Source: Candidatus Latescibacterota bacterium (GTDB taxonomy: Bacteria; Latescibacterota; UBA2968). Taken from it: a DNA stretch of 64,000 nt. Below the pieces are notes generated by a model that did no database searches, was not told the DNA's origin, and was given only the letters and a program-made list of their open reading frames with translations. Below, one piece after another: positions 1-64,000 of this stretch. The position numbers and the translations under genes are program-made. The stretch is from contig OZ242311.1 in the NCBI GenBank assembly GCA_965207885.1, positions 1,184,001 to 1,248,000 on the forward strand, given 5' to 3'. How positions within the stretch are numbered: position 1 is the stretch's first letter; each line of letters begins with the position of its first letter.

Positions 1-1485
1 AGTTTGACAGGAAATTCGATTAAGAACAAATCGAATCTGGACGATCAGCAATCGGGAGCAGACACCGTGAAATATCCTTTGAACCAAATCCTTTATGGTC
101 CGCCGGGTACAGGTAAAACGTGGAATACCGTCAACCGCGCTGTGGCGATTATCGAGGGCAAGTCTCTGGATAAGCTTGATGGGGAAGACCGTGAAGAGAT
201 GAAGCAGCGGTTTGATACATTAAAAGAGGACGGCCAGATTGAAATGGTGACATTTCATCAGAACTTTACCTATGAGGATTTCATTGAAGGCATCAGACCC
301 GTTCTGGCTGATGATGGAAATGGAAATATAGAATATGAATTATCAAGAGGTGTATTCAGGGAAATTGTAGAGCGGGCCGATAAAAATAGGACTCAATCTA
401 AGCAAATAGGTGACAAATCATGGAACATGGATGAATTGCTTCAAGCATTTGCCGAGTCAATACAGGAGAAGCTGGAATCAGGAGAAACGATCAATCTCTC
501 TCGTCCAGATAGTACAAGCGGTGCCACAATTCAAAAAATAAAGTGGTCAGGAGAAGGTAAATTCAACTCTTTTCAGCTTGGCGGTAGCGTAACGAGTCTT
601 GGTCTTTCGAGAAAATTGATTGAGCGGGATTACGAGAATTTTTACAAGGGGAATATCACCTCAAAAAAAGATATCAAACCTACCAGAGAGTCAACAGGAA
701 GTCATCATGGTCTTGGCAAATATTATTTGCCATTGTTTGAAATTATAAAACAATTTCACGACGGGGAATGGCAGCCGGAAGAGTCGGTGCCAGTAGAGAA
801 GCAGAATTATGTCCTGATTATTGACGAAATCAATCGCGGTAATATCGCTAAAATTTTTGGTGAGTTGATCACGCTAATTGAATCATCCAAACGGATCGAA
901 GGCGATGACGAAGCAACCGTTACCCTGCCTTATTCGCAAGATTCTTTTGGCGTGCCGGATAACCTCTATATCATCGGCACGATGAATACCGCTGACCGCT
1001 CCACCGCCCCATTGGATACCGCATTGCGGCGACGGTTTAAGTTTGTCGAGATGATGCCGGATTTAGAACATCACAAAATCAGTACGGATATTGAAGGTGT
1101 GAACTGCCAAGAATTGCTTGCTGCAATGAACAAGCGCATCCGTTTCCTATTTGACCGCGAACATCAGATTGGACACACGTATTTTATGGATGTTGATGAC
1201 ATGGAGTCTCTTGCGGCAACTTTTAAAAACCAAATCATCCCGCTGTTGCAGGAATACTTTTACGATAACTGGGAGAAGATTGATCTGGTATTGAATTGCA
1301 ATGGGTTTGTTCACGAAATCCCCTTTGAGAGCGATTTGTTCAAAAATTCAGATTTGATTGATGAAGAAAGAAAGATTTATGAACTGCTGCCCGATGATGA
1401 TGGCAAATGGGAAGACCCTAAAAGTTACCAGGCGATTTACGAAAAAGAACAAGGCGAAACCGATGAAGCCGGACGGGACACCTGA
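1..1485 (+). CDS. mcrB: McrB-family AAA+ GTPase of a type IV restriction system, probably 5'-truncated by the window edge
   Basis: Walker A GPPGTGKT, VTFHQNFTYEDFIEG, Walker B LIIDEINRGN, McrB signature MNTADRS, DTALRRRF. The frame is open from base 1, so an N-terminal recognition domain may lie upstream. Confidence 0.9.
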   Translation, partial: SLTGNSIKNKSNLDDQQSGADTVKYPLNQILYGPPGTGKTWNTVNRAVAIIEGKSLDKLDGEDREEMKQRFDTLKEDGQIEMVTFHQNFTYEDFIEGIRPVLADDGNGNIEYELSRGVFREIVERADKNRTQSKQIGDKSWNMDELLQAFAESIQEKLESGETINLSRPDSTSGATIQKIKWSGEGKFNSFQLGGSVTSLGLSRKLIERDYENFYKGNITSKKDIKPTRESTGSHHGLGKYYLPLFEIIKQFHDGEWQPEESVPVEKQNYVLIIDEINRGNIAKIFGELITLIESSKRIEGDDEATVTLPYSQDSFGVPDNLYIIGTMNTADRSTAPLDTALRRRFKFVEMMPDLEHHKISTDIEGVNCQELLAAMNKRIRFLFDREHQIGHTYFMDVDDMESLAATFKNQIIPLLQEYFYDNWEKIDLVLNCNGFVHEIPFESDLFKNSDLIDEERKIYELLPDDDGKWEDPKSYQAIYEKEQGETDEAGRDT

Positions 1486-1487
1486 CT

Positions 1488-2768
1488 ATGCCCGTTATCA
1501 AAGAAATTCTCGTCATTAAAGAACATGAAGAACTTAAGGATCTTAGCCAGGACGAACTGCGGGATCTGAAGGATTTTGCTCTTGAAAACCGAACGGATGG
1601 GGAGGGCAACTACCGACCTATTTTGGAGTTGAAAAACAATCGGCTGTACGCACAAAACTATGTCGGTATTATTGAAACGCGCAAGGGAACGGTACTCGAA
1701 ATTCTGCCGAAGGTGGATTTTGCCGAAGATGAAGACAAGGAAAAAACCAAAACTAAAGAGTATTTTTTTGAAATGCTGCGGGATTGGCGCGGGTTCAAAT
1801 CGTTGGCTCAGTTCAATCTAAGTCACATCAATGCTGTGCGGCGTTTTAATATGCTGGAGATATTTGTTCACCTTTTTTTGAACAATCTCGTTTTGCTGAC
1901 ACAACGCGGCCTCGCCCGCCACTATCAATCGGAGGAAGACAACCAGCCTTATCTGCGCGGGCGAATCCTCTTTCCGCAGCATATTCGTGAAAATGTAGCC
2001 AACCGTGCACGGTTTTATGTCGGTTATGACGAGTTCAGTGCCAACCGCCCGGCCAATCGCCTGATTCACAGCACCATTCACAAACTGATAGGTTCTGTGC
2101 GGCAACCGAGAAATCAACAGTTGCTTCATCAGTTGCGTATCAATTTTTCCGATATTCCGCAGTCATCGCACCTCAAAAGCGATTGGGATCGGCATCAGGT
2201 GGATCGTTCGATTCAGCATTACGATGAGGTGATGCAGTGGGTTAGGCTTTTTCTTTTTGAACACGGCCTGACTACGTTTGCTGGCAAACATGTCAACCAG
2301 ACGCTGTTGTTTCCGATGTGGGAAGTGTTTGAGGACTTTGTTGCGGCGTGTTTTCGGCGGCATCAGCAGCGATTTTCCGTGCATGGGCAAGGGCCGCGAG
2401 AACCGTTAGCCAGTATTGATGGCAAAGGTGTTTTTTATATGAAACCGGATATCAGTCTGATGTCTGGCAGGGAGACAGAATTTATCCTGGATACCAAGTG
2501 GAAGCGTATTAATGGAGAGGGAAGTGATCCAAAACACGGCATCAGCCAGGCCGATATGTACCAGTTGTTCGCGTATGGGAAAAAGTATGGCTGTAAGCAG
2601 GTCGCGCTTGTCTATCCAAAGACGGAGCAGTTTCAAAAAATATTGCGCTACAAGTTTGATGGGGAATTGTATTTGTCATGTTTTCCATTTGATGTGACCA
2701 AGCCCAAATGTAGTGTTAAAAAAATACTGGATCATCTGCAAAACAAACCAATGAAAGTGATACAGTAG
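1488..2768 (+). CDS. mcrC: McrC-family PD-(D/E)XK endonuclease subunit
   Basis: QNYVGII...LEILPK N-terminus, LLFPMWEVFEDFV, KPDI...ILDTKWK and ADMYQLFAYG motifs; lies 2 bp after mcrB. Confidence 0.92.
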   Translation: MPVIKEILVIKEHEELKDLSQDELRDLKDFALENRTDGEGNYRPILELKNNRLYAQNYVGIIETRKGTVLEILPKVDFAEDEDKEKTKTKEYFFEMLRDWRGFKSLAQFNLSHINAVRRFNMLEIFVHLFLNNLVLLTQRGLARHYQSEEDNQPYLRGRILFPQHIRENVANRARFYVGYDEFSANRPANRLIHSTIHKLIGSVRQPRNQQLLHQLRINFSDIPQSSHLKSDWDRHQVDRSIQHYDEVMQWVRLFLFEHGLTTFAGKHVNQTLLFPMWEVFEDFVAACFRRHQQRFSVHGQGPREPLASIDGKGVFYMKPDISLMSGRETEFILDTKWKRINGEGSDPKHGISQADMYQLFAYGKKYGCKQVALVYPKTEQFQKILRYKFDGELYLSCFPFDVTKPKCSVKKILDHLQNKPMKVIQ

Positions 2769-3034
2769 GCAGTACATATCTTTCATATTACCGCCCATTC
2801 ATCGCTCAAAATGTACACTTTGACATCCGAGATTGTTCTACGTCAAACAGGCGTTTCTCAATTCAAGTTGTGAACAAGGGGGCAATACAGCATATTGAAG
2901 ACACAATAAGGGTATTTGAGGCTGTCTATACCATTTGTCGCCCGATGCTGTGACATTGGCCTGATGTTTGCTGGGATTCTGACTGTTGCGTGTGTTCCAA
3001 AAAGACACCAACTCTCAGATCCGGAGCATCTCTG

Positions 3035-3949
3035 ATGGCAGATATCGATACCATTTCCAAATACCTGATTCAACACTATCCCGACCACTTCGCCCATTTT
3101 GTCCTCGCACGAGACGACATCGAGGTAATTGAAGTCCTCAACACAGAGCAACCCACAGTACAAGCGCGACAGGCCGATAGCTTCATCCGCGTGCAAATCG
3201 GTGAAGAAGAGGCATTGGTCCACAACGAGTTTCAAACTACGGACAGCACCAATCCGCCCATGCCGCGCCGCATGGCGGGCTATATCGGACGCGCCATTGA
3301 GCGTCACGGCTTGCCGATTTATTCCAATGTCATCTACCTGCGTCCCAATGCTGGGCAGCGCGATCCTGGATTCTACGAGCAAGCCTTACGCGGCTACCGC
3401 GTGGTGATTCAGTACAATGTGATTCGACTGAGCGAGGTCGAAGGCCAACGCATCCTTGATGAGGAACATTCGGGTCTGATCCCTTTCACGCCGTTGATGA
3501 AGCCCCCTGAAGGGATGGCATCTGATGCGTGGTTACGTCAGTGTATTCACACCGCTCGGACGCGCCGCATCGCTCGGTCGCCCAGAGCCAATTATCTGGC
3601 AGGCATGGCGGTTTTGAGCGAGTTGGTTTACGCGCCTGAAACTGTTTCTGAAATCATTATCAAGGAGGGTCTCATGGATCTGATCCGCGAATCATCCCTT
3701 ATTCAATACTTTAAGCAAGAAGGCAGAGAGGAAGGTTTTGAGCAAGGCATTGAGCAAGGCCAAAGAAAAAGTACGCTTGAAGATATCCTCGAAGTATTGG
3801 AGATTCGATTTGATCTGGATGAAGCGCATCCTCTATCTGGCCGCATTGCCACTATTGACGATTTACAACGCTTGAAGCAGTTGCTTCGTACGGCGATACA
3901 GGTCTCCAATCTCGATGAATTTGAACGCATGTTAGATGCAATGGCGTAA
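3035..3949 (+). CDS. Rpn/YhgA-like PD-(D/E)XK nuclease (putative transposase family)
   Basis: ATG at 3035 after GGAG. ADSFIRV...HNEFQT...MPRRMAGY nuclease core and C-terminal EGREEGFEQGIEQG repeats typical of the family. Confidence 0.8.
   Translation: MADIDTISKYLIQHYPDHFAHFVLARDDIEVIEVLNTEQPTVQARQADSFIRVQIGEEEALVHNEFQTTDSTNPPMPRRMAGYIGRAIERHGLPIYSNVIYLRPNAGQRDPGFYEQALRGYRVVIQYNVIRLSEVEGQRILDEEHSGLIPFTPLMKPPEGMASDAWLRQCIHTARTRRIARSPRANYLAGMAVLSELVYAPETVSEIIIKEGLMDLIRESSLIQYFKQEGREEGFEQGIEQGQRKSTLEDILEVLEIRFDLDEAHPLSGRIATIDDLQRLKQLLRTAIQVSNLDEFERMLDAMA
3674..3949 (+). CDS. Candidate internally translated small C-terminal Rpn protein (91 aa, putative antitoxin)
   Basis: AAGGAGG at 3662-3668, 5-nt spacer, in-frame ATG at 3674, just before the EG-repeat region. 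Confidence 0.55.
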   Translation: MDLIRESSLIQYFKQEGREEGFEQGIEQGQRKSTLEDILEVLEIRFDLDEAHPLSGRIATIDDLQRLKQLLRTAIQVSNLDEFERMLDAMA

Positions 3950-3968
3950 CGCGATTGCCCAACATAAA

Positions 3969-3999
3969 GTGTATTTGGGGGTGACTTATCCGAATACAC
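3969..3999 (+). terminator. Hairpin downstream of the Rpn gene
   Basis: GTGTATTTGG...CCGAATACAC stem with one G-U pair; no clear U-tract. Confidence 0.35.
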
Positions 4000-4055
4000 A
4001 GCAACCTGCTGAATCGTCAATGTTCAAACGCAATGTCAAAGTCAAGGAAAGCAAT

Positions 4056-5066
4056 ATGAAAGCAAGGATCGTTGGAGAGCGACAGTCAGATGTGGTGCCT
4101 GCACCTGTGCCGGAGCCGAAGGAGGATTGGGCGGTGGTGAAGGTGCATGCTTCGGCGATGTGTACTGAGTACAAGACGTGGTTGGCGGGTGATCGGCGCG
4201 AGGTGATCGGGCACGAGGGTGCTGGCGAGGTGGTGGCGGTGGCGCAGCCGGGGCGGGTGAAGGTGGGGGACCGGGTTACAGTGATGCCGCAGTATCCGTG
4301 TGGCAATTGCGCCCTGTGCCGATCTGGTGATTATATCTATTGTGAGGATACATACAACTTTGCCGAGTTTACCGGTAGCCGCGATGGCAGTGGCACGTTT
4401 GCCCATTATGTGGTCAAGCCCTCATGGCTTTTGTTGCCGATTCCCGAACGGGTTACGTACGAGCAGGCGACAATGGCGATTGACGGTATCGGTGCTTCTT
4501 TTGGGGGCATGCAAGCCATTGGCGTGGGGGCTTTTGATACGGTGCTGATTACGGGCCTGGGTCCGGTGGGGCTTGGCGGGATTATCAATGCCCGGTTCCG
4601 CGGGGCGCGGGTGCTGGCGGTGGAGCCTGCGCCGTGGCGCGCTGCACTCGGTCTCGAGTTGGGCGCAGAGGTGGTGCTGCATCCTCAGGATGATCCGCTT
4701 GCGCGTATTCGAGATTTGACGGATGGTCGCGGGGTTGATTGCGCGGTGGATTGTTCAGGTTCGGTGGCAGGGGAACGGCTGTGTATTGATGCGGTACGGC
4801 GGCGCGGACGGGTGGCGTTTGTCGGCGAGTGTTCCCAGGAATTGCCGATTAAGGTGAGTCCGGATTTGATTCGCAAAGGGTTACTGGTGTCGGGGAACTG
4901 GCTGTACAATATGCAGGATTACGAGGGCGTGATGCAGGTGATCGCGGAGTCGCCTCTGATCGATAAGCTGATCAGCCACGTTATGCCGATGAGCAATATT
5001 CAGGAGGCTTTTGGTCTTTTAGCCGCTGGTGAAGCCGCAAAAATCGTGCTTCATCCCTGGGCGTAG
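4056..5066 (+). CDS. Zn-dependent medium-chain alcohol/polyol dehydrogenase
   Basis: GHEGAG, structural Zn motif CGNCALC...C, Rossmann GLGPVG; start set to ATG 4056 after AAGGA. Confidence 0.9.
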   Translation: MKARIVGERQSDVVPAPVPEPKEDWAVVKVHASAMCTEYKTWLAGDRREVIGHEGAGEVVAVAQPGRVKVGDRVTVMPQYPCGNCALCRSGDYIYCEDTYNFAEFTGSRDGSGTFAHYVVKPSWLLLPIPERVTYEQATMAIDGIGASFGGMQAIGVGAFDTVLITGLGPVGLGGIINARFRGARVLAVEPAPWRAALGLELGAEVVLHPQDDPLARIRDLTDGRGVDCAVDCSGSVAGERLCIDAVRRRGRVAFVGECSQELPIKVSPDLIRKGLLVSGNWLYNMQDYEGVMQVIAESPLIDKLISHVMPMSNIQEAFGLLAAGEAAKIVLHPWA

Positions 5067-5869
5067 CGCATTTCTTTTAGTACACTTTTAAGCCATGCCC
5101 TGGCGCGCCTGCGATACGGACTTTCTCTGTGCATCCAGAGATCTGTATGTGGGTGGACGATATTGCCTTCGGGGATGTTGAATATCTGGTCGGTTGGTAC
5201 GTCCAGAAATGTGAAGCGCGCCAGGTCGAGATGTGCGTTGAGAAATTAATCTTTTACCTTGCTGGCGTTCTGCCCGCAGATGAGCACGGGCCTGCCTTTT
5301 ATCCGTGCGAGGCGGGTGAGAGCGGATGCGCGGTCACTTTCTGGGTAATCCCATTCCTTTTCGCCGTCGAAGTGGTCGTGGGTGAAGATGCCTTTCCAAT
5401 AGGCTGCGATCTCGTCATCTGCAAGGCCGATGTAGCTGGTGCCAATGGCACCGCGCGAGAAGCCGCAGATGAATGTGTAGTAGGGATTGCCTCCAAATTT
5501 TTCACAGATTCGCGGGAGGTTGGTCTTGCAGTAGTTCACGGTTGCCTGCTTGTCGCCCCACCATGTGACGGCGTTTTCTTTTTTGTCCTTTTCTATATAT
5601 GGCATGGTTATCCATATAAATCCTCGTCCCCCACTTATGCCATAGCCCAGGTTTGCATCTTCTACTTTCCCAGTTGATTTGCACGGTTCCCATTTGTTGC
5701 CCGTGTATTCGACGATGATGGGGTATTTGCGCCCGGGTTGCCAGTCTTTGGGAAGGTATAGCGCGTGGTGTACATCGGTCCCTCTGTACTCCGGTGCAGT
5801 TTGACGCACACGCCTGCCCGGATCAGGTGCTTCATCCGTCATAGCCGGTGTAACGAGGTCTAATGGCAT
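5051..5869 (-). pseudogene. Alpha/beta-hydrolase-like gene interrupted by an in-frame TAA at 5246-5248
   Basis: GFSRG nucleophile elbow. The same frame continues 64 codons past the TAA (FLNAHLDLARFTFLDVP...HPHTDLW...) to TGA at 5051-5053. Confidence 0.7.
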
Positions 5870-5893
5870 GGTCTCTCAGCTTGCGAGGTCTGT

Positions 5894-7012
5894 TCAGGAT
5901 TCCAATTCGTCGAGCCAGCGCGCTACCACTCGACTGCCTTTTTGTATTTCAGATATGGCTTCGTGGTCGGGTTGCTCCTGTTCGTCAATCAGTCCTTTTC
6001 GGCGGAAGCGGTTTCGGATATAACCACCACAAAGATGCGCGCCTATTGCGCCGGGATTTTTCAGGAGGCCGTAGAGGGCTTCGGCATACCATTTCCCATC
6101 CGCGAGATGATATTCCCCATCCAGATATTTTCCGCTGTCATCCGCGATGGTCTCCCGTGGGCGGGATCCATCTGCCCATAGAACCGGTTTTCCCGTGGCT
6201 GCGTGCCATTCGCGCATGTGTGTGACCGGGTCTCCGAAGTCCTGAAAGCTGAGTACATCAACGTACGGGTCGGCAGCCTGTACAATTTCCATTGGGAGTG
6301 GTGCGAGTGCTTCGTATCGGTCTCCCAAGATTAAGTGATGGGGATCATAACGGCGAATGGCGTCGTGGGTGATTTTGTAGTATCGCTGTGCTAAGTTGAA
6401 GAGTTCAGTCCGACCCGCTTGCGATTCCAATCGTGTGGGATCAAACATGGGTCCGCGCCAGGCCGTGTGTGGGGTTCGGACGTGAACCCAGGTCGGACAG
6501 TCCGAGTAAAAATAGCCGATTAAGTTCGGTTCGTCTCTCAGTCGCGCGCATTCGGATCTGGCGACATAATCGCACCAGTCCTCAAAGTCTTTGCTGAAGA
6601 TGTCGGGATTTTTGTGCCATGCGTTCCACTGATGTGTTTCGATGAAGGGTAGCAGGTGGCAGTAGGGCATCGATAGGGCGCGATATTCTTCCAGGGTGAA
6701 GCTCGGACTGTGCGCGTGTTTTAAGATGGTGACATCCTGTACCCAGCCGACACTGTTGAATCCCCAGGATTTCAGGTCGGGGGCTACGGATTCACAGATC
6801 CACTTGATGCTGTTGTTGTCGTATTTCTGTTTCCAGCGGGGCAGGTTTTCTGGATATAGCAATGGAGAGGAGTCGATGTGATTCAGTCCGACGGAGAAGA
6901 AGGGCTGTCGATCCGGTGTGAGCAAGACCCAGCGTTCGCCGAGTTTTGCGAGGGTGAAGAATCCTTCGGGTGATGTTTGTGTTGTTTCGACTGTTTCCAG
7001 TGTGGTGTTCAT
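5894..7012 (-). CDS. Glycoside hydrolase, TIM-barrel, agarase/GH50-like
   Basis: WVLLTPDRQPFFSVGLNHI, LKSWGFNSVGW, LIGYF, AIRRYDPHHLILGDRY motifs; ATG 7012 chosen to avoid overlap with the upstream gene. Confidence 0.6.
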   Translation of the reverse strand: MNTTLETVETTQTSPEGFFTLAKLGERWVLLTPDRQPFFSVGLNHIDSSPLLYPENLPRWKQKYDNNSIKWICESVAPDLKSWGFNSVGWVQDVTILKHAHSPSFTLEEYRALSMPYCHLLPFIETHQWNAWHKNPDIFSKDFEDWCDYVARSECARLRDEPNLIGYFYSDCPTWVHVRTPHTAWRGPMFDPTRLESQAGRTELFNLAQRYYKITHDAIRRYDPHHLILGDRYEALAPLPMEIVQAADPYVDVLSFQDFGDPVTHMREWHAATGKPVLWADGSRPRETIADDSGKYLDGEYHLADGKWYAEALYGLLKNPGAIGAHLCGGYIRNRFRRKGLIDEQEQPDHEAISEIQKGSRVVARWLDELES

Positions 7013-7031
7013 TGAAGATCCCTGGTAGTTG

Positions 7032-7418
7032 TTACACTTTGACTTTGTACTTGAGGTCGTTGGCTTCATCACCCGTTATGCCCCGAAACCCCCAGCAATG
7101 TGGTGGTTGTTCTTTGATGGTGATTTCGATGTCTATGGGCGAAATGGATAATTGGTTTTCGATTTCCTTGAATAGTGTTTTGATCAGGTTTTTTTGGGTT
7201 TCCACCTGGCGACCTGCCATCATGTTGATTTCAATGACGGTGTATGCATCTGTGCGACCCTCGGGGTAGTAAAAATCCTCTTTGTCCATGGGCACAAAGC
7301 GGTGTGCCCGCTTATCCTCTGGCAGACCGAGGACGGATTGCATACAGCCGTGAATCACATCGGATAATTTTGCTTTTATGGGATTTAATTTTTTTTTGAT
7401 TCCATATACGACGATCAT
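7032..7418 (-). CDS. Tautomerase-superfamily protein
   Basis: 128 aa beta-alpha-beta pattern: LGLPEDKRAHRF, YTVIEINMMAGR, EITIKEQPPHCWGFRG. Confidence 0.75.
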   Translation of the reverse strand: MIVVYGIKKKLNPIKAKLSDVIHGCMQSVLGLPEDKRAHRFVPMDKEDFYYPEGRTDAYTVIEINMMAGRQVETQKNLIKTLFKEIENQLSISPIDIEITIKEQPPHCWGFRGITGDEANDLKYKVKV

Positions 7419-7439
7419 GATTTTTCCTTATCCGAACGA

Positions 7440-8522
7440 TTATCCCATCCTCAGACTGCGGTCTTTAAGGGGCAGGTCAATGCGGATGTTGCCGCGGCGG
7501 TGGGATTCTCTTATGGCGATGCCGATTTCAAGGGCTTCGCGGGCAAATTCGCCGGGGCAGATGTCTTCGTGGCCCTGTTCGATAGAGCGACAGACGCCTT
7601 CGATGGCGTCAACCATTGAGCTTCTGGGATGCCATGGTCCCGGGAGATGCGTCTGGGTGGGGGCACCGGTTTCGGGATGTGGGGTCCATATTTCGAACTG
7701 GGCATGGGCGTTGCGGGAGATGATGCGGCCGGTTTCGCCGATGAATTCCAGGGACCAGGCAAAGGAGCTGGTTTCGGAGCGGGAGTTTAAGATGGTGCGG
7801 ATGCCGTTTTCATATACGATGATTCCCGATCCGGGGATGTCGGCATTGGACTGTGCCTGTTCGTCTGTGTCGATGAGGCCGACTACCCATTGGGCTGGCG
7901 CACCGGCAAAGAGGCGGAGTAAGGATAGGGTGTGGCTTTGAATATTGGAGAGGCTGGCGGGGCTGTGGCAGATCATTGTTTTTAAGGGTCCAATGATCCC
8001 GTCGGCAATGAGTCGGCGGGCGTTTGTGTAGTAGCTATACCAGTTGAGGTGACAGGCCATTGAGAGGATGACGTTGTTTTTGGCGCAGGCGTCGATCATG
8101 GCATCGGCATCGGCCAATGTGCGACACATTGGTTTGGTGGCGAAAATGGCTTTGACTCCCAGTTCGGCCAGGCCGACCGTGATTTCAGCGCGGGGTTCGG
8201 GGCGGGTGGTCAGGCATACCACGTCGATTTGTTCTTTTTCGACCATTTCCCGGTAATCGGTGTACAGGGCTGATACGTCCCAGCGCTGTTTGAAGTCCTC
8301 GAGTTTGGCGGGGTCATCATCAGCGGCAGCTACAAGATCGATCCCCCGGGCTTCAATCATTGCAGGCGCGTGTGCCCAGGGCCATGGGTAATGGGGCATG
8401 CCGATGTGTTCGTCGTCAATGGTGCTGCCCATTCTACCGCATCCTACAACAGCACCGCGATAGGTATTTTGGGGAGCGGTATCTCGCACGGTCTGAAAGG
8501 CTTTACCTTTGGGTTCGGCCAT
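7440..8522 (-). CDS. Gfo/Idh/MocA-family oxidoreductase
   Basis: VVGCGRMG, YTDYREMVEKEQIDVV, TKPM (EKP-like) motif. Confidence 0.88.
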   Translation of the reverse strand: MAEPKGKAFQTVRDTAPQNTYRGAVVGCGRMGSTIDDEHIGMPHYPWPWAHAPAMIEARGIDLVAAADDDPAKLEDFKQRWDVSALYTDYREMVEKEQIDVVCLTTRPEPRAEITVGLAELGVKAIFATKPMCRTLADADAMIDACAKNNVILSMACHLNWYSYYTNARRLIADGIIGPLKTMICHSPASLSNIQSHTLSLLRLFAGAPAQWVVGLIDTDEQAQSNADIPGSGIIVYENGIRTILNSRSETSSFAWSLEFIGETGRIISRNAHAQFEIWTPHPETGAPTQTHLPGPWHPRSSMVDAIEGVCRSIEQGHEDICPGEFAREALEIGIAIRESHRRGNIRIDLPLKDRSLRMG

Positions 8523-8543
8523 TGGGTTCTCCTCTGTAAGCTG

Positions 8544-9299
8544 TTAAGCGCTCTTTTGCACAATAAGCAACTCGCGGTGTTCGTTGGTTTCAATGCCTCG
8601 CTGCGTGGTGTATTTCTCAAGAATCTGGTTAATGCATTGCCAGTGTTTTTCGATTTCAAATTTTTCGGGCAACGGGACTGTGTGTAGCCATAAGAGAAGT
8701 GATTCAACATCACAGAACCAATACGCGACGTCGTATTCCATGAGCGCGATAATGCGATTGCCGCGTTGCTGGAAAGTTTTGGCGTGTTCTTTAGCAGGCG
8801 ACCACCAATCCTTGCCAAAACTATTGCTTGTCCAACAGAATGCTGCCAGGATATTGGACGTATTGCGATGTCCTACCCCCTGGGTGATAAAATACCCTCC
8901 CGTGCGTAGCACACGCAAAACTTCATCTATATTGACAACAGAATGTCGATTTAAAACAATATCAAAATTTGAGTCAGGCAATTGCAGCGCATCAGCACTC
9001 ATGACATTGAAAGAGACGTTGTTTATCTGCATTTTGGATTGGTTCTTATGAGCTGTTTGAATCATTTCGTCGCTGATGTCGATACCAATGCCTTTGCCGA
9101 AGTCCGGTGATAGAGTGAGAAACTTTTCGCCGCCACCTGTTCCTATATCAAGGACGCGAGATGATGAGGTGAGGTAGTTGCGAACCAGAGTCATATAATC
9201 CCAGGGTACGGGATCTCGTCCATCTCTTACGGCAGAGAAATCCCATCCCTGAATTTTTCCAATAGACGCTGCGATTTGTTTTAGCTCTTTAAGCGTCAT
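8544..9299 (-). CDS. Class I SAM-dependent methyltransferase
   Basis: VLDIGTGGGE motif I, GIDISDEMI, FDIVLNRH, RVLRTGGYFITQ. Confidence 0.88.
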   Translation of the reverse strand: MTLKELKQIAASIGKIQGWDFSAVRDGRDPVPWDYMTLVRNYLTSSSRVLDIGTGGGEKFLTLSPDFGKGIGIDISDEMIQTAHKNQSKMQINNVSFNVMSADALQLPDSNFDIVLNRHSVVNIDEVLRVLRTGGYFITQGVGHRNTSNILAAFCWTSNSFGKDWWSPAKEHAKTFQQRGNRIIALMEYDVAYWFCDVESLLLWLHTVPLPEKFEIEKHWQCINQILEKYTTQRGIETNEHRELLIVQKSA

Positions 9300-9306
9300 C
9301 TCGTTT

Positions 9307-9861
9307 TTAAGCGTGTAACATCCTCATGAATGTGTCATAGTTTGAAAAGTCTTCAATCCAGCACTCACATTTTCCTTTTAAGCGTGGTCCTACGCCTATG
9401 AAATGCCAGCCCAGTTTTTTGGTTGCCTGGATATCCCACACAGCATCACCGACATATACGATGCGATGGAAATCATTCCCCAATGCAGATAGACATTTTT
9501 TCATGATCTCCACACGCTCGTCGCTATTATCACTGGAAAATAGAACCATATTTTTCAAGTTAAATCCCGCATGCCTGAGTTTCATTTTGGCGGTATGTTT
9601 CCAGCCGCCTGTGGCAATTCCAATTTTATAGTGCCGATCAGATAGAAGTTTGTCAATCAGGCAAATCGCCCCTTTCTTTGGGCGGCATTCGCCGCCATTT
9701 TCAAGATACTGTTCAATCAATTCACCGAATTTTTTGCGGATTTCTTCAATTTGCCCCTCTTCTTGAATTTTATTTTCTTCCATTATTTGTCGCAACAGAC
9801 CTGAATCCGTTACGTTTTTGTATTTGCTCCAATCATCGTGGATGTAAATTTCTCCCAGGAC
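9307..9861 (-). pseudogene. HAD-family hydrolase, N-terminally truncated at the IS end
   Basis: IGIATGG (motif II) and YVGDAVWD (motif IV) present. The frame stays open up to the IS boundary (VLGEIYIHDDWSKYKNVTDSGLL...), but motif I DxDGT and a start are missing. Confidence 0.8.
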
Positions 9862-9866
9862 TGGAG

Positions 9867-10769
9867 TTACCCCGTTTTAGTGGATAGTGTAGAACTTTCA
9901 ACCCCGTCACCTTTTGCCATCAGTTTTTCATAGGTGATGGGCGATTGGTACCTGATCGCAGAGTGTCTGCGGTGTGGGTTATACCACCCTTCAATATACT
10001 CGAAGATAGACAGTTTGGCCTGATTATGATTGGGGAAGCTATGCCGGTCTATCAACTCGCATTCAAGGGTAGCAAAGAAGCTTTCACACAAGGCATTGTC
10101 AAAGCAATCGCCAACCGATCCGACAGAGGGTTTGACCCCCATTCTTGCACAGCGTTGACCAAAGGCATAAGAGGTATATTGAGCGCCTTGATCTGAATGA
10201 TGGATGACCCCATCTGGTCGTCGGTTCCAAAGTGCCATATCCAAGGCATCTAAGACCAGTTGGGTCTTCAGATGCGAGGCCATTGCCCAACCAACTACGC
10301 GTCTGGAGAAGGCGTCGAGAACAACAGAGAGATACAAAAAGCCAGACCAGGTTTTTATGTAGGTAATATCAGCGACCCACAGCTTGTTGGGCTTATCAAC
10401 CCTAAAGTCTCGCTTAACCAGATCAGGGGCTTTCTCGTCTGTGATAGACCGGTATGTAGTCAGGATACCTTTTCTTCGGCTCACACCACATATATTGGCT
10501 TGTCGCATCAGTCTTGCGACCCGTTTCTTGCTGATGTGGACACCTACTTCGCGCAGATCCTGAAAGATACGCGGTGCGCCATAGGTTCCATTAGAACGCT
10601 GATGAAAGGTGCTTATTTGTTCTGTTAACTTTTCATCGTCCTTTGCCCGTTTAGATAAAGGTCTATTACACCAGGCATAATACCCACTGGTGGAGACACC
10701 CAGCACGCGGCATAGCATGGTGATCGGATGGATGGCCTGATGCGCCTTTATGTATCTGAAGATTTTGGG
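9867..10769 (-). CDS. IS3 OrfB DDE transposase, expressed as an OrfAB fusion by -1 frameshift
   Basis: WVADITY, HHSDQGAQY, DNALCESFFATLECE, YNPHRRHSAI integrase core. The OrfB frame opens at the C_CCA_AAA slippery heptamer (10763-10769). Confidence 0.92.
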   Translation of the reverse strand, partial: PKIFRYIKAHQAIHPITMLCRVLGVSTSGYYAWCNRPLSKRAKDDEKLTEQISTFHQRSNGTYGAPRIFQDLREVGVHISKKRVARLMRQANICGVSRRKGILTTYRSITDEKAPDLVKRDFRVDKPNKLWVADITYIKTWSGFLYLSVVLDAFSRRVVGWAMASHLKTQLVLDALDMALWNRRPDGVIHHSDQGAQYTSYAFGQRCARMGVKPSVGSVGDCFDNALCESFFATLECELIDRHSFPNHNQAKLSIFEYIEGWYNPHRRHSAIRYQSPITYEKLMAKGDGVESSTLSTKTG

Positions 10770-11059
10770 GGTATCGCATCGGTCTCCGCTGCGAACCAGG
10801 CCGCGGCTTTTGCAAGGATCTCACGCTCTTGACGCAAGCGTTTATTTTCTTTGCGAAGCCGCTGAAGTTCTTCTCGCTCACGACTGGTCAACCCATCGTC
10901 CCGACGGCCTTCATCGCGGTCTGCTTGACGCACCCAGGCACTGATCGTCTGAGCGGTCGGCTCAAACTCTTTGGCCAAATCGCTGGCACTACGGCCTGAT
11001 CTGACCAGCGCGACCATTTGCTGGCGAAATGCTGATGGATATGATCTTTTTCTTCCCAT
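10748..11059 (-). CDS. IS3 OrfA (HTH plus leucine zipper)
   Basis: YPSAFRQQMVALV...LAKEFEPTAQTISAWVRQ HTH; ELQRLRKENKRLRQEREILAKAAAWFA zipper; AGGAG RBS. Confidence 0.93.
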   Translation of the reverse strand: MGRKRSYPSAFRQQMVALVRSGRSASDLAKEFEPTAQTISAWVRQADRDEGRRDDGLTSREREELQRLRKENKRLRQEREILAKAAAWFAAETDAIPPKSSDT

Positions 11060-11147
11060 TGCGGACTCCTTTCTCTGAAAGAGATAAGTTGTCCACTAAA
11101 ACGGGTCAAGTCCACATTGATGCAGGACATTTTTGTTTATGATAATC

Positions 11148-11756
11148 TCATTGAGAGGACGAGTTTCGTTGGACCCATTTCTCAATCTCAGGTTTCGCCA
11201 CTTCGATGATCTCAATAAGGCGGTTGCCTATATCCTCAACTACACGATCAGGATCAGTGTGCATCTTGATAAGGGTATCTTTATTACTCCAATCTGTGTA
11301 GTTCCAATAGGGAGATTTCCAAGGGGGTGATTTTAGAGGCTGATACCAAATCCACCACTTCGAGCGTTTGCCTTTTCCTAATTCCTCATCCAGCTTACAG
11401 CTGAGGTGCTGCATTAATGCATTTGACTCAGGATCACTACCAACTCCGATGATATGATTACTGAGATCCTTAGCCTGCTTCTGAAGTATTATATATACCG
11501 GTTCGTTTTTTAACACAGCAAATTTTCGAGACACGCCAAAACTAAGGTAGTTGGCCCCATAGGGGTTGTCGCAAAGCCCTGTTTCCCAACACCACTGCGA
11601 CATATCAAGTTTTTTGCAGATAAAGCCTTTGAGTTTCTCCAAAAAAGTTTTGATTATTAGTTCGCGAATCTCCTGGGTCAAGTCCATAATATCCAGTGCC
11701 ACGTCCAGATTTTCCAAAACATGTTCGATAACAATTTTTCTTTTATTCGTATGCAT
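11148..11756 (-). CDS. Hypothetical Trp-rich protein coupled to the upstream nuclease (202 aa)
   Basis: ATG at 11756 preceded by GAGGAG; overlaps the 3' end of the nuclease gene by 14 nt. Confidence 0.65.
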   Translation of the reverse strand: MHTNKRKIVIEHVLENLDVALDIMDLTQEIRELIIKTFLEKLKGFICKKLDMSQWCWETGLCDNPYGANYLSFGVSRKFAVLKNEPVYIILQKQAKDLSNHIIGVGSDPESNALMQHLSCKLDEELGKGKRSKWWIWYQPLKSPPWKSPYWNYTDWSNKDTLIKMHTDPDRVVEDIGNRLIEIIEVAKPEIEKWVQRNSSSQ

Positions 11757-12447
11757 CACCGTTCTCCTCAAAAGTAAAAGGTGGTCGGAACACGTCACGG
11801 ATGTAATCCCTAAAATCGTGCAAAAACCAGCGGAATTTATCGGACTTGCATAGTTGCCAGCACTCCTCAATCCATTCCGGAATATCTGACCTATATGAAA
11901 GCAGGTATAACTCGCCCTTCTGAATAAGATTGTCGGGGTTTTCTATGGTTTCGGGTTTTCTGCCATCTGGAGTAATATAAATCAGGCAACATCGTTTATA
12001 TGTACCTTTGAGATGCTGGTAGTAATCCCTTAGTTGGTACTCCTGTTCACGATCCCAAGGCTTATTCTCAATGCCAATCCCGAAACCTTCAAAACCAACA
12101 GTAATATCGATTCGGCGATGCTGATTTTCGTTGTAGTGAGTTGGATCTTCGCGCTTGACTTGTCGTTGTTTGCAGGATAGTTCAGCTACTTGGCCAGGAT
12201 TGAACAGACACCTGAGAAACGCATCAAGAAACTTGCCTTGCTGACCATGGGAACCATTGGCATCAAGCAGACAGGCGATAATATCGGAAAGACGATTTTC
12301 ATTAGGTCTGATAAATTCGGAGATGACATTGAAATCTGTTGAAAGAAAAGGGTCCCAACGCCGTTTTTCTTCTCGATAAATTTGGAGCTTTTGGCGCAGG
12401 ATCGAAGAGAACATCTCTAAACGCTGCCTGTAGTTCTGCTCATCCAT
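11743..12447 (-). CDS. PD-(D/E)XK nuclease-family protein (PDDEXK_4-like)
   Basis: ENRLSDIIACLLD...HGQQGKFLDAFL, RRIDI, IGIENK, QLRDY, LIYITPDG motifs; AAGGAG RBS. Confidence 0.8.
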   Translation of the reverse strand: MDEQNYRQRLEMFSSILRQKLQIYREEKRRWDPFLSTDFNVISEFIRPNENRLSDIIACLLDANGSHGQQGKFLDAFLRCLFNPGQVAELSCKQRQVKREDPTHYNENQHRRIDITVGFEGFGIGIENKPWDREQEYQLRDYYQHLKGTYKRCCLIYITPDGRKPETIENPDNLIQKGELYLLSYRSDIPEWIEECWQLCKSDKFRWFLHDFRDYIRDVFRPPFTFEENGDAYE

Positions 12448-12596
12448 CTTTGATCTCCTTTCAGCAGCTTTTCTGTCTATTTACTGGTTTTTCTTAATCA
12501 CTCCTGATGAGTCTAAAATATAGCCAAGATCATTTAAGAATTCGATTTTTTTTAAAATCTTTGCCTCCAGCCTCAGTATCAGCCCCTAACTTTCTC

Positions 12597-12625
12597 TTGA
12601 CCCCAAAAATTTAGACATTTATACT
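12597..12625 (+). promoter_or_regulatory. Sigma70-type promoter of the ArsC-like gene
   Basis: TTGACC (12597-12602), 17 bp spacer, TATACT (12620-12625). Confidence 0.65.
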
Positions 12626-12664
12626 TCATTTGAGACACTCTTCATCGCAAAAAGGAGATTTAAC

Positions 12665-13015
12665 ATGTCAAAAATCACCATCTACCACAACCCCAACTGA
12701 AGCAAATCCAATGGCGCAATGGATATATTGCGCGCTGGCAACGTCGAGTTCGACGTCATTGAATACTTGAAAACACCGCTGAGCGAACAGGACTTGAGAA
12801 AATTTCTCGCGCTTCTGCCCGGTGAACCCAAAGACATGATTCACCCCAGTTCCTTTGAAAAACTGGGACGCGACATGGATGATTACAATACCCCCGATGC
12901 ACTCGTCGGCTTGCTTTTGGAACATCCAGAAGTCATGAACCGCCCCGTGTGCATTCGCGGAGATCGCGCAGTCATTGCCCGACCCTCAGAAGCCGTGCAT
13001 GAACTCTTCGACTAA
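12665..13015 (+). CDS. arsC: ArsC-family (thioredoxin-fold, arsenate reductase-like) selenoprotein, 116 aa, Sec at codon 12 (TGA 12698-12700)
   Basis: AAGGAG RBS then MSKITIYHNPN*SKSNGAMDIL..., matching ArsC MSNITIYHNPACGTSR with TGA at the catalytic Cys. In frame with the 12719 ORF (IEYLKTP, HPEVMNRP, AVIARP). Confidence 0.88.
12708..12738 (+). promoter_or_regulatory. Candidate bacterial SECIS element
   Basis: Perfect stem GCGCAAT (12714-12720)/ATTGCGC (12727-12733) with a GGATAT loop beginning 20 nt after the TGA; lower CCA/TGG pairing. Confidence 0.75.
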
Positions 13016-13017
13016 AA

Positions 13018-13052
13018 AAACAGCCGCCGAGACCTGAACCTCAGCGGCTGTT
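13018..13052. terminator. Bidirectional intrinsic terminator between convergent genes
   Basis: AAACAGCCGC...GCGGCTGTTT stem with an A-run on the left and a T-rich tract on the right. Confidence 0.8.
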
Positions 13053-13072
13053 TCTATTTACATCTTATAACC

Positions 13073-13861
13073 TCACGCCCCCTCTACCGCTTTTCTCAAC
13101 TCATCGCCATTGCTTCGCCACCACGAATGCAAAACTGAGATATCCACCCCGATATTGAAATGCCGCACACCCATATCGAGATATTCCTTTGCCTCATCGG
13201 GTGACATAATCTCTGCACGGGGATGAACGCCCATACTCAACGCAGTCTTGAACACCTCATTCCTTGCATCTGCCACTGCGGGATCACCGCGCTGCCCCGC
13301 CTTGCCAACACTCATCGAATAATCCGAAGGTCCCCATTGCACCATATCCACGCCTGGAACTGAAAGAATCGCCTCCAGATTCTCCACCGCCTCCTTCTTT
13401 TCGATCATCAAAACCACAACAGTCTCTCGCATCGCCTTCACATACTCCGGTCCTCCGCCATATCCCATATACGTATTGCGCCGCGTGTACACACTGTACA
13501 AACCGCCATCCTCCGGCGTATCTGGAAGCGTAACGCGCACACATTCCTTCGCATCTTCTTCCGTGCGACAATCCGTAAACAAAATACTCCCAAAACCAGA
13601 CCCGATCGCCCGCTGCGACAAAAAGTACTGATGGCTGCGATCGATTTTGAACATCATACCCATATTGTACAACTCGGCTGCGCGGCACAAATTGTCGAGA
13701 TCGTAGAGATCAAACGTGCCGTATTCGCCAACGTATTCGACATAGTCGTAAAGTCCCGTATGTCCAATCGCCTCAACAATCGCCGGCCAACTCGAATGAA
13801 TGCGCGTGCCAATCGTGGGTTCGCCCGCATCCAATTTTTCTCTAATTCTATTGGGTTTCAA
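13073..13861 (-). CDS. HpcH/HpaI-family class II aldolase
   Basis: VLMIEKKEAVENLEAILSVPGVDMVQWGPSDYSMS; TTG start after AGGAG. Confidence 0.85.
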   Translation of the reverse strand: MKPNRIREKLDAGEPTIGTRIHSSWPAIVEAIGHTGLYDYVEYVGEYGTFDLYDLDNLCRAAELYNMGMMFKIDRSHQYFLSQRAIGSGFGSILFTDCRTEEDAKECVRVTLPDTPEDGGLYSVYTRRNTYMGYGGGPEYVKAMRETVVVLMIEKKEAVENLEAILSVPGVDMVQWGPSDYSMSVGKAGQRGDPAVADARNEVFKTALSMGVHPRAEIMSPDEAKEYLDMGVRHFNIGVDISVLHSWWRSNGDELRKAVEGA

Positions 13862-13886
13862 AATAAACTCCTTTGTAAGTGGTTAA

Positions 13887-14777
13887 TCACCCAAACAACG
13901 ACTTAAAAACCCGCTTCGTCCTGTCCAACACATCTTCAGATAACACTTCTCCATCTGAAATTTTCACATTATCTGCGAGATGATCCACATTGGTCGATCC
14001 CACAATAGCAGTACACACATCTTCGTGAGACAGCGTAAACCGCAACGCGAATTCAATCAGCGGCATATCGTCCGCCAATTCCCGCAACGGCATCTGCTGT
14101 GCCCGATCCCACGGATCGCCCATATACGAACCGTCTGGCCGTTCAGATCTGAGATACACCCCATTGGCAATCGGACGCTTGATAATCGTCCCCATACCCC
14201 GATCGCGCAAAGTCGGCATCAAATTTTCAGCAGACTCCTGGAACAACACATTGTACGTAAACTCCTGCGTATCTAAATCCCACCTCTTCGCCGCCGCAGC
14301 CGCTGCCGATCCATCAGCTGATACACCGACAAACTTCGTCCATCCCCTATCCTTAGCTTCCAACAGCGCGTCAAACGCCGCATCCCAATCGTCCGCTTCT
14401 CCAGGCAACCCGTGAAATTGCACAATATCGATCACATCCATCTTCAGCCTTGATCGACTCGTATCAATCGTCCTCAAAATACCCTCGGGCGAATAATCCT
14501 TTACAATCTCGCGCTTGCCGCCATTGATCACCTGATAATCGCCGCACTTTGTCGCCAGAACAAAATCGTCCTGCCGATGGGCGATAAACTTCCCGATCCG
14601 CTCTTCGCTATCGCCATACATCGCAGCCGTATCGATAAACGCGATACCCAAATCGAGTACCTGATTCAGCACCGATTCGACCTGCGACTCCGGCAGTAAT
14701 GGATTCCCAATCTGCGCTGCGCCAAAACCGATCTCCGAGACCTGTAAACCCGTCTTTCCCAGCATCCGAAATTTCAT
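13887..14777 (-). CDS. Aldo/keto reductase
   Basis: LGKTGLQVSEIGFG, IDTAAMYGDSEE, LATKCG, IDIVQFH. Confidence 0.9.
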   Translation of the reverse strand: MKFRMLGKTGLQVSEIGFGAAQIGNPLLPESQVESVLNQVLDLGIAFIDTAAMYGDSEERIGKFIAHRQDDFVLATKCGDYQVINGGKREIVKDYSPEGILRTIDTSRSRLKMDVIDIVQFHGLPGEADDWDAAFDALLEAKDRGWTKFVGVSADGSAAAAAAKRWDLDTQEFTYNVLFQESAENLMPTLRDRGMGTIIKRPIANGVYLRSERPDGSYMGDPWDRAQQMPLRELADDMPLIEFALRFTLSHEDVCTAIVGSTNVDHLADNVKISDGEVLSEDVLDRTKRVFKSLFG

Positions 14778-14895
14778 CTCAATACTCTCACTCTGCCTTC
14801 ACGCATTCCGATATTTGCACAAGTCACCTAAATGTCGTATATAATACAACCAAAATCCACTAAAACCACCAAAAAATCTCACGGAACAAATCTAC

Positions 14896-16364
14896 ATGAC
14901 ACAACGCCCAAACATCCTCTTCTGCATTGCCGACGATCAATCCTGGCCCCACGCCAGTGCTTATGGCTGCCCCTGGGTCAACACCCCGGCATTTGACCGC
15001 GTCGCACGCGAAGGCATTCTCTTTAACAACGCCTTCACACCCAATGCCAAATGCGCCCCATCCAGAGCCGCCATCCTCACCGGTCGCTATTCCTGGCAAC
15101 TTCAAGAAGCCTGCAACCACCTCTGCTTTTTCCCATCGGACTACGTCACCTATCCCGAACTTTTCAAAGACGCCGGATACGCCACGGGATTCACCGGCAA
15201 AAGCTGGGCACCGGGAGAACCGGGAACTTATCCAGATGGCTCACCGCGCAAACTCGTTGGCCCCGAACACAACGACCTCAAACTCAATCCCCCCACAAAA
15301 AGCATTGCCAATATAGACTACGCCGCCAATTTCGTGGCTTTTCTCAATGCCAAACCCGACGACCGGCCCTTCTGCTTCTGGTATGGCGGCAAAGAACCCC
15401 ACCGCGGCTACGAATACGGCTCTGGCGTGCGCCTCGGGGGAAAATCCCTCTCTGACATCGACGAAGTACCTCCCTGCTGGCCGGCAACCGAAGACGTCAA
15501 AAACGACATGCTCGACTACGCCTTTGAAATCGAATGGTTCGACAAACACCTGGGTCAAATCCTCGACATCCTCGAAGAACGCGGCGAACTCGACAACACC
15601 CTCATCATGGTCACCTCAGACAATGGCATGCCCTTTCCGCGCATGAAAGGCCAACTCTACGAAATAGCTTACCACATGCCACTGGCCGTCATGTGGAAAG
15701 ACGCGATCGAACCGGACCGAATAGTTGACGATCTCATCAACTTCGTTGACTTTGCCCCCACCTTCCTCGAAGCTGCGGGCATCAGCATCCATCCTCAAAA
15801 CACTGGCAAAAGCCTCATGCCCATCTTCAAATCCAGCAAATCGGGCATCATCGACCCGGAGCGCACCGTCCTCATCTCGGGCAAAGAACGCCACGACATC
15901 TGCCGTCCCGGCACCGTGGGCTATCCCATCCGCGGCATCCGAGATCACCACCACCTCTACCTGCGAAATTTTGAACCTGACCGCTGGCCAGCCGGCAACC
16001 CCGAAGTCTATTACCGCAACATCGACGACTCACCCACCAAAACGCGCGTCGTCGAAGAAAAAGAACAGGGCAATGAGACCTACTGGCAACTCTGCATGGG
16101 CAAACGCCCCAAAGAAGAACTCTACGATATCCAGACCGATCCCCACTGCATCACCAACCTCGCCGAAAGCGCCGACCACCAGACCATCAAAACGCACTCT
16201 GGCAAAAACTTCGGAAGACCCTCAAACAACACGGCGACCCCCGCATAGAAGGCCGCGGTCACATCTTTGACGAATACCCCGTCACCAATCCAGAACAGGA
16301 ACAAAGAGTCAAAGAACGGTTCCGCATCGCCAGAGAAACGGGTATCTTATTTAAAAGCAATTGA
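14896..16364 (+). CDS. Formylglycine-dependent sulfatase with an apparent frameshift near 16189-16192
   Basis: PNILFCIADDQ, CAPSRAAILTG, TSDNG, EELYDIQTDP. A natural-looking C-terminus (LWQKLRKTLKQHGDPR...) continues in another frame to TGA at 16362-16364. Confidence 0.85.
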
Positions 16365-16417
16365 CAAATCGCCTGATACTCGACCTACGGATATAAATTC
16401 ACTTGAGGAGAATTGAT

Positions 16418-17197
16418 ATGGACCTTGGATTAAAAGGAAAAGTTGCGGTTATTACGGGCGGCAGCGAGGGAATCGGCAGAGGAATCGCATCGCGGTTCCT
16501 GGAAGAGGGAGCGAAGGTCGCGATTTGTGCGCGACGCGATGATGTCTTGCAGCAGGCAGCAGAGGAACTTCGTGCCTCAACTGGTGATGTCCTCGCTGTC
16601 CCTGCTGACGTGACCAAACCGGAAACGCTAACGAGCTTCATCAACAGAGTAGTCCAGCATTTCGGACGGATTGACATCCTGGTCAACAACGCTGGCCGGT
16701 CTGCCGCGAGCGCCTTCGATGATCTGGACGACGATGATTGGCATGCCGATTTAGATCTGAAACTGATGGGGGCTGTACGTTGCGTGCGTCTGGTCATTCC
16801 TCAGATGAAACTCGGCGGCGGCGGACGGATTATCAACGTCACGCATCCGGGGGGCAAACAGCCTGGCGCAGCTTCTTATCCAACCTCTGTGAGCCGCGCA
16901 GCGGGAATAGCGATGACCAAAGCGCTATCCAAGGAACTATTGCCGCACAATATCCTCGTAAACACCGTCTGCTTGACTTCTATCAAGAGCGCGCAGGGAG
17001 AACGCGCCTGGAAAGCGGAAGGCTCCCCCGGCACTTTAGAAGATTACTGGACTGAGCTGGCTGAAGAGCATCCGCTGGGACGTTTAGGTGAGCCCTCTGA
17101 TGCTGGCGCGCTCGTCGCCTTTCTCGCTTCGGAATGCGCTTCTTTCATCACCGGCACGGCGATTAACCTCGATGGCGGATTGTCCAACGTAGTATAG
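16418..17197 (+). CDS. Short-chain dehydrogenase/reductase
   Basis: TGGSEGIG, DILVNNAG, FITGTAINLDGG; GAGGAG RBS. The canonical YxxxK appears as TSVSR. Confidence 0.9.
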   Translation: MDLGLKGKVAVITGGSEGIGRGIASRFLEEGAKVAICARRDDVLQQAAEELRASTGDVLAVPADVTKPETLTSFINRVVQHFGRIDILVNNAGRSAASAFDDLDDDDWHADLDLKLMGAVRCVRLVIPQMKLGGGGRIINVTHPGGKQPGAASYPTSVSRAAGIAMTKALSKELLPHNILVNTVCLTSIKSAQGERAWKAEGSPGTLEDYWTELAEEHPLGRLGEPSDAGALVAFLASECASFITGTAINLDGGLSNVV

Positions 17198-17204
17198 ACG
17201 CGTC

Positions 17205-18005
17205 TCAATATCCTATGCTTCGCAAATACTCGCGGTTAGACTTTGCCGCTTTTGCCGGGGGTTTGGGCGGATACGGTCGGTCAAGCTCTACGGACACCCA
17301 CCCATCGTAGCCCACTTCTTCCAACTTCTCCAGCGCTGCCCGTGCGTCAAACCCCATATTCCCCGCGCCGAGTTCTGCGAATCGCGCCTCCTCATTAAAC
17401 TGCCCCGTGCGGTGATTCCAGGACGCGGGATCATTGGCATGCACATCCTTCAAATGCACATGCCCGATTCGATCTCGCAACACATCGCGTTCAAAAACCT
17501 GCATCGGATCGCTACCCGCCGCCAGCATGTGCCCCGTATCGTAGAGCAGCCACAAATCGGGCGCTGCCGTCATCAATCTCTCGGCATCCTCAACCGTCTC
17601 AATCAACGTCCGCATATGCGCGTGGTGAAAACCCTTCACATTGTGCGCCGTGCAATATGCCAGCACATCATCGAGCGAACGAGCCGCATTTTCAACATCT
17701 TCATCGCTCGGATCATCGCCCCCCCACATCGCGCGACGACACGACGGCACCTCTGCCGCATCATTACCCAACGCGATATTGTACCGAACCCGATCAAGCG
17801 GACTCGGTCCTCCCACATTGACCAGATGCAAACCATTCTTCCTCGCCAAATTGGCTTTAGCAACCAGATCATCGCCACTGTCGATCTTCAACCCCTCAAC
17901 CCCATCCCACCCCGCCTCAGCCACCTCTGCCAGCACCTTCTCGGGATTTTCGTGCTGCTCGCCCCGAAACTGAATCAAATGACAAGCCAGTCTAAATTTG
18001 CCCAT
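17205..18005 (-). CDS. Sugar phosphate isomerase/epimerase (IolE-like TIM barrel)
   Basis: HHAHMRTLIE, YDTGH, HVHLKD, ELGAG, YDGWVSVELD. Confidence 0.85.
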   Translation of the reverse strand: MGKFRLACHLIQFRGEQHENPEKVLAEVAEAGWDGVEGLKIDSGDDLVAKANLARKNGLHLVNVGGPSPLDRVRYNIALGNDAAEVPSCRRAMWGGDDPSDEDVENAARSLDDVLAYCTAHNVKGFHHAHMRTLIETVEDAERLMTAAPDLWLLYDTGHMLAAGSDPMQVFERDVLRDRIGHVHLKDVHANDPASWNHRTGQFNEEARFAELGAGNMGFDARAALEKLEEVGYDGWVSVELDRPYPPKPPAKAAKSNREYLRSIGY

Positions 18006-18025
18006 ATTTGCGTCCTTTCTAAAAA

Positions 18026-18130
18026 GAAGTGAAAAGTAAGAAGGAAGAAGTGAGAAGGCCCCACCCAAAACCACCCTAAAGCTGGTGCCTTATCCTACTT
18101 CACACTTCATTCTTCACACTTCATTCTTCA
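18026..18130. repeat. Inverted pair of degenerate heptamer tandem arrays
   Basis: GAAGTGA-AAAGTAA-GAAGGAA-GAAGTGA-GAAGG (18026-18058) faces TACTTCA-CACTTCA-TTCTTCA-CACTTCA-TTCTTCA (18096-18130). Confidence 0.7.
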
Positions 18131-18759
18131 TCCACCGTCCGATGCCCGAAAGCATTCCACACACCAGCCAGATCGTGAACAGCCTTAAACATCGGATAAA
18201 GCGCATCCCACATCGCATCTCGCGCATTGAATGCGGCTTCCCTATCGCCCTCTGCGAATGCCTTCTTAAAAGCCGCAACCTGCTCGCGCTGCGTCTCTGC
18301 TGTCTGTTCTACGCGCGCAACAAAATCCTCCACAGACTGCAAGTGTTCATCTGCTCTCGCATCTGCATCAGCGCTCAAATCTGGCGTCTGATCATAAGAA
18401 GAAGAATTTGCAAAACGCGGCGGCTCCTTCTCCCCCTCTGCTGTCCAATAAGTATGCGTAGGCAAAATATGCGGTGTCACCGACAAATACATAATCACCT
18501 CATCATCGCCCACATTGCGCACCGTATGCGCCTCATCTGTCAGTGCAATACACATCTGCCCGGGACCCAACACCTCCCTGTGTCCTTCGATATCAAACTC
18601 CGCCTGCCCTTGTAAAATCAGAAAAATCTCGTGTCCCAAATCGTGCGTATGGCTCTGATTGAACTGCTCCACCTCCATCTTCAAAAACCGCGAACGAATT
18701 TGGGGTGTCACCAGCATATTGGTAATATCCCTGCGATAGTCAAAAACTTGAAATGGCAT
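18121..18759 (-). CDS. Cupin-domain protein with a helical C-terminal extension
   Basis: HTHDLGHEIFLILQG and LGPGQMCIALTDEAHTVRN cupin motifs. Confidence 0.8.
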   Translation of the reverse strand: MPFQVFDYRRDITNMLVTPQIRSRFLKMEVEQFNQSHTHDLGHEIFLILQGQAEFDIEGHREVLGPGQMCIALTDEAHTVRNVGDDEVIMYLSVTPHILPTHTYWTAEGEKEPPRFANSSSYDQTPDLSADADARADEHLQSVEDFVARVEQTAETQREQVAAFKKAFAEGDREAAFNARDAMWDALYPMFKAVHDLAGVWNAFGHRTVDEE

Positions 18760-18823
18760 GATACCCTCCGTATATTAAAAGTTAGAAGAGAGAAGGAAGA
18801 AATCCACCAACAGAAAGAAATGC

Positions 18824-20770
18824 ATGAGCCTGCCCAATCCTGCGCCACAGCCTGACCCCGCGTCACACATCACCACCCGCGCCATTATCGTTGGCCTGAT
18901 CCTGACCCTTGTCATCTGCTATTTTGCTACAGACACCACCTATCGCCTTCGCGCATCTCGCGTATCTCTGGGCCACATGCCCATGTCATTGTGGCTCCCA
19001 TTCCTCCTCATCTTCCTCATCAATCCCCTGCTCAAAAAAATTCGGGAAAACTGGATGCTTCGCCCGCATGAATTGGGACTCATCCTCTGCATGGGATTTA
19101 TCGGCAGCGTTTTTCCCACCAAAAACGTCGCGGGACGCCTGATCGCCGTACTCGCCAGCCCCTATTACAAAGCCACCCCGGAAAACCGATGGGCGGAATT
19201 TACCCACGAACACATCCAACCCTGGGCTGTACCCAGCAATCGCGCGGGAGATATCTCTAATTTGTGGGAGGGATTGCCAGCGCATCTCTCCACACCCTAT
19301 CACGTCTGGGCTGTACCGCTCTTCTGGTGGTTCACATTTTTCTTCGCGCTATTCATCGCCTGTTTGTGCATCACCGTCATCTTGCGCAAACAATGGGTCG
19401 AACACGAACGCATCACCTTTCCCCTCGCGCAATTGCCCGTCCTGATGATTCAGGATACAGCGTCGGGACAAATCGGATTTTTAAAAAACAAATTATTCTG
19501 GACGGGATTTGGCATCGGATTATTCATCTTATCCTGGAATATCCTGCCCCTCTTCTGGCACAACCTCCCAATCATACCCATTGGTCCCACCTACCGCACC
19601 GCCATCTCATTTGGACACGACTTTCCCCCACTGCAAGTCAAATTCAACTTTGTCATGGCGGCCTTTGGATATCTCACCAACCTCGAAGTCCTCCTCTCCA
19701 TCTGGCTATTCCACGTACTCTCGCTCATCGAAATCGGCGCATTAAACCGCTTTGGCATCACAGTCGGCAGAGACTTTGGCAGCGGCCTATTGCTACAGCA
19801 AGTCGGCGGCTTCATTGCATTTGCCCTGTTTGGCCTCTTCATGGCGCGGCAGCATATTGGAACCGTCATCCGCGCACTCTGGCAACCGAATGCAGAAGAC
19901 AAAACCGAACTCCTGTCTTATCGCACGGCAGTGATCGGCCTGATCATCGCACTCATTTATGCCAGTGCCTATATGTACGCGCTGGGCATTTCCCTATTGG
20001 GCATAGCAGTACAACTCGGCCTGCTCTTGATCTACTTCATCGGCCTGGCCAAAATCGTCGCAGAAACCGGCCTCGTATATGTCGAAACCCCACTGCGAAC
20101 CCAGGAACTCGCCGCTGCCGCACTCGGCACAAATGTGCAAACCCCCGACCACGTCGGCATGGCCCTATCAGCCAACAGCGTGGAAAGCCACCGCGAATAC
20201 ATCCTCCCATCCCTCACACACACCGCCAAAATCCACGACGTATTTCGCTGGCCGCGCAATCGCATGGTCGCGGCCCTAATGCTCGCCTTTATCATCGGCT
20301 TTGCCGTCTCAATTATCTATACCCTCAACCTCTGTTACGGCGCAACCGGCGCCGCCAATATCCGCCACGTCTTTGTATTCGGCGGATACAGCCAGCGCAT
20401 GTTTGACCGCGTCGTCTCCTGGGCATCGGAACCGACCTCTTTTGGCCGCGTTGAATGGCAATTCCTGGCTGCGGGGGCGCTCGGCACCCTGTTTTTGAGC
20501 CTCATGCGCCTGCGCTTTGCGTGGTGGCCCCTCCATCCGGTGGGATTTACAGTGGGATATGTCTATCCCGTCAGAGTCACCGCCTTCACCGTCTTTCTCA
20601 TATGGGCATTCAAATCCATTGTATTGCGCATCGGCGGCATCCGGCTCTACCGCAATTTGCAACCCTTCTTCATCGGCCTCTTAATCGGATACACCCTCGG
20701 TGTCGGCCTTTCCACACTCGTAGATCACATCTACTTCCCCGGCAATGGCCACATGGTGCATTCGTGGTAA
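18824..20770 (+). CDS. Large polytopic membrane protein, DUF6785/DUF6784-like putative transporter
   Basis: Many TM segments; ILRKQWVEHERITFPLA, WWPLHPVGF, RIGGIRLYR...PFFIGL motifs. Confidence 0.7.
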   Translation: MSLPNPAPQPDPASHITTRAIIVGLILTLVICYFATDTTYRLRASRVSLGHMPMSLWLPFLLIFLINPLLKKIRENWMLRPHELGLILCMGFIGSVFPTKNVAGRLIAVLASPYYKATPENRWAEFTHEHIQPWAVPSNRAGDISNLWEGLPAHLSTPYHVWAVPLFWWFTFFFALFIACLCITVILRKQWVEHERITFPLAQLPVLMIQDTASGQIGFLKNKLFWTGFGIGLFILSWNILPLFWHNLPIIPIGPTYRTAISFGHDFPPLQVKFNFVMAAFGYLTNLEVLLSIWLFHVLSLIEIGALNRFGITVGRDFGSGLLLQQVGGFIAFALFGLFMARQHIGTVIRALWQPNAEDKTELLSYRTAVIGLIIALIYASAYMYALGISLLGIAVQLGLLLIYFIGLAKIVAETGLVYVETPLRTQELAAAALGTNVQTPDHVGMALSANSVESHREYILPSLTHTAKIHDVFRWPRNRMVAALMLAFIIGFAVSIIYTLNLCYGATGAANIRHVFVFGGYSQRMFDRVVSWASEPTSFGRVEWQFLAAGALGTLFLSLMRLRFAWWPLHPVGFTVGYVYPVRVTAFTVFLIWAFKSIVLRIGGIRLYRNLQPFFIGLLIGYTLGVGLSTLVDHIYFPGNGHMVHSW

Positions 20771-20812
20771 GGCAAAAAGGATCGCCATCGCACGATGACA
20801 ACCCCTTTCAAA

Positions 20813-22321
20813 TCAAGACGGTTCTCGCAGAGCCTGTTCCCGGACAGTATTTACATACGGATGCCCCGTCTCCTCCAACCATCCCAAAATGCGGTCTCGC
20901 ATCGATGCGGCGCGCACGCGGTCTCGATACGCCAGGTTGTGTTCCTCATGGGGATCATCCGCCAGATTGTAAAGCTCGTCCAAATCGCGCACGTCACCGC
21001 TCAGAGGCTTCCAATTCAGCACAAACTTCCACGCTCCCTGCCTGAGCATCACACCGCGATTTATCAAATCCGTAAAAATTTCTTCCCGCGCGACATCGCG
21101 CTCGCCCTTCAAAACATCGCTTATACTTTCACCATCCACCCCCTCGGGCATATCAACACCCACCAGATCCAGTATCGTGGGCATCACATCCACACTGCTA
21201 TTCAAAGAAGTATTCACAGACCCCGCTTCAATGCGCCCGGGCCACCGCACCAAACACGGCACCTTCATCAACGTATCGTAGCCACAATACGGCAACTTGT
21301 ACACCATGCCAAACTGCCCCACCATATCGCCGTGATCCGACACAAACATCACAATCGTATTCTCCGCCTGACCATTGGCATCCAGCGCGTTGAGCACCCG
21401 CTCAATTTGTGCGTCGATATAACTCACATACCCCCAATAACGCCGGATATAGTCCCGTACCTCATCTCTCGACCAGACATCGCGCACATAAGTGCGATCG
21501 CGACCCGATTGAAAACGCGGCTTATCCTCCAATGGCGCATCGTAATTATCGGGCAGAGGCACATCGTCCAAATCGTACATTGAATCCCATGGCTCGGGCG
21601 GACAGACGGGCGCATGCGGTCCGTAAAAAGACAGCACAGCGCAAAATGGATTATCCCGATTGGCATTGAGAAACGACACCATCTCATCGGCAAAAAAGTG
21701 CGCCATGTGGTGATCCTCCCCCAACAAACTCACGTTGTGCTCCCGATCTGGGGCACTCGGCGCTGCATGGTGATTGCCCACGCGGGGCGAATTTTTAACC
21801 TCATCGGGCAAATCGGTCGTCTGCAAATACGCTTTGAAATGCTTCCAACCCCCAACCCAGTGATCAAATCCACTCCGGGGTTCATCCTCTCCCGTACCGC
21901 CTTCCACATCCACAAACTCAAAATCGCGCGTACTATCTACCCGCTTCCTGACCCAGCAATTGTCAAACGGACCGCGTTCCGCAATCCCGCGATACATCTG
22001 CCCCCCCAAATGCCACTTGCCAATCCACGCGGTTTGATAGCCCGCATCGCGAAATAGATTACCTATTGACGGCAACGCATCGTCCAGTTCCACATCGTTA
22101 ATCACCACCCCGTGGTTGTGCGAATAGCGCCCGGTCAAATACGTCGCCCGAGACGGCGTACACGCAAACGCCGCAATATAAAAATTGTCAAACCGCATGC
22201 CCTCGCGTGCCAGGCGGTCTTGCGCGGGTGTCTTAACAACCGAATTGCCATAACAACCGATAGTCGATACCGGTTGCTGATCCGTCATAATCAAAAGCAC
22301 ATTTGGACGATCACCGGACAT
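20813..22321 (-). CDS. Formylglycine-dependent sulfatase
   Basis: PNVLLIMTDQQ, CTPSRATYLTG, GKWHLG, SDHGD, ELYNLADDPHE. Confidence 0.92.
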   Translation of the reverse strand: MSGDRPNVLLIMTDQQPVSTIGCYGNSVVKTPAQDRLAREGMRFDNFYIAAFACTPSRATYLTGRYSHNHGVVINDVELDDALPSIGNLFRDAGYQTAWIGKWHLGGQMYRGIAERGPFDNCWVRKRVDSTRDFEFVDVEGGTGEDEPRSGFDHWVGGWKHFKAYLQTTDLPDEVKNSPRVGNHHAAPSAPDREHNVSLLGEDHHMAHFFADEMVSFLNANRDNPFCAVLSFYGPHAPVCPPEPWDSMYDLDDVPLPDNYDAPLEDKPRFQSGRDRTYVRDVWSRDEVRDYIRRYWGYVSYIDAQIERVLNALDANGQAENTIVMFVSDHGDMVGQFGMVYKLPYCGYDTLMKVPCLVRWPGRIEAGSVNTSLNSSVDVMPTILDLVGVDMPEGVDGESISDVLKGERDVAREEIFTDLINRGVMLRQGAWKFVLNWKPLSGDVRDLDELYNLADDPHEEHNLAYRDRVRAASMRDRILGWLEETGHPYVNTVREQALREPS

Positions 22322-22335
22322 TGTAATCCCCCTCT

Positions 22336-23406
22336 CTACACCAAAAACTTCAGGCAAACGGGCATGGGCACTTCCGCGACATGCCCGGTCTCTGTCAACT
22401 TCCCGGTCTCTCGGTCAATGGCAAAAGAAACAATTGTATCGCTGCTTTGATTCTCCGCCAGCAAGAAATTGCCATCGGGCGAAAGCGCGATATTGCGAGG
22501 CGTTTCTCCGCCAGTGGAGTGAATATCGACCGGCGTCAAGTGACCGCTGGACTCGTCAACCGCAAAAATGGCGACACTATCGTGACCGCGATTTGATCCG
22601 TACACAAACAGACCATCGGATGAAACGTGAACATCCGCCGTATGGCTCGTCTCTGAAAAATCCCCGGGCAATGTGGCAATAGACTGCAACTCGGTCAACG
22701 CACCCGTCTCTGCATCATAGGCGTACGCATTGACCGTATTGCCGATTTCATTGATCAGATAGGCGTATTGTCCCCCCGGGTGAAAAGCAAAATGGCGCGG
22801 TCCCTCACCGGGCGCCACATAGACGGATGGCGGATCATTCGCAATGAGTTTGCCGTTTTCGAGATCAAGCTCAAAAATCAACACCTTGTCCAAACCGAGA
22901 TCGGCGACATAAACCCGTTTGTTATCCGGCGAAATATTCGCAGAATGGGCGTGGGGACCTTGCTGCCGTTGCGGATTGACACTACTGCCCTCGTGCTGAA
23001 TAAAATCCGACGCTTCGCCCAACGCACCATCTTCCCCAATGGGCAACATACAGGTGCTACCCCCACCGTAATTTGCCACTACAGCATAGCGACCCGTCGC
23101 ATCGATATTCAAATGACAGGGACCAGTGCCTACTGTCGATTGCCGGTTGATAAACGCGAGATCTGCGGCTTCTGCATCAATGGCATAAGCGCTAATCGCC
23201 CCTGCGCTCTCGCCATTGTATTCACTGATCTCATTGACCGCATAGAGAAACCGCCCATTGGGATGAATGGCGAGAAATGTCGGATTCTCACTCTCGATGC
23301 TATTAGCCGGAGTGAGTTCACCCGTCTCAGTATTGAATCGGTGAACGTAAATACCCTTGCTGCCGGTGCGAGTATAGGTACCAATAAAAGCGATGATATT
23401 GCTCAT
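22336..23406 (-). CDS. pgl: 6-phosphogluconolactonase (beta-propeller lactonase family)
   Basis: FIGTYT, VANYGGG, PHAHSA, ADLGLD, GPRHFAFHP, SNRGHDS, TPRN. Confidence 0.88.
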   Translation of the reverse strand: MSNIIAFIGTYTRTGSKGIYVHRFNTETGELTPANSIESENPTFLAIHPNGRFLYAVNEISEYNGESAGAISAYAIDAEAADLAFINRQSTVGTGPCHLNIDATGRYAVVANYGGGSTCMLPIGEDGALGEASDFIQHEGSSVNPQRQQGPHAHSANISPDNKRVYVADLGLDKVLIFELDLENGKLIANDPPSVYVAPGEGPRHFAFHPGGQYAYLINEIGNTVNAYAYDAETGALTELQSIATLPGDFSETSHTADVHVSSDGLFVYGSNRGHDSVAIFAVDESSGHLTPVDIHSTGGETPRNIALSPDGNFLLAENQSSDTIVSFAIDRETGKLTETGHVAEVPMPVCLKFLV

Positions 23407-23418
23407 GGAAAATCTCCT

Positions 23419-24513
23419 TTAATTACTCAAAATATCGACGACCATATCGCCAAAATCACTGGTCGAAAGAACATTCTTGGGATCGGTTATTTCCGAAGCG
23501 AGTTCAGAAGTGGCATATCCTCTTTCGAGAATATCGAACATAGCGTTCCACAAAGCGTCTGACTCCTCTTTGAGACCCAGACATTTATCCAGCAAAAATG
23601 CAATACTGCCAATCATCGAATAGGGATTGGCGATATTTTGACCCGCAATATCGGGTGCCGAGCCGTGCGCCGGTTCCACATAGCCCTTTTCGGGTCCCAT
23701 ACACGCCGAAGGCATCAAACCGAGAGAACCGAGCAAACCACCCGCCTGATCGGTCAGAATATCGCCCTGCATATTTTCCAAAAGCATAACCCCGTTGAAT
23801 TGCGTGGGATCTCTGACGAGTTGAAAAGCCGCATTATCGACGATAATCGACACGTATTCGACATCGTCGTATTCTTTTGCCATATCTTCGATAATCGCAT
23901 CCCAAAGCCGGGATGTAGCCAGCACATTGGATTTGTGGACATGGGTCATCTTAGCACCGAGACGTCGGGCTTCGTCAAACGCAACCGTTCCAATCGCGCG
24001 CACCTGCTCTTCGGTATAAATACAATCGTCGCGCGCGTATTTCATACCCGTAGCGGTACCTTCTTCTTTCTCCCCAAAATAAATACCACCCACAAGTTCC
24101 CGAATCATGAGAATATCAATACCCTCTCCAATAACGCTATCGCGCAAAGGAGAAAATGACGCGAGAGATTTAGGCAACCTGACCGGGCGATAATTGGCAT
24201 ACGTATTAAAACGCTTTCGCAAAGGCAGAATAGCACCGAGTTCCGGACGCAACTCCTGTGGAATTTTCTTCGTCTCTTCAATGGAAAGCCCCACCGGACC
24301 TTTGATAATCGCGTCTGCCCGATCACACAGGGCTTTTGTCTCATCGGGAAACGGACTACCCTCGTCAAAATACGACGCCGCACCAAAAGGCGCGTATTCC
24401 AGCACAAACTCGTGATCGAACTTTTTTTCAATCGTGCGAAGAGCTTTAATCCCTTCGCGCATAATCTCTGGCCCAATGCCGTCGCCTTCAAGCACGGCGA
24501 GGGTCTTTTTCAT
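23419..24513 (-). CDS. leuB: 3-isopropylmalate dehydrogenase
   Basis: GDGIGPEI, ANYRP, RELVGGIYFG, KSNVL, GDILTD...GSLGLMPSA, EPAHGSAPDIAG. Confidence 0.9.
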   Translation of the reverse strand: MKKTLAVLEGDGIGPEIMREGIKALRTIEKKFDHEFVLEYAPFGAASYFDEGSPFPDETKALCDRADAIIKGPVGLSIEETKKIPQELRPELGAILPLRKRFNTYANYRPVRLPKSLASFSPLRDSVIGEGIDILMIRELVGGIYFGEKEEGTATGMKYARDDCIYTEEQVRAIGTVAFDEARRLGAKMTHVHKSNVLATSRLWDAIIEDMAKEYDDVEYVSIIVDNAAFQLVRDPTQFNGVMLLENMQGDILTDQAGGLLGSLGLMPSACMGPEKGYVEPAHGSAPDIAGQNIANPYSMIGSIAFLLDKCLGLKEESDALWNAMFDILERGYATSELASEITDPKNVLSTSDFGDMVVDILSN

Positions 24514-24556
24514 GGCAAACCTTTCTGTTGAATTAAAAACTAAGAATTGGTGGCCT

Positions 24557-25300
24557 TCACACTTCACAGGCCGCCCCTCTATCTAAAATAAACGTACAAT
24601 CCGAATGTGTCTGTAAAAAACTCGCCGGGCAAGATGGATGAGGGATACCTTGAACAGTGCGGGCAATCGCTTTCGCCTTATCCGTACCTGTCGCCAGAAG
24701 AAGAATACGCCTCGCCTCGCAAATCGTGGCAATCCCCGCGGTGAGTGCCTGTTTGGGCACATCTTCAACGCGCTCGAAAAAGCGACTATTCGCCGCAATC
24801 GTACTCTCGGTCAAATCGACCAGACGGGTGCGAGAATCGGGCGCACTCCCGGGCTCGTTAAAAGCAATATGTCCATTGCGACCAATGCCGAGCAACCACA
24901 GATCCACACCGCCACATGCCCGTATTCTGGCCTCAAAAGCCTCGCACTCAAGATCGGCATCCACTCCCCTGCCATTGGGCACATGCGTATTCCACAGTTG
25001 AATATCAGTACCGTCAAAAAACGTGCGATTCATAAAATAGCGATAACTCTGCGGATGCGAGCCATCAAGCCCCCAGTACTCATCGAGATTAAAGGTCGTC
25101 AGACGCGAAAAACTCAGCCCCTCCCGATTTGCCCGCACGAGTTCGGCATACGTCCTCACCGGCGTTGACCCCGTCGCCAAACCGAGCACAGCATCTGGCT
25201 TCTGGCGAATAAGCGCGGCAATTTCCGATGCAGCGGCGCGGGCCACATCATCGGGCGTATCGCAAATTTTTACTTGAATAGGCATAGAATCAGAAATCAC
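24557..25300 (-). CDS. nagB: Glucosamine-6-phosphate deaminase
   Basis: VLGLATGSTP, TFNLDEY, LLGIGRNGHIAFNEPG, PASFLQTH. Confidence 0.93.
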   Translation of the reverse strand: MISDSMPIQVKICDTPDDVARAAASEIAALIRQKPDAVLGLATGSTPVRTYAELVRANREGLSFSRLTTFNLDEYWGLDGSHPQSYRYFMNRTFFDGTDIQLWNTHVPNGRGVDADLECEAFEARIRACGGVDLWLLGIGRNGHIAFNEPGSAPDSRTRLVDLTESTIAANSRFFERVEDVPKQALTAGIATICEARRILLLATGTDKAKAIARTVQGIPHPSCPASFLQTHSDCTFILDRGAACEV

Positions 25301-26841
25301 GCTCGGCGCAGCACCTGGCTGGGCAACGCGCCTGTTGGTTCCCCATTGGCAATGACGGATTGACCATTGACAAAAACGTGCGAAATACCGACTGGCGGCA
25401 GCGTGGGATTTTCAAAAGTAGATCTCGCAGCCACCGTATCGGGATCAAAAACAACGAGATCAGCGGCTTTGCCCACAGCGACTTCGCCCCGGTCGGGAAT
25501 ATTGAAACGCCGTGCGGGAAAACCGCTCATCTTGTAGATCGCCTCCTCAAAAGTCAGCAACTCGCGCTCGCGCACAAAATGACCCAGCACGCGCGCAAAA
25601 CACCCAAAACCCCGCGGATGCGGATGCGGAATATTAAAAATGCCATCGCTGGCAATCATCATACGCGGATGAGTGGCTGTGCGCGTCACGGTCTGCGCGG
25701 CTACTTCGGGATCAACCTGCCACGGAAAAATAACGGCATGGCATTCGCGCTCCTGAAAAATCAGATCGTATGCAAAATCCTCAAGAGATGTATTTGCCCG
25801 AGCCGCGAGATCGCACAGGCGTTCTCCCGTGTACCTGCCCGAGCCAGTATAACCAACAATCTGATCGCCGCGCCCGAGCCATGTTTTGAGTTCGGCGACG
25901 GACTCGGCGCGAACTTCTGGGTCTTCAAGACGCGCGTTGACCTCATCTGGACTACCGACCTGGAATTTCATAGGCAACATCATGTACAAATGGGTCATCC
26001 CAGCCGGATAGAGATAAGATTCAAAAGTCAGATCGATATCTTCGCGCTCGATTCTCTCCAGCAAATCGGCATTCTCGTCGTTGACCCGCTCATGCGAGAT
26101 GTGAACCGGGATATTTGCAGCGCGGGAAAGCGCGATCGTCTCTTCCCAGGCGGCAACGCGCCCAATCGTGTGATAGCGCACGTGAGCCGCGTAAATACCC
26201 CCGTATTCCGCCGCGACTTTGCAAAGCGCAACAAGCTCCCGAAAATCCGCATTAGCACTCGGCTGATAATCGAGACCCAAATTGAGCGCGCCAGCCCCCG
26301 CCTCCATCCATTGTCGCGTGAGATCCGACATCTGTGCAATCTCATCATCTGTTGCTGGCCGCGCATCCCACCCACAGGCAGACAGGCGAACCGCGCAATG
26401 AGGGACTTGCGGATACACATTTGCCGCGCTGTTATTGGGAAAAAGACTCAGATAATCCTCCGGCGTTTGCCAGCCAATCGGAATATCGACCTCACCAACA
26501 GAAAAGCGCGTATATGTCCACAATTCGCGCGTGCGCGCGGGCGACAGCCCCGTCCACCCAAACCCATCGGGCGTCAAAAGCTGCGTCGTAATACCCTGCT
26601 GCACCTCGGCATAGCGATGAACACCTGTAAGCAGGGCGATCTCCGAATGAACATGCACATCGATAAAACCGGGACAGACGATATGTCCCGTCGCATCGAT
26701 AACCGTATCGGCCTGTGCCTGAGACAAATCGCCAATAGCCTCAATGCGATCTCCACAAATGCCAACATCCGCCTGAAAACCGGGCGTCCGGCCCGTGCCG
26801 TCAATCACTGTGCTGTTGCAAATGAGCAGGTCAAAAGTCAT
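25297..26841 (-). CDS. N-acyl-D-amino-acid deacylase-family amidohydrolase
   Basis: PGFIDVHVHSE, MIASDG, HPRGFGCFARVLG, ADLVVFDP. Confidence 0.88.
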   Translation of the reverse strand: MTFDLLICNSTVIDGTGRTPGFQADVGICGDRIEAIGDLSQAQADTVIDATGHIVCPGFIDVHVHSEIALLTGVHRYAEVQQGITTQLLTPDGFGWTGLSPARTRELWTYTRFSVGEVDIPIGWQTPEDYLSLFPNNSAANVYPQVPHCAVRLSACGWDARPATDDEIAQMSDLTRQWMEAGAGALNLGLDYQPSANADFRELVALCKVAAEYGGIYAAHVRYHTIGRVAAWEETIALSRAANIPVHISHERVNDENADLLERIEREDIDLTFESYLYPAGMTHLYMMLPMKFQVGSPDEVNARLEDPEVRAESVAELKTWLGRGDQIVGYTGSGRYTGERLCDLAARANTSLEDFAYDLIFQERECHAVIFPWQVDPEVAAQTVTRTATHPRMMIASDGIFNIPHPHPRGFGCFARVLGHFVRERELLTFEEAIYKMSGFPARRFNIPDRGEVAVGKAADLVVFDPDTVAARSTFENPTLPPVGISHVFVNGQSVIANGEPTGALPSQVLRRA

Positions 26842-26844
26842 GTT

Positions 26845-28773
26845 CTACCACCTGTTGAGTTTGTGGCCATTGCCCGGGAAAAAAAGCGCATCCACAACAA
26901 CGCCCAATGCAATACCGGCAATTTGACCGGCCAGCATACCCAGGAACAAAGGCGCGATTTTGCGATAGTATTCGAGACCGCCAAATTTGAGCACGAGCGT
27001 TTTGATCGCCCAGCTAAAGAAAATAGAAAAAAGGCTACTGCGCAAGACGCCCGACGATGAAATCGTAAACCCAATCGGATGAAGTGGAAAATGGGGAAAG
27101 CGATAGCGAATATAGAGCAAAATACCTGTAAAGACAGCACCAATACCCAAAAAACGCACGCGATTCCAGTCTGTACTCATCGCTCCGGCGTGTACGCGGT
27201 TGGCGGTATAAGTCCACGCCCCCACGGCACCATCAGCAGACCCATTAAAACTAACCACCCCAAAATTATAGCTGCCAATACCGTAATAACCCTGATAGAG
27301 GGTAAAAGCAATAACAGTAGTCGCGCCGATCAAGGCACCTGTGGCAATCGCGGGAACAAAAGCGCGGCGGCGTTCGGCGGGCACAACCGAGGCCAGACGA
27401 GGGACATGCGCAAGTGTTGTAATCGCAAAAGTTTTGGCATCGCAAAAAAATGTATAAGTCAGCCCCAGTGCAACAGCGCTCGGCGCCCCCATACCCGCAA
27501 CACCAAGGACATGCCAGGTAAATGCCTGAGCGGTAATAGGACCGCGCAAAAAAACCAGACCACTCTCGGCGATAATATGTGCAAGACCCAGGTAAAGAAT
27601 CAGCGTCGCACCCCAAAAGGTGAGTAAGGTAAGGACATTCATACCCGATTGCACGAGAAAGAAAATCGTGTACACACTACACAAGACCAGGATCATAAAT
27701 GCCGTGCGATAGGATAAAAGCTCCCCCTCATCATCTATCTGCGCATTGCGAGACCACACCTTGTGCCAGACATCGCGCAAATGTGCGCGCGCCATCCACA
27801 GCCCCCACAGAACGAGAACAATAAAACCGCCAAAACTCTGCCACCCAATAGCAGGTGCCATAGAACACCACATATCGGAACCGCCAAAATCCAAACCAAA
27901 GCGATTGAAAATGCCAACCTGAAGAATCGCGAGCAAGTGAAAAAACCAGATGCTGTACAACACATCTGATTTCGTGAAATAGGCAAATGCAATCGTCATC
28001 GGCTGGAAGAGAAACCACAGCGGTGGAAAACCGCGACCAATGGGGATATTGATCTGCCTCATAACATCCAGACGGGGCAATGCCGTGACAAACCATGAGG
28101 CGACATTCCAGCAAAAAACGCCAAAAATGAGTACAAATCCAATCTGAAAAAAGCGCGAGCGAACAAGGTTAGCAAACGCATCTTTTGAATCACCCGTACC
28201 CGTCAGTTCGAGAAGTGCCGTGGCAATGGGAAAAGAGAGCCGTTCGTGTTCCATCCACTGTTTGCGAAGGAGAATAACCACACAGAAATTGGCGAGAAAT
28301 ACAGCACCGAAAAAAAGTCCCCAGCCGGGAAAAAGTGCGATCCACGCATCCCAGGGAAAAGGGGCACCAGGCGGCAGCCCTTCGTAAAACCCCGTAGCTG
28401 CAGCACGGTCTGTCAGCACATTCCACTCGGTAAAATGTGGCCACAGCCTTTCTGCCCACATATTTTGCGTTGAAGCAAAATAAATGGGCGCAGTGACAAC
28501 GCCGAGAAAATAACCCGAAAGCCACTCACCTTGCATATTGGCAGCCACCATGCCAATGCTACATATCGCGATGAGTTCAAAGGATGAGAGGCCCCTGAAT
28601 CTGCGCGAAAAAAAATAGTTAAAAACGAGCAAGGCCAAAAAGGGAATCAAAAAAGCCACAGACAAATGGGCAAAATCCCCGCGGGAAGAACGCAGAATCA
28701 AGCTACTATACACAGGCCAAAAATTCACCCAAACAGATAAACAAAGGCCAATGATGATCGCGCGAATAGTCAT
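26845..28773 (-). CDS. Second DUF6785/DUF6784-like polytopic membrane protein
   Basis: LLRKQWMEHERLSFPIA, FPLHPIGF, FFPGNGH; co-linear paralog of 18824-20770. Start taken at MTIRAIIIGL. Confidence 0.7.
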   Translation of the reverse strand: MTIRAIIIGLCLSVWVNFWPVYSSLILRSSRGDFAHLSVAFLIPFLALLVFNYFFSRRFRGLSSFELIAICSIGMVAANMQGEWLSGYFLGVVTAPIYFASTQNMWAERLWPHFTEWNVLTDRAAATGFYEGLPPGAPFPWDAWIALFPGWGLFFGAVFLANFCVVILLRKQWMEHERLSFPIATALLELTGTGDSKDAFANLVRSRFFQIGFVLIFGVFCWNVASWFVTALPRLDVMRQINIPIGRGFPPLWFLFQPMTIAFAYFTKSDVLYSIWFFHLLAILQVGIFNRFGLDFGGSDMWCSMAPAIGWQSFGGFIVLVLWGLWMARAHLRDVWHKVWSRNAQIDDEGELLSYRTAFMILVLCSVYTIFFLVQSGMNVLTLLTFWGATLILYLGLAHIIAESGLVFLRGPITAQAFTWHVLGVAGMGAPSAVALGLTYTFFCDAKTFAITTLAHVPRLASVVPAERRRAFVPAIATGALIGATTVIAFTLYQGYYGIGSYNFGVVSFNGSADGAVGAWTYTANRVHAGAMSTDWNRVRFLGIGAVFTGILLYIRYRFPHFPLHPIGFTISSSGVLRSSLFSIFFSWAIKTLVLKFGGLEYYRKIAPLFLGMLAGQIAGIALGVVVDALFFPGNGHKLNRW

Positions 28774-28893
28774 AGGACACCGAAATATGAAAAACAAAAA
28801 AATGGGCGTCCATAATAACACTGAGAACAGCATCGGTCAAGCTGCGTAAAAGACTGGAGACTAGGAGGGGACTGACGACTTTTCACTGGCCGC

Positions 28894-29805
28894 TTATTTC
28901 ATTGCCAGATCGTCGAGCCATTGTGCCACGCTGTGTTGATTGCCCTGAATAAAAACAGGCGAGAGAGATCCTCGGGCGTGCAGGGCGTGGATGAGGCGGT
29001 CAATGGCGATGAGTTGTTCGCCGGGGGTTTTGCACCGAGGCCATTGGCTCACAAATTGGCGAATGGGCGTGAGATTTCCCGTGTGTGCATATCTGTCGTA
29101 TTGTTTTTTCCACGATTGCCATGTGAAGGCGTGACCACATGCCGCGCAGTTTAAGTGTTCGACCTTGCGTTTTTGCTGTTTTGTGAAAGCCCGCCATTTT
29201 TTTTCATAACCACAATGTGTGCAACAAAACATGGCGGACTCGTATTGGCCTTGCCTGTTGCAGTTGGGGCATGTGAGATCCCAATGAGAAGATATCTTTT
29301 TTATTTTTGATGATCTCAATTTTGAAGATGGTGGCTTGCGTAAGATATTGTTGCAATGCGGACAAGGAAGTCGCACGCGGTATTTGATAGATTGACGATA
29401 TTTCTGCCAGACCCAGATCTGTTTGCACGAAGAACAGGCGAGTGTGTTAGTGCTATAATTCCATGCCAATATTTTGCGACAATCAAAGCAGCGCGGGTGA
29501 TTGCGAAGTGCGTTTCTGCAATCATGCCAGGTTATTTTTTCCGCACAGATTGGACATGAGAATTGCGATGTAGATGGTTGAAAAGATGGTCGTTCCCGAT
29601 AGAAGTTCCGCCGATAGACAATCTGGTCGCACTGTGGACAGGGTACCTGGCCTCGCAGGGCCTGTCCAAACATCAAGACTGCTTCGCCGCGTGCGTAAAG
29701 TCCCCACCCAATGTGCAGGAGTTTATCTCCGTCAAAAATACCGCGGCGTATGCACTGGTAGAGTTGGCGGATGCGCCAGGGTTTAAGGCGAGGTGCCCCT
29801 TGCAT
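28894..29805 (-). CDS. Hypothetical basic protein with eight CxxC motifs (multi-Zn-ribbon)
   Basis: CPQC, CPIC, CFDC, CSSC, CPHC, CPNC, CTHC, CAAC; start codon uncertain. Confidence 0.65.
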   Translation of the reverse strand: MQGAPRLKPWRIRQLYQCIRRGIFDGDKLLHIGWGLYARGEAVLMFGQALRGQVPCPQCDQIVYRRNFYRERPSFQPSTSQFSCPICAEKITWHDCRNALRNHPRCFDCRKILAWNYSTNTLACSSCKQIWVWQKYRQSIKYRVRLPCPHCNNILRKPPSSKLRSSKIKKISSHWDLTCPNCNRQGQYESAMFCCTHCGYEKKWRAFTKQQKRKVEHLNCAACGHAFTWQSWKKQYDRYAHTGNLTPIRQFVSQWPRCKTPGEQLIAIDRLIHALHARGSLSPVFIQGNQHSVAQWLDDLAMK

Positions 29806-29891
29806 AGTCGTATCCTTTTGTTTGTCGCGTTCTGATCTGAAGATACAGTTCAAAAAGTCCTCACACAAGTCCCCCTTCCTATGCCGACACC

Positions 29892-29920
29892 TTGACATGG
29901 AAGAAATGGCGACTTATCAT
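29892..29920 (+). promoter_or_regulatory. Sigma70-type promoter of the creatininase-led operon
   Basis: TTGACA, 17 bp spacer, TATCAT; 46 bp upstream of ATG 29967. Confidence 0.65.
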
Positions 29921-29966
29921 GAGCGTCCCATCATTCATAGAGCAGCACACATAGCCGAGGCTTATT

Positions 29967-30746
29967 ATGCGCCAAAATCTTTCGGGCATCCTGGAAGAAA
30001 TGACCATTGACGATGTGCGATCACTCGCGCCCAATGTAGCGGTCATCCCAATAGGCTCCACCGAACCGCACGGACCTGCATTGCCCTATGGAACGGACAA
30101 CTTTCAAGTGGAATACGTCGCTTATGGAGGCACGCGCAAAGCCAATGAAATGGGCGGGCGCGTCGTGTGTTTCCCCACGCAGCGGGTGAGCTTAAACAAC
30201 AACTTTCGCGCCTTTCCATTCGCGTGCCGCATGCAAGTCCCCACATTTATGAACCTGTTGAAAGACCTGGTGGCAATGTGCCGCGCGGAAAATGTACACC
30301 GCATAGTATTCATCAATGGTCACGGCGGCAACCCCGACGCCATCCGTGCAGTACAGCGCGATTTGGCCGCGCAAGACGGACTCTTCACATGCTTGATCAG
30401 CACGGGGACCTGTGCATCGGAAGACGCAAAAGCCATTTGGGAAAATCGCAGCGATCACGCAGGCGAAGAAGAAACCTCCCAAATCATGTTCTTGCGCCCC
30501 GAACTCGTGCGTGAAAATCTAATAGCCAACAACCCTCCCCAGTATCCCAAATTGAAAACACTGCGGGAATTTGACATCCACTTTGTGCGCCCCTGGCATT
30601 TGTATTTGCCCACATCCGCTGGCGGCGATGCGCGAAAAGCCTCAGCACAAAAAGGCGAGACAGTCTTAAACTCAGCCGTGGAAGGAACCGGGCGATTCCT
30701 GACTGAACTATCACAGACAGAGGATTCAGAGACGTTTCCCTATTGA
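29967..30746 (+). CDS. Creatininase-family amidohydrolase
   Basis: GSTEPHGPALPYGTD, NGHGGN, DHAGEEETS. Confidence 0.9.
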   Translation: MRQNLSGILEEMTIDDVRSLAPNVAVIPIGSTEPHGPALPYGTDNFQVEYVAYGGTRKANEMGGRVVCFPTQRVSLNNNFRAFPFACRMQVPTFMNLLKDLVAMCRAENVHRIVFINGHGGNPDAIRAVQRDLAAQDGLFTCLISTGTCASEDAKAIWENRSDHAGEEETSQIMFLRPELVRENLIANNPPQYPKLKTLREFDIHFVRPWHLYLPTSAGGDARKASAQKGETVLNSAVEGTGRFLTELSQTEDSETFPY

Positions 30747-30758
30747 AAGGACCACAGC

Positions 30759-31847
30759 ATGATCACCTACGACACACTCGGCGTAAAACCATTTATCAAC
30801 GCGAGTGGCACCATTACCACACTCGGTGGTAGCTTGATGTCAGATGAAGTACTGGAGGCGATGTGCGAGGCGGGAGGATCATTTGTCGATTTGAATGACC
30901 TGCTCGTAAAAGCAGGCGAATATCTGGCAGACCGCATTGGCGTACCTGCGGCCTTTATCTCTTGTGGCGCAGCCAGCGGTGTACAATTGTCCGCCGCGGC
31001 GTGTTTAACAGGACCTGACATATCAAAAGCGCGCCAGTTGCCGCATACACAGGGATGGCAAAACGAATTTGTAATCAGCCTGGTCGATAGCCATACGTAC
31101 ATCCATCAGGGCATTGAAGTCTGCGGAGGCAAACTCGTGCGGGTTGGCAGCGAACAGGCGGTAACCAGTGAAGACCTCATCGGCGGAATCGGCGAAAAAA
31201 CAGCGGCTGTGGTGCATTTTTTGGGCAAACAAAGCAAAGAACAACTCGCAGAAGTCATCGCAGGCGCCGAAAAAAAAAGCATACCCGTCATGGTAGATGC
31301 GGCTGCACAGTTGCCTCCCCGTTCGAACTTAACCGAACTCGTCGAAATGGGTGCAAGCCTCGTGACATTCAGCGGTGGTAAGGGATTGTGCGGACCTCAA
31401 AACAGCGGTCTGGTCGTGGGAAAAGCGGATTGCGTAGAAGCCGTGCGGATCAATGCGAGTCCGCATTCGGCAATTGGACGCGGCATGAAAGTCGGCAAAG
31501 AAGAAATCCTGGGATTAATCGCGGCTATAGATCTATTTTTGAGCCGAAGCGATCGCGAAGACCGCCAGCGCTGGCAGGGGCAAGCTCGCGTCGTGGTAGA
31601 TGCAGTCGAAAATATCGCAAACGCCTATGTAATGACCGAAGGACAGGATGCCGCGCCCGAATTTGCGCCCCGCGCATACATAGACCTGCCAGATGAACAG
31701 CGCGATACCGTAATCCACGCATTGAAAGAAGGCGAGCCGTCAATTGTCGTACGGCGAAGTGCCAGAGGTATTTTGATCGACCCCATGACCATGCAAATAG
31801 GTGAAGAAGCCATAGTCGCAGAAAAATTGCTGGAGGTATTGACATGA
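30759..31847 (+). CDS. SelA-like/DgaE-family PLP-dependent enzyme
   Basis: INASGTITTLGGS, VDAAAQLPP, FSGGK (PLP lysine), IGRGMKVGKEE; 362 aa, shorter than true SelA. Confidence 0.85.
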   Translation: MITYDTLGVKPFINASGTITTLGGSLMSDEVLEAMCEAGGSFVDLNDLLVKAGEYLADRIGVPAAFISCGAASGVQLSAAACLTGPDISKARQLPHTQGWQNEFVISLVDSHTYIHQGIEVCGGKLVRVGSEQAVTSEDLIGGIGEKTAAVVHFLGKQSKEQLAEVIAGAEKKSIPVMVDAAAQLPPRSNLTELVEMGASLVTFSGGKGLCGPQNSGLVVGKADCVEAVRINASPHSAIGRGMKVGKEEILGLIAAIDLFLSRSDREDRQRWQGQARVVVDAVENIANAYVMTEGQDAAPEFAPRAYIDLPDEQRDTVIHALKEGEPSIVVRRSARGILIDPMTMQIGEEAIVAEKLLEVLT

Positions 31848-32671
31848 TCGACGCGCATTTACACCTCACGCACAACGGCAGATCGGTTGAAGAGACCATC
31901 ACACATATCGAAGCCATCGGCGCGGAAAAAGCCGTCATGCTACCCATTGAAGATGGCGACGACGAGTTTGGCTGGATGACCGAAGACATAGTAAAGGCGC
32001 ATCGGGATTATCCCGATACCATCATCCCCTTCTGCCATGTAGATGTCACGCGGGAAGACGCCGTGACCGAACTGGAAAAACGCGCCGCCAGCGGCATTTT
32101 TAAGGGCTATGGCGAACAAAAACAGCACCTGCGACTGGACGATCCGCGATTGGAAAAAGCACTGGCAGTCTGCAATGAATTGAACTGGCCCGTAACCTGG
32201 CATTTTCAAGAAGGCGAGCGGGGATATAACCAGGGCATTGAACACCTCGAAGTCCTACTAAAAAAATTCCCCAATATTAAATTCATCGGCCATGCCCAAT
32301 CGTGGTGGGCGCATATCAGCGCCGACGTACCCGCCCCCGAAGAGACCCTGTATCCCACGGGCGCGGTCAAACCCGACGGCTTAATAGATCGGCTATTGGC
32401 AGACTATCCCAATATATTTGCCGATTTATCCGCGGGTTCGGGTCTGGGCGGACTGACGCGGGACGAGGATTTCACCGCGGGATTCCTGGCGCGGCATGGC
32501 AAAAAATTGATGTTTGCCACAGACTGTCCATGCAGAGATGGCAAAGGTGGAGGCCTCTCCCGCGGCGCGTGTTTCGCGCAATTGAGTCTCCCATTCCTCA
32601 AACGCATGCTCGCCCCCAACGCACTGGAAGATATCTTGCACAACAATGCAGTGATGATTTTAAATCTGTGA
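31844..32671 (+). CDS. Amidohydrolase_2-family protein
   Basis: IDAHLH, FIGHA, ADLSAGSG, LMFATD. Confidence 0.85.
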   Translation: MIDAHLHLTHNGRSVEETITHIEAIGAEKAVMLPIEDGDDEFGWMTEDIVKAHRDYPDTIIPFCHVDVTREDAVTELEKRAASGIFKGYGEQKQHLRLDDPRLEKALAVCNELNWPVTWHFQEGERGYNQGIEHLEVLLKKFPNIKFIGHAQSWWAHISADVPAPEETLYPTGAVKPDGLIDRLLADYPNIFADLSAGSGLGGLTRDEDFTAGFLARHGKKLMFATDCPCRDGKGGGLSRGACFAQLSLPFLKRMLAPNALEDILHNNAVMILNL

Positions 32672-32694
32672 AGACTATCATACAGGGGCGTGGT

Positions 32695-33606
32695 TTGAAA
32701 AAAGTTTATGTATTGTTGACAATGGACTGCGAGACGGCCAGGTCCGACGTGACCCCCCATGCCAGGCGAATGTCGGGTAGTGGCCCTGCGGATTATCGGG
32801 AGAGTGAACGATCGATCTATTTTTACGTTGAGACAGCAAAGGCTTATGGGTTTCCGGTCACGCTTTTTGCGCACCCGGAAGTAGCGCTTGAGAATGCAGA
32901 TCTGCTTCAGACGCTGCAGGATCAGGGCGCGTGTTTGGGGCTGCATTTGCATCCATACAAGCTCAGTGGAGGGAGATACAAATACGATCTGGGCGCATAT
33001 TCTGCGCGTACGCAGCGCGAGATTATTCAAGAGGCAATGGAGATATGGGCGTCTGCGCTGGGCAAGGCGCCCCGTTATTTCAGAGCGGGTTATTTTTCGG
33101 CCAATGATTGCACATTCGGCGTGCTGAGCGAACTGGGATTTGTGGGCGGAAGTCTTTCAAATCCGGGGCGGGTTCTACCCGCGCACTGCAGTGTTTGGGC
33201 CGGTGCAGAGCCCTATCCTCACCGGGCGCATCTGGGATTTCGTTTGATTCGAGGAAATAGCGACTTTATCAATGTACCGGTATCCGCAGCATTTGGTAGG
33301 CCGGTTGCCCAGGGCCATGCGGGCGAGCAGGGCTATGAATGGTCCTATGTCCCGCACACGTACGACCACAGGGCAATTATTCGGGATGTGCTAAATCGTT
33401 TCCGAATCGAAGATCCCCGGTTTGGCACCCTTGTGACGGACAGCCATAATGATCAGGATTATTCCGACCCCGGGCATCCCGCAAGGCAGAACCTGGAGTT
33501 GATACTCAGATCGATTGGGGATTTCTGCGGACAGATGGAGATGATCCCCGTGGGGATTACGCTTGATGCCCTGTGTGAGCTTGTTCTGGCCGATGGGAAT
33601 GCGTAG
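32695..33606 (+). CDS. Polysaccharide deacetylase-like (CE4/NodB fold) protein
   Basis: LTMDCE, GLHLHP, FRAGYFS motifs; start is either TTG 32695 or GTG 32668. Confidence 0.7.
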   Translation: MKKVYVLLTMDCETARSDVTPHARRMSGSGPADYRESERSIYFYVETAKAYGFPVTLFAHPEVALENADLLQTLQDQGACLGLHLHPYKLSGGRYKYDLGAYSARTQREIIQEAMEIWASALGKAPRYFRAGYFSANDCTFGVLSELGFVGGSLSNPGRVLPAHCSVWAGAEPYPHRAHLGFRLIRGNSDFINVPVSAAFGRPVAQGHAGEQGYEWSYVPHTYDHRAIIRDVLNRFRIEDPRFGTLVTDSHNDQDYSDPGHPARQNLELILRSIGDFCGQMEMIPVGITLDALCELVLADGNA

Positions 33607-33633
33607 TGTTCAATTATTAAATGGGAGAAAACC

Positions 33634-34452
33634 GTGCGAATCGATTCTCATGTACACGTATGGACAATGGGGGCACCGCCGTTTACCCATAATAATGACA
33701 TGACCACACAACGGCCCGATTATCCGGGGCTGGTGGAAAATCTCATCAGGTACATGGATCTCAATAAAATCGACCGCACCGTGCTGATCCAGTGCATGTA
33801 TCACGGGTATCACAATCGCTATATGTGCGATTGTCTGAAGCGATTTCCAAATCGCCTGCACGGGGTGGCTCTAATCGATCCCCTGAAACCCGACGCGCCC
33901 GAAACACTGGCGCGTCTGCACCGGGATCACGGAGTGCAGGGAATGCGATTGTATCCGATTAAAGATCGGGATGCGTCGTGGTTGTCAGATCCTGGGCAGC
34001 ATGCGCTTTGGGAGACAGCACAAAGGCTGGGCGTGCCCTTTACATGGTTTGGACGCTGCCATCAGATTCCACTGCTGGAACCGATATTGCGGCAATTTCC
34101 CGAGGTAAATGTAATAGTAGATCATCTGGGCGAGCCGATCCTGTCCGAAGGGCTGGACGGCAGTTTCGGGATCTTGCTGGCAGCGGCAAAATATCCCAAT
34201 CTCTTTGTTAAAGCGACCCGGATTGATGGGATTTCCGAGCAACCCTGGCCACACGAAGATGTGTATCCCTATGTCAGAGCCGTGTACGAGGCTTTTGGGC
34301 CTGAACGGATGCTGGGATGCACGGGATTTCCGGAAAATCCGCAGCGCGGGGAGGCCGTTGGTTTTCGCGTGCTTGAAGAGATGGACTTTCTGTCAGATGA
34401 GGACAGAGCATGGATTTTGGGCAAGACAGCCGATACACTCTACGGCGCATAA
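33634..34452 (+). CDS. Amidohydrolase_2-family protein (sugar-lactonase-like)
   Basis: IDSHVHVW, VIVDHLG, FGPERML. Confidence 0.85.
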   Translation: MRIDSHVHVWTMGAPPFTHNNDMTTQRPDYPGLVENLIRYMDLNKIDRTVLIQCMYHGYHNRYMCDCLKRFPNRLHGVALIDPLKPDAPETLARLHRDHGVQGMRLYPIKDRDASWLSDPGQHALWETAQRLGVPFTWFGRCHQIPLLEPILRQFPEVNVIVDHLGEPILSEGLDGSFGILLAAAKYPNLFVKATRIDGISEQPWPHEDVYPYVRAVYEAFGPERMLGCTGFPENPQRGEAVGFRVLEEMDFLSDEDRAWILGKTADTLYGA

Positions 34453-34465
34453 GGAAAAGGCAGAA

Positions 34466-37258
34466 ATGTACAAACCTGATGATATCGAAAACGCCCGGCA
34501 AAATCTATCTCGCTACGGTTGGGCGCAGGAAATCGTGAATGGCTGGGCGCAAAGCGTTGCATTTGCCATGCAGCAAGATCGGGCGTTTTTCGACACAATG
34601 ATCCCCGAATTGACCCCCGGCACACATTATGGTCAGAACTGTCCGCACTGTGTGGGCAAGCAATCGCTAATGGGCGGCGGACTCTTTGACTGGCACATTG
34701 ACAGCCCGGATGAAATTACCTGTCGCGCATGTGCCACAGTTTATCCCAACGCGCAGTACCCGGAGACCGGCTTACTGGTATGCCCGCGAATGGGTCAACA
34801 GTTCACCTATTATGAAACGCCCGAAGAAGTGGCCGACCCCGAAAATCGCGCAAAGCACGCACTCAAATGGCTTGGGGACCGCCCCACAATGACGAGTTTT
34901 AGCGGTCATATTCGAGATCGCAAAGTAAGCTGGGCGCGAAGTCAGGCATTGACACTTGCCAAACTGTACGCGGTAACAGGTGAAATTGGATACGCCGAGC
35001 GCGCGGTGTGGATCCTCGACCGGATCGCCCGGGTATTTCCGAATTATCTCTACCATTCCTACGACGGAAGTGTTGCGGACTGCCCACCTGCAGAGGTAGC
35101 GGCCAACATGGGCAAAGAAGAGGCTGAGGGAGGTCCTCGCGGGGGACGCTTCCCAAAAGATGCAATCTGCCACGCTTATGATTTGCACCAATTTGAGGAT
35201 TATTCGACGATGAACAACGGGTTCTGGGGCGCGGGCCGCATGAACGTCCATGGAAAGGGAAGCGATGCCGGAGCGCTATATGTATTGACCGTTGCCTACG
35301 ACCTGATCCGCGATGCAGAGTACACGTCTGGTCGTCGTCTGATAGACCGGGATACAGCACGACGGATAAAAGAGGACCTGATCCTCGCCGGATGTGTGGA
35401 CATGATGCACTGGAATTCTCTCAGCAACAAGGGCACAGCGGTTTTTGTACTAAGCGCTGCAGTGGGAATGCTTCTGGATCACCCCCAGAAGGTGCGGCAC
35501 GCGCTGGATGGCTTCAATCGGATGCTGGCAGAACGGTATCATCACGATGGTTTTTACTCGGAATCGCCATCCTATTCGGCTCACAATCTTTTCAACGTGC
35601 ATGAACTGGCCGACTTGCTACACGGATATAGCGATCCCCCCGGTTATCAGCCAGAAAAAGGCGAGCGGATCGAGCAGTTAGACATGTTTTCAAGCGGGCG
35701 TTACCCTCTCTCCCTGCTATCTCTGACCAAAATGCTCGCACCCGGCAACCGCATGCCAGTGATTGGCGATACGCAGTACGATACCGAAGCGAACCTTCTC
35801 TCCGCTGAAATTCTCGCCGCGCGTCTCGGTAGCGCGCACGCTGGCTTACTGGAACTCGTTCAGGGAGCATCTTTATCCGAAAAAGGCGGAGAGTACGCGC
35901 TGTGGTACCGTCCTTATGATCTGCAATCAGAGTCAACGACACTACCCCTGCATACCGAGTGGTTCCCCGGCTGGCATGTTGGCGTCTTGCGCGGCGGTCG
36001 AGATGACACCGCGCTTTATTTAAATGGCAATGAGCACCAGTGGACCTTGCAAACCAGTCACCGGCAGCAAGATATTTTGAGCCTGAGCTATTACGCTTAT
36101 GGGGAGGAACTCGCCTCGGACCGCGGTTATTTTTCTGGCAGCAGCCAGCAACTCCCAGACGGCCGCAGCGGACAAATTTGGGTAAAAAGCAGCCTATCGC
36201 ACAACCTGGTGGTAGTCGATGAAGAAGAGCAAAACAACACGGCTTGCGGTTCCAACCTGGAATTATTTGGCACAGCACCAGGCATTGAAGTCGTACAGGC
36301 CTCGGGCGTGAATGTGTACCCCCAGTGTCAGGAATATCGACGCACCTGCGCGATGGTAACAACGCCACAGGGACAAACCTATAGTGTGGATCTTTTCAGG
36401 GTCAAAGGCGGACGGATCCATCAATACAATTTCCACTGCAATGGCTCACCAATAGGCATGAACCCGACAACGCCATCGCCACAGGCAGTAGTTCTGGGAG
36501 ACGCCTGGGATATGTGGCTCGAAAATCCTCAGGCGATTGCACCCCAGGAACCGACCACATTTACATGGCAATTTCGGAATGTGAATCTGGATCTGATGTT
36601 GTTAAATGTGCCACACCGCATTATTCTCGCAGATGCGCCCGGCTGGCGGGTTGGAACACCTGAGGAACTGGAAAAACCAGCGATCAGACAAATTTTCGCA
36701 GAAAACTGCGCCGAGGATGGCAATGATACACTTGCAAGCCAGTACGCCGCTGTGATTGCGCCCTACAAAGCTGGAAATTCTCCACTACTTAGCGCGCGAT
36801 TGCTCGCAGATGATCCAGACACCGGCGTTCTGGCCGTTAAAGTAAAACTATTGGACCGCACCGATTATATTATTTCGACAAAGGATCAAAAAGAACGACA
36901 ATTCGGGCCCGTGACCGCTGCCGCGCAATTCGCATTTGTGTCGGTAAATGATCAAGGCGTGCAGGGCTATTTGCTGAACGGCACAGTATTGACATATGGC
37001 AATCTGAAAATTTCACTCACAGAGGCGAGCACCTCTCTGAAGGTACAGTCGGTGGAGAAAAGTGTAATTCATCTCGCAGAACCGTTACAAAACCCACAGG
37101 CAGTCATCGGCTCTTATTTACTCGCTGGAGAGTCACCTCAGACCGGTTTTGAAATTGTATCGGCCACAGAAAACGCGATTACCGTGCGGGACTATCCCGC
37201 GATTACTTGCGACAAAATCAGAATCTTAAATTCCGCCTGGGCGCATATTGCACCTTAA
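34466..37258 (+). CDS. Heparinase II/III-like polysaccharide lyase
   Basis: DGFYSESPSY, SHRQQDILSL, SDRGY, SLSHNLVVVDE, VDLFRVKGG; ATG 34466 after a purine-rich RBS. Confidence 0.75.
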   Translation: MYKPDDIENARQNLSRYGWAQEIVNGWAQSVAFAMQQDRAFFDTMIPELTPGTHYGQNCPHCVGKQSLMGGGLFDWHIDSPDEITCRACATVYPNAQYPETGLLVCPRMGQQFTYYETPEEVADPENRAKHALKWLGDRPTMTSFSGHIRDRKVSWARSQALTLAKLYAVTGEIGYAERAVWILDRIARVFPNYLYHSYDGSVADCPPAEVAANMGKEEAEGGPRGGRFPKDAICHAYDLHQFEDYSTMNNGFWGAGRMNVHGKGSDAGALYVLTVAYDLIRDAEYTSGRRLIDRDTARRIKEDLILAGCVDMMHWNSLSNKGTAVFVLSAAVGMLLDHPQKVRHALDGFNRMLAERYHHDGFYSESPSYSAHNLFNVHELADLLHGYSDPPGYQPEKGERIEQLDMFSSGRYPLSLLSLTKMLAPGNRMPVIGDTQYDTEANLLSAEILAARLGSAHAGLLELVQGASLSEKGGEYALWYRPYDLQSESTTLPLHTEWFPGWHVGVLRGGRDDTALYLNGNEHQWTLQTSHRQQDILSLSYYAYGEELASDRGYFSGSSQQLPDGRSGQIWVKSSLSHNLVVVDEEEQNNTACGSNLELFGTAPGIEVVQASGVNVYPQCQEYRRTCAMVTTPQGQTYSVDLFRVKGGRIHQYNFHCNGSPIGMNPTTPSPQAVVLGDAWDMWLENPQAIAPQEPTTFTWQFRNVNLDLMLLNVPHRIILADAPGWRVGTPEELEKPAIRQIFAENCAEDGNDTLASQYAAVIAPYKAGNSPLLSARLLADDPDTGVLAVKVKLLDRTDYIISTKDQKERQFGPVTAAAQFAFVSVNDQGVQGYLLNGTVLTYGNLKISLTEASTSLKVQSVEKSVIHLAEPLQNPQAVIGSYLLAGESPQTGFEIVSATENAITVRDYPAITCDKIRILNSAWAHIAP

Positions 37259-37275
37259 AATAGGGAGGGATTCAC

Positions 37276-38313
37276 ATGCAAATCTTCGATCAATATTCAG
37301 ATATCCTGCAGCGGATTGAACAGAAAGGATATCCATCCCGGGTACTCGGACATACGCCGGATGGATCGCCGCTGGTATGTCTCAGAACTGGAGGAGAAAA
37401 AACACCGGCTATTTTTATCAGCGCGGGCAGCCATTCGACGGAACAGGCCGGGGTCGGAGCGGCAATGGGACTTATGGACGCACTCGACACAGAGCATCAG
37501 GTCTATGTGATACCCACCCGCGATCCAATGGGAATGAACGGATATGCGTACACGCTGAGCTTGAGCCTCGGCGAAGAGCCGGAATTAAACTCTGTAGAGG
37601 ACATCAAGAAAATTCTACGAGCACACGGCGAGGTACTCTACGAAGAAGGTGAAACAATAATCGCAATTATAGGCGAATACGGGTATTCGACTGAGGGAAT
37701 TTTCGGGAAATTCGAGGTAGGAGTTGATTTTCTAAAACCGCTCTTTGGGCGGCGCATTTTCTTTCCATCGCTGGCCGAAGGCATTGAAGGCACTGCCCTC
37801 TGCCAGCGAGCCTATACCCTGATAGTGAGTCCAGAAGGCGAAGTATTGCACATCAATCGCTTTCACGACACAGCCTGGTCGCCTGTGGAACCGCGTTGCA
37901 CGCGCAACTTGATGGCTGAAATTCAGCCTGGACTAACACTGGACCTGCACGAATACGGAGGAGATGGCTTCTGGTTCTCCGCCCGCCACCAGCGCAACGA
38001 AAATGATGAAATGTGGGAAAAGCAGATGGCAGATGCAATCATTCGAGCAGTTGCCGATTCCGGAGCCAAACTTGCGCCAGAAGGTTATTCGCCCGGATCG
38101 TTTTTTGAAACAGGAGAACGCGGCGTATTCTGGTTGATCGCCCAGGATCGGGGAGAGGGCCTGAATCTGGCCGATTACGGAGCGCATCAATACGGTCCGT
38201 CATTTACAATTGAGACGGGAATGACCATGCAGGGCGGTTATCAGGAACGCGTGCAAACATCTATGTTGGCAGCGCAAACCGCGATCTCAGTTTTTGAAGA
38301 ACGCTGGCGTTGA
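37276..38313 (+). CDS. M14-like zinc carboxypeptidase/deacylase
   Basis: AGSHSTE (HxxE), NRF, LDLHE, TIETG. Confidence 0.7.
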   Translation: MQIFDQYSDILQRIEQKGYPSRVLGHTPDGSPLVCLRTGGEKTPAIFISAGSHSTEQAGVGAAMGLMDALDTEHQVYVIPTRDPMGMNGYAYTLSLSLGEEPELNSVEDIKKILRAHGEVLYEEGETIIAIIGEYGYSTEGIFGKFEVGVDFLKPLFGRRIFFPSLAEGIEGTALCQRAYTLIVSPEGEVLHINRFHDTAWSPVEPRCTRNLMAEIQPGLTLDLHEYGGDGFWFSARHQRNENDEMWEKQMADAIIRAVADSGAKLAPEGYSPGSFFETGERGVFWLIAQDRGEGLNLADYGAHQYGPSFTIETGMTMQGGYQERVQTSMLAAQTAISVFEERWR

Positions 38314-38347
38314 GACAATAAAGATTACCCGTGAGGGGAATCGCGTT

Positions 38348-39667
38348 ATGAATTTAATCCAAAAAATCGCGCTGTGTACATTTGTCGCGCTTATCGCGTG
38401 TGGTGGAAATAAACCCATAGAACCAGAAAATGGGGATAATCCCACGGATAGCGGTCTGGATGCACACCGCTTTGATATTACGGAAAATCAGACCAGCGAT
38501 TTCGGGATGAACACGCCTGGAGGACGCGGGGGCAGGGTCATTCGGGTGACAAATCTATTGGCGAGTGGACAGGGATCACTGAATGCGGCGCTATCTGCAT
38601 CGGGCTCGCGTATTGTGGTATTCGAAGTGGGAGGGGTAATTGATCTGAACAAAACGCGGTTGAACATTCGCGAGCCATTTGTGACAGTGGCTGGACAAAC
38701 CGCACCGAGTCCGGGCATTACCATCATTCGCGGTGCAATTTTCATACAGACACACAATGTAATTTTACAGCATATTCGGGTACGCCCAGGTGATGCGGGC
38801 GAAGCAAAAAGAAGTGGATGGGAGCCAGATGGCATCTCCACAGCGGGTAGTGATGCGTACAATGTGTTGATCAATCACTGTTCTATTTCATGGGCAGTAG
38901 ATGAAAATTTGAGCGCATCTGGTCCAAATACTGAGGGACCTGATGCGACTTCTCGTCGCATCGCATTTGTCAATTGCATTATCGCCGAATGCCTGAATGA
39001 TGCATCCCACAGCAAAGGTCCGCACTCCATGGGATCGCTGATTCACGACTTCTGCCGAGAAATCGCCATCATCGGCAATTTGTATGCCCACAATGCAAAT
39101 CGCAACCCGTATTTCAAGGCATTTACAACCGGGGTGATCGTGAACAATTTGATCTACAACCCGGGGACTCGGGCGATTCAACTGAGTTTTTCAGATGCTG
39201 AATTTAGCGATACCAATCTCGTTCCGCAAAATGCGCGCGTGAGCGTGGTGGGCAACGTGATGATTCACGGTGGAAATACCCGGTCGGGATTGGCACTGGT
39301 ATCCTCAAAGGGCGATGCCTATCTCGAGGATAATATCGCGCTGGATAGAACAGGAACTAATGTGCCTTTAACCTCGGGCAATATCCGCATTTTGGAAGAG
39401 AAGCCCATCTGGGGCAACATCACTCCATTACCCGCATCAGCGGTTGTAGAACATGTAGTACAAAGCGCGGGTGCGCGTCCAAAAGACCGCGATGAAACAG
39501 ACCTGCGGATTATACGCGAGTTTCTCGAACGCAAAGGTAGGATGATCGATAGCCAGCAGGAGGCGGGTGGATATCCCCAGATAAATATGGTCAGACGACC
39601 GCTGGATATTCCCACAGATGTGGATGCGTGGTTGGCGCGACTCGCGGCAGAACTTGAGGGAAATTAA
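38348..39667 (+). CDS. PL1-type pectate lyase lipoprotein
   Basis: Lipobox LIAC; GGRGGRVIRVTNL, TVAGQTAPSPGI, HCSISWAVDE, RNP. Confidence 0.85.
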   Translation: MNLIQKIALCTFVALIACGGNKPIEPENGDNPTDSGLDAHRFDITENQTSDFGMNTPGGRGGRVIRVTNLLASGQGSLNAALSASGSRIVVFEVGGVIDLNKTRLNIREPFVTVAGQTAPSPGITIIRGAIFIQTHNVILQHIRVRPGDAGEAKRSGWEPDGISTAGSDAYNVLINHCSISWAVDENLSASGPNTEGPDATSRRIAFVNCIIAECLNDASHSKGPHSMGSLIHDFCREIAIIGNLYAHNANRNPYFKAFTTGVIVNNLIYNPGTRAIQLSFSDAEFSDTNLVPQNARVSVVGNVMIHGGNTRSGLALVSSKGDAYLEDNIALDRTGTNVPLTSGNIRILEEKPIWGNITPLPASAVVEHVVQSAGARPKDRDETDLRIIREFLERKGRMIDSQQEAGGYPQINMVRRPLDIPTDVDAWLARLAAELEGN

Positions 39668-39691
39668 TCGTTAAAAAAGAAAGGATAATTC

Positions 39692-40564
39692 ATGCAGAAA
39701 AGGACCCTTGGACGCACTGGACACAAGAGCACTATAGCGACCTTTGGCACATTCTCGGTTGGATATGTAGATCAGAACGAAGCAGACCGCGCCATACAAC
39801 TCGTCTTTGACCACGGTGTAAACCACATCGACATAGCGCCGAGCTATGGACACGCGATGGAACGCGTGGCTCCGTGGATGCCCGACATACGAGACGACGT
39901 ATTTCTCGGCTCAAAAACAAATTGTCGCACGCGCGACGAAGCGTGGCGGGACGTGGAACAAATGATGAAGCGACTAAACGTCGAAAACTTCGACCTGTTC
40001 CAACTCCATTCAGTCGGCACTATCCCCGAACTGGACAAAACCACCGCATCGGGCGGCGCACTTGAAACCCTGATAGAAATGCGCGAACAGGGTTTGACCA
40101 GATGGCTGGGCATCACCGGGCACGGCCCCCAGGTACCGAGTACCATCCTGGAAAGCCTGAGCCGCTTCGACTTCGACACCGTCATGTTCCCACTGAACCC
40201 CGCAAGCATGCGAGACGCGAATTATCGCCGGGACGCCGAAGCACTACTCGCCGAAGCAAATGCACGCGACATCGGCATCCAAACAATCAAAATGATCGCA
40301 CGCGGCGGCTGGGGTGAAAATTCAAAAGACTGCAACACCTGGTACGACCCGCACCGGGAACAAGAAGCCATTGACCGGTCCCTGTGGTGGGTCCTCTCCC
40401 AGCCGATACACACCGCTCCTACCTGTGGCGAAATCAGCTTGCTGCCCAAAGTCCTCAACGCCGCCGAGCGATTCGTCCCCCTCACCCCCGACGAACAGGC
40501 CGCCGCCATCGCCGCACAGCGACCACCCCAGCCACTTCCAGCGCTGGCGATTCCCGAAGTGTGA
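39692..40564 (+). CDS. Aldo/keto reductase
   Basis: LGRTG, IDIAPSYG, DLFQLH, LGITGH. Confidence 0.9.
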   Translation: MQKRTLGRTGHKSTIATFGTFSVGYVDQNEADRAIQLVFDHGVNHIDIAPSYGHAMERVAPWMPDIRDDVFLGSKTNCRTRDEAWRDVEQMMKRLNVENFDLFQLHSVGTIPELDKTTASGGALETLIEMREQGLTRWLGITGHGPQVPSTILESLSRFDFDTVMFPLNPASMRDANYRRDAEALLAEANARDIGIQTIKMIARGGWGENSKDCNTWYDPHREQEAIDRSLWWVLSQPIHTAPTCGEISLLPKVLNAAERFVPLTPDEQAAAIAAQRPPQPLPALAIPEV

Positions 40565-40706
40565 ACCACCCCCATAACCTCTTGCCAGACACGCAAAACT
40601 TTGGCATCATGCAAAAAAGAAAGCGTTGGACTCTGGGCTTTTTTTCTTCTATGGACCAGGCCAGATCTGACAAACAACCATCCTCAAATTGAGAAGGAGT
40701 TTATTC

Positions 40707-41129
40707 ATGCTCAAGCAAATAGTCGGTGCAATTCTCACTATTGTAGGGGTGGCGGTTGCCATCCACACCGTAGTAGAACCGCTCTATCACGCCTCCAGCG
40801 ACGGGCAGCCATACAGTCCGTTTTGGGACATCCTGAATCTGTTAATGATTCTATCAATTATACTGGGCCTGATATTCGGATACATCCGCAAGAAAGGCGT
40901 CGCTGGTGGCGACGCGATTACCCGCGAATACCTCGCCGCCAACATCCAGTTCTACGGCTTATTATTCGTCGGCATCCTGTTCTTCTGGAACTATTTCAAT
41001 CTCCACAGTGATGCATTTACCGCGATAGGAGAAGAAACCGTATCCCTCGTGTGGATACTCATCGACGCCAGCCTCCCGCTACTTTTGGGCGCAATGGGCA
41101 TATCTCTGCTACGCAGCAGCGACGAGTAA
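40707..41129 (+). CDS. Small 4-TM membrane protein of unknown function (copy 1)
   Basis: AAGGAG RBS, four hydrophobic segments; paralog of 41511-41951. Confidence 0.75.
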   Translation: MLKQIVGAILTIVGVAVAIHTVVEPLYHASSDGQPYSPFWDILNLLMILSIILGLIFGYIRKKGVAGGDAITREYLAANIQFYGLLFVGILFFWNYFNLHSDAFTAIGEETVSLVWILIDASLPLLLGAMGISLLRSSDE

Positions 41130-41130
41130 A

Positions 41131-41499
41131 GTGGCGCAACTACTATTCATAGCTGGTGGGGGTGCTCTGGGAGCCTTATTGCGCTACGGCATGTCCATGA
41201 GCATACACATCCTGTTCGGACGCGGCTTTCCCTATGGCACGCTCACGGTCAACGTCATCGGATCGATCCTCATGGGGCTCCTTTACGTATGCCTGTCTGA
41301 ATATATGGACATGCCCTGGCGCGATGGTCTGCTAATAGGCCTCCTGGGGGCATTCACCACTTTTTCGACCTTTTCCATCGAAACCCTGCACCTGCTGGAA
41401 ACGAACCACCCTGTACTCGCCTTGATGAACATCCTCTTAAGTGTCACCCTCTGCATCGCGGGGTGCTGGATCGGCATCGTAATCGGGCGAGCGCTATAA
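41131..41499 (+). CDS. crcB: Fluc/CrcB fluoride channel
   Basis: GGALGALLRY, FPYGTLTVNVIGS, GLLGAFTTFSTFS. Confidence 0.95.
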   Translation: MAQLLFIAGGGALGALLRYGMSMSIHILFGRGFPYGTLTVNVIGSILMGLLYVCLSEYMDMPWRDGLLIGLLGAFTTFSTFSIETLHLLETNHPVLALMNILLSVTLCIAGCWIGIVIGRAL

Positions 41500-41510
41500 A
41501 GGAATTTATC

Positions 41511-41951
41511 ATGCTAAAAAAAATAATTGGCGCAATTCTCGTAATTATGGCGATTTTGGTTGCTGGACAAACCATCCTCGAACCCCTCTATCACACCTCT
41601 ACCGAAGAGCAACCATACAGCCATTTTTGGAACATCCTGGGCCACTTGATGACACTAACTCTCGTCTTAAGCCTGATATTTAGCTACATCCGAAAAAAAG
41701 GCGTTAATAGCGGCGACGCGATTACCCGCGAATACCTCGCTGCCAATATCCAGTTCTACGGCCTACTATTCGTCGGCATCATGTTTCTGTGGAACTGGTT
41801 CAACAGCCTCAGCCCCGCATTCACCGCAATAGGAGCCGACACCGTAACACTCGTTTGGATACTCATCGACGCCAGCCTGCCTCTGCTTTGGGGCGCAATG
41901 GGTATATCCTTCTGCTGCCCGACTGCGGGCAAAGGATTATCTGACGACTGA
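41511..41951 (+). CDS. Small 4-TM membrane protein of unknown function (copy 2)
   Basis: Shares EPLYH, GDAITREYLAANIQFYGLLFVGI and LVWILIDASLPLL with copy 1, at an offset of 804 bp. Confidence 0.75.
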   Translation: MLKKIIGAILVIMAILVAGQTILEPLYHTSTEEQPYSHFWNILGHLMTLTLVLSLIFSYIRKKGVNSGDAITREYLAANIQFYGLLFVGIMFLWNWFNSLSPAFTAIGADTVTLVWILIDASLPLLWGAMGISFCCPTAGKGLSDD

Positions 41952-42060
41952 TTTTTCTATGCGATGAGAAAATTAAATCTAAAAGAACGCTCTGACCAAT
42001 GGCGTGTATAAACAGCACAGACAGAAGACAGTTACAAACAGTTACACAAAGGAGAATTTC

Positions 42061-43281
42061 ATGGTCAAACGCATTATCGCCATTGGCATCATCTTTTTCT
42101 GCATCGCAGTAGGCTGGATTATTCTGAGTGCCACCGTCCACATACGCACAGAGGAACAGGACGACAAGCTCAAAAGTGCTGTTGGGCAACTCTGGGGCAC
42201 GGCGCAGACCCAGCGAGCACCGCAAATCTACTGGCTGGAGCGCGTCACCCATATCGAAACTATCGACGGCGAGTCTGTCTCACGCACAGTAGATGAGAAA
42301 CACTTCCTGAACCTGAAAGCCAGTCGCATTGAAGTTGACCTGTCTCTGGAACACCGGCGCAAAGGCTTGCTGTGGTATTCCACCTATCAGGTGCAATTCG
42401 CAGCCTCTTACACCCTGATCAACCCCACCGACCAGAACCGGCACCTGTCCTTCGACCTGGAACTACCCGCCCCGCACGCAGTGTACGACGACTTCACTTT
42501 AACCGTTGACGGTCAATCCATTGCCGAACTCCCAATCCGCAACGGTCATTTAATCCAACCCATCGAACTATCACCCGGGCAGGAACTCTCCATTGACCTG
42601 TCCTATCACTCCCAGGGCCTGGACCAATGGCGATACAGTTTTGGGGACCACGTCAATCAGGTATCGGACTTTGAACTGGCGATGCATACGGACTTCGCCG
42701 CCATTGACTTTCCCCCAGATAGCATGTCTCCCACCTCAAGGACCCGCGATGGCGACGCCTGGACCCTGACGTGGAAATACAATCATCTCCTCACCGGCAT
42801 TGACCTGGGAATGATCCTCCCGGCCCGTCTCAATCCCGGACCCTGGGTCGGCAAAGTCGTTGCCGCCGCCCCCATCTCCCTCTTTCTTTTTTTCTTTTTG
42901 CTCTTTATCTTTTCCATAGTGCGCGGCCTCGACCTGCACCCGATGCACTATTTCTTCATCGGTGCTGCCTTCTTTAGTTTTCACCTGCTACTGGCTTATC
43001 TGGTTGACCACCTGATCATCCACTACGCATTTGTCCTATCTTCGGCGGTCTCCATTGTCCTCGTCATTTCGTACATGAGGCTGGTCCTGGGCACGCGCCT
43101 GGCATTTGTCGAAATCGGCCTGGGACAATTTGTCTATCTCGTACTATTTTCCTACACCTTTTTCTTCCCCGGCTATACCGGACTGGCCGTCACCCTCTTG
43201 TGCATTGCGACCCTATTCGCTGTCATGCAATTCACCGGCCGCATCGACTGGAGCACGGTATTTAATAAGGAACCCTCTTGA
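42061..43281 (+). CDS. creD: CreD-like inner membrane protein
   Basis: N-terminal TM, large periplasmic region (RRKGLLWYSTY), C-terminal TM bundle with LHPMHYFFIG...LLLAYLVDH. Confidence 0.65.
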   Translation: MVKRIIAIGIIFFCIAVGWIILSATVHIRTEEQDDKLKSAVGQLWGTAQTQRAPQIYWLERVTHIETIDGESVSRTVDEKHFLNLKASRIEVDLSLEHRRKGLLWYSTYQVQFAASYTLINPTDQNRHLSFDLELPAPHAVYDDFTLTVDGQSIAELPIRNGHLIQPIELSPGQELSIDLSYHSQGLDQWRYSFGDHVNQVSDFELAMHTDFAAIDFPPDSMSPTSRTRDGDAWTLTWKYNHLLTGIDLGMILPARLNPGPWVGKVVAAAPISLFLFFFLLFIFSIVRGLDLHPMHYFFIGAAFFSFHLLLAYLVDHLIIHYAFVLSSAVSIVLVISYMRLVLGTRLAFVEIGLGQFVYLVLFSYTFFFPGYTGLAVTLLCIATLFAVMQFTGRIDWSTVFNKEPS

Positions 43282-44717
43282 TGAGTATTTCAGTAGAGAA
43301 AATCGATCTCAATGTTTTGAACATGCACACGCGATTTCCGTTTAAATACGGAATAGCATCGCTCGTGGCATTGCCCCATTTATTTGTGCGGGCGAGGGTC
43401 AAAGTCGATGGAAAAACAGAAATTGGATTGGCTGCAGAGGGACTGCCGCCAAAGTGGTTCACCAAAAACCCAGACGCGCCATTTGAGTCCGACCTGGATG
43501 AAATGCTCACCGTTATCCAAAATGCCTGTGATATTGCCCTGCATAGCGATGCAGAAAATTCGATATTTGATCTCTGGCAGACGATTTATGCCAAACAGCG
43601 CGCGTGGGCAAAAACAACGGCCTATCCGCCGCTCCTATGGTCATTCGGCGTCAGCATGATCGAACGCGCAGTAATCGACGCCTTTTGCAGGGCAAAAGGC
43701 GTGACATTTGCACAAGCTATAACAGAAAATGCATTGGGCATTCGCCTATCTGACATCCACAGCGAATTGCACGGCAATGCCCCCGGCGACTTCTTGCCAC
43801 ACGCGGCGCGACGATCAATCACCGTGCGACACACCGTGGGCCTCGCCGATCCATTGACCGATGCAGACATTGCAGACGAAGATCGCGTAGATGATGGCCT
43901 GCCGCAGTCATTGGCTGCAAATATCGAAGCCTATCAGTTGACACACCTGAAAATTAAACTGTGCGGAGATGCAGAACAGGACCTTGCTCGCCTTCGGCAA
44001 ATCGCGGGCCTGATGCCCGATCAATGCGCCTTCACACTCGACGGCAACGAACAGTACACAGAGGTCGAACCCTTTAGAAAACTCTGGAACACCATTCAAG
44101 GCGATACTGTGCTCTCGTCTTTTATGGAAGGACTGATCTTTGTCGAACAACCGCTTCATCGCGATATGGCGCTCAGTGCAACAGTCAAAGCCGTATTGAC
44201 AGATTGGACCGACCGCCCCCCAATGATCATCGACGAATCGGACGGCGCGCTCGACAGTGCAACGCAGGCATTGGAGTGCGGCTACGTGGGCACGAGCCAC
44301 AAAAATTGTAAAGGCATTTTCAAGGGCATTGCCAATGCGTGCTTAATAGCCCATCACCAACAACGCGACCCCTCGGGAACATATATCTTAAGTAGTGAAG
44401 ACCTCGCCAATGTTGGTCCCGTGGCTTTGTTACAGGACCTCGCTGTACTCGCTGTATTGGGCGTAGATCACTCAGAGCGCAACGGACATCACTATTTTGC
44501 GGGATTGGACATGTATCCCGAAACCATCCAAAAACAAGTACTCGCGCATCACAGCACCCTTTATCGCCAACACGCGCGGGGCTTTCCTATTCTAAATGTA
44601 CGCGAAGGCGCGCTCAACGTAGAAAGCGTCGTCGAAGCACCATTTGGTTATGGATTCGAACTGGACACCCTTCAATTTACCCCCCTCGCGGACTGGACCA
44701 TAGATGAACTCGCCTGA
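43281..44717 (+). CDS. Enolase/mandelate-racemase-superfamily protein
   Basis: LKIKL, LDGNEQY, FVEQP, IIDESD, HKNCKG metal-ligand pattern. Confidence 0.75.
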   Translation: MSISVEKIDLNVLNMHTRFPFKYGIASLVALPHLFVRARVKVDGKTEIGLAAEGLPPKWFTKNPDAPFESDLDEMLTVIQNACDIALHSDAENSIFDLWQTIYAKQRAWAKTTAYPPLLWSFGVSMIERAVIDAFCRAKGVTFAQAITENALGIRLSDIHSELHGNAPGDFLPHAARRSITVRHTVGLADPLTDADIADEDRVDDGLPQSLAANIEAYQLTHLKIKLCGDAEQDLARLRQIAGLMPDQCAFTLDGNEQYTEVEPFRKLWNTIQGDTVLSSFMEGLIFVEQPLHRDMALSATVKAVLTDWTDRPPMIIDESDGALDSATQALECGYVGTSHKNCKGIFKGIANACLIAHHQQRDPSGTYILSSEDLANVGPVALLQDLAVLAVLGVDHSERNGHHYFAGLDMYPETIQKQVLAHHSTLYRQHARGFPILNVREGALNVESVVEAPFGYGFELDTLQFTPLADWTIDELA

Positions 44718-44728
44718 AAGTTAAAACA

Positions 44729-46090
44729 ATGACCATAGACTGGCACCACATCGAAAAAGAAGTAACGAATTTCTTACAGCACCTGATTCGGTGTAACACG
44801 ACCAATCCCCCCGGCAATGAAATCCTGTGTGCAAATTATATTGCCGAAGTATTGAAACGCGAAGGCATTGACCCCACGATCACAGAATCAGACCCCGGGC
44901 GCGGAAATGTCACAGCGCGCTTAAAAGGTGGAAACGCACCCGCGCTCATGCTATTGGGACATACAGATGTCGTCGCCGTAGAACCCGATAAATGGTCGCG
45001 CGACCCCTTTGGGGGAGAATTGCACAACGGCTATATCTGGGGGCGCGGCGCACTGGACATGAAAAACATGGTCGCGGCAGAACTCATGGTCTTCTTGCTC
45101 TTAAAACGGCAGGGCATAACCCTAAACCGCGACGTAATCTATGCGGCAACCGCAGATGAAGAAGCGGGCAGAGGAAACCACGGCATCGGTTGGCTCATCG
45201 ATCACCATCCCGAACAAGTCAATGCAAAATACGTATTGACGGAAGGTGGAGGCGGTGATTTTTATGTAAATGGAAAACACTTTTATACGTGCCAAACGGG
45301 ACAAAAGGGCATTTTTCGCTTTCGCCTGAAAGCAAAAGGGCGCCCAGGACACGGCTCCCGTCCACACCGCGACAATGCAGTCGTCAAACTCAGCCGCGCC
45401 ATTGCTGCTTTAGGACAGGCAAAACTTCTAATGCACCCCTCTAAAACACTGCGCGCGTTTTTAGAAGGCATAGCAGCGACACAGAACGATGAGACCGCAC
45501 AACAGTTGCGCCGCGTACTCGATGAGACAGACAGCGAGAACGCATTGCAAAAGCTGCCCCTCGCGCCAGATATGATCGCCTCACTGCGCGCCCTATTGCA
45601 CAATACAGTCTCTCCAACAATCCTCGAAGCGGGCAGCAAAATCAATGTCATCCCCGCTGAAGCAACTGCGCGGATCGATGGCCGGCTCGCGCCCGGTCAG
45701 ACCGACAAAAGCTTTGAAGCCGAAATCCGAACCTCGATTGGCGATGAAATCGACCTCATCGTAGATCAATACAGCCCACCTTTAGAAGCCAGTACAGATT
45801 CGCCCCTATATGAAACCATCGTCCATGTAATGGCAGAACGAGACCCAGACGCCACCGTAGTCCCCGCGCTAATGACCGGAGGCACAGACGCCAAGCATAT
45901 TTGCCCCCGCTGGCCCCATGTACAGGTTTACGGATTTATGCCCCACCGACAGGTGCAGGAAGAAAAAGAAATGAATCTGATACACGGTCATAACGAACGC
46001 ATCTCAGTCGAAAATCTCGTCTTTGCAACGCGCATTTTATACGATATTGTAATGCGATTTTGCCAATCCTCACCGGGAGATAACGCGTGA
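44729..46090 (+). CDS. M20-family metallopeptidase/deacylase
   Basis: GHTDVV, GRGALDMK, ADEE, GGTDA, IHGHNE. Confidence 0.92.
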   Translation: MTIDWHHIEKEVTNFLQHLIRCNTTNPPGNEILCANYIAEVLKREGIDPTITESDPGRGNVTARLKGGNAPALMLLGHTDVVAVEPDKWSRDPFGGELHNGYIWGRGALDMKNMVAAELMVFLLLKRQGITLNRDVIYAATADEEAGRGNHGIGWLIDHHPEQVNAKYVLTEGGGGDFYVNGKHFYTCQTGQKGIFRFRLKAKGRPGHGSRPHRDNAVVKLSRAIAALGQAKLLMHPSKTLRAFLEGIAATQNDETAQQLRRVLDETDSENALQKLPLAPDMIASLRALLHNTVSPTILEAGSKINVIPAEATARIDGRLAPGQTDKSFEAEIRTSIGDEIDLIVDQYSPPLEASTDSPLYETIVHVMAERDPDATVVPALMTGGTDAKHICPRWPHVQVYGFMPHRQVQEEKEMNLIHGHNERISVENLVFATRILYDIVMRFCQSSPGDNA

Positions 46091-47088
46091 AAATTCTGGT
46101 GACAGATTATGCCTGGGCAAATTTAGACGTCGAAAAAAGTGTCCTGAGTGAAATCGGTGCCGAACTCATTCCCGCACCCAATGGCGAAGAAGAAACACTT
46201 GTCCAATTGGCGCAGGGGTGCTGTGGCATCATGACCTGCTGGGCGCAAACAACGCGCGCGGTTATCGCATCTGCATTGCCCGATCTGAAAGTAATCGTGC
46301 GATACGGCGTAGGACTGGACAATATCGATGTAGCCTATGCAACCAAACAGGGCATTCCCGTAGCCAATGTACCCGATTATTGTTTTATCGACGTAGCCGA
46401 GCAAACCATGGCCCTGCTATTGGGGCTTTCGCACAAAGTCGCGCAATTTGATCGGCTCATTCGCAGCGGCACCTGGGATATCCAGGCCGGCTTGCCCCTG
46501 CGGCGTTTAACGGGACAGGTGCTCGGCTTGATCGGCTTTGGGCAAATTGCGCGCGAGGTCGTTCCCCGCGCCCGGGCTTTTGGGCTACATGTGTTGGCCT
46601 ACTCGCGGTCTCTGACACCGGAACAAGCGCGCGCCTGTGGCGTCGAATTCGCGGATCTGGACACCCTGCTTCGCACATCGGATTTCGTATCGCTTCACTG
46701 CCCATCTACCGATGAAACGCGAGACCTGATCAATGCCGATAATCTCGCAAAAATGAAGCCAACAGCGTGTTTGATCAACACTTCGCGGGGCGATATTGTC
46801 GATGAATCAGCACTACTCGAGGCATTAAAAAATAACACCATTGCGGGTGCTGCCCTCGATGTGCGATGCCAGGAACCGCCCGAAACAGGAGATCGTTTAA
46901 TCCACACAGATCGGGTAATTCACAGCCCGCACTCGGCTTTTTATTCCGAAGAATCGCTCGTTGAATTGCAAAAAAAAGCCGCCGGGGAAGCGCGACGAGT
47001 CCTGACGGGAAAAGCACCCGTGCATCTGGTCAACCCGGAATACAAAAAGCATCCGCAGATGACGCAGATGAAAGGAGTATCAGTGTGA
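46087..47088 (+). CDS. D-2-hydroxyacid dehydrogenase (CtBP-like)
   Basis: RYGVGLDNID, GLIGFGQIA, INTSRG, LDV...EP, SPHSAFYS. Confidence 0.9.
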   Translation: MKILVTDYAWANLDVEKSVLSEIGAELIPAPNGEEETLVQLAQGCCGIMTCWAQTTRAVIASALPDLKVIVRYGVGLDNIDVAYATKQGIPVANVPDYCFIDVAEQTMALLLGLSHKVAQFDRLIRSGTWDIQAGLPLRRLTGQVLGLIGFGQIAREVVPRARAFGLHVLAYSRSLTPEQARACGVEFADLDTLLRTSDFVSLHCPSTDETRDLINADNLAKMKPTACLINTSRGDIVDESALLEALKNNTIAGAALDVRCQEPPETGDRLIHTDRVIHSPHSAFYSEESLVELQKKAAGEARRVLTGKAPVHLVNPEYKKHPQMTQMKGVSV

Positions 47089-48074
47089 GCAAACCAAACG
47101 TGGGTATTGTGGTTCGGAAATCGCTCAGAGACAGAATATTGAGCGATTGGGATTTAGAAAAATTGGAAAGTTTTGCAAATGTGACAATCAACGACGAAGA
47201 CCGCGATATCGTAAATGGTGAAGCGGCTGAATTTCTGAAGGGCATGGACGGGGCGATGACGAGTTGGAACTCGGGAGATTTGTCGCCAGCAATTCTGGAA
47301 GGCGTGCCAACGCTAAAAATTTGGACTTATGGCGCCGGCACTGTAAAGGGAAAAATCTGCGACGAAGCCTGGGAAAAAGATATTGTGGTAACAAGTGCAG
47401 CGCCGGCGATAGCCGATGATGTCGCGGAACTGACCATGGGATTCATGACCATGGGATTGCGCCGGGTATTTTCCCATTCGCGCGCCATGCGAGAAGGCGA
47501 AAAAAAACCGGACAAGACCGAATCCCGCTCTCTATATCGGCGCACAATTGGCGTCATCAGCGCCAGCCAGGTTGGGCAGCGCGTAATGCGGTTGTTGCGA
47601 CCCTATCAGACGCGCATATTGCTCTACGACCCCTTTGTGACGCCAGAACGCGCAGAGGAATTTGGCGCAGAACTCGCGGACCTGGAGACAATAGCGCGCG
47701 AGGCAGAAGTGGTAACCGTTCACGCCCCCAAATTGGACGCGACATATCACCTCTGGAATGAGACGCATTTCAAACTCATGCGCGATGACTGCGTATTTAT
47801 CAACACATCGCGCGGTGCGAATATCGACGAAGCTGCGCTAATCGCAGAATTGCAAAAAGGGCGATTCTCCGCTTTCTTAGACGTAACCGATCCCGAACCG
47901 CCTGCTATGGACAGCCCACTGCGGCGTTTGCCCAACGTGGTCTTAACGCCGCATTGCGCCGGGCTACAATCCTATCGCATCGGCGCGCTGGTGGTCGAAG
48001 AATTACGCCGATTCTTTGCGAACGAAGACCAGCTGTTTCAAGTCAAACGAGAACTGCTGGATCGGCTGGCATAG
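47085..48074 (+). CDS. D-2-hydroxyacid dehydrogenase-family protein
   Basis: [22 protein letters not shown]. Confidence 0.9.
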
Positions 48075-48084
48075 GAAGGATATA

Positions 48085-48573
48085 ATGCAAAAACGCGTAG
48101 ATTATTTATCGTGGGATGAGTACTTTATGGGTGTGGCCTTACTATCGGCACACCGAAGCAAAGACCCCAATACACAAGTAGGCGCGTGTATTATCAACGA
48201 AAAAAAGAAAATCGTGGGCATTGGATACAACGGATTGCCCATTGGGTGTTCAGACGATGAGTTTCCCTGGAGCAGAGAAGGTGATTTTCTCGACACAAAA
48301 TATCCCTATATCTGCCATGCAGAATTAAATGCAATTTTGAACAAAATCAGCGCAGACTTGCATGAATGCACGCTTTACGTCACCTTATTTCCGTGCAATG
48401 AATGTGCAAAAGTAATTATTCAGTCGGGCATTCGCGAAGTAATCTATCTGGCGAATAAATATCCAAAATCCGATTCCGTAAAAGCCACCTACCGCATGTT
48501 TAACAGTGCGGGTATTCGCTATCGCGCGCTGGAGGAATACCGAGCGCGCGTTGTCCTTGATTTCAGGGTCTGA
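48085..48573 (+). CDS. dCMP deaminase
   Basis: [32 protein letters not shown]. Confidence 0.93.
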
Positions 48574-48576
48574 GTC

Positions 48577-49602
48577 ATGGCATCTCTGGCACTTCAAGAT
48601 AGCATGGGCACTAAGGCATTGCCAGACGCGTCCGATTTTAAACGCGCGCTCGTGGACGTTTTATACCGAAGGCATTTTGGGGCATTGCTAATTTTTTGCA
48701 TTGATTCCCTCAATCAAGCACATAGGGACAATGTGAGCCAGGCGCTTAAAGTGCTAAATTCCGTTGTTATTCCCGCCCCCGAAAGCTTTCACATAACAGA
48801 TGACAAAATCGCCGTGCTTTTTGATGCTGACGATGCGCGTGTGCATGAAATCCCATCATCTCTGCCTGCCGTGATTGCCGACCAAACAGGACTTCGCGTA
48901 TCTTGCGGTGGCATCAAAATCTCGAGCGAGGATTATGGCCTGCATCCTCAAATGTCCGAGATAATATTTTCCACTGCCCAATGCGTACTCGCCCGGGCAC
49001 AACAGCACGCGATCCCGCAGGTGGTCTGGTTGACCGAAAAGTCCACGGAGGATGCATTATCGGATATTTCTCTGAACTTTTTTCGAGAAATTGCGCGTAT
49101 CAACGCCGCCCTGGTACAGAGAATGACATTGGAATCGCGCACAGATTTTTTGACAGGTCTTTACAATCGGCGCGGTTTTGAAGCAGTATTTACACGTATG
49201 GTGCGACGCGCAAATCGCAATGGAAAGCCCCTCGCGCTCTACTACATAGATTCTGATTCTCTCAAAGCGATCAACGACAGCAAAGGGCACGACGCGGGCG
49301 ACCGATTTATTGCAAATTTGGCACAGGTATTGAATGACATGCTACGCGGATCGGATTTGTTATCGAGGTGGGCTGGCGATGAATTTGCTGCAGTAGTTGA
49401 AAATACATCGAGAGCGCGTGCTTATGCGATAGCCCGCCGTTTGAACCGTGCTGTTGATGAGCGCACGGAAGGCACGATATCCATTGGGGTTTATCACGGC
49501 GTGCCCGAATCAACAGAAGACGCGTTTCGACAAGCAGATGCCGCCCTTTACCGCGTAAAAAACCGCGGGAAAAATGATATTGAACTGGCTGATCCGGTTT
49601 AG
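48577..49602 (+). CDS. GGDEF-domain protein (AGDEF variant)
   Basis: TDFLTGLYNRR, DSDSLKAINDSKGHDAGD, RWAGDEF, ADAALYRVKNRGKN. Confidence 0.88.
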   Translation: MASLALQDSMGTKALPDASDFKRALVDVLYRRHFGALLIFCIDSLNQAHRDNVSQALKVLNSVVIPAPESFHITDDKIAVLFDADDARVHEIPSSLPAVIADQTGLRVSCGGIKISSEDYGLHPQMSEIIFSTAQCVLARAQQHAIPQVVWLTEKSTEDALSDISLNFFREIARINAALVQRMTLESRTDFLTGLYNRRGFEAVFTRMVRRANRNGKPLALYYIDSDSLKAINDSKGHDAGDRFIANLAQVLNDMLRGSDLLSRWAGDEFAAVVENTSRARAYAIARRLNRAVDERTEGTISIGVYHGVPESTEDAFRQADAALYRVKNRGKNDIELADPV

Positions 49603-49674
49603 AAACCCGGAATGGGTTTGAATCGTCGTATTTAGTGTCCCCTCATTCGCCCGTTCATTTGAAGGAGAAGTGTT

Positions 49675-50220
49675 ATGCCAAAAAAGAAACGCTATGGAAT
49701 GAATAAATACCAGAAAAGAGCAAAGAAAGTAGGCGAACTTCGGTTGCGGCGGGAAGATATTCCGCATTATCTTGCACTGGCAGAGAGCGACGACCCGGCA
49801 GACCGACACGAGGCTGCTGCCAATTTGTGTCCGTGTCATGTGCGGCATCCCGTGCCCGAAATACAGACCGCGCTCTTCATGCTCATGGAAGACCCCGACC
49901 CAAACGTGCGCGCCCGCGCCTGGCACACGCTGGAAGATGGCGGCGTACCCGACGACCCGAGAATGGATGAAATTTTTGAACGCGCCCGTCAAAATGAAAC
50001 CAATAAGACAGTCCTGAACTTTATGCGACAGGTGCAAAACGAAAATCACGCGCACAAAGAACGCACCATGCTCAAAGTCGCAGCCCAATCGGAATACAAT
50101 CAGACTGGCCGATGCGATTTTTGCGGAACAACCGGCAGGGTAAAAACAGATTTTGACACCGAAATACCCGACAGGGGGCAGATGCGCTTTGCATTGGTAT
50201 GTGAAGATTGTGTAGCGTGA
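49675..50220 (+). CDS. HEAT-repeat protein with a CPCH motif and C-terminal Zn ribbon
   Basis: DDPADRHEAA and EDPDPNVRARA HEAT-like units; CPCH; CDFC...CEDC; AAGGAG RBS. Confidence 0.7.
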   Translation: MPKKKRYGMNKYQKRAKKVGELRLRREDIPHYLALAESDDPADRHEAAANLCPCHVRHPVPEIQTALFMLMEDPDPNVRARAWHTLEDGGVPDDPRMDEIFERARQNETNKTVLNFMRQVQNENHAHKERTMLKVAAQSEYNQTGRCDFCGTTGRVKTDFDTEIPDRGQMRFALVCEDCVA

Positions 50221-50226
50221 GAATGA

Positions 50227-50252
50227 GTAGGGGCGACCCCCTGTGGTCGCCC
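50227..50252 (+). repeat. GTAG-type REP-like palindrome
   Basis: GTAG followed by GGGCGACC-ccctgt-GGTCGCCC (perfect 8-bp stem). Confidence 0.7.
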
Positions 50253-50280
50253 ACTTTGCCAGTACCTGGATGAAGTGTTC

Positions 50281-50571
50281 ATGCAGTTGGATCCCAATTC
50301 AACAAAGGATTTTTTTATGATCGAAGGACCATCAGAAATTGAGTATCCGTGTTTATGGAATTTTAAGATCATTGGCCGCGAAGAAGAACACATGCGTCGG
50401 GCGATTGCCAAAATTGTGGGCGACAGCGATTATACCCTGACCTTTTCAAATCAGAGCAGGCACGGGAAGTATCGCAGCTTAAACCTCGATATGGTCGTCC
50501 TCGACGAATCCCACCGCCTCAATATCTATGAGGCTCTCAGACACCATCGCAGTATTCAGATTGTGCTTTAA
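50281..50571 (+). CDS. DUF493/YbeD-family protein
   Basis: IEYPCLWNFKIIG and SRHGKYRSL motifs. Confidence 0.85.
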   Translation: MQLDPNSTKDFFMIEGPSEIEYPCLWNFKIIGREEEHMRRAIAKIVGDSDYTLTFSNQSRHGKYRSLNLDMVVLDESHRLNIYEALRHHRSIQIVL

Positions 50572-50596
50572 ATCCGTCCGTTTTTCCTATTTTATC

Positions 50597-50625
50597 TTGA
50601 CAATCCACGCTATTTCTTGCACTAT
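50597..50625 (+). promoter_or_regulatory. Possible sigma70 promoter for oadGBA
   Basis: TTGACA, 17 bp spacer, CACTAT. Confidence 0.5.
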
Positions 50626-50715
50626 TTACGGCTTGCGATCCTCGCTTATTACGGTGCTGTCGTAGTGGAATTAAACAACCTCTACGATTGAGAGACCCCA
50701 CCCGTTGAGCTTCCT

Positions 50716-50979
50716 ATGTACAATTTTAACTTTAGCGTGCAGAATATTGAAGACGGTCAGGGCCTGGGCATTGCGCTGACCGGAATGATCATTGTATTCA
50801 GCGTATTGACATTGATCAGTGCATTTATTGTAATATTGCCCAAAATATTAGCTGTTGTAGCAAAGAAATTTCCCGAATCTGCAGGACATCATGGTGTACC
50901 CGTACAGGCTGAAGACGATAACTCTGCACTGGCAGCTATCGGTTTTGTCATGCACATGAGACGCACGGGTAAAACTTGA
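50716..50979 (+). CDS. oadG: Na+-translocating decarboxylase gamma subunit
   Basis: Single TM ALTGMIIVFSVLTLI, C-terminal ALAAIG; lies immediately before oadB. Confidence 0.8.
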   Translation: MYNFNFSVQNIEDGQGLGIALTGMIIVFSVLTLISAFIVILPKILAVVAKKFPESAGHHGVPVQAEDDNSALAAIGFVMHMRRTGKT

Positions 50980-51011
50980 CGCGATTACTCATAAGAACTT
51001 TCAGGTAACGG

Positions 51012-52139
51012 ATGGACATACTCTACGAGTTTTTGAACACGACTGGATTTGCCAACTTGAGTTGGGGCAATGTCATTATGATCGCAATCGGCATTGTATT
51101 TATTCACCTGGCGATCACCAGAGATTACGAACCCCTGTTGTTGCTGCCAATTGGTTTTGGCATGATCGTGGGAAACATCCCCGCTATTCCGAGCATGGCT
51201 CTCGGCGTTTACGACGAGGGCAGTGTATTGCGCTATATTTACTTCGGCGTGACATCGGGCTTATTCCCACCGCTGATTTTTTTGGGAATTGGCGCAATGA
51301 CCGATTTTTCGACACTCCTGTCCAATCCCAAACTGGTATTATTAGGCGCTGCGGCGCAAATGGGCATCTTCCTGACCCTGATCGGCGCGCTATATCTGGG
51401 ATTTTCACCTTCTGAATCTGGAGCCATCGGAATCATTGGCGGTGCTGATGGACCTACGGCCATTTTCCTATCGGCCAAATTGGCCCCTCATCTTTTGGGC
51501 GCCATTGCCATCGCCGCGTATTCGTACATGGCACTCGTCCCGGTAATTCAGCCGCCGGTTATGAAGCTGCTGACTTCAAGACGCGAACGACTGATTCGCA
51601 TGCCCGAACCGCGCAAACCTTCCAAACGCGAACGCATCATTTTTCCGATAGCTGGCTTCTTAATTGCAACCTTAATTGCACCGGGTGCATTGACCCTGCT
51701 GGGCATGTTGTTTTTTGGCAACTTGCTAAAAGAGAGCATGGTCACAGACCGCTTGGCAGAGTCCGCGCGCACGGCAATGGTCGATATTGTGACAATTTTG
51801 CTCGGTTTCTCCGTGGGCGCCAGCACAGAGGCACAGACATTTTTGACCCCCGATTCGCTTTTGATTTTTGGCCTGGGTGCGCTATCTTTTGCAGTCGCCA
51901 CGGCCAGCGGCGTCCTATTTGCTAAATTGATGAACGTGTTGACAAAAGAAAAAATCAATCCCCTCGTAGGTGCCGCAGGCGTATCGGCAGTTCCCGACTC
52001 CGCACGGGTCGTGCAGATGGTGGGGCAACAAGAAGACGCACATAATTTTTTGTTAATGCACGCCATGGCACCCAATGTGGCTGGCGTGATCGGCTCAGCC
52101 GTTGCCGCGGGGATCTTGTGGTCGGTACTGGTTCAGTAA
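51012..52139 (+). CDS. oadB: Na+-translocating decarboxylase beta subunit
   Basis: EPLLLLPIGFG, IGIIGGADGPT, AAYSYMALVP, MAPNVAGVIGSAVAAG. Confidence 0.95.
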   Translation: MDILYEFLNTTGFANLSWGNVIMIAIGIVFIHLAITRDYEPLLLLPIGFGMIVGNIPAIPSMALGVYDEGSVLRYIYFGVTSGLFPPLIFLGIGAMTDFSTLLSNPKLVLLGAAAQMGIFLTLIGALYLGFSPSESGAIGIIGGADGPTAIFLSAKLAPHLLGAIAIAAYSYMALVPVIQPPVMKLLTSRRERLIRMPEPRKPSKRERIIFPIAGFLIATLIAPGALTLLGMLFFGNLLKESMVTDRLAESARTAMVDIVTILLGFSVGASTEAQTFLTPDSLLIFGLGALSFAVATASGVLFAKLMNVLTKEKINPLVGAAGVSAVPDSARVVQMVGQQEDAHNFLLMHAMAPNVAGVIGSAVAAGILWSVLVQ

Positions 52140-52160
52140 GCTTGGCGAAGGATTTTAATT

Positions 52161-53951
52161 ATGGCAAAGAAAAAAGTAATATTTATGAATACAGCATTTC
52201 GCGATGGCTTCCAGTCGGTCTATGGCGCGCGCGTGTTCACGCCCGACTTTTTACCTGCGGTAGAAGCCGCACGCGACGCGGGGATTGATTATTACGAAGC
52301 CGGAGGCGGAGCGCGATTTCAATCCCTGTACTTTTATTGCAACGAAGATGCGTTTGCAATGACCGATGCATTCCGAGAAGCCGCAGGACCAGAGGCCAAT
52401 TTGCAGACCCTGGCCCGCGGCGTGAATGTAGTGGGATTGGAATCGCAGTCGAGCGACATCATCAAGCTGCACGCCGAACTGTTTAAAAAACACGGCATTA
52501 CGACCATCCGAAATTTTGATGCCCTCAACGACGTCAACAATTTGATCTACAGCGGGCAATGCATTGCAGAAGCGGGATTGCACCACCAGGTATGCGTGAC
52601 ATTGATGGAATTGCCACCCGGATGCACCGGCGCACACGACGCGGATTTTTATGAACAAACACTCCGCGAAATTTTAGATGCCGATATTCCATATCACTCC
52701 GTGTGTTTCAAAGATGCCTCAGGTACAGCCGTGCCGGCAAAAGTATATGAGACCATTAAACGGGCGCGCCAACTGCTGCCCGACGACACATTTATCCACT
52801 TTCACACCCATGAAACGGCCGGGATCAGCGTACAGGCCAATCTGGCAGCGTTGGAAGCGGGAGCCGATGCCATAGACCTGTCCCTGGCACCGTGTTCTGG
52901 AGGCACCTGCCAGCCCGATATCCTGGTAATGTGGCACGCACTACGTGGCACAGATTACGACCTGGACATCGACATAGAGAAAGTCCGCGACGCCGAGGAA
53001 GTATTTAAAGAATGCATGGCGGATTACTTTTTGCCACCAGAAGCTACGGCAGTCGAACCCATGATCCCCTGGAGTCCCATGCCGGGTGGCGCGCTCACGG
53101 CCAATACGCAGATGTTGCGAGACAATGGCATTATGGACAAATATCCCGACATGATCAAAGCCATGGGCGACGTAGTCGCACGAGGCGGTTTTGGCACATC
53201 TGTCACACCCGTATCGCAATTCTATTTTCAACAGGCATTTAACAATGTGATGTTTGGACCCTGGGAAAGAATCGCCGAACCTTATGGACAGATGGTACTC
53301 GGCTATTTTGGCAAAACCCCTGTACCCCCCGACCCCGAAATTGTGAAAATTGCGGCAAATCAGTTGGGACTTGAACCCACAGACCAGCCGCCTCTTGAAC
53401 GCAATGATGCCGATCCCGAAAAAGGGAGAGACGCCGCGAAGAAACTGTTGGACGCCGAGAGAATTGAGGCGACGGACGAGAACATCTTTATCGTAGCGAC
53501 GTGCGGCGATAAGGGAATGGATTTCTTGAAAGGCAATGCGGAAATTGGCGTACGGAAAATAGAAAAACAGGATGACGCACCCGTGCCAGTTGCCGACGGC
53601 GCAGCAGAATACAAGCTACAGGTCAACGGCAAATCCGTGCGCGTGCAAATCGACGGCAACATCGCCACCGTAAATGGCACAGCTTATACAGTGGATATAG
53701 AAGATACGGTATCTACACAGGTATCAACACCCGCAAATGCCGAATCCGTAAGCGCGCAAATGCCCGGAAAAGTCATTCGGATTTTAAAACACACAGGGGA
53801 TCAAGTCCAGGCCGGCGAAGCGATCCTCATTCTGGAAGCCATGAAAATGGAAGTCCAGATCACCTCTCCAAATGCTGGCACAGTCGTCGAAATGCCCGTC
53901 AACGTCGGCGATCAAGTATCCAATGGCCAGACGCTTGCGATGGTAGGGTAA
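52161..53951 (+). CDS. oadA: Oxaloacetate decarboxylase alpha subunit (carboxyltransferase plus biotinyl domain)
   Basis: RDGFQS, HTHETAG, MPGG, VTPVSQ, biotin attachment site EAMKM. Confidence 0.9.
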   Translation: MAKKKVIFMNTAFRDGFQSVYGARVFTPDFLPAVEAARDAGIDYYEAGGGARFQSLYFYCNEDAFAMTDAFREAAGPEANLQTLARGVNVVGLESQSSDIIKLHAELFKKHGITTIRNFDALNDVNNLIYSGQCIAEAGLHHQVCVTLMELPPGCTGAHDADFYEQTLREILDADIPYHSVCFKDASGTAVPAKVYETIKRARQLLPDDTFIHFHTHETAGISVQANLAALEAGADAIDLSLAPCSGGTCQPDILVMWHALRGTDYDLDIDIEKVRDAEEVFKECMADYFLPPEATAVEPMIPWSPMPGGALTANTQMLRDNGIMDKYPDMIKAMGDVVARGGFGTSVTPVSQFYFQQAFNNVMFGPWERIAEPYGQMVLGYFGKTPVPPDPEIVKIAANQLGLEPTDQPPLERNDADPEKGRDAAKKLLDAERIEATDENIFIVATCGDKGMDFLKGNAEIGVRKIEKQDDAPVPVADGAAEYKLQVNGKSVRVQIDGNIATVNGTAYTVDIEDTVSTQVSTPANAESVSAQMPGKVIRILKHTGDQVQAGEAILILEAMKMEVQITSPNAGTVVEMPVNVGDQVSNGQTLAMVG

Positions 53952-53961
53952 AACGCCTCCC

Positions 53962-54705
53962 TTAAATCGCCGCGACATCGCCTGCCCAAATCTCACTCAC
54001 CTGACCATCTGGCTCGCGTAACAAAAGCTGGCCGCAGTCGCCAAACCCCGCGAGAACGCCCGTTTTCACGTCATCGCCTTCGCCAACCGAAATCTCCTCA
54101 CCAATATAAACACAGCGGTGCTCCCATGCGGTGCGAAGAGCTGGAAAACCCTCGCTTTCCCAACGATCAATCCACGGGGCAGTGGATGAGAGAACTTGTT
54201 CGAGAACTTGTTCGAGATCGTACTCGCGTCCCGTTTCAAGACGCATAGAAGTAACGGGACGGTCGATAAGCGCCGCGGTCGTCGCATCCATATTCACGTT
54301 GAGACCAATACCAATGACAATTGCCGTACCATCGGGTTGTTTTTTGTCGCTGCGCTCAAGGAGCATACCGCAAATTTTGGCACCGTCGATCAAAACATCG
54401 TTGGGCCACTTGGTTTGCGTACTTATACCATAAATTTTCAGCGCATCGGATACACCCAGAGAAATAGCAATGGGAATAGAAGTCAATTGGGAAAACGCGG
54501 CTCTTGTAATGAGAAGAAAGGAAAACGTCAGATTCTCATTGGCCTGCGCGATCCATTGGCGCTGGTAACGCCCCCGCCCAGCAGTTTGCTCCCGCGCAGC
54601 CAGGACAAAGCCAGACGCAAGCCTCTCACCTCTATATAGACGCTGAAGAAGGTGCGTATTGGTCGAAGCGAGTTGCTCGTGCCATTCGGGGGGTAGAAAA
54701 TTCAT
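53962..54705 (-). CDS. birA: Biotin-protein ligase (no N-terminal HTH)
   Basis: STN, QTAGRGR, KWPNDV, KICGML, GIGLNV. Confidence 0.93.
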   Translation of the reverse strand: MNFLPPEWHEQLASTNTHLLQRLYRGERLASGFVLAAREQTAGRGRYQRQWIAQANENLTFSFLLITRAAFSQLTSIPIAISLGVSDALKIYGISTQTKWPNDVLIDGAKICGMLLERSDKKQPDGTAIVIGIGLNVNMDATTAALIDRPVTSMRLETGREYDLEQVLEQVLSSTAPWIDRWESEGFPALRTAWEHRCVYIGEEISVGEGDDVKTGVLAGFGDCGQLLLREPDGQVSEIWAGDVAAI

Positions 54706-54779
54706 ATAATAAAACCTGATCTCGTATGCTTAAGTCTATCTCATAGGACAGAACCCGTATATCTCCTCACCACCGTATC

Positions 54780-54808
54780 TTGACAATAGAATGGAAATAA
54801 CACATACT
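54780..54808 (+). promoter_or_regulatory. Sigma70-type promoter for the yej operon
   Basis: TTGACA, 17 bp spacer, CATACT. Confidence 0.6.
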
Positions 54809-54883
54809 TCACAAGGGCAGACGTAGAGGCAAAACTGTGTATCTGCCCTCTTTCTTGAACATTTTAACAATAGGAGCCTGCTC

Positions 54884-56716
54884 ATGAAAACTATTTTATT
54901 CGCGCTGGTATTGAGTTTGTTGGTTGTCGCAATGCCATTGGCAGATCAGCCCAATTACAAGGGTCACGCGATTTCGATGTACGGCGACTTAAAATACGGG
55001 CCTGACTTCAAGCACTTCGACTATGCCAACCCCAATGCGCCCAAGGGCGGTACCGTGAAAAGGAGTGCCGGCGGCACCTATGATTGCTTGAATCAATTCA
55101 TCCTCAAAGGCGTGTCGGCTTATGGCTTGGGGTTGATCTACGATTCATTGACAGAGCGTTCACTGGACGAGCCTTTCTCGGAATACGGTTTGCTTGCAGA
55201 GTCGATAGAAGTGCCCCCTGACCGCTCATGGACACTCTTCACACTGCGCTCTGGCGCGCGGTGGCACGATGGCAAACCCATTACTCCAGAAGATGTCGTC
55301 TTTACTTTTGAAACAATTCAAACCAAAGGCCACCCTTTTTATCGAAATTATTATGCGGATATCAAACAGATTGAAAAGGTTGGCGACCGGCAGGTAAAAT
55401 TCACATTTGGCGGAAAGGACAATCGGGAATTGCCCCTCATTGTCGGACAAATGGCGATCTTGCCCAAACACTATTGGGAAGGCAAAAATTTTGAAGAAAC
55501 AACACTGGAACCGCCCCTCGGCAGCGGACCTTACAAAATTGAAGCACATGAACCCGGGCGTTCGATCACATATCGGCGCGTCGAAAATTATTGGGGCACT
55601 GATCTGTCCATAAAAAAAGGGCGCTATAATCCAGACGTCATTCACTACGATTATTACAAAGACAGTACCGTAGCAACCGAAGCACAAAAAGGCGGTGAAT
55701 TTGATTTTGCATTGCAAAACAACTCCAAGTCGTGGGCAACCGCGTACGATATTCCGGCTGTAGCCGAAGGCAGACTGATTAAGGAATTAATCCCACACGA
55801 AAATGGCACCGGGATGCAGGGATTCTGGTTTAACACACGACGCAGCAAATTTGCCGACCCCAAAGTGCGACACGCGCTGGCTCATGCATTTGATTTTGAA
55901 TGGACCAATACAAATCTGTTCTACGGGCAATACGCGCGTTCAACGAGTTATTTTTCCAACACAGAACTCGCCTCATCGGGACTGCTCCAGGGGCAGGAAC
56001 TCGAAATATTAGAAGCATTTCGCGGACAGATACCCGAAGAAGTATTCACCTCAGAATACAAACCACCCACAACAGATGGATCGGGCAATATTCGCCAGAA
56101 TTTGCGCGTGGCCACACGGATGTTGAAAGCAGCCGGATGGTCGGTCAAAGAAGGGAAGCTCACCAACGATGCATCGGGCGAGACAATGATAATTGAATTT
56201 TTAATCAACAACTCGCCCTCCTGGGAGCGCATTGTAGGACCGTACATTCAAAACCTGGAGCGACTCGGCGTAGAAGCGGCAATTAAAATTGTGGATACAT
56301 CGCAATATCAAAATCGCATTCAAGAATACGATTTTGATGCTATTGTAAGCCTCAGAGGACAATCGCTAAGCCCCGGCAACGAACAGCGCAATTACTGGAC
56401 ATCGGCAGCTGCGGATGAACCCGGTACGAGAAATTACGCGGGCATCAAAGACCCCGTCGTAGATACCTTGATAGATCAGCTAATCAACGCACCCGATAGA
56501 AAAACCCTCGTATCGACCACCCGCGCACTGGACCGCGTCCTCCTGTGGGGTCACTATGTGGTACCGCACTGGCATATCCGCGCACACCGCGTGGTGTACT
56601 GGAACAAGTTCGGCAAACCCGATATTTCGCCCAGGTACCTGCCGCAACCCTGGCAATATTTCCCCGATACGTGGTGGGTTGATGCTACAAAAGAAGAGGC
56701 CTTAAAGAAAAATTAA
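54884..56716 (+). CDS. yejA: Peptide/microcin C ABC transporter substrate-binding protein
   Basis: Signal peptide; [53 protein letters not shown]. Confidence 0.9.
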
Positions 56717-56721
56717 GTGTC

Positions 56722-57828
56722 ATGGGATCCTATATTTTAAGACGCTTTTTGCTATTCTTCCCAACGCTACTCGGCGTCATGGTGATCAATTTTCTGATCA
56801 TTCAAGCCGCGCCTGGCGGGCCTGTTGAGCAAGCCATCGCACAGATACAGGGCCACGATGTGGATGCGTCTGCCCGCGTAGGCGGCGATGGCGGCGAACT
56901 ATCCTCATCTCAAATCCAGCGACAGCGCAGTGGGGGATCAACGAGCAAATACCGCGGCGCGCAGGGGCTTGACCCCGAACTAATCGCGGAATTGGAGCGG
57001 ATGTATGGCTTTGACAAACCGGCTCATGAACGCTTCTATCAGATGATGGTGCGCTATTTGCAATTCGACTTTGGCGAAAGTTTTTATCGCGACCAAACCG
57101 TTATCGATATCGTCCTGGACAAAATGCCCGTATCGATTTCCCTCGGCTTGTGGACGACATTACTCGTTTACTTGATCTCGATTCCACTGGGCGTAACCAA
57201 AGCCGTGCGCGACGGATCCAGATTCGACATATGGACTTCGGGCGTGATCGTCATAGGCAATGCCGTGCCGGGATTTATGTTTGCGATCTTCTTAATCGTG
57301 TTATTTGCCGGTGGCAGTTATTTCGACTTTTTTCCACTGCGGGGATTGACCTCCCCCGAATGGGACCAGTTTGGCTTATTTCACAAAATCACCGATTATT
57401 TCTGGCACCTCGCACTGCCCATCGCATCCATGGTAATTGGTGGATTTGCCGGATTGACCCTCTTGACAAAAAATTCGTTTCTGGACGAAATCAACAAACA
57501 ATACGTCATGACGGCACGGGCAAAGGGATTGGAAGAGCACCGCGTATTGTACGGGCACGTTTTTCGCAATGCCATGCTAATCGTGATCGCGGGATTCCCG
57601 AGTGCATTTGTCAACATCTTATTCACGGGTTCACTACTGACCGAGATAATCTTTTCGCTCGATGGCCTGGGCCTCCTGGGCTATGAAGCCACAGTCAACC
57701 GCGATTACCCGATCATGTTTGCCACGCTTTACTTTTTTACCTTGCTGGGATTGATAATGCAACTGGTAAGTGACTTGACTTATACACTGATAGATCCGAG
57801 GATTGATTTTGAAAGCAGAGAAGTATAG
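56722..57828 (+). CDS. yejB: ABC transporter permease
   Basis: [45 protein letters not shown]. Confidence 0.92.
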
Positions 57829-58909
57829 CACTCGAACCGAGCGCGAAGATCGATTTTTGGGTTTTCGAATTTCGAGCCTTACGCGCCGACGCCTGGACAA
57901 TTTTAGGGCAAATCGACGTGGCTATTATAGCCTGTGGATATTTCTCGTTCTATTCGGATTGAGCCTACCAGCAGAATTTATCGCCAATGACAAACCCCTT
58001 TTGGTCCGGCACAAGGGGGCGTTTTATTTGCCCGTCTTAAAAGCCTATCCCGAAACGCTTTTTGGCGGCGACTTTGAAACCGAAGCCGAGTACCGCGATC
58101 CATTTGTAAAAGAATTAATTGAAAAAGACGGATGGATCATCTGGCCCCTGGTACCATTTCGCTACGATACAATCAACTACGACCTCAAGCACCCAGCCCC
58201 TGCACCGCCTTCTATACAAAACTATCTGGGCACCGATGATCAGGCACGCGATGTAACTGCACGATTGATCTACGGATTTCGGTTATCGGTCTTATTTGCC
58301 CTCGCGCTCACGGCATTTAGTTCTGTGGTAGGCATTGCAGCCGGCGCAGTACAGGGCTATCTGGGAGGATGGGTCGATCTCATTTTTCAAAGATTTATCG
58401 AAATTTGGGGCGGGTTACCAACCCTGTTTATCCTCATTATTATCGCCAGCATTATTGAGCCAACTTTCTGGACGCTCTTAATTATTATGCTACTATTTTC
58501 ATGGATGCGCCTGGTCGGCGTGGTGCGAGCCGAATTTTTGCGGGCACGCAATTTTGATTTTGTACGCGCCGCACGCGCTCTGGGAGTCAATGACTTGACA
58601 ATTATGTGGCGACACGTTTTGCCCAATGCCATGGTGGCAACACTGACCTTCTTGCCCTTTGTGCTCGTGGGATCTGTCACGGTATTGACCTCGCTGGACT
58701 TTCTCGGTTTTGGCCTTCCGCCCCCCTCTCCCTCGCTGGGAGAATTGCTCAACCAAGGCAAACGCAATCTGCAGGCCCCCTGGCTGGGTCTATCCGGATT
58801 TTTTATTCTTGCAATTATGTTATCGCTACTCGTATTTATCGGCGAGGCCGTGCGCGATGCATTTGATGTCCGCAAGACCCTGTCGCAAACGGAGGGCAAG
58901 AGCGCGTGA
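57803..58909 (+). CDS. yejE: ABC transporter permease (start uncertain)
   Basis: [38 protein letters not shown]. Confidence 0.9.
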
Positions 58910-60522
58910 GCTTGCTATACGTTCAAAATTTGGGCGTGCATTTCCAGCTCGAAGACCAGGTCGTCGAAGCTGTGCGCGGCGTATCGTTTCACATTGAAAA
59001 AGGTGAAACCATTGCACTGGTAGGCGAATCGGGATCGGGCAAATCCGTCTCGGCACTTTCCGTAATGCAATTGCTGCCCTATCCACGCGCCTCGCATCCA
59101 CACGGCAGCGTACAATTTGACGGAGAGGAAATGCTGGGCGCGCCGCAAGAGCGACTGCAACAACTGCGCGGCGACCGCATTGCGATGATTTTTCAAGAGC
59201 CGATGACCTCCTTGAATCCGCTGCATACAATTGAGAAACAAATCGGCGAAACCCTGATGTTGCACCGCAAAATGACGCGGGCGCAAGCGCGTGAACACAC
59301 GATAGACTTATTGCAAAAAGTACACTTGCCCGACCCCGAAACGCGCCTCAAATCCTATCCCCACCAGCTATCGGGCGGTCAACGCCAACGCGTAATGATC
59401 GCCATGGCCCTGGCCAATGAGCCGGATTTGCTAATTGCCGATGAACCTACAACTGCGCTGGATGTGACGATTCAAGCGCAGATTTTAAAATTGCTCAAAG
59501 ACCTGCAAGACGAATTTGGCATGGCGATTTTGCTCATCACACACGACCTGACAATCGTGCGCCATGTAGCGGATCGCGTCTATGTAATGACACAGGGAAA
59601 AATTGTAGAAGAAGGAGACACCGCGCGCATCTTCGAGCAGCCGCAACACACCTATACACAAAAACTTCTAAATGCACAGCCAAAGGGAACAGCAACCGCG
59701 CTGAACGGATCGACACCCATCGTGATCGAGGCGGATAATCTGAAAGTGTGGTTTCCTATTCAGCGGGGATTTTTGCGGCGAACCATCGGGCATATAAAAG
59801 CCGTAGATGGCATTTCAGTAACCATTCGCGCCGGACATACCGTCGGCGTTGTCGGCGAGTCCGGATCGGGCAAAACAACACTGGGATTGGCCCTCTTGCG
59901 ATTGCTGAGCAGTCAGGGACCAATTGAGTTTAACGGACAGGGCATTCAGGGCCTGCCGAGCAAAGTACTGCGCCCCTTGAGGCGAGAGATGCAAATTGTT
60001 TTTCAAGATCCCTTTGGATCCTTAAGCCCGCGCCTATCGGTCTTTCACATTATTGCCGAGGGATTGCGGGTTCACAACATGGGAGACAGCGATCACAAAC
60101 GCCGAGACCTCGTAGCAGAAATAATGGATGAAGTAGGGCTTGAACCCGAAATGATGGACCGGTTTCCACACGAGTTCTCGGGCGGCCAACGGCAGCGCAT
60201 TGCCATAGCACGCGCCATGGTATTGCGCCCCCGATTTGTGGTCCTGGACGAACCCACAAGCGCGCTGGACATGACTGTGCAGTCGCAAATTATCGACTTG
60301 CTTCGGCGCTTGCAAAAAGATCACGATCTGGCTTATTTATTTATCAGCCACGACTTGCGGGTCGTGCGCGCACTCGCCAATGAACTCGTCGTGATGAAGG
60401 ACGGCGTCGTTGTAGAACACGGCGCAACAGAAACCGTATTTGCAAATCCACTAACAGATTATACGCGGGAATTGATTACAGCGGCATTTGATATCGATGT
60501 TGTCGATGGGGAGGTCCAATGA
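58906..60522 (+). CDS. yejF: ABC transporter ATP-binding protein with two ATPase domains
   Basis: Two GESGSGK Walker A motifs and two SGGQRQR signatures. Confidence 0.9.
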
Positions 60523-61493
60523 ATCAACTCGTCAATCAAAACGGTCAAATTATTCCGCTCACTTCGCTGACAGAGTGGAAAGAAAAGCGCGCAAAAATTC
60601 TCGAAGCAGCGCAAAAAATAATGGGTCCTTTACCGGAAGACGAGAAGCGATGTCCCCTCGCCGTGGATCTGGTAGAAGAAGTGGATTGCGGGACGTATAT
60701 CAGGCGAATGATCACCTACGCCGCAGAACCCGGCGACCGCGCACGGGCGTATCTGCTAATCCCAAAACAGGCGTTGGATGGTCATGAATGTCCAGCCGCC
60801 TTGTGTCCACACCCAACGCATGCGACATTGGGATACAAAACCGTCGTGGGACTGGGCGACCGCCCCAATCGGGCTTATGCCAGCGAATTGGCCGAACGCG
60901 GCTTTGTCACCATCGCACCGTCCTATCCCATGCTCGCGGAATATTGGCCCGATGTATTCGGTCTGGGCTATGAAAGTGGAACCATGAAGGCGATATGGGA
61001 CAATATCCGGGCGATTGATTTACTGGAAACACTACCGTATGTAAAGCGGGGATCCATCGGGGCAATCGGGCACTCTCTGGGCGGACACAACTCGGTCTAT
61101 ACCGCTGTTTTTGAGCCGCGCATCGGCGTTGTGATATCGAGTTGTGGACTGGATTCTTACATAGACTACAAAGACGGTAATCTCGCTGGATGGACGCAAG
61201 ATCGGTACATGCCCAAATTGAAAAATTACGCCCATCGGCTGTGGGATATACCCTTTGATTTTCACGACTTAATCGCGGCATTGGCACCCCGACCCTGTTT
61301 TATTGCCGCGCCTTTGCGCGATAGCAATTTCAAATGGCAAAGTGTAGATGCCGTTGTCAACGCAGCCACTCGCGTGTACGAACTTTACTATGCAACAGAA
61401 AATCTGATTGTCGAACACCCCGATTGCGAGCACGATTTTCCCAATGCCATGCGCGAACAGGCGTATCAATTATTTGAAAAACACCTTGGATAA
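60519..61493 (+). CDS. Alpha/beta hydrolase (dienelactone hydrolase/acetyl esterase-like)
   Basis: GHSLGG nucleophile, ALAPRP, EHDF. Confidence 0.85.
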   Translation: MNQLVNQNGQIIPLTSLTEWKEKRAKILEAAQKIMGPLPEDEKRCPLAVDLVEEVDCGTYIRRMITYAAEPGDRARAYLLIPKQALDGHECPAALCPHPTHATLGYKTVVGLGDRPNRAYASELAERGFVTIAPSYPMLAEYWPDVFGLGYESGTMKAIWDNIRAIDLLETLPYVKRGSIGAIGHSLGGHNSVYTAVFEPRIGVVISSCGLDSYIDYKDGNLAGWTQDRYMPKLKNYAHRLWDIPFDFHDLIAALAPRPCFIAAPLRDSNFKWQSVDAVVNAATRVYELYYATENLIVEHPDCEHDFPNAMREQAYQLFEKHLG

Positions 61494-61505
61494 CTCGAGA
61501 GACCC

Positions 61506-62795
61506 ATGCAAAGCAAAGTCGCTGTCCTCCGCACATCGCCGCGTACCGTTTTTGAAGACTACCACCGCCTGCTCAATCTGGCGGATTACCAAAATATAAT
61601 TGCCAAAGAGGTGGAAACCGCGCTCAAAATCAATATTTCCTGGCACTTCTTTTTCCCCGGATGTTCCACAACACCGTGGCAACTCGACGGTGTTATCCGC
61701 GCCATGAAACGGGATGGCTACGATCCCGACCTCATTCACGGCTGCCACAACCGAACCGTGGTCATCGACGCGCGTTTGGGCGAAAAAGAAAACAAACACC
61801 TCCCCGTCATCGAAGCGCACGGCTTGAGAAATATACATCTCTACGAAGGCGAAGAATGGATCAACGTACGCGATGCAGTCGGCGACCTCACCGAAAAATT
61901 TCTCTGCCTGAACGAAGTCTATCCCAAAGGTTTTCACATTCCCAAACGCTTTATCGATGAAAACATCATCCATTTTCCCACCGTCAAAACCCACGTCTTT
62001 ACCACCACCACAGGCGCCATGAAAAACGCCTTTGGCGGCCTGCTCAACGAACGCCGTCACTGGACCCACCCGGTCATTCACGAAACCCTCGTCGATCTGC
62101 TCATGATTCAAAAGAAAATCCACCGCGGTGTCTTTGCAGTCATGGACGGCACCTTTGCAGGCGATGGCCCCGGTCCGCGCTGTATGATCCCCCACACCAA
62201 AAACGTCATCCTCGCCAGTGCCGACCAGGTCGCCATTGACGCAGTCGCCGCCAAAATGATGGGCTTTGACCCACTTTCAATCAAATACATCCGCATAGCA
62301 CACGACCTGGGCCTGGGATGCGGGGATCCCACCCAAATCGAAATTGTGGGCGATTTGGACGCCGCAGAAGAGAATTGGGACTTTGTTGGCCCGTACAAAA
62401 AAATGACCTTTGCCTCTAAAATGCAGCACAAGATCTACTGGGGGAGCCTCAAAAAACCCATCGAATGGTCGCTCAAAACCATCCTCGCACCCTGGGCTTA
62501 TATGGCTTCGGTGCTCTACCACGACAGTTTCTGGTATCCTTTTCATGCTAAAAATAAAATGCAAGATGTACTAAACAGCGACTGGGGCCGCCTCTTCCGC
62601 AACTGGGAACACCTCACCCCCAACGCACAGGGCTTTCCCGACGTAGGCGACACCTCTGCAAAACTCAAAAAAACGAACCTGCAAGCCCTGAGGGATTCAT
62701 TCGGCATCTTGCGCGATTGTATTGTCGAAGCCCCCGAATTCATCCAGTCGCGCAAAAGAGAAAACACCCTGCACACCCATGACCGAAAACATTAA
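61506..62795 (+). CDS. DUF362-domain protein
   Basis: LKIN, PTVKTH, TGAMKNAFG, VMDG...GDGP, DQVAIDA. Confidence 0.85.
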   Translation: MQSKVAVLRTSPRTVFEDYHRLLNLADYQNIIAKEVETALKINISWHFFFPGCSTTPWQLDGVIRAMKRDGYDPDLIHGCHNRTVVIDARLGEKENKHLPVIEAHGLRNIHLYEGEEWINVRDAVGDLTEKFLCLNEVYPKGFHIPKRFIDENIIHFPTVKTHVFTTTTGAMKNAFGGLLNERRHWTHPVIHETLVDLLMIQKKIHRGVFAVMDGTFAGDGPGPRCMIPHTKNVILASADQVAIDAVAAKMMGFDPLSIKYIRIAHDLGLGCGDPTQIEIVGDLDAAEENWDFVGPYKKMTFASKMQHKIYWGSLKKPIEWSLKTILAPWAYMASVLYHDSFWYPFHAKNKMQDVLNSDWGRLFRNWEHLTPNAQGFPDVGDTSAKLKKTNLQALRDSFGILRDCIVEAPEFIQSRKRENTLHTHDRKH

Positions 62796-63756
62796 CCGCT
62801 TATTCCGCGACAAACTGCCGGAACAGCGCATTGCAAAAATCGAACCGCTCTCTGAAACTCGGGCGCACACAGTCTGGAAAGTCACGACGGACCACTCGGT
62901 ATTTGCTGTAAAACACCACCTCTTTGCATCGCTCACCCGCGGCAAACCATATCACTTGCTCGCCGTTGAACAAAAAGTCACGAACCATCTCCTCGCCAAT
63001 GGCGCCCCGGTCCCCCGCATCATAGCGACCGACCACGACCTCGTCATCTACGAATGGTGTGGCAATCACACCCTTGACGACATCTGCCAGACCACTGCCC
63101 CCAGCCCATTCGCGCACAGCATCATCAACACCCTTTGCGCGCTTGAAAAAGCCTTTTGCAAACACAGCGCCAAATTCATCCCGCACATTGCGCCCGGATG
63201 TAGCGCGGATGAATTGCGAAAACAGTGGCATAGCACCACCCAATCACTCACAGAAACGCTTCCATCACTCGTACGCGACCCAAATGCCTCAGATCTTCCA
63301 TCAACCTGGGAAACCCTCGTAAACGAACTCATCCACGCACCGCCAGTAATCGGTCCCACCGACTACAACGCCCGCAACATCGCGTGTCCAAATCCAGAAA
63401 CAGCAACCGTTCTCGAACTCGCCAAAATTGGCTATGACTGGCCCGAACGCCGCCTGGTACAATACACGACATCGCTCGGCGCGCACAATCCCCGCGGTCG
63501 CATCATTGGCCTTCTCACACCAGCGCTTGCGCAATACTACGCACATCTTGCATCAAAATTGTACTCGACCCCGATCAAAACCATCCTCCTGCGCCTCGAT
63601 GCACATCACCTCATCTATCACCTGTTCGCAGCCCATATATGCCTGACAACGCCACACTGGCAAAATATCAAAACCCGCCTGGCACAACACAAAAGTCATA
63701 TATCCCAGCCCCTGTCCGACCACCCCCTGGTGAACAAATTCCGCGCGTATTTTTAA
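62779..63756 (+). CDS. Aminoglycoside/choline phosphotransferase-like protein
   Basis: FAVK, PVPRII, PTDYNARNI (Brenner-like motif); the DFG-equivalent is degenerate (ELAKIG). Confidence 0.55.
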   Translation: MTENINRLFRDKLPEQRIAKIEPLSETRAHTVWKVTTDHSVFAVKHHLFASLTRGKPYHLLAVEQKVTNHLLANGAPVPRIIATDHDLVIYEWCGNHTLDDICQTTAPSPFAHSIINTLCALEKAFCKHSAKFIPHIAPGCSADELRKQWHSTTQSLTETLPSLVRDPNASDLPSTWETLVNELIHAPPVIGPTDYNARNIACPNPETATVLELAKIGYDWPERRLVQYTTSLGAHNPRGRIIGLLTPALAQYYAHLASKLYSTPIKTILLRLDAHHLIYHLFAAHICLTTPHWQNIKTRLAQHKSHISQPLSDHPLVNKFRAYF

Positions 63757-63764
63757 AAAATAAA

Positions 63765-63789
63765 GGCGATCCCATTTCCTGGGACCGCC
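63765..63789. terminator. Hairpin between convergent genes
   Basis: GGCGATCCCA-tttcc-TGGGACCGCC preceded by an A-rich tract, which is a U-tract on the minus strand. Confidence 0.6.
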
Positions 63790-63817
63790 ATTCCTATCCG
63801 TACAGCATACCCTGCAC

Positions 63818-64000
63818 CTACGCGATATCTATCACCCGCTCAAAAATTGCCCGCGTCTGTGCCATATCGTTCTTCAAAACATCTTCAAACACCTCAGCCG
63901 TATCAAACCCCATCGCCCGTGCCACTGCTGTCAACGCGCGGTCTTCGGTGGGCAAATGGGTGCGTGCCTGCTCGTCCTGGCGCCTGATCACTTTTTCTAC
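63818..64000 (-). CDS. glnE: 3' end of a probable glutamine synthetase adenylyltransferase (partial)
   Basis: Manual translation VEKVIRRQDEQARTHLPTEDRALTAVARAMGFDTAEVFEDVLKNDMAQTRAIFERVIDIA* resembles the GlnE C-terminal helices. Confidence 0.6.
   Translation of the reverse strand, partial: VEKVIRRQDEQARTHLPTEDRALTAVARAMGFDTAEVFEDVLKNDMAQTRAIFERVIDIA

Follow-up and report, generated by a model that had tools for sequence, protein, structure and literature searches.

The 64,000-nucleotide stretch of DNA analysed here (the window; part of contig OZ242311.1 of a Candidatus Latescibacterota bacterium) carries a real selenoprotein gene of an already known kind, at positions 12665 to 13015 of the forward strand. 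It is very probable that the UGA at codon 12 of this single monocistronic ArsC-family gene is decoded as selenocysteine (Sec) by the organism's own system, and what is left is a modest question about a second, invariant hairpin behind the UGA and about the true substrate of the protein. In the mechanism that we favour, 12665-13015 would be expressed as one monocistronic gene encoding a 116-residue thioredoxin-fold protein of the ArsC family, and the UGA would be decoded by the organism's SelB and tRNA-Sec. Sec would then occupy the position that the nucleophile Cys12 has in a glutaredoxin-coupled ArsC, giving UxxS for CxxS. The recoding signal would lie within the 60 nt that follow the UGA, where hairpin 1, at the position typical of the other SECIS elements of this genome, would be the likeliest SelB site, with hairpin 2 probably assisting or sharing in the recoding. 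We infer both the actual incorporation of selenium at the UGA and the identity of the hairpin that binds SelB from the observations set out below.

Under translation table 11 the gene is reduced to an ORF of 98 aa that starts at the ATG at 12719, and it would be annotated as a fragment without an active site. A sequence-only reading of the window had instead placed the start at the ATG at 12665, with a promoter and a ribosome-binding site upstream, and all three signals were found exactly where it had put them. The sigma-70-like promoter TTGACC-17-TATACT (12597-12625, forward strand) agrees with the consensus at 10 of 12 positions, although this consensus may not be that of the host phylum, and the region contains two promoter-like sites against 0.8 +/- 0.7 in shuffled sequences. 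The Shine-Dalgarno sequence AAGGAG (12652-12657, forward strand) ends 7 nt 5' of the ATG. The frame upstream of the ATG reads KRRFNM or KRRFDM in 19 of the 26 correctly placed rows, and the DNA around the Shine-Dalgarno sequence is thus conserved in the closer relatives within the genus. The coding sequence itself (12665-13015, forward strand) ends with the stop codon TAA at 13013-13015 and gives a product of 116 aa with U at residue 12, beginning MSKITIYHNPN-U-SKSNGAMDIL. The TGA is codon 12, at 12698-12700, in frame with the 104 codons after it as had been proposed, and lies in the motif U-S-K-S (UxxS). Directly downstream, an intrinsic terminator with a T-rich tail (13018-13059, forward strand) closes the unit, again as the earlier reading had it. 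Its hairpin (13018-13053, -20.9 kcal/mol) has a z-score of -7.2, and none of 200 shuffled sequences was equally stable; a simple terminator scan overlooked it because its loop is long.

The protein belongs to the ArsC family and the TGA stands on the catalytic position of that family. The Pfam model ArsC (PF03960) matches residues 7-113 with 41 bits against a gathering threshold of 24, and the best matches among solved structures are to the ArsC of plasmid R773 (PDB 1i9d, 1j9b, 1jzw; E = 1.5e-15, residues 1-114, the first 60 ungapped). R773 ArsC is a glutaredoxin-coupled arsenate reductase in which Cys12 is the nucleophile. In the structure alignment the TGA falls on this Cys12, as the sequence-only reading had claimed, S15 falls on Ser15, R93 on Arg94 and R106 on Arg107. 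The two proteins are therefore alike in fold, in length, in the N-terminus MS.ITIYHNP.-C/U, in the residue-12 nucleophile and in Ser15 of the CxxS motif, present here as U12 and S15, and they differ in that the window protein has Sec for Cys12.

The genome, a single contig of 6.23 Mb that is 97% complete and belongs to a lineage of Latescibacterota known from sponge metagenomes, encodes everything that decoding of the UGA as Sec would require. A search for selA, selB, selC and selD found all four. The tRNA-Sec gene scores 70.1 bits and is called by ARAGORN as SeC with the anticodon tca (UCA), selB (386 bits) adjoins selA (575 bits), and selD (369 bits) adjoins the tRNA-Sec gene and itself contains Sec (...VSCGG-U-ASK); tRNA-Sec, SelA, SelB and SelD all score above their curated cut-offs. 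Furthermore, at least 11 other genes have a TGA at the expected Sec position, which brings the TGA-bearing candidates to at least 12 and marks this lineage from sponge metagenomes as rich in selenoproteins. Among them are 7 of 29 AhpC-TSA matches and both Rdx (SelW-like) matches, each with one in-frame TGA, and an ArsC/Spx-like paralogue with the motif U-S-S-C (UxxC), also with a single in-frame TGA. The in-frame TGAs found are all at known Sec positions, in selD CGG-U, UxxC, UxxS and CxxU motifs. TGA does not serve as a sense codon throughout this organism, since no internal stop is found in selA, in selB or in the other 22 of the 29 AhpC-TSA matches; this agrees with the earlier statement that it is an ordinary stop elsewhere in the window and that the code is not changed genome-wide. 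A stop-codon tally, which alone could not exclude reassignment, is left out of this argument. A narrow literature search on Latescibacteria and selenocysteine found nothing relevant.

The TGA is conserved far beyond this genome. Within 61 genomes of the same class, the window's own included, an orthologue with exactly one TGA and 63-99% identity was found in 31, including all 21 of the genus, while 33 homologue rows at 32-44% identity in the same 61 genomes have no stop. All 30 loci that were fetched have the TGA at codon 12, no indel and 104 codons downstream. By their labels the relatives are Latescibacterota MAGs, Gemmatimonadetes (63-69% identity), Entotheonella (55%) and Acidimicrobiaceae (40%), and all 45 unique sequences among the subfamily orthologues examined have the TGA, even those with as little as 40% identity. 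Over a set of 100 further loci the same column holds TGA in 26, TGC in 60 and TGT in 14, and these are the Cys/TGA pairs that the sequence-only reading had proposed to look for at this codon. Since NVEFDVIE was part of the seed patterns that had retrieved the distant Sec forms, which biases the sample towards hairpin 2, a search with a protein query was run in another class, the Acidimicrobiia; 24 of its 54 stop-free rows were taken into the set of loci, and the TGA stands at the codon 12 column in 21 of the 45 loci of this set. Close and distant orthologues thus keep the TGA together with a hairpin and remote homologues have Cys, the pattern expected of a Sec codon by the earlier reading. Taken together, the Cys12 column, the Sec machinery, the conserved TGA and the Cys of the remote homologues support its proposal that Sec replaces the catalytic Cys.

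Sponge and coral-reef metagenomes from 14 studies contain the locus or close relatives of it. Contigs of 383, 387 and 424 nt from the RNA libraries of two other studies span 12640-13055 with 9-23 differences from the window, none of them at the TGA, which is also present in a DNA run at a depth of 137. At 12698-12700, then, the codon is TGA and not TGY both in independent assemblies and in the RNA-library contigs. The ends of the RNA-library contigs at 13022-13055 fit the predicted transcription unit, but this is a weak hint, and such contigs cannot prove transcription or the ends of transcripts.

These observations bear directly on the two ways in which the UGA might have no connection with Sec. 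Table-11 ORF calling, which yields the 98-aa ORF only, would be as expected if a nonsense mutation had broken the gene, leaving either no product or the ORF from the ATG at 12719. We regard this as extremely improbable, since not one of the 45 unique orthologues has lost the TGA from this codon, the Sec machinery is complete and the 98-aa product would be without the catalytic residue. The 11 codons upstream of the TGA also show the substitution pattern of coding sequence, and their translation corresponds to the first strand of ArsC. They are conserved as protein and yet vary synonymously (T5 as ACC, ACG, ACA and ACT; Y7 as TAC and TAT), which means that the region upstream of the TGA is translated. 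It is likewise very improbable that the UGA is read through in some other manner, by near-cognate Trp or Cys insertion or under a changed code, or that the TGA is an assembly error. Low-level read-through of UGA does exist in bacteria, but here the restriction of in-frame TGAs to known Sec positions, and their absence from selA, selB and 22 of the 29 AhpC-TSA matches, argue against read-through of a general kind, and an error is difficult to reconcile with a TGA that recurs in 31 assemblies, in the deeply covered DNA run and in the RNA-library contigs of two studies. Decoding as Sec therefore remains much the best explanation of the UGA.

Two hairpins follow the UGA. The SECIS-like hairpin that the sequence-only reading had described just 3' of the UGA is hairpin 1, GCGCAAU(G)-GAUA-(U)AUUGCGC (12714-12733, forward strand), which starts 13 nt after the UGA. 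Its perfect 7-bp stem GCGCAAT/ATTGCGC (12714-12720 with 12727-12733) and G-leading loop (GGATAT) were confirmed. The published model of bacterial SECIS elements (bSECIS; PMC13188914) has a loop of 3-9 nt, an upper stem of 4-16 bp, a G in the first two loop positions, a spacing of 16-37 nt between UGA and loop, and a minimum free energy (MFE) of -7.5 kcal/mol or below. With the loop GAUA, a spacing of 21 and -12.5 kcal/mol, hairpin 1 satisfies all four criteria of this model, as it does in the close relatives, where the loop is GAUA or GACA and the spacing is again 21. It resembles the canonical element of the E. coli fdhF type in its leading G, its loop of 4 nt (GAUA) or 6 nt (GGAUAU) and its stem of 7-8 bp. 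The geometry is also that of the hairpins at the 11 other Sec-UGA sites of the genome. At 9 of these the MFE fold has an apical hairpin of 4-8 bp 13-15 nt after the UGA, with the loops AGGA, GGA, UGGAU, GGUC, AGUUA, GGGAU (twice), GGU and GUG; at the remaining 2 the hairpin was read by eye.

The statistical case for hairpin 1 is less strong than its geometry. Taken by itself, the 71-nt fold after the TGA beats chance by a modest margin only (z = -2.09; 8 of 200 shuffles were as stable). The bSECIS criteria are unspecific and constitute a weak test, since 33 of 98 Cys homologues satisfy them as well. In an unfitted, ungapped alignment of 38 distinct sequences, 77-83% of the hairpin 1 cells can pair, against 11-55% in slid controls. 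Covariation is weak, with double changes in 4 pairs against 2.0 +/- 0.8 in shuffles, a number equalled by 21 of 500 shuffles. The hairpin 1 region has a folding energy of -11.9 kcal/mol in the Sec forms and of -6.8 kcal/mol in the Cys forms, at a GC content of 0.61 in both. In the GC-rich Acidimicrobiia the two forms are not separated by folding energy (p = 0.68 and 0.99), and we have therefore dropped this argument for that class. Shuffling of synonymous codons gave z = -1.8 for hairpin 1 and z = -1.6 for hairpin 2, a weak signal because the peptide sequence dictates much of both hairpins. A search of 12600-12850 against Rfam found no family, only two chance snoRNA matches with E > 3.

The sequence-only reading had described a single SECIS-like hairpin, and in this it overlooked the second. 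Hairpin 2, ACGUCG-AGUU-CGACGU (12741-12756, forward strand), starts 40 nt after the UGA and covers codons 26-31 (N-V-E-F-D-V). All 45 unique sequences of the subfamily, which span at least four phylum-level labels, have the six stem pairs and the AGUU loop; only two variants occur, and in both the pair is kept as G-U. Codons 26-30 show no synonymous change (permutation p = 1.75e-4): only 6 of the 46 conserved columns with degenerate codons are confined to one codon, and the consecutive codons 26-30 account for 5 of them. Outside this run, the same genes use two of its codons, GAG and TTC, in a minority of cases (25% and 39%). We conclude that hairpin 2 is under selection at the RNA, or nucleotide, level within the subfamily that carries it. 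As a putative role, it probably assists or shares in the recoding.

The same constancy raises the possibility that hairpin 2, and not hairpin 1, is bound by SelB, with hairpin 1 serving as a folded spacer that would place hairpin 2 close enough to the ribosome, in a non-canonical bipartite SECIS. The invariance across at least four phylum-level labels and the synonymously frozen codons 26-30, minority codons included, are in favour of this, as are several features of the loop. Its second and third positions are G and then U, which is typical according to the published model (PMC13188914), and AGUU or AGUUA loops are seen at two further Sec sites in the genome, one in an MFE fold and one by eye. 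In the distant members of the subfamily, where hairpin 1 fails the loop criterion, hairpin 2 with its typical G-U loop is the only small loop with a leading G. Furthermore, the Cys forms of a mixed Acidimicrobiia clade mostly lack the full hairpin 2 stem (kept in 3 of 19) or the AGUU loop (1 of 19).

Against a SelB site in hairpin 2 is the distance of 46 nt between the UGA and its loop, which exceeds the published 16-37 nt and is the point in which this gene departs from the canonical element; in isolation, hairpin 2 also reaches only -7.0 kcal/mol. A second subfamily of Sec-ArsC genes, with 15 UxxS sequences from Acidimicrobiia, is without hairpin 2; 14 of the 15 pass the canonical criteria instead, mostly with GGUC, CGUGC or CGUGA loops at a spacing of 17 or 23. 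Hairpin 2 is also found in one Cys form (L293). Finally, a quick and poorly resolved tree placed 39 of the 45 sequences with hairpin 2 in one clade and the other 6 in the mixed Acidimicrobiia clade, which leaves few independent events for hairpin 2. This tree (158 rows and 116 columns, from which rows with identical protein or fewer than 95 residues had been removed beforehand) has many open forks and supports a coarse grouping only. On balance we find it unlikely, though worth keeping in view, that SelB docks on hairpin 2, and we favour, with moderate confidence, hairpin 1 as the most likely SelB site and the candidate SECIS.

The 17-mer of hairpin 2 was also considered as a signature specific for Sec genes and was rejected. 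It occurs once in the 6.2-Mb genome, but among the 80 metagenome matches listed 75 are unrelated ORFs that encode NVEFDV, and 5 are ArsC-like with a TGA at -42.

UxxS proteins of this kind are not new. A 2005 analysis of the Sargasso Sea data introduced "Arsenate reductase, UxxS" as a new selenoprotein family, with 14 sequences and a predicted SECIS (PMC1088965), and the 2008 GOS survey gave 77 Sec sequences and 784 Cys homologues for the same UxxS ArsC family (PMC2398784). In 2006, "ArsC-like" proteins appeared among the selenoproteins listed for Deltaproteobacteria. Reviews of 2022 and 2026 describe ArsC-type selenoproteins as known from bioinformatics only and uncharacterised in function (PMC9312934, PMC13188914). 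Since UxxS ArsC selenoproteins have been in print since 2005, the window gene belongs to a family that had already been predicted. The sequence-only reading was right in this and in expecting such genes to be missed by gene callers, as the 98-aa ORF illustrates, but its word "rare" needs correction, as the family is not an obscure one. The gene shares with the published "Arsenate reductase (ArsC) 1" family the pfam03960 / COG1393 assignment, the Sec at the catalytic Cys, the UxxS motif and the stem-loop directly after the UGA; the published members are marine metagenome reads, whereas here the gene sits in a closed Latescibacterota genome with the full Sec machinery. The ArsC/Spx-like UxxC selenoproteins ("Arsenate reductase 2", NF041106 ArsC_rel_Se_1) are of the same superfamily and are represented in this genome by the UxxC paralogue. 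They differ from the window gene, which is UxxS, and even the UxxC paralogue scores only 25.6 bits on NF041106 against a cut-off of 85.

The read-through gene adds a selenoprotein to the lineage, and as a closed-genome copy accompanied by its cognate SelB and tRNA-Sec it offers a defined system for expression. The only element for which our narrow searches found no earlier description is the invariant hairpin 2; in particular, a bacterial SECIS with two hairpins was not described in the passages and tables covered. It is a tentative suggestion, and one that we think has the odds against it, that the subfamily uses a bipartite signal in which a variable canonical hairpin is followed by an invariant distal hairpin that is required for SelB docking or is itself the docking site. 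If so, bacterial SECIS elements would include a class that the published 16-37 nt model does not cover, and this distal-hairpin class would be conserved across Latescibacterota, MAGs labelled Gemmatimonadetes, Entotheonella and Acidimicrobiia. Hairpin 2 offers a concrete and cheap way to find out whether bipartite SECIS elements exist in some bacteria.

The reaction catalysed by the protein is less clear than its family. Its chemistry would be most like that of a glutaredoxin-coupled ArsC with Sec as the nucleophile, judging from what is established for R773 ArsC. The likeness to R773 that the sequence-only reading had drawn holds for the family and for the Cys12 column, on the evidence of PF03960 and the solved structures, but does not establish identity of function. 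The best NCBIfam model, TIGR00014 (the glutaredoxin-type arsC equivalog), gives 85.7 bits, under its cut-off of 106.05; a Sec form from another phylum (Acidimicrobiaceae) reaches 89.2 bits. Arg60, Arg94 and Arg107 of R773 ArsC make up what we take to be its functional arginine triad, and the window protein keeps only the last two, with His in the place of Arg60. Membership of the Spx/MgsR group is not indicated either, the motif being UxxS and not CxxC and the TIGR01617 score 39.3 bits against a cut-off of 75. The gene also lacks the ars operon context of R773: its neighbours encode a PD-(D/E)XK nuclease, an HpcH-type aldolase, an aldo/keto reductase and a sulfatase, none of them related to arsenic, and models of the arsenite pumps Acr3 and ArsB found no match in this one-contig, 97%-complete genome. 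Membership among the arsenate reductases is thus unsupported because of the sub-cut-off TIGR00014 score, His60, the arsenic-unrelated neighbours and the lack of Acr3 and ArsB, and His60 together with the absent pumps calls the very name "arsenate reductase" into question. Whatever substrate we infer from such comparisons, the chance that arsenate reduction is the actual reaction seems to us somewhat below even at best, and another Sec-dependent oxyanion or thiol-redox reaction may be just as possible. His60 is present in all 30 close orthologues and in 23 of the 26 Sec forms of the 100-locus set. Since Arg60 is kept in the Sec forms of Entotheonella and Acidimicrobiaceae, and His at position 60 also occurs in some related Cys forms, His60 is a trait of the lineage and not of the Sec forms.

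Judged from its sequence, the genome to which the window belongs (G000, assembled as the single contig C1) is rich in selenoproteins. Our counts of TGA-bearing genes cover the AhpC-TSA and Rdx/SelW-like families, and genome-wide a single in-frame TGA at the redox motif was found in 7 of the 29 AhpC-TSA matches and in both (2/2) of the Rdx/SelW-like matches. Of these TGA-bearing genes, the one nearest to the window lies about 5.6 kb before its start, at C1:1178048-1178419. Also outside the window, tRNA-Sec, selD and an AhpC/TSA-family gene form an adjacent trio on the minus strand (C1:5699077-5700926), in which selD is itself Sec-containing and the AhpC/TSA-family gene carries an in-frame TGA.

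A further ArsC/Spx-like gene that carries a TGA in frame lies elsewhere in this genome, outside the window (C1:3345909-3346250, plus strand). Its predicted product reads MSKISFYTWNR-U-SSC, giving the motif UxxC, and starting 15 nt 3' of the UGA is a hairpin whose stem has 8 bp and whose loop is GUG. This paralogue scored 25.6 bits against NF041106 (ArsC_rel_Se_1), below the cut-off of 85, and was found with the same TGA in 13 genomes of the genus, the window's own included. Neither the Acr3 (TIGR00832) nor the ArsB (PF02040) arsenite pump model had a match in the whole genome, a single contig that is 97% complete and that carries two ArsC-like selenoprotein genes.

Among relatives of the window gene, one lies on a 2.7-kb contig titled as uncultured Gammaproteobacteria (L075). 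It shares 97% identity with the Latescibacterota gene, and a quick, poorly resolved tree placed it within the Latescibacterota genus; the contig has probably been mis-binned. Both Sec-ArsC subfamilies, the one with hairpin 2 and the one without it, are represented by one gene each in a single Acidimicrobiaceae MAG (G061); these two genes lie at C13:10173-10517 (minus strand) and C13:16246-16548 (plus strand), separated by about 6 kb.

The 17-mer corresponding to hairpin 2, AACGTCGAGTTCGACGT, was found again in unrelated ORFs encoding NVEFDV (metagenome contigs L155-L234, among the matches listed). From the look of their translations alone, these ORFs include cold-shock-like and solute-binding-like proteins. 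Immediately upstream of the selenoprotein gene in the window, on the opposite (minus) strand, are an IS3-type transposase HTH fragment (HTH_Tnp_1, 10748-11059) and a PD-(D/E)XK nuclease-family gene (11743-12447).
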